NCBI RefSeq assembly: GCF_028712165.1 | Contig: NZ_JAQTQR010000077.1 | Coordinates: forward strand, 1 to 12,358 | DNA length: 12,358 nucleotides | Direction of reading: 5' to 3' | Origin: Sulfuricurvum sp. | GTDB taxonomy: Bacteria > Campylobacterota > Campylobacteria > Campylobacterales > Sulfurimonadaceae | In this document: positions 1 to 12,358 of the stretch, piece after piece | Layout: each line of letters opens with the position of its first letter | Position numbering within the stretch: the stretch's first letter is position 1 | Notes under the pieces: model-generated | What the model saw: the letters and a program-made list of their open reading frames with translations, nothing else | Database searches by the model: none | What the model was told of the DNA's origin: nothing | Position numbers and translations under genes: made by a program

Positions 1-670
1 CACTGTCCAAAACGGTAGGCGTTCCCATCACTTCTATCTCTTTGGCTAGTCCTATCTGAACGTTTATGATATCCATCAAATGTTTATCTTCATCGGCATT
101 CAATACAAGCTTTTTATACTCTTGGGAGCCATTTGCGATAGCTAAGAGTCGCTCAGCCATATCCTCTTGATCCGCTCCTTTGAGAACCCATTTGCTCATC
201 GGTATTGCGTCTTGATGAAATGACAACGGGAAGAGGTAGATTTTAAAAGTGTACTTTTCTTTGAGTGTCGGCATGATTTTCTCGAATTGCTTACAGTAAG
301 GGCATTGCGGATCGACAAAAACATAGAGGACTTCACTGCCGGTTCCGTAACTGAATGCTTCTTTCCCTGCAATAACATTTTTATCTATCGGAAAGCTCAC
401 TCTTTGTTTTGTATCGGTACGAATAGCATTGCCTGTTATCAGAATTTTTTTGTCTTTAGTGATAAAAAAATCAAACGGTCTTTTCTCTTGACCATCAACG
501 ACACGTGTCGGCAGCCCTTTAATGAGATATACGCTTCCTTCATCTTGAACTTTTAGAATCTGTATTTGACTCTCTTTGATGATATTTAAAGCACTTAATT
601 CTGAGAGTATCGGATCATCCGCCATTACAACTGAGGCTATCGAAAACAGTGCTGTTGCTATCTTTTTCAT
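1..670 (-). CDS. Thiol:disulfide interchange protein, DsbC/DsbG-like (C-terminus runs off the window start; partial)
   Basis: Minus-strand ORF starts at ATG 668-670 behind SD AAGGGA (5-nt spacer) and stays open to position 1. The translation begins MKKIATALFSIASVVMA (signal peptide) and contains VFVDPQCPYCKQFE, a thioredoxin-fold CPYC active site typical of DsbC/DsbG/DsbA-family oxidoreductases. It is absent from the supplied ORF track only because it has no in-window stop. Confidence 0.75.
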   Translation of the reverse strand, partial: MKKIATALFSIASVVMADDPILSELSALNIIKESQIQILKVQDEGSVYLIKGLPTRVVDGQEKRPFDFFITKDKKILITGNAIRTDTKQRVSFPIDKNVIAGKEAFSYGTGSEVLYVFVDPQCPYCKQFEKIMPTLKEKYTFKIYLFPLSFHQDAIPMSKWVLKGADQEDMAERLLAIANGSQEYKKLVLNADEDKHLMDIINVQIGLAKEIEVMGTPTVLDS

Positions 671-727
671 TTTAATCCCTTTTCATAACTATTTAAACAA
701 ATACATTTGAATGAAGAATTTATCTTC

Positions 728-1324
728 TTAATTTAGGTCGCCGTCTTTCCAATACTTTGTCCCCTGAATCGTTGCCTGAAGTGCCAGACCGTTTTGGGTC
801 AATTTATAGAGACGAATGCCCGGTGCAACCGTTATAGCCGCTCCGTATGCATCACCTTTGTCTGCCAGCTTTGCAGCGGCATCGGCTTGTGCATTGGCTT
901 CCCATCCTTTATTGACGAACTGATCAAACACCTCTTTGTCTTTAAAGAGGAATACTGCCCGAAAATCTTTTATACCGAGTCCGAATCCTGCTCCTCCGGA
1001 GGCCATATTCATGTAGATATTTTTTCCAGAACCATTGACATGAGCCATTCCGGTACCCCCCTCTGCGGAGAGGAGAATCAGGTTTACACCGACATTGCTA
1101 AAAGTCGCATAGCCGTAGGAATTGGCAATCATCTCCTTGGCTTCAGGTGCATGTTTATAGAGCAGTTGAAGCGTTTCATCGCTCGATTGGAGACGATTTG
1201 CACGTTGTTCTTCAATCGTTTTGCCGCTCCAGAAACCCGAAAACATAATTACGGCTGCAATGGCCGCTATCGTCATCCATATTGATCGGCTTACTGACAC
1301 CGATTTACATTGTAATTGGTTCAA
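728..1324 (-). CDS. Secreted SYLF/DUF500 (Ysc84-like) domain protein
   Basis: 198-aa ORF. Position 1322-1324 is a TTG start preceded by a strong SD (AAGGAG, 6-nt spacer). The N-terminal hydrophobic segment TIAAIAAVIMFSGF is a likely signal or anchor. The body (GTGMAHVNGSGKNIYMNMASGGAGFGLGIKDF...WEANAQADAAAKLADKG...GLALQATIQGT) matches the Gly-rich pattern of SYLF/DUF500 domains. Confidence 0.55.
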   Translation of the reverse strand: MNQLQCKSVSVSRSIWMTIAAIAAVIMFSGFWSGKTIEEQRANRLQSSDETLQLLYKHAPEAKEMIANSYGYATFSNVGVNLILLSAEGGTGMAHVNGSGKNIYMNMASGGAGFGLGIKDFRAVFLFKDKEVFDQFVNKGWEANAQADAAAKLADKGDAYGAAITVAPGIRLYKLTQNGLALQATIQGTKYWKDGDLN

Positions 1325-1449
1325 AAATACTCCTTGTTTGATTTCATGCAGATGATACTATTCCTCTTCTTATTTAAATGGCATTGATTATTATTGAACA
1401 ATAATTTAATAAGCGAGGAATAAGTTTGGATAAGAAGAGCAGATTGCTC

Positions 1450-1662
1450 TTATATACGTTCGCTTCCTTTTTGTGTTAGGACCAGCGTAACGCCATCTTC
1501 TTTTATTTCGATGATGCCGTCATGTTTCAGTTCATCCATTGCGATTTGAAAAGGACGGTCTTGTTTTGAATCAAGTTTTTTTAAAATAGCGCTGATGACG
1601 TCTTGTTTGGTCATGATATGACCAGCGGCGGCATGGCTTGATTTGAACCAGTTCATGAACAT
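1450..1662 (-). CDS. Small hypothetical protein (70 aa), possibly N-terminally longer
   Basis: ORF with ATG at 1660-1662 and no convincing SD upstream. The same frame stays open for 47 more codons upstream (to 1803), encoding a Lys/Pro-rich basic stretch. No family was recognised. Confidence 0.35.
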   Translation of the reverse strand: MFMNWFKSSHAAAGHIMTKQDVISAILKKLDSKQDRPFQIAMDELKHDGIIEIKEDGVTLVLTQKGSERI

Positions 1663-1855
1663 TGCTTTGATCTCATTTTTTTGAGTGGTTTCTACACTCT
1701 CTTTTTTAGGAGGCGCTTTGCGTTGAAAATTAGGAGAAGGTTTGGAATATTCTCGTTTAGGAGCTGTTTTTCGGTTGGTTGCAGGCGGTTTAATGGGATA
1801 TCCTTATGATTGAACGTATAAGTGTATTGTAGTGATTTTTGCTTAATGGCGTATC

Positions 1856-2389
1856 TTATAACAGTGCTTTTATATCCTCTTCGATTTCTTCAGGGGTCGT
1901 CGCCGGAGCATAGCGAGTGATTACTTTTCCATGACGGTCAACGAGGAATTTGGTAAAGTTCCATTTGATCGCTTCGCTTCCTAAAATCCCGGGAGCCTGT
2001 TGTTTGAGATAGCGATAGAGGGGATGGGTATTGTCTCCGTTAACGTCGATTTTGGCAAACATCGGAAACGTCACACCATAATCGATTCGGCAAAAATTTT
2101 CGATCTCCGGTTCGCTGAGGGGTTCTTGAGATGCAAATTGGTTGCAAGGGAAACCCAGTACGACCAGTCCAATGTCTTTGTAGGTACGATACAGTTTTTC
2201 CAGGCCGGCAAATTGGGGTGTAAATCCGCATTTGCTGGCTGTATTGACGATGAGCATCACTTTGCCGCGATACGGCTCTAATGTGCTTTTTTCCTTATGA
2301 ATGGTTAGAACTTCGAAATCATAGATACTTTTTTCAGCTGTTGACATAAGAGTACTCCATAAAGCGATTAGAATCAGTAAAACTTTCAT
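1856..2389 (-). CDS. Glutathione peroxidase (Cys-type, BtuE/Gpx family)
   Basis: 177 aa with LIVNTASKCGFTPQ (peroxidatic Cys, not Sec), LGFPCNQF and WNFTKFLV, which are canonical Gpx motifs. Start ATG 2387-2389 overlaps the encapsulin stop (ATGA), giving an N-terminal signal-peptide-like segment MKVLLILIALWSTLMSTA. An alternative ATG at 2345-2347 (Met15) with SD GGAG (7-nt spacer) would give a cytoplasmic BtuE-length protein. Confidence 0.9.
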   Translation of the reverse strand: MKVLLILIALWSTLMSTAEKSIYDFEVLTIHKEKSTLEPYRGKVMLIVNTASKCGFTPQFAGLEKLYRTYKDIGLVVLGFPCNQFASQEPLSEPEIENFCRIDYGVTFPMFAKIDVNGDNTHPLYRYLKQQAPGILGSEAIKWNFTKFLVDRHGKVITRYAPATTPEEIEEDIKALL

Positions 2390-3183
2390 AGTGTGATCAG
2401 AACTGCCGCTTCCGGATTGATAATACGGAAGGTACAGCTTTCGGTTAAAAACAGAGAGTAGCTGTCGTCTTTTTCTCCGGTATATCCGATACTGACATCC
2501 AGTCCGTTATAAAGGACAAAATCTCCTCCCCGCTGGGATAGAGCTAGAATCTTGTCGTCTCCGATCGATTCGCAAACGACAAAGAAGTTTGCTCCAATCA
2601 GTGTTTCCAGACGGCTTTTGACACTGACGCCCCCTTCGCTCTCTGCCACCATCTTAATCAGTGTCGCGGTAGAGAGGACAAGTTTATAAGGACCTTCTAC
2701 AAATTCGGCACCGAATGCCGCAATCATAGCTGCAACCGCATCGATCAGTCCTTTTGTATTTTTGGCATGTATCGGTTTACGAGGGATTCTTTTCAAAATT
2801 CCTTCGATCTCCACTTCTTTCAATCCATCCAGGATGAGAGAATTTTCGACGGAACTAAAATGGTTAGAAACTTTTTTAAAGATCGAATCGTCAAAATCGG
2901 GCTTATCGCGTTTAAATGCTTCGACGATCGATTTAGGCAAGTCAAAATCGTATCGCATTTCAACCATTCTGAGCGGCTCCCTTGCCGATAATGTCAGATT
3001 TTCGGCGGAGGAGAGTGTTTTCAGGTTACCTGTGGGTATTGCATCGGTTTCAAAAGGTACGGGGGTAAATCCGACCAAAGAGCGAAGCTTGAGGCGTTGG
3101 CTCAAGAGCGGGGTAAAAACTGCGTCAATCTGTGTCCATACTGCCGGTGCGATAGGAGAGGTCTCTCGGTTTAAAAATTTCAT
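2386..3183 (-). CDS. Encapsulin nanocompartment shell protein (Family 1, HK97-fold, Linocin_M18-like)
   Basis: 265 aa. The N-terminus MKFLNRETSPIAPAVWTQID and C-terminus GGDFVLYNGLDVSIGYTGEKDDSYSLFLTESCTFRIINPEAAVLITL align closely, from memory, with Thermotoga maritima encapsulin (MEFLKRSFAPLTEKQW... [47 protein letters not shown]). Length and gene context (cargo gene immediately upstream) are canonical. SD AAGGAG sits 6 nt before the ATG. Confidence 0.92.
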   Translation of the reverse strand: MKFLNRETSPIAPAVWTQIDAVFTPLLSQRLKLRSLVGFTPVPFETDAIPTGNLKTLSSAENLTLSAREPLRMVEMRYDFDLPKSIVEAFKRDKPDFDDSIFKKVSNHFSSVENSLILDGLKEVEIEGILKRIPRKPIHAKNTKGLIDAVAAMIAAFGAEFVEGPYKLVLSTATLIKMVAESEGGVSVKSRLETLIGANFFVVCESIGDDKILALSQRGGDFVLYNGLDVSIGYTGEKDDSYSLFLTESCTFRIINPEAAVLITL

Positions 3184-3193
3184 TGTCGGCTCC

Positions 3194-3568
3194 TTAGCTA
3201 TTGCTTCCGATTTTTAATGTCCCTGAGGATGGTGTAGCAGGGGGTGTATCGGTTTGAGTTGTTTGATCCGCTACTGCGGACTCCTGTACTACGATATCAC
3301 CGCTCGAGAAGAGAAACTTTTGCATCATCGCATCCCACACCGGAGAATTGCGTCTAAGCCACTCCAGCCCCATGCATGCGTGTTCTATCTCTTCGTCACG
3401 GTTATGTTCCATGATTGCTTTTGCAGCAGGATCCGTTGCTGCTTCGGCACGCTGGTTATACCAATCTATTGCTTCGAGCTCTTCCATCGTGCTCTCTATA
3501 ATACGATGATAATCTTTTGTACTTTCCGAAAGTAAATTTGGATCTTCGTGAAAACCTTGGTCTGCCAT
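3194..3568 (-). CDS. Encapsulated ferritin-like protein (EncFtn) cargo with C-terminal cargo-loading peptide
   Basis: 124 aa. The core MEELEAIDWYNQRAEAATDP...HNRDEEIEHACMGLEWLRRN matches the EncFtn ferroxidase-centre pattern (Glu, Glu, His ligands). A flexible Thr/Pro/Ser linker follows, then SSGTLKIGSNS at the C-terminus, matching the Family-1 encapsulin targeting consensus (GSLKIGSL-like). SD AAAGGAG sits 5 nt before the ATG. Confidence 0.9.
   Translation of the reverse strand: MADQGFHEDPNLLSESTKDYHRIIESTMEELEAIDWYNQRAEAATDPAAKAIMEHNRDEEIEHACMGLEWLRRNSPVWDAMMQKFLFSSGDIVVQESAVADQTTQTDTPPATPSSGTLKIGSNS
3197..3229 (-). other. Cargo-loading (targeting) peptide coding segment at the EncFtn C-terminus
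   Basis: The last about 11 codons encode SSGTLKIGSNS. The GxLKIG core is the conserved motif that docks cargo to the encapsulin shell interior. Confidence 0.8.
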
Positions 3569-3810
3569 TGTCGCTCCTTTTGGTTTAATCCTTAGGCTTC
3601 AATGGTACAGCTCTAAAATAACTTAAGTCAATAGACTTAGAGAAGATATGTTTTTATTTATTTTTTTTTAAGAAAGTGATTCTTATAGATGAAAATTTAG
3701 AAATTGAAGTAAAAAGTTTAGGGTATATTTGTATAGATGTCTTATACTTTTTTTTAGATAAACTAGTTATATTTTTAATAGATTTGAAATGGTGAGAGAA
3801 AAGGAATGCG

Positions 3811-4227
3811 ATGAAAGAGCTGAATTTAACTGATTTGATGCTCACATTCGGACAAGATATCAAAATGGCTCTGTATACGCTGGAGAGATATAACGTTGAG
3901 GCCAATTTAGCTTTGATCGCCTGTGATGATTACGATGTTGATAAAACCCATCTCATAGAGAGTGTACGACAAAGCGATATCGCAAAAAAAATCAATGGTC
4001 ATTATATTGCGGTACTCTTTACATTTGTGGACCATGCTAACGCTCGGACGGCTTTGGAAAAATTGATTTTCAGCTATCACCAATATCAGCTCAAAGGGAG
4101 TTTGGTAATGTTAAAAAAAGGGGAAACTGTTGAATCCGTTTGTGAGCGATTGTTGCAAGCTAATAACGTGGTTCATCGAGATCCTGATAATCAAATTCTT
4201 GATGAGTTTGATCACCCTGTTGTCTAA
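3811..4227 (+). CDS. Hypothetical 138-aa cytoplasmic protein, possible degenerate GGDEF-like fold
   Basis: ATG at 3811 with SD AAGGA (about 5-nt spacer), divergent from encFtn. By eye, LALIACDDYD, INGHYIAVLFTFVDHANARTALEKL and ETVESVCERLLQANNV are collinear with the DxD, GGDEF-strand and C-terminal helix segments of GGDEF domains. The GGDEF motif itself is absent. Confidence 0.4.
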   Translation: MKELNLTDLMLTFGQDIKMALYTLERYNVEANLALIACDDYDVDKTHLIESVRQSDIAKKINGHYIAVLFTFVDHANARTALEKLIFSYHQYQLKGSLVMLKKGETVESVCERLLQANNVVHRDPDNQILDEFDHPVV

Positions 4228-4242
4228 AAGAGAATAATCCAA

Positions 4243-4884
4243 TCAACTGCCAATTGAAAAGTTTATTTTTCCTACATCAATCTCTTTTTTTGTCACCATG
4301 TCAAAAATGCCTTCAATATCTTTCGGATTTATATGATTATATTCTCCAATAAATCCCTTGGAAACAGTTGTCTCTGCAAAAAAGTATTTTTTACCATTCG
4401 CTATCACATATGAAGCCGGTTTTTTCACTTTTGTTTCATCAGGTATGTGAACAGCAATAAATCCATGTTCTTTGGTTGTGATCAGGAGACATTCATAATG
4501 ATTTTGCAAAAGCAAGGTTGCCAATAAAAAAGATTTTTCGTCACAATCACCTCCGTTTTGATTGATCACATCGGATGGATTTCGGTCAACTGAACTCTCC
4601 TTGTAGGGAATGCTAAGTACATATTGATACATATGGTCAATCTCACAATAGCTATCACCGCTGCAGTTTTGTGTCAGCATATCCACTATAGGTTTCATTT
4701 CATTATGTTCATAGACATCGTATTTATAAAATCGGTTATGGATTTTGACCATTCCCTTTCTTTCGCAATACTGCTCATCCGTTTCAGGAGGTACGTTTGC
4801 CCGCAGGTACAGTGAATATGCAACAATTCCTGCTATTCCATAGAGTCCAATACGATATAAAAGACGTTTAACAGAAATGCTCAT
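4243..4884 (-). CDS. Membrane-anchored protein with transglutaminase-like / papain-fold cysteine peptidase signature (tentative)
   Basis: 213 aa. The N-terminal TM helix is LLYRIGLYGIAGIVAYSLYL. The segment NGGDCDEKSFLLATLLLQNHYECLLITTKEHGFIAVHIPDE resembles the G-x-C...H-x-W/F-x-E/D core of transglutaminase-like domains, with about 35 residues between Cys and His. A third catalytic acid was not confidently placed. Confidence 0.4.
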   Translation of the reverse strand: MSISVKRLLYRIGLYGIAGIVAYSLYLRANVPPETDEQYCERKGMVKIHNRFYKYDVYEHNEMKPIVDMLTQNCSGDSYCEIDHMYQYVLSIPYKESSVDRNPSDVINQNGGDCDEKSFLLATLLLQNHYECLLITTKEHGFIAVHIPDETKVKKPASYVIANGKKYFFAETTVSKGFIGEYNHINPKDIEGIFDMVTKKEIDVGKINFSIGS

Positions 4885-5036
4885 AATGGATACCTTGCTT
4901 TTATAAGATGATATACGTACTATCGTTTAAATATTATATTTTATATAACTTATCCAGATGTTAAATGGGAGATAGTAAGTTGATTATACTTTAATAAATA
5001 TAGATTGCTTGTCAGCTGATGAGGAAACAGTTTCGA

Positions 5037-5045
5037 TGCTATAAT
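5037..5045 (+). promoter_or_regulatory. Extended -10 promoter element TGCTATAAT for the 5073 gene
   Basis: TGnTATAAT sits about 27 nt upstream of ATG 5073. A weak -35-like TGATGA lies 17 nt upstream. Extended -10 elements are typical where -35 conservation is poor. Confidence 0.4.
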
Positions 5046-5072
5046 GCACTAAATGTAGGCGGGGAGTAAGCT

Positions 5073-5453
5073 ATGAGCACAATTATCATGCTGTTTATAT
5101 TACCGTTGGGAATAGCGGTCTATTTCTGGGATCGCCGTAATTATGCTCAGAACCTCGGGGTATTTCGGGATTATATTTCGCAAATCACTCATGCGGATTT
5201 GCCGGATACCGAAAAGATGGAAAGAATCGACGAGATGTTTTACCAAAACGGTTATACGCGTATTGAGCGAACTGCGACACGACTCATTATAGAGAAAAAA
5301 CATTTTAATATCGGGGTACTTTTTATCTCGCTGGGAGCGTTGACTTATTTCGGTCTGTTTATTTATTTGATTTATTACCGTTTTTTTCAAAAACCTCGGC
5401 GGCTGAGTGTTGATTTGAGAGAAGAAATTATGATGAGAGAGATAGGAAAATAG
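5073..5453 (+). CDS. Small two-TM membrane protein (126 aa), function unknown
   Basis: SD GGGGAG (6-nt spacer) before the ATG. Hydrophobic helices are at the N-terminus (IIMLFILPLGIAVYFW) and C-terminus (IGVLFISLGALTYFGLFIYLIYY). Confidence 0.5.
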   Translation: MSTIIMLFILPLGIAVYFWDRRNYAQNLGVFRDYISQITHADLPDTEKMERIDEMFYQNGYTRIERTATRLIIEKKHFNIGVLFISLGALTYFGLFIYLIYYRFFQKPRRLSVDLREEIMMREIGK

Positions 5454-5470
5454 TCTACATTCCTTTTTTT
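5444..5470 (+). terminator. Putative rho-independent terminator (weak stem plus T7 run)
   Basis: AGGAA (5444-5448) pairs with TTCCT (5460-5464) around an 11-nt loop, followed by TTTTTTT (5464-5470). The stem overlaps the last codons and stop of the 5073-5453 gene. It is short and AT-rich, hence the low confidence. Confidence 0.3.
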
Positions 5471-7298
5471 ACCAGGAACATACACGATTCCGACCGAGCT
5501 CTTTGGCCTGATAGAGCGCTTTATCGGCTTGCTCAAATAAAGTATCGAAGTCTACACCGTCATTTTTCGGAGTGCTGACCCCGAAAGAACAGGTAATGTG
5601 TTCGATTGTAGAAAAAAGATGTTCTTCGATACTGAGGCGGATTTTGTCTGCGATGCGTTCAGCGAGAGTTATATCAAGAGTTCGGATGATGACAATAAAT
5701 TCTTCTCCACCCCAGCGTGCGACTATATCATTTTCCCGCATGATCTTTTTAAGCAAGATTGCGAGTTCTTTCAGGACACTGTCTCCTACCGCATGTCCGA
5801 ACGTATCGTTGATCGGTTTAAATTTGTCGATATCGATAATAATGACAGAAATCTGTTGGAGAAAGGGAGGCGTTGTATCGATGTGTTCCATTAGCCCACG
5901 GCGATTTAGCAGGGTAGTGAGCGGGTCTCGTTGTGCAGACGAACGGAGCAATGTATTATTATTTTTGAGTTCAACCTGTTTGTGATGGACTGTTTCGAGA
6001 AGATAATTGAAAAAGCGTGCAACGATGCCGACTTCCGTATCGCGCTCTTCATAGACTTTGGTCTGCAGATTCCCTGTCTTCATAATACGGATAATGCTGT
6101 CGATGGTTTCTACCCACGGGAGCCTTGCTTGATGTTCCGTTACATTCAGCCCGATTACTTCATTTCGGCCGGAGACACGAAGAGCGTTGAAACGATTTAA
6201 AATAAGAAAGAGGATAATTCCGCTTCCGAAAGCAAAAACGAATGCGCTGACGATACCGAGTGATTGCACGCCTATCAACTCCATGCGGCTCATTCCCTCA
6301 TGCAGCGGAGCAAAAAGTCCTACCGCAAATGTCCCCCATACACCGGAAAATCCATGGATACCTACTACACTGAGCGGATCGTCAATATGAAATTTTTTGA
6401 GTAGCAGCTGATCGGAAAAATACATGATAAAGGCTGAGACAAATCCGACAAACGCCGCTTCGAGTGTTGTCAAATCGGCACATCCCGCCGTAATGCCAAC
6501 CAGTCCGGAAATGATCCCGAAACTAAACAGTTCCACTCCGATCCCTTTTTTCAAAAAAAGGCTGATGAGATATGCGCCGAAACCGCCGAATGAACCTGCG
6601 ATCAGTGTGTTGAGGAGGATAATGCTCACCGAGGAGTTAAAAGCGAGGAGGCTTCCGGCATTAAAGGCAAACCATGCGAACCAGAGGATAAAGACTCCGA
6701 ATACAATAAAGTTGTGGTTACTAGGGGCAAAATTGCTGATCTTACCTTTTCGAAATCTCCCCAGACGAGGCCCTAACGTGATGGCACCGGCGAGCCCTAT
6801 CCATGCCCCCATCGAATGGACGACCGTCGAACCGGCAAAATCGATAAATCCCATTTGTTTCAGCCAGCCCTGAGCACTCCATGCCCAATGTCCGACGATC
6901 GGATAGATCAAGGAAATGACGATGATAGAGACAACGACGTAGCCGTTGAATTTCATCCGTTCTGCAACGGCACCGGAGACGATAGTGATCGAAGTAGCCG
7001 CAAACATGGACTCAAAGAAAAAGAAGCCGTTTTCAGCCGGATTACTGCCGTCAATGAGAAATCCGCTTGTCCCTACGATTCCGTTGAAATCATTCCCGAA
7101 CATCAACCCAAAACCGATCACCCAGAAACACATGACACCGAAAATGGTATCGATGAGATTTTTCATAGCGACATTGATCGTATTTTTTGAGCGGACGGTG
7201 CCGGTTTCAACCATAGCAAAACCGAGTTGCATGGTAAAAATCAAGATACCGCTTAAAACGATCCAAAGCAGGTCAATATTGCTATATTCGCTCATCAA
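5469..7298 (-). CDS. Ammonium transporter (Amt/MEP) fused to C-terminal GGDEF diguanylate cyclase domain
   Basis: 609 aa. The N-terminal about 400 aa are polytopic with Amt-family signatures (MQLGFAMVETGTVRSKNTINVAMKNLIDT..., Gly/Phe-rich TM helices). The C-terminus has DPLTTLLNRRGL, IIDIDKFKPINDTFGH and RWGGEEFIVII (intact GGEEF). RENDIVARW places an RxxD I-site at the canonical spacing. The start is TTG 7296-7298 or the adjacent ATG 7293-7295. Confidence 0.85.
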   Translation of the reverse strand: MMSEYSNIDLLWIVLSGILIFTMQLGFAMVETGTVRSKNTINVAMKNLIDTIFGVMCFWVIGFGLMFGNDFNGIVGTSGFLIDGSNPAENGFFFFESMFAATSITIVSGAVAERMKFNGYVVVSIIVISLIYPIVGHWAWSAQGWLKQMGFIDFAGSTVVHSMGAWIGLAGAITLGPRLGRFRKGKISNFAPSNHNFIVFGVFILWFAWFAFNAGSLLAFNSSVSIILLNTLIAGSFGGFGAYLISLFLKKGIGVELFSFGIISGLVGITAGCADLTTLEAAFVGFVSAFIMYFSDQLLLKKFHIDDPLSVVGIHGFSGVWGTFAVGLFAPLHEGMSRMELIGVQSLGIVSAFVFAFGSGIILFLILNRFNALRVSGRNEVIGLNVTEHQARLPWVETIDSIIRIMKTGNLQTKVYEERDTEVGIVARFFNYLLETVHHKQVELKNNNTLLRSSAQRDPLTTLLNRRGLMEHIDTTPPFLQQISVIIIDIDKFKPINDTFGHAVGDSVLKELAILLKKIMRENDIVARWGGEEFIVIIRTLDITLAERIADKIRLSIEEHLFSTIEHITCSFGVSTPKNDGVDFDTLFEQADKALYQAKELGRNRVCSW

Positions 7299-7508
7299 CG
7301 GTCTGTTCCAACTCTCATTTTATTGTTAAAAGATAACTACTTATTAAATATATGCATATATTATTCTTTATTATTTTAATGCTTATAGTAATAAACAAAA
7401 ACTAGCCGAACAATTTAACACTTTTTTGTGCACACACATTTCATAATACTCCATTACTGATCAAGAAAATATCGTAGAATCTACAGTATTTACGAAAAAG
7501 GAAAGAGG

Positions 7509-8429
7509 ATGTCTGTACCATATTCCATAAAAACGCTCACTCCTGCCGAAGCTCTTAATCTGATCGAAAAGGGGGCAAAGATCCTTGACCCGATAACCCC
7601 TGAAGCGTATGAGTGTTATCACATCAAAGATGCAATAAATGCCTGCGTCTATGAAGTTTCTTTCTTACAAAAAATTCCCGAACTTTTGCCTGACAAAACG
7701 GTACCCATCATTGTATACGCTAACAGTGCTACATCGCATGAATCCCTTGTCGCCGCCCAAAAGCTCGAAAAACTCGGTTACGGCAGTGTTTATGTGGTAG
7801 AAGGGGGGATTGAAGCACTGGTGCAAGCAGGTTGTATGAGAGAAGGCTCAGCAGACTCACTCTACGAACAGCTCGAATATACATCGGGAAGCTATACAGC
7901 TCAGGCGGAGAGTGCTTTTATCGGTTGGACCGGGCGCAATGCCAACGGTAAACATTATGGTACTGTTAGTTTGAAAGAGGGGGTCATGCATATTTACGGA
8001 GAGAATGTCTATGGTAGTTTTACCGTCGATATGACCGACATAACCGACCTCGATCTTGAGGATGCCTCGTTTGCCAATATGCTTATCACACATTTGAGCT
8101 CTGATGACTTTTTCTCGGTTCAGTCGTTTCCCGAAGCAACGTTTAGCATCCATAGTGCGAAACGTTCTCCCGAAGCCACTGTCAGTTCTGTAAATCACAT
8201 TCTGGAAGGATCTCTCAGTCTCTGCGGCATTACCAAAAAACTCAACATTCCTGCTACCTTTGTTCAAAGCGACACCAATACTTTGGTACTTGAAGCCCAT
8301 TTCGATTTTGATCGTACTCTTTGGGGAATCGCCTACGGTTCAGCACATTTTTTCCGTTTTCTAGGGATGCATGTGGTTTTCGATCCTGTCAGTATTGAAG
8401 TACGTATTGTGTTAAAAATCGCCGATTAA
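7509..8429 (+). CDS. Rhodanese-homology domain (catalytic Cys replaced) fused to YceI-like polyisoprenoid-binding domain
   Basis: 306 aa with SD AAGGA 7 nt upstream. Residues about 1-105 have a rhodanese fold pattern (IIVYANSATSHESLVAAQKLEKLGYGSVYVVEGGIEAL), but the active-site loop has Ala where the Cys is expected. Residues about 120-306 match YceI (HLSSDDFFSVQSFPEATF, LEGSLSLCGITKKLNIPATF, FDFDRTLWGI). There is no signal peptide. Confidence 0.75.
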   Translation: MSVPYSIKTLTPAEALNLIEKGAKILDPITPEAYECYHIKDAINACVYEVSFLQKIPELLPDKTVPIIVYANSATSHESLVAAQKLEKLGYGSVYVVEGGIEALVQAGCMREGSADSLYEQLEYTSGSYTAQAESAFIGWTGRNANGKHYGTVSLKEGVMHIYGENVYGSFTVDMTDITDLDLEDASFANMLITHLSSDDFFSVQSFPEATFSIHSAKRSPEATVSSVNHILEGSLSLCGITKKLNIPATFVQSDTNTLVLEAHFDFDRTLWGIAYGSAHFFRFLGMHVVFDPVSIEVRIVLKIAD

Positions 8430-8535
8430 AAAAGGGAAGGAATTTCACTTTATCAGATTTTTTCATCATATAGAGCCGATTGGTTACTTTAAACGTGTAT
8501 GATTCCGATTAACTTTTAATTGGCGGGTGGAGAAG

Positions 8536-9003
8536 ATGAAGCTAGTGGTATATTTTTTAGTTTTTGTAGCAATTGTGATACAGTTTATCAGACCGGATTT
8601 TAAAAATCCTGCAGTAGATGAGAATGTTGCGTTAAACGCTGATCCTCACGTTATGAGCGTTCTGAAAACCTCATGTTATGACTGCCATTCCAATGAAACA
8701 AAATACCCTTGGTATCAAAATGTCGCCCCCGTCTCATGGATTATGTCGGATCATATCCAAAGAGGACGCAAAGCACTCGATTTTTCAAATTGGGCCAATA
8801 TAGATCCTAAAGTGAAATTAGAACGGTTACAGCGGGCAACGCAAGTCATCAACAATGATATGATGCCGAAACATGATTATCTTTTGATGCATAAAAATGC
8901 TGTTTTGAATAAAGATAAGAAACAAACACTCGAGAAATTTTTTGATTCACAAATACTGGAATTGGGCGGCTCGACAAGTACTCTGAAAAAATTTAATATT
9001 TAA
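8536..9003 (+). CDS. Membrane-anchored heme-binding domain protein (CxxCH; Haem_bd/PF14376-like)
   Basis: ATG 8536 has SD GGTGGAG about 4-5 nt upstream. The track's 8527 start is an in-frame GTG that is less likely. The N-terminal anchor is MKLVVYFLVFVAIVIQFI. The motif SCYDCHSNETKYPWYQNVAPVSW contains a c-type heme CxxCH site within the conserved block of the small haem-binding domain family. Confidence 0.6.
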   Translation: MKLVVYFLVFVAIVIQFIRPDFKNPAVDENVALNADPHVMSVLKTSCYDCHSNETKYPWYQNVAPVSWIMSDHIQRGRKALDFSNWANIDPKVKLERLQRATQVINNDMMPKHDYLLMHKNAVLNKDKKQTLEKFFDSQILELGGSTSTLKKFNI

Positions 9004-9063
9004 TCGATATATTTCTTCTTAATCTATTATGTTAGATAATGATAGAAAAAGAAGGGTGACGGA

Positions 9064-9573
9064 ATGAAATTTCGAGTTGCTTTGATATTTTCATTGTTTG
9101 CGGTTCTTCCAATAACGCTGAGTGCGGCTGAATCCAAAAAACACTCAGCCGTGAAAGATGCCGTAACTGCACCGCTGAGTGATCTTAATCTGATTCATGT
9201 TGAAATACCGCCTGTACTTATTGAAGCTCAAAAAGAACCCTATAGAGTTCCTATAGAACTTAGCTGTGATGCTTTGTCTCTCGATGTGGAAGAACTGGAC
9301 AATGTACTTGGTCCTGATCTCGATGCAGCAAAATCCGATTCTAATACTACACTTCTTCAAAAAGGAGTAAGCAGAGCAGAGAGTGCGGCAGTAGGTACAT
9401 TACGCAATACAACAGAGAGTGTAATCCCCTACAGAGGGTGGGTGAGAAAGCTATCAGGTGCTGACCGTTATTCGAAGAAAGTTACAGCTTCCATCACTGC
9501 CGGAACAGTTAGACGAGCTTTTTTGAAAGGGATAATGGCATCAAAAGAGTGTATTCGGACATCTTCAAATTAA
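9064..9573 (+). CDS. Secreted hypothetical protein (169 aa)
   Basis: SD GAAGGGTGA before the ATG. The signal peptide MKFRVALIFSLFAVLPITLSA-AES is clear. No family was recognised. Confidence 0.5.
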   Translation: MKFRVALIFSLFAVLPITLSAAESKKHSAVKDAVTAPLSDLNLIHVEIPPVLIEAQKEPYRVPIELSCDALSLDVEELDNVLGPDLDAAKSDSNTTLLQKGVSRAESAAVGTLRNTTESVIPYRGWVRKLSGADRYSKKVTASITAGTVRRAFLKGIMASKECIRTSSN

Positions 9574-9587
9574 CTCTATAACGTCAT

Positions 9588-9944
9588 TTATCCCTCTAAA
9601 AATGCTTCCCATTTCAACGGATTCCAATAATATGAGGCGGGAGAAACTTCATGTGGTACAGCTGGAATCGGCGTTGATGGAGGGATTGAGAGAATCGGCG
9701 GAGCAGGCGTAAGCTCCGGAATCGGAAGCCTCGGATCATTGGAAGCAGCATCCAGATACGCTATGCACAGACCTCTTTTATCACGAATAATACCATTCTG
9801 AATTACTCCGAGATGCTGAGCGTCGTGGTAGGTGAAAACATGACTGTCGCGTATAAACGCTCTGCAGCATTTTTTACGATCATAAATGACACCATTATAA
9901 AGCCATCCGATTGTCCGTCCGTGACGGTTAAAGATAGGATTCAT
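9588..9944 (-). CDS. 4-fold beta-flower-like repeat protein with Pro-rich C-terminal tail
   Basis: Strong SD GGGAGGT lies upstream of the ATG. Four roughly 16-aa tandem repeats with a G-x-hydrophobic / hydrophobic-x-D/N-x-x-G periodicity (IFNRHGRTIGWLYNGV / IYDRKKCCRAFIRDSHV / FTYHDAQHLGVIQNGI / IRDKRGLCIAYLDAAS) resemble 4-fold beta-flower mini-domains. The tail is PIPELTPAPPILSIPPSTPIPAVP. Confidence 0.45.
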   Translation of the reverse strand: MNPIFNRHGRTIGWLYNGVIYDRKKCCRAFIRDSHVFTYHDAQHLGVIQNGIIRDKRGLCIAYLDAASNDPRLPIPELTPAPPILSIPPSTPIPAVPHEVSPASYYWNPLKWEAFLEG

Positions 9945-10071
9945 AGTTATGTTACCTCCCGCCCAGATTTTTTAGGGATTCCATTGTAACAAATTATTAT
10001 TAATAAAACAAATACACGAATATATTAATATCTCCATGCATCCCTATTATTGATTGATTATTTTTGCATGA

Positions 10072-10120
10072 AAAATTCATAAGAACATATAATGCATAGT
10101 ATAAATACATTATGAATTTT
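10072..10120. promoter_or_regulatory. Perfect 11-bp inverted repeat (AAAATTCATAA ... TTATGAATTTT) flanking a TATAAT -10 box upstream of the ferredoxin gene
   Basis: Half-sites at 10072-10082 and 10110-10120 are exact reverse complements separated by 27 nt. TATAAT at 10088-10093 sits in the spacer, 42 nt upstream of ATG 10136. Confidence 0.4.
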
Positions 10121-10135
10121 ATCTAGGAGCAATCT

Positions 10136-10525
10136 ATGGCTGTTCTTATTACCGACTCTTGTATAAATTGTGATGCTTGCATAGATGAATGTCCCGCGAC
10201 GGCGATCGTCAGTGCCGATGAATCGCCTTTAAATGACAGAGAATACACCTACGTTAAGCCTGAAAAATGTATCGAGTGTGTCGATGCCGCAGTACCAAAA
10301 TGTGCCGATGTCTGTCCGAGCGAGGATTGTATCGTATGGGATATGCCCTACATTGCAGACTATAACGATTATTTCGTACTAAGCGAGCGCTACGTGATTC
10401 GAGAACATAAGAAAAAAGGGCTGATGTCACCGGAAGTGAGTCCGATGCCGTGGCGTGAGACGATCAGTATGGAGCACAGAGAAGGACATGTGAGTGTAGG
10501 GCAGACGCTAAAGCTTTATAATTAA
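10136..10525 (+). CDS. fdxA: Alvin-type 2[4Fe-4S] ferredoxin with C-terminal extension (FdxA-like)
   Basis: SD TAGGAG (6-nt spacer) before the ATG. AVLITDSCINCDACIDECPATAI is the first CxxCxxCxxxCP cluster motif and CIECVDAAVPKCADVCP is the second, with the 6-residue insertion typical of Allochromatium vinosum-type ferredoxins. From memory, the overall layout matches A. vinosum Fd and Campylobacter/Helicobacter FdxA. Confidence 0.8.
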   Translation: MAVLITDSCINCDACIDECPATAIVSADESPLNDREYTYVKPEKCIECVDAAVPKCADVCPSEDCIVWDMPYIADYNDYFVLSERYVIREHKKKGLMSPEVSPMPWRETISMEHREGHVSVGQTLKLYN

Positions 10526-10555
10526 GTATATCCCTTTGTTGGAGAAGTAGGGAGT

Positions 10556-11380
10556 TTATTCAGAACGCAAGGTTATAACATTTATTTGAGGTCGAGCGAA
10601 GAACCTGACGGGTGGTGTAACGGTTCCAACCCCGTTTGAGATAATTGCTGTCATACTCCCAACCTGTACTTTCCCCGTTCTATATTTTTGCCTGGTTTTT
10701 GTCGGAAGAATCGGTGCGTAGAGCCCGAAAAATGTCACTTGTCCGCCATGTGTGTGACCTGCTAAAACGAGATCGATTTGTGTATTGTCTTTTATCTCTT
10801 CTATATAATCGGGATTATGGGTAACTAAAATGACAAAATCTTCTTTTTTTACACCGGTTAGTGTGGGATTTATATCTTGAACTCCTTCAAGATAATCATC
10901 CACGCCTCCTATTTTAATGCGACTTTTGCCGACAGAAATCCAACTTGCATTATTATCAAGAAGATTGATTTTTGCTCTTTGAATATTCTTAATGGTTAAT
11001 TCTTTACCTTCCCAATGGTCATGGTTTCCGAGAATAGCGTAGACACCGTATTTTGCTTTCAAATACTGTAATTCATCAAAACAAGACGATATATATTTCT
11101 TATCACGATGTACATAGTCACCCCCGAGAATAATAATATCCGGCATTTCATTATTAACTAAGTCAACCAAATTATGAACCCTTTCTCTAGAAAGAAAAGG
11201 GCCATGATGGATATCCGAAATAAAAATAATTTTTAGTTTGTCAGTCTTAGAATTGATTTTTTTACTTACAATCGTATCTTGCTTTATTTCTATGAGATAC
11301 GGTTCATAAAAAGTATACATCAATAAAAGAGAAAAAAATGATGCCGCGATAATCAGTAATCTAATGGCTTTATTTTTCAT
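10556..11380 (-). CDS. Membrane-anchored metallophosphoesterase (calcineurin-like phosphoesterase)
   Basis: Motifs FISDIHHG, GGDYV, GNHD, THNP and GHTHGG form the full dimetal phosphoesterase motif set. The preferred start is ATG 11378-11380 (MKNKAIRLLIIAASFFSLLLMY, SD AAAGGA with 4-nt spacer), not the longer track ORF starting at 11440, which lacks an SD. Confidence 0.8.
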   Translation of the reverse strand: MKNKAIRLLIIAASFFSLLLMYTFYEPYLIEIKQDTIVSKKINSKTDKLKIIFISDIHHGPFLSRERVHNLVDLVNNEMPDIIILGGDYVHRDKKYISSCFDELQYLKAKYGVYAILGNHDHWEGKELTIKNIQRAKINLLDNNASWISVGKSRIKIGGVDDYLEGVQDINPTLTGVKKEDFVILVTHNPDYIEEIKDNTQIDLVLAGHTHGGQVTFFGLYAPILPTKTRQKYRTGKVQVGSMTAIISNGVGTVTPPVRFFARPQINVITLRSE

Positions 11381-11528
11381 ATTATCCTTTTTATTTTCAA
11401 ATTCTAGCTTTTGGGTGTATAACATTATTATTGGGTACAAAAAATTCTTCTAAATTTCCTAAGAAGATATTGGTAAAAAGGGTGAAATTTATTTGACTTT
11501 ATTATCGTTATGCTTTTTATACAAAACG

Positions 11529-11786
11529 TTACCCTCCATAAAACCAATGTGAAGAAGTGTGTCCTTTGGCCTCGGAAAAATAGGATGCTTTTTCTGACGA
11601 TCCGGATGAATACGAAGAAATATGACCGCCGCCTCCACCTGAGTTGTTTGAACATTCTTGATCATGATTTGGTCCGCAGTCATGCCGATGAGAAGAATCG
11701 CATCCGGATAAAGCACTCATGATGATTAAACCGAATGTTCCGGTTTTGATTTGGTTTGCAGTAAATAGTTGAAGTTTTTTTTTCAT
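11529..11786 (-). CDS. Small His/Cys/Gly/Ser-rich lipoprotein (85 aa), candidate metal-binding
   Basis: The signal peptide has a lipobox (MKKKLQLFTANQIKTGTFGLIIMSALSG-C). The mature part is CDSSHRHDCGPNHDQECSNNSGGGGGHISSYSSGSS...GHTSSHWFYGG. It is in a different frame from three overlapping track ORFs that lack such features. The SD is weak. Confidence 0.45.
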   Translation of the reverse strand: MKKKLQLFTANQIKTGTFGLIIMSALSGCDSSHRHDCGPNHDQECSNNSGGGGGHISSYSSGSSEKASYFSEAKGHTSSHWFYGG

Positions 11787-11808
11787 AATGTTTAAAAATA
11801 TATCTTTC

Positions 11809-12312
11809 TTATTTGCTCGCTTCTTTCATATCGGCGACAAATTGCTGTTGTACTTGTTGTAATTTTGGCATCATTTCCAACGATAATTTTTGCATTTCTA
11901 TCATTGATTTTTGCATTAATGTAGGCATTTTGACAATGAGCGCTTTTCCGGCAGGAGTTTTGTAAAATGCGATTATTCCATCGATTTCTTCTTGGTTAAA
12001 TGTCTCTTCATAGAGGCGAATGTACATTGGTTCGAGTTTTTCCCATGCAATTGTATCCTGCATGACTGCCAATGCATTTTTTTTCATTTTTTCGATTACT
12101 GCCATCTGTTTGGGAGTAGGATTTTTACCTGCAAGGATCTGCTGAACGGAGCGATTCATCATCGCTTCGGTTTGTATTGTGATGCTGTCAACAAGTTTAC
12201 GTGATTCGGCAACCTCTAAAAGTTCTCGTATGGAACTTTGACTTGCGGGTGCTGCCATTAGGGCAGAGGATGCGACAAAGAGAGAAAGGATGATACGTTT
12301 AAAGAGAAACAT
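11809..12312 (-). CDS. Periplasmic DUF2059-family protein
   Basis: SD GGAG (6-nt spacer) before the ATG. The signal peptide is MFLFKRIILSLFVASSALMA. The motif IIAFYKTPAGKALIVKMPTLMQKSM matches the FYxTPxGxxL signature of DUF2059 proteins. Confidence 0.55.
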   Translation of the reverse strand: MFLFKRIILSLFVASSALMAAPASQSSIRELLEVAESRKLVDSITIQTEAMMNRSVQQILAGKNPTPKQMAVIEKMKKNALAVMQDTIAWEKLEPMYIRLYEETFNQEEIDGIIAFYKTPAGKALIVKMPTLMQKSMIEMQKLSLEMMPKLQQVQQQFVADMKEASK

Positions 12313-12358
12313 GAGTGGCTCCGTTTAAGTCAAATGAGAATTTATTTTGTAAAAAGCA

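Follow-up and report, generated by a model that had tools for sequence, protein, structure and literature searches.

The window analysed here, a 12,358-nt stretch of a Sulfuricurvum sp. contig, very probably encodes a functional iron-mineralising encapsulin system of family 1, the classical type, from Sulfuricurvum-type Campylobacterota, and none of the analyses that we ran yielded evidence contradicting the EncFtn-encapsulin assignment. The cargo gene and the shell gene proposed in the initial annotation lie exactly where it had placed them, both in the ORF list and in the raw sequence, on the minus strand, which had been left unstated (Table 1). Neither gene contains a frameshift, a defect that had been considered for the shell in particular, residues 1–263 of which align with the Thermotoga maritima protein, and strong purifying selection acts on both (dN/dS of 0.07–0.13 for EncFtn and 0.03–0.10 for the shell). 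All 13 related loci examined keep the pair, and its conservation spans Sulfuricurvum, Sulfurovum and further Campylobacterales, extending across genera with differing genomic contexts.

Table 1. Features of the encapsulin locus, in window coordinates
Feature	Position	Strand	Description and source
EncFtn gene	3568..3194	minus	124 aa; ORF list and raw sequence
Family 1 encapsulin shell gene	3183..2386	minus	265 aa; ORF list and raw sequence
EncFtn Shine-Dalgarno AAGGAG	3579..3574	minus	5 nt before ATG; read from sequence
Shell Shine-Dalgarno AAGGAG	3195..3190	minus	overlaps EncFtn TAA stop codon; read from sequence
Putative sigma-70-type promoter	3602..3631	minus	TTGACT, 18 nt, TACCAT; consensus scan
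Targeting peptide SSGTLKIGSNS	3197..3229	minus	C-terminal; EncFtn residues 114–124
Glutathione-peroxidase-family gene	2389..1856	minus	177 aa; PF00255, 9e-43

The layout of the locus is compact. The EncFtn and shell genes are separated by 10 nt (TAAGGAGCCGACAATG), and the ribosome-binding site previously ascribed to the shell gene is indeed visible at this junction, where TAAGGAG is kept in six of the seven loci compared (the window and L005–L009), L010 reading TAAAGGAG instead. When the window is aligned with six loci of Sulfuricurvum type, the AAGGAGC preceding EncFtn is invariant, as are TTGA of the putative −35 element and five of the six positions (TA-CAT) of the putative −10 element. Upstream of the −35, the relatives share a conserved AT-rich quasi-palindrome that is degenerate in the window, and we make no claim that it is an operator; a repeat search of the upstream intergenic region returned short AT-rich matches only, among which no operator-like element was apparent. 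No Fur-type regulator gene adjoins the operon in the window. Fur-family regulators are encoded divergently upstream of the operon in two relatives. Scanned over its full length against Rfam with gathering thresholds, the window matched no RNA family and hence shows neither a riboswitch nor an sRNA in the vicinity of the operon. A terminator scan of the minus strand found none 3′ of the peroxidase gene that would mark where the transcription unit ends.

The cargo protein reads as had been described, with the segments MEELEAIDWY and HNRDEEIEH and the terminus SSGTLKIGSNS, and profile searches with both proteins passed the curated EncFtn and family 1 encapsulin cut-offs, at scores that exclude chance matches. 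Each of the suggested checks that we carried out favoured the initial interpretation. For EncFtn, these are PF22277 (EncFtn-like; 8e-39, 131.7 bits versus a Pfam cut-off of 27) and the NCBIfam model TIGR04535 (144.4 bits versus a cut-off of 125). Its closest solved relatives and best matches are the EncFtn proteins of Haliangium ochraceum (7OE2/7ODW; E 6.6e-32) and Rhodospirillum rubrum (5DA5; E 1.3e-28), and the alignment to the latter, which had been suggested as a check, is gap-free with an offset of +2. In this alignment, E30, E60, H63 and Y37 correspond to Glu32, Glu62, His65 and Tyr39, the ferroxidase-centre residues (PMC11202242) that the window protein shares with both relatives and that are kept in all 14 orthologues (the window and 13 others).

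The shell protein is matched by PF04454 (Linocin_M18; 1e-40, 140 bits versus a Pfam cut-off of 24.3, residues 1–251) and by the NCBIfam family 1 encapsulin model NF041155 (encap_f1; 148.5 bits versus a cut-off of 100, residues 4–262). The closest solved relative is the encapsulin of T. maritima (3DKT/7KQ5), which carries an Flp/EncFtn cargo encoded in the same order, cargo before shell, in a host that, unlike the one considered here, is not a mesophilic member of the Campylobacterota; the two shells, of 264 and 265 aa, align end to end at about 30% identity (E 1e-33 to 3DKT, residues 1–263). An AF2 model of the monomer (pLDDT 93.7, pTM 0.88, helix at residues 13–30) superposes in Foldseek on 7KQ5, 3DKT and 7ODW with TM 0.92 (rmsd 2.0 Å to 7KQ5) and on the H. 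ochraceum shell with TM 0.92–0.93, and the predicted protomer has the HK97-type encapsulin fold. This fold is common to encapsulins and phage capsids, and a distant homologue (P0048) has a weak Pfam match to Phage_capsid, so that the 265-aa gene could be read as the major capsid gene of an HK97-type prophage remnant with an accidental ferritin-like neighbour. The likelihood of this reading is negligible, given that the curated encapsulin equivalog is matched above its cut-off, that the neighbouring genes are all cellular and include no terminase, portal or protease, that the gene upstream bears a conserved targeting peptide, and that the pair is maintained across genera in different surroundings. 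Gene context and the equivalog match led us to reject it, and a bacteriocin reading was rejected on the same grounds.

The initial annotation had left both the host and the shell symmetry open. The host can now be given as a Sulfuricurvum-type member of the Campylobacterota, and the family 1 shell is most likely of the T=1 type, with 60 subunits and a size of about 24 nm, as judged from a monomer model, from which a T number is not derivable as such. According to the published literature, the E-loop's position by and large sets encapsulin shell topology. All 27 best PDB matches to the model are small family 1 shells (TM 0.84–0.93, rmsd 1.9–2.9 Å), whereas the fit of native protomers from T=3 and T=4 shells is far poorer (TM 0.72–0.82, rmsd 4.2–7.7 Å, most chains at 6–7.7 Å), a difference to be weighed against a possible bias of AlphaFold towards T=1, given the many T=1 templates that it learned from. 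That the same system builds a bigger shell (T=3 or T=4) is improbable, even if no simple sequence motif encodes the T number, the prediction concerns the monomer alone, and EncA of Myxococcus xanthus can, as mutations and cargo vary, form shells of T=1, T=3, T=4 and tetrahedral type (PDB entries). The alignment of the 265-aa shell protein to the T=1 protein of T. maritima is free of large indels, and by sequence none of the T=3 or T=4 shells was matched at E 0.001 or better. To our knowledge, every unfused EncFtn system solved so far (T. maritima, H. ochraceum and R. rubrum) is T=1, which likewise counts against a larger shell.

The features expected to mediate cargo loading can be followed on both partners. 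A Thr/Pro/Gln-rich linker (about EncFtn residues 89–113), which differs in composition from those of H. ochraceum and R. rubrum, precedes the C-terminal peptide. Across the 14 orthologues of the Campylobacterota clade the linker varies in sequence and length while the pattern G-x-L-x-I-G-x-N-x is conserved, consistent with the cargo-loading role assigned earlier to the peptide, which is predicted to bind the shell. The peptide aligns with the H. ochraceum localisation sequence (GTLKIGS versus GSLGIGS) and, relative to the published core motif GxLGIxxL, keeps G, L and I (G-T-L-K-I-G-S-N), with the central G replaced by K and the last L by N. Its L-x-I-G-S core is shared with the peptide of the Klebsiella pneumoniae DyP encapsulin (8U50; SGSLNIGSLK versus SGTLKIGSNS), in which the cargo is DyP rather than EncFtn. 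The H. ochraceum and K. pneumoniae peptides have two elements that are missing here: a basic residue at the terminus and a third hydrophobic residue, the latter (Leu345 in K. pneumoniae) being replaced by Asn. The T. maritima peptide (GGDLGIRK versus GTLKIGSNS) likewise has two hydrophobic anchors, L and I, but these are separated by a Gly hinge instead of Lys and followed by terminal basic residues that are absent here.

On the shell side, of the three residues named as peptide contacts, two are present and near-invariant among 125 aligned sequences (the window and 124 family representatives): R34, which is Arg in 124, and D229, which is Asp in 123. By the K. pneumoniae numbering, matched through gap-free N-terminal alignments, they would correspond to Arg34 and Asp229, the two residues that make hydrogen bonds to the backbone of the peptide there. 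Position 38 differs. This residue is usually Asp, the salt-bridge partner of the terminal Lys/Arg of the peptide, and it is Asp in T. maritima and Asp or Glu in 107 of the 125 sequences, but Gly in the window and its seven closest aligned relatives. The Asp38–Lys346 salt bridge of K. pneumoniae cannot form here, given Gly38 in the shell and, correspondingly, no terminal Lys in the peptide; together with the lost third hydrophobic residue, this means that cargo-loading affinity could differ. Peptides without a basic residue accompany the shell in five of five Gly38 relatives versus one of eight Asp38 relatives, a correlation that is not statistically meaningful, since it probably reflects a single evolutionary event. 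As a distinctive feature, Gly38 was downgraded: an exhaustive search of the representatives showed that 17 of the 124, the cluster of the window included, also lack an acidic residue at this position, and, judging by these aligned sequences, an acidic residue 38 is not strictly defining for family 1, with about 14% of clusters lacking one.

The locus had also been presented as a clean two-gene example. The pair itself is intact, but a third gene overlaps the shell stop codon, its ATG forming ATGA with the shell TGA. It encodes a glutathione-peroxidase-family thiol peroxidase of the Cys type (NTASKCGFT) with a signal-peptide-like N-terminus, and the long N-terminus is conserved in L011 (with its own AAGGAG) and in L018 (with a GTGA overlap). 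This peroxidase gene is a lineage-specific third member of the presumably co-transcribed unit and does not encode a cargo. That it represents an integral, functionally coupled component of the system, as opposed to a recent accidental neighbour, seems rather doubtful. The overlapping start and stop codons (ATGA here, GTGA in the 96%-identical relative) suggest translational coupling, and removal of peroxide would suit the oxidative-stress role of EncFtn systems, but the gene lies directly 3′ of the shell only in this species and that relative, the 89% relative and all others carrying different downstream genes, and the L011 orthologue is located about 5 kb away behind its own ribosome-binding site. 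Furthermore, gene callers chose a different start, inside the ORF, that has a GGAG of its own, the export-signal-like N-terminus would put the enzyme outside the cytoplasm, the translated ORF contains no C-terminal targeting motif, and PF00255 is absent among the listed rows of the neighbourhood table of the encapsulin catalogue. A literature search for encapsulin operons with a glutathione peroxidase found nothing relevant.

Reading the peroxidase as a lineage-specific addition, we propose the following scheme for the system. A single promoter would drive the EncFtn gene and, 10 nt on, the shell gene. EncFtn would form ferroxidase-active oligomers, which are decamers in the solved homologues, with di-iron sites at the subunit interfaces built from E30, E60 and H63 and with Y37 nearby, and the flexible linker would present the C-terminal GTLKIGSNS. 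The Leu and Ile of this peptide are proposed to dock in a hydrophobic pocket that the N-helix and the P-domain form on the protomer's inward-facing side, and the cargo would in this way be captured during shell assembly. Fe(II) could then enter through the shell pores and be oxidised by EncFtn, with the ferric mineral deposited inside the shell, which would store iron and keep Fenton reactions in check. A thiol peroxidase of the secreted type appears, in this species, to be translationally coupled to the shell gene, and the locus may therefore act as a small iron and peroxide stress operon. A stronger combined claim would be that the Sulfuricurvum-type clade has a pared-down loading interface, in which the shell has lost Asp38, the peptide has lost its basic terminal residue and a third hydrophobic anchor, and only two hydrophobic contacts are left, and that the genes of this species are translationally fused to an exported thiol peroxidase in a three-gene iron/peroxide stress unit undescribed for encapsulins; as a whole, we regard this as speculative and a little less credible even than an integral peroxidase.

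The system as such is already catalogued and automatically annotated in Sulfuricurvum and is a textbook example. The encapsulin catalogue of Andreas and Giessen (2021; PMC8346489) includes, among its entries, FLP systems of Sulfuricurvum sp. RIFOXYD2_FULL_44_160 and Sulfurovum sp. FS08-3, of the same genus and order, respectively, with the same cargo class and gene order; in the Sulfuricurvum entry, as in the relative L005, a sorbosone dehydrogenase gene comes after the shell gene, in place of the overlapping glutathione peroxidase gene of the window. The 96% homologue is correctly named by NCBI, and a literature search for encapsulin in Sulfuricurvum found no papers. Beyond correct annotation, the finding matters little. 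One feature of modest interest is that, at the level of this species, a thiol peroxidase gene has become fused to the operon. The compact, intact EncFtn-shell pair could be expressed, and, likewise of modest interest, the natural combination of a Gly38 shell with a peptide devoid of a basic residue after its Ile-Gly core could inform the engineering of loading strength. For the biology of the group, the analysis confirms a classical EncFtn iron-mineralising nanocompartment in sulfur-oxidising Campylobacterota of oxic-anoxic interfaces.

The two consecutive minus-strand genes (Table) form a family 1 encapsulin pair of the classical EncFtn/Flp class, and all tests agree on this assignment. The initial annotation had read them as an encapsulin nanocompartment operon, and the curated family matches, the fold, the ferroxidase residues and the peptide show that this interpretation was correct. 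In HMM searches of the kind that it proposed, both proteins score above the curated NCBIfam cut-offs: the cargo against TIGR04535, ‘encapsulin-associated ferritin-like protein’ (144 bits; cut-off 125), and the shell against the equivalog NF041155, ‘family 1 encapsulin nanocompartment shell protein’ (148 bits; cut-off 100). The corresponding Pfam matches are EncFtn-like (8.3e-39) and Linocin_M18 (1e-40). Among solved structures, the top sequence match of the shell is the T. maritima encapsulin (3DKT; E 1.1e-33), with which it is collinear over residues 1–263 of both proteins; that of the cargo is the H. ochraceum EncFtn (7OE2; 6.6e-32), localisation sequence included, with the R. rubrum EncFtn (5DA5; 1.3e-28) also among the best.

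Features in the window and in related loci (coordinates of L-numbered loci refer to those loci)
Feature	Position	Strand	Details
EncFtn cargo gene, 124 aa	3568..3194	minus	ORF table and raw sequence
Encapsulin shell gene, 265 aa	3183..2386	minus	ORF table and raw sequence
Shell residue 38, Gly	3070–3072	minus	alignment; usual family 1 residue Asp
Glutathione-peroxidase-family gene, 177 aa	1856–2389	minus	PF00255, 9e-43
Promoter-like site TTGACT-18 nt-TACCAT	3631..3602	minus	conserved with six aligned Sulfuricurvum-type upstream regions
AT-rich quasi-palindrome	3650–3675	minus	TTTCTTAAT..AAAAATTAAAAGAAA; just upstream of the −35 element
Uncharacterised 138-aa gene	3811–4227	plus	no family match; holds the upstream place in the window
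Fur-family regulator or WrbA-like FMN reductase genes	L010 5075–5539; L016 1584–1922; L006 4831–5442	minus	divergent upstream of EncFtn; also L007, L008, L021
198-aa protein	728–1324	minus	BPSL1445-family SYLF-domain lipoprotein match below cut-off (58 bits vs 200)
Amt-GGDEF fusion, 609 aa	5469–7298	minus	complete ammonium transporter, residues 11–391; C-terminal diguanylate cyclase domain, 455–605
Rhodanese/YceI-like protein, 306 aa	7509–8429	plus	N-terminal rhodanese, C-terminal YceI-like domain
Haem_bd-domain protein	8527–9003	plus	PF14376, 4e-41
‘4-fold beta-flower’ protein	9588–9944	minus	PF21784, 5e-24
EncFtn-encapsulin pair, TIR-domain (ThsB-like) gene, LD_cluster-domain gene	L017 3443–5649	plus	distant relative

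The coordinates first assigned to the pair were exact, and the strand, then omitted, is minus. The ORF table and raw sequence also bear out the motifs reported for the cargo (MEELEAIDWY...HNRDEEIEH and the C-terminal ...SSGTLKIGSNS), the 10-nt gap at the cargo–shell junction (TAAGGAGCCGACAATG) and the AAGGAG of the shell gene, which overlaps the cargo stop codon; a second AAGGAG (3579..3574) lies 5 nt ahead of the cargo ATG. Both genes are free of frameshifts.

The cargo aligns with the R. rubrum EncFtn without gaps at an offset of +2. The roles of Glu32, Glu62 and His65, which form the ferroxidase centre of the latter, and of Tyr39 close by are known from mutagenesis (reviewed in PMC11202242); these residues correspond to E30, E60, H63 and Y37, all kept in 13/13 collected orthologues. 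Across these orthologues, mean identity to the window protein is 0.85 in the helical core (residues 1–88), 0.41 in the linker (residues 89–113), which also varies in length, and 0.66 in the last 11 residues, with the pattern G-x-L-x-I-G-x-N-x. Given this combination of variable tether and conserved tip, the C-terminal end looks as a targeting peptide should. It departs from the published core GxLGIxxL (PMC8791618) in having Lys for the central Gly and Asn for the last Leu, and an L-x-I-G-S core is common to it and the DyP peptide of K. pneumoniae, SGSLNIGSLK (PMC10960027). The cargo is predicted to be loaded into the shell and to act as a ferroxidase.

In K. pneumoniae, Arg34 and Asp229 of the shell hydrogen-bond the peptide backbone, and Asp38 is salt-bridged to the terminal Lys (PMC10960027). 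The first two residues are invariant in an alignment of 35 close and distant homologues; in a set of 125 sequences (the window and 124 representatives of 50%-identity clusters), they are R in 124/125 and D in 123/125. Position 38 is Asp or Glu in 107/125 sequences, and Asp in T. maritima; the window and the seven relatives closest to it in the alignment have Gly there. Unlike the K. pneumoniae peptide, with its terminal Lys, that of the window (cargo residues 114–124) lacks a terminal Lys or Arg. All five tabulated Gly38-paired peptides (window, L005–L008) have no basic residue past the Ile-Gly core, and those of the relatives L018 and L020 likewise end without one; a basic residue follows the core in 7/8 peptides of Asp38 relatives. 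Judged from these alignments, the pattern is consistent with both shell and peptide having lost their side of the salt bridge. We treat Gly38 as a minor variant, since the correlation probably reflects a single evolutionary event and 17/124 representatives, the window's own cluster included, have a non-acidic residue there.

An AlphaFold2 monomer model of the shell, built from 35 homologues (mean pLDDT 93.7, pTM 0.88), was compared with the PDB using Foldseek. The top 27 hits all come from small family 1 shells (T. maritima, B. linens, H. ochraceum, mycobacteria, K. pneumoniae, E. coli, A. acidipropionici and an Arthrobacter; TM 0.84–0.93, rmsd 1.9–2.9 Å); native T=3/T=4 protomers (M. xanthus EncA, Q. 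thermotolerans, B. methanolicus and D. quercicolus) gave TM 0.72–0.82 and rmsd 4.2–7.7 Å, with most chains at 6–7.7 Å. E-loop placement is what chiefly distinguishes the structures of T=1 protomers from those of T=3/T=4 protomers (PMC8791618, PMC11664910). Because of this better fit to T=1-type shells and the E-loop literature, we predict that the protein would assemble into a T=1 shell of 60 subunits.

The pair is presumably transcribed from the promoter-like site. The adjacent quasi-palindrome, well kept in relatives (L005–L008, L021) and degenerate in the window, could be a UP element or a regulator site. A Fur-family gene in two relatives, and a WrbA-like flavoprotein gene in several, lies divergently upstream of EncFtn, and such neighbours fit a role in iron and oxidative stress; neither occurs upstream of EncFtn in the window.

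Downstream, the peroxidase ATG overlaps the shell TGA (ATGA). The protein carries a Cys in its peroxidase active-site motif, and its long form has a hydrophobic, signal-peptide-like N-terminus (MKVLLILIALWSTLMSTA...). Public gene calls start 14 codons later (163 aa, start 2347, own GGAG). We favour the long start, since the orthologue in the related locus L011 begins there behind its own AAGGAG and its counterpart in the 96%-identical relative L018 has retained the hydrophobic leader and overlaps the shell gene at GTGA. The adjacency is confined to the window's species and this 96% relative; in the 89% relative, as in every other, different genes lie downstream of the shell. The peroxidase has no targeting peptide and is therefore not considered a cargo; it is a neighbour of the shell gene and perhaps an operon partner.

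Elsewhere in the window, the Amt-GGDEF fusion would connect ammonium sensing or transport with c-di-GMP signalling, and the rhodanese/YceI-like pairing is unusual for a sulfur oxidiser. The beta-flower and Haem_bd genes also occur near the encapsulin in a Sulfuricurvum MAG (L006), in a different order. The 198-aa protein has no Pfam match. In L017, the TIR-domain and LD_cluster genes come immediately after the EncFtn-encapsulin pair and look like an anti-phage defence pair.

An identical locus is present in two NCBI metagenome-assembled genomes, and the nearest named relatives are Sulfuricurvum (82%–96% identity), other Campylobacterales and Sulfurovum. Low dN/dS values against relatives (shell 0.03–0.10, cargo 0.07–0.13) indicate that selection maintains both genes. 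When 1.84 billion cluster representatives were searched exhaustively, no more than two clusters matched the shell better than 1e-30, and all remaining family 1 shells lie at about 33% identity or below (~30%), so that the Campylobacterota EncFtn-shell branch is fairly isolated within family 1. Flp cargos are part of the second largest family 1 cargo set, spanning 23 bacterial phyla, and the supplement of the same 2021 catalogue already lists FLP systems from one Sulfuricurvum and one Sulfurovum genome (PMC8346489); in NCBI the 96% homologue bears the name ‘family 1 encapsulin nanocompartment shell protein [Sulfuricurvum sp.]’. Accordingly, the pair is an ordinary member of an already catalogued system, its only departures being the Gly38 shell, whose peptide has no basic residue past the Ile-Gly core, and the coupling, at species level, with a peroxidase gene.

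Follow-up and report, generated by a model that had tools for sequence, protein, structure and literature searches.

Comparative analysis of a 12,358-nt stretch of DNA from Sulfuricurvum sp. (GCF_028712165.1, NZ_JAQTQR010000077.1:1-12358; here called the window) leads us to lean toward the view that its glutathione peroxidase (Gpx) gene is a Sulfuricurvum-type gene for a cysteine-dependent enzyme with a conserved two-start 5' end, joined in one narrow lineage to a canonical operon encoding the encapsulated ferritin-like cargo EncFtn and its encapsulin shell. Two in-frame starts are conserved in gpx, and each has an initiation determinant of its own: the upstream one overlaps the stop codon of the preceding gene, and the downstream one, at Met15, follows an SD-like GGAG. 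The two-start 5' end is of more interest than the linkage to encapsulin, bearing in mind that periplasmic Gpx enzymes and dual localization by alternative initiation are both already known kinds of system.

In the window, encFtn, a family 1 encapsulin gene, and gpx were read as consecutive head-to-tail ORFs on the minus strand (Table 1). EncFtn scored 144 bits against TIGR04535 (ferrit_encaps; NCBIfam cut-off, 125) and the shell protein 148.5 bits against NF041155 (encap_f1; NCBIfam cut-off, 100); all 59 homologues of the latter were found on Campylobacterota-type contigs. Both genes are preceded by an AGGAG SD sequence (-7.9 kcal/mol in anti-SD pairing for encFtn, and strong for the encapsulin gene), and the gap between them is 10 nt. 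The C terminus of EncFtn carries a G[TS]L[KN]IG[SN]N motif that recurred in almost every one of 20 related loci; we take the peptide GTLKIGSNS to be its targeting peptide, a role adopted from established knowledge of family 1 encapsulins. A consensus scan upstream from encFtn revealed the elements TTGACT and TACCAT, separated by 18 nt and with a TG ahead of the -10 element, and alignment of the upstream regions showed that five further Sulfuricurvum loci keep TTGAC and TGTACCATT blocks 5' of encFtn. The encapsulin gene ends ...ATC ACA CTA TGA and gpx begins ATG AAA GTT, so that direct reading agrees with the 4-nt ATGA overlap given in the first-pass annotation of this DNA. Downstream from gpx, no intrinsic terminator was found on the minus strand, the lone match (1683-1699) being on the plus strand. 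From the 10-nt gap, the 4-nt overlap, and the lack of a detected terminator, we infer a single transcript from encFtn through gpx, but a weak consensus promoter match within the 3' end of the encapsulin gene (2448-2420) might act as an internal promoter.

Table 1. Features of the EncFtn-encapsulin-gpx locus, in coordinates of the window
Feature	Coordinates	Strand	Basis
Likely operon promoter 5' of encFtn	3602..3631	-	Consensus scan; function inferred
EncFtn, encapsulated ferritin-like cargo, 124 aa	3194..3568	-	PF22277, 8.3e-39
Presumed EncFtn C-terminal targeting peptide GTLKIGSNS	3197..3223	-	G[TS]L[KN]IG[SN]N motif kept in relatives
Family 1 encapsulin shell protein, 265 aa	2386..3183	-	PF04454 (Linocin_M18), 1e-40
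ATGA shared by the encapsulin stop (TGA) and the upstream gpx start (ATG)	2386..2389	-	Direct reading
gpx long form, 177 aa, predicted exported precursor	1856..2389	-	ORF; PF00255, 8.9e-43
gpx short form, 163 aa, predicted cytoplasmic	1856..2347	-	Same frame from Met15
Signal-peptide-like N terminus MKVLLILIALWSTLMSTA	2336..2389	-	Outside Gpx fold; codon-position signature; rule-based
Internal SD-like GGAG, codons Trp11-Ser12	2355..2358	-	Anti-SD pairing, conservation
Internal ATG, Met15, codon 15	2345..2347	-	Invariant; matches start position of distant homologues
Peroxidatic Cys54 codon TGC	2228..2230	-	Codon read; C54 invariant in alignment
Cys100 codon, likely resolving Cys (ENFCR)	2090..2092	-	Invariant in 34-sequence alignment

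The enzyme is a clear member of the Gpx family, scoring 144.7 bits against PF00255 (GSHPx; cut-off, 27) with the complete profile (positions 1-108) matched to residues 22-129, and the catalytic tetrad C54, Q88, W143, and N144 was invariant in a 34-sequence alignment, as was C100 in an FC motif. Its score against the BtuE equivalog model NF007900 was 193.6 bits, under the cut-off of 270, which places it outside that equivalog. A selenocysteine enzyme was considered and rejected, since the active-site codon is TGC, not TGA. The best matches in the PDB were 6vpd, 3cmi (yeast Gpx3/Hyr1), and 2p5q (poplar Gpx5). Together with C100, presumably the counterpart of Gpx3 Cys82, these Gpx3/Hyr1-like and Gpx5 structures point, by what is known of the Gpx3-type family, to an atypical 2-Cys, thioredoxin-fold-dependent peroxidase; the protein is probably a Cys-type, thioredoxin-fold-dependent Gpx. 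Its Cys-Gln-Trp-Asn residues and the second Cys in the FC motif are shared with Escherichia coli BtuE and yeast Gpx3/Hyr1, but those two proteins lack the hydrophobic N-terminal extension present here. The C terminus (...PEEIEEDIKALL; EEDIKALL) carries no G[TS]L[KN]IG[SN]N motif of the kind that ends EncFtn, and Gpx is therefore not encapsulin cargo, which is also what the first-pass annotation had concluded.

The N terminus of the long form reads MKVLLILIALWSTLMSTAEK. Residues 1 to 14 lie outside the Gpx fold, since the Pfam match begins only at residue 22 and the PDB alignments at residues 15 to 21. The extension consists of an n-region (MK), a 13-residue uncharged run, and S-T-A ahead of E19, and a rule-based check found it to have the properties of a Sec-type signal peptide, with a lysine at position 2 and a fitting S16-T17-A18|E19 site; across 39 proteins, the uncharged runs were 10 to 15 residues long with a mean Kyte-Doolittle hydrophobicity of 2.1. 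The exact cleavage site is uncertain because many orthologues have a proline two residues past Met15 (LMSAP). In the hydrophobic region (codons 3 to 10), codon position 2 was 81% conserved and 79% T, and positions 1 and 3 were 53% and 49% conserved; as T at position 2 specifies hydrophobic residues, this is the codon-position signature of a translated frame. The earlier description of the extension as signal-peptide-like is supported by these data: it appears to behave as a translated Sec-type signal peptide, and the long form is predicted to be exported. A role of the extension as an encapsulin-targeting signal was rejected because it is kept in gpx genes of unrelated operons far from encapsulin.

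The second ATG, 14 codons into the gene and preceded by GGAG, was confirmed as the first-pass annotation had described it. In the window, this GGAG lies 7 nt 5' of the Met15 ATG and pairs with -5.9 kcal/mol, and SD-like pairing ahead of the internal ATG was seen in 12 of 12 lineages (-5.6 to -9.3 kcal/mol). The ATG itself was invariant in all 10 aligned lineages and in 39 of 40 proteins annotated at the longer length. Within gpx, the hexamer TGGAGT had a mean conservation of 0.95, which ranks it within the top 15 of 515 six-nucleotide windows and level with the windows of the KWNF, KCG, and FC motifs; adjacent windows in the signal peptide reached only 0.53 to 0.70. Substitutions in this stretch leave its purine-rich character in place. 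A Trp-to-Gly variant (P0082) reads GGG AGT, as predicted beforehand, and so keeps GGAG; a Ser-to-Gly variant reads TGG GGT and keeps the purine run. L123, which has a different type of signal peptide, reads TTT GGA GGA GAT AAA ATG, with GGAGGAG 7 nt before the internal ATG. Elsewhere in the window, 7 of 79 in-frame internal ATGs of other genes (9%) have an SD-like motif as strong, so that the internal SD of the window alone is not significant and the weight comes from its conservation in relatives. The Ser12 codon was AGY, not TCN, in 9 of 9 cases, which is weak evidence for an SD constraint given the relatedness of the lineages and a background AGY frequency of 42 to 53%.

An outgroup of 80 distant Gpx genes (54 to 68% identity) from other organisms was obtained by a metagenome scan with the Gpx alignment, which returned distant Gpx genes only and no Sulfuricurvum relatives. 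Nearly all of the 80 have their start Met 2 to 5 residues ahead of the IYD motif, and a hydrophobic N-terminal extension was found in none of them. Since the internal ATG coincides with this start position, we take it to be the ancestral start, and the gpx clade is taken to have gained its signal peptide by recruiting a start upstream. A regulatory RNA or structure at the two starts was considered and rejected: a search of the whole window against Rfam gave no match, and the 131 nt of mRNA around both starts folded less stably than shuffled controls (z = +1.78), an open context that also speaks for the internal start.

The upstream start is of a different kind. The 20 nt ahead of it (gcggcagttctgatcacact) show poor generic anti-SD pairing (-2.3 kcal/mol), compared with -5.6 to -8.3 kcal/mol for most other genes in the window, in agreement with the earlier statement that this start has no SD of its own. 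The ATGA overlap combined with the missing SD is the pattern of a translationally coupled pair, and this combination suggests termination-reinitiation as the likeliest route of translation for the long form. We read the gpx 5' ends as DNA in 12 lineages, including genes annotated only in the short version (161 to 168 aa), and found the in-frame extension upstream from Met15 present and open in all 12. Codon 2 was AAA in 10 of 10 lineages, so that ATGA always occurs at the long start. Where the gene stands apart or a gap precedes it, the long start has its own SD (-5.4 to -7.3 kcal/mol; AGGAG in L110, GGAG in L121, and AAGGA in L123), with a weak match in L119 (-3.2 kcal/mol); at SD-poor long starts, the upstream stop overlaps or lies within a few nucleotides. 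In the three closest relatives of the window, the last encapsulin codon is CTG, so that the overlap becomes GTGA and the long gpx start GTG, and the long form could be weakly expressed or decaying there.

The same pattern recurs where encapsulin is not the neighbor. Orthologues of gpx (64 to 80% amino acid identity) sit in other tightly packed operons. L106 has an unrelated ORF ahead of gpx, with which it shares an ATGA overlap; in L107-109 and L117, the DNA shows a 64-aa ORF ending 2 nt short of the long gpx ATG; in L110-112, an EAL gene comes first, separated from gpx by 9 nt in which AGGAG is found; in L115, the TAA of a ferritin/Dps gene lies 2 nt ahead of the gpx ATG; and flavin reductase and UbiD genes precede gpx in L116 and L119, respectively. 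Since long starts without an SD adjoin or overlap an upstream stop in these contexts too, close coupling to whichever gene lies upstream is a general habit of gpx, and the two-start 5' end is a property of the gpx gene and not of its encapsulin context.

The first-pass annotation had placed EncFtn, encapsulin, and Gpx in one coupled oxidative-stress operon and had looked to conservation of the enc-gpx overlap in related genomes as its check. The part concerning translation holds up, in that reinitiation remains the likeliest route given the overlap and the missing SD, but the idea of a meaningful module does not. Among 26 distinct EncFtn-encapsulin contigs, gpx adjoins encapsulin in only three, whose encapsulin is ~96% identical to that of the window and whose overlap is GTGA; 23 lack an adjacent gpx. 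The three (L022-L025; two NCBI assemblies and one SRA contig, from different samples) share ftn-enc-gpx and the same flanking genes. Scanning a single genome for each GTDB species gave 21 encapsulin loci with shell proteins 88 to 41% identical to that of the window; 19 of them have EncFtn ahead of the shell gene and two are truncated by a contig end, and tblastn with Gpx in the downstream flanks (up to 5 kb) of these 21 other-species loci gave no match even at E=10. Likewise, no gpx adjoins encapsulin in two contigs of a relative with an 89%-identical encapsulin, in which the shell gene is followed by a 107-aa ORF and then an epimerase/DUF1731 gene, as also in L003, and in several more distant operons a hairpin lies directly 3' of the encapsulin gene.

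Restriction of the adjacency to ~96% relatives points to a recent, lineage-specific arrangement, and recurrent co-location across related genomes, the hallmark of a conserved accessory gene, was not seen for Gpx. By the measure that the first-pass annotation itself had set, namely, conservation of the adjacency in relatives, a conserved EncFtn-encapsulin-Gpx module is refuted; the enc-gpx adjacency is confined to one lineage and carries little general significance. The locus resembles the family 1 EncFtn (Flp) operons surveyed by Andreas and Giessen (2021; PMC8346489) in having a targeting-peptide cargo gene directly 5' of the shell gene, and differs from them in its Gpx, which is a lineage-specific neighbor and not a component; Gpx is absent from the accessory genes of that large survey. 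No Gpx-encapsulin linkage was found in a full-text literature search either, in line with the first-pass annotation, which knew of no such description. For encapsulin biology, the case counsels caution, as a gene that tightly overlaps the shell gene need not belong to the system. We also considered a -1 frameshift that would fuse encapsulin to Gpx and place Gpx on the shell exterior, and we rejected it because no slippery heptamer precedes the TGA; it is further disfavored by the linker, which would be the hydrophobic signal peptide.

Taken together, the sequence features suggest the following working for the locus. One transcript would run from the promoter upstream from encFtn through gpx, and ribosomes ending encapsulin at its TGA would reinitiate on the overlapping, SD-less ATG to give the 177-aa precursor, of which the first 16 to 18 residues may act as a short Sec signal peptide and deliver a periplasmic peroxidase like PgpD of Shewanella. 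Separately, ribosomes would bind the GGAG within the Trp11-Ser12 codons and begin at Met15, yielding the 163-aa cytoplasmic enzyme. A recent rearrangement would thereby have placed the exported isoform under the transcriptional and translational control of encapsulin, in this lineage only, with Gpx being neither cargo nor a conserved encapsulin accessory. We put the chance that both isoforms are made at about even or slightly better; if both starts are used, gpx would represent a well-conserved bacterial case of dual localization by alternative initiation, with comparative support. The more far-reaching proposal, that one gpx gene serves two compartments across a Campylobacterota clade (Sulfuricurvum, Sulfurimonas, and relatives) and that its exported form is slaved to encapsulin translation here, is possible but rather doubtful; if true, periplasmic peroxide defense would rise with the iron-sequestering response in this lineage.

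Among the alternatives to this two-start reading, the one that weighs most is that the long form alone matters. Gpx would then be a purely periplasmic, PgpD-like enzyme, and the internal GGAG and ATG would be an ancestral relic or be kept for reasons of the peptide, a reading that we regard as unlikely though deserving of serious attention. The translated-frame signature of the extension is clear, and exported Gpx enzymes exist, as PgpD shows (PMC4336711). Two other, unrelated exported proteins in the window carry VVMA|DD and ALMA|AP at their predicted cleavage sites, with the Met of [VL]-M-A at -2 and without an SD, so that conservation of Met15 could in part be a peptide-level preference for Met at -2 of the signal-peptidase site; the Trp-Ser or Gly-Ser pair at the boundary between the hydrophobic run and the cleavage region (-6/-5) could similarly be kept as a helix breaker instead of an SD. 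The representative of cluster P0036 even has Ile in place of Met15, but most other members of that cluster are called at 161 aa, which fits an internal Met start. What argues against the long form alone is that TGGAGT matches the catalytic motifs in conservation and withstands radical amino acid changes (TGG to GGG and AGT to GGT), that the second, unrelated type of signal peptide in L123 also has GGAGGAG before the internal ATG, and that this ATG coincides with the start of distant homologues.

The converse, in which only the short form is made and the upstream in-frame stretch is untranslated or at most a leader, would agree with PGAP and many other gene callers, which pick the internal start (the NCBI model of gpx in the closest relative begins at Met15 and is 163 aa long), with the distant homologues that begin at the internal position, and with a long start that is without an SD in the window and reads GTG in the nearest relatives. 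We consider it very improbable, since the extension is open in all lineages with AAA always as its second codon, its second codon positions show selective conservation of T, and stand-alone gpx genes (L110, L121, and L123) have a good SD at the long start. Improbable, too, if not quite to the same degree, is a true functional module in which Gpx is a dedicated, noncargo accessory for iron and peroxide detoxification, coupled stoichiometrically to the shell. In its favor, the long form is bound to translation of encapsulin by the 4-nt overlap and the missing SD, iron or peroxide stress is the common theme of all three proteins, three contigs of separate sample origin preserve the arrangement, and no such linkage is described in the searched literature; but 23 other EncFtn-encapsulin contigs lack the adjacency, which is confined to the ~96% encapsulin relatives, gpx orthologues with the same 5' architecture couple to unrelated genes in unrelated operons, and export is predicted to take the long form out of the cytoplasm, the compartment of encapsulins.

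Internal starts that remove a signal sequence have been reported for E. coli speA, bamA, ivy, and yghG (Meydan et al., bioRxiv 10.1101/520783), and N-terminal proteoforms, including those from signal-removing internal starts, have been reviewed (PMC13515050). The two-start reading of gpx resembles the E. coli cases in that two starts lie in the same frame within a few codons of each other, and the product of the second lacks the signal and is expected to remain cytoplasmic. The evidence is of different kinds: ribosome profiling or N-terminomics in a single species underlies the E. coli cases, and that for gpx is comparative; unlike in the E. coli cases, the internal start of gpx is the start position used by distant homologues. 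A parallel within the same enzyme family is mammalian GPX4, in which initiation at an upstream AUG appends a targeting sequence to the N terminus and a downstream AUG gives the cytosolic enzyme; PDB entries for GPX4 are labeled both "mitochondrial" and "Isoform Cytoplasmic." GPX4 is a eukaryotic selenoprotein that uses alternative transcription and scanning, and the likeness to gpx is one of analogy, with no shared descent of the mechanism.

A close bacterial counterpart by description is PgpD (SO_3349) of Shewanella oneidensis, a periplasmic Gpx whose signal peptide exports PhoA and whose gene is a member of the RpoE2-ChrR photo-oxidative regulon, which also includes photolyase, ybgA/DUF1722, and SDR genes (PMC4336711). 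Gpx of the window is likened to PgpD by its family and its predicted N-terminal Sec-type signal peptide. In Shewanella, the two compartments are served by separate genes, pgpD and cgpD, whereas the single gene here appears able to serve both. Genes of the kind found in the PgpD regulon also flank gpx orthologues in other Sulfuricurvum contigs, and in the window they are replaced by the encapsulin operon. The recurrent neighbors of gpx are photolyase, DUF1722/2-thiouracil desulfurase, SDR/DUF2867, lipocalin, SRPBCC, BLUF, and MsrAB genes, a set that resembles the RpoE2-ChrR photo-oxidative regulon.

The two-start 5' end also bears on annotation. Annotated Gpx lengths split into 161 to 168 aa, which agrees with the short form of the window, and 175 to 186 aa, which agrees with the long form, even inside single 90%-identity clusters; because gene callers are divided over the start, the compartment assigned to this antioxidant enzyme is inconsistent among sulfur-oxidizing Campylobacterota.

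Six of the related EncFtn-encapsulin loci (L009, L010, L014-L016, and L020) carry, directly 3' of the encapsulin stop codon, a G+C-rich hairpin and then a T run; these elements suggest that the ancestral EncFtn-encapsulin unit of the Campylobacterota was a self-contained two-gene operon. At the other end of the unit, conserved blocks TCTATTGAC ... TGTACCATT are found 5' of encFtn in the window and in the equivalent regions of three related loci (L001-L003) and two of the closest relatives (L022 and L024), and an A/T-rich stretch lies further 5' of these blocks.

In Sulfuricurvum-type contigs in which gpx belongs to other operons (L107-L111, L115, and L117), its neighbors encode photolyase, DUF1722/2-thiouracil desulfurase, SDR/DUF2867, lipocalin, SRPBCC, BLUF, EAL, and MsrAB proteins. 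The set has the look of a cluster for light or singlet-oxygen stress and resembles the RpoE2-ChrR regulon in Shewanella, which includes the periplasmic glutathione peroxidase PgpD (PMC4336711). One Gpx variant of the P0036 protein cluster (90% identity) reads LWSTLISAPS, with the internal Met replaced by Ile, so that the putative internal gpx start may have been knocked out naturally in it; most other members of the cluster are called at 161 aa, a length that fits a start at the internal Met.

Downstream of gpx in the window, a 70-aa open reading frame (ORF) is followed by a SYLF-like gene and, in third position, by a DsbC/DsbG-like gene. In several Sulfuricurvum genomes the SYLF-like gene and the 70-aa ORF are again found near the encapsulin operon, in shuffled order. 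The SYLF-like protein matches the BPSL1445 family (SYLF-domain lipoproteins) weakly (58 bits, where the cut-off is 200), and the family matches of the DsbC/DsbG-like protein are likewise weak (DsbG, 4.3e-07, under the cut-off). As a periplasmic thioredoxin-fold protein, the latter could, speculatively, reduce the predicted exported Cys-type Gpx.

Coordinates of features in the window
Feature	Position	Strand	Remarks
DsbC/DsbG-like thiol:disulfide interchange protein	1-670	-	Truncated by window end; CPYC motif; signal peptide MKKIATALFSIASVVMA
SYLF-like protein	728-1324	-	198 aa; hydrophobic N-terminus
70-aa ORF	1450-1662		
Region 5' of encFtn	3569-3700	-	Contains the conserved blocks
Ammonium transporter-GGDEF fusion	5469-7298	-	609 aa
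Rhodanese-YceI fusion	7509-8429	+	306 aa
Haem-binding-domain protein	8527-9003		

Elsewhere in the window, Pfam families identified two fusion proteins. One joins an ammonium transporter domain to a C-terminal GGDEF diguanylate cyclase domain and is kept in close relatives; the other is a rhodanese-YceI fusion, whose gene is followed by one for a haem-binding-domain protein, also assigned by Pfam.
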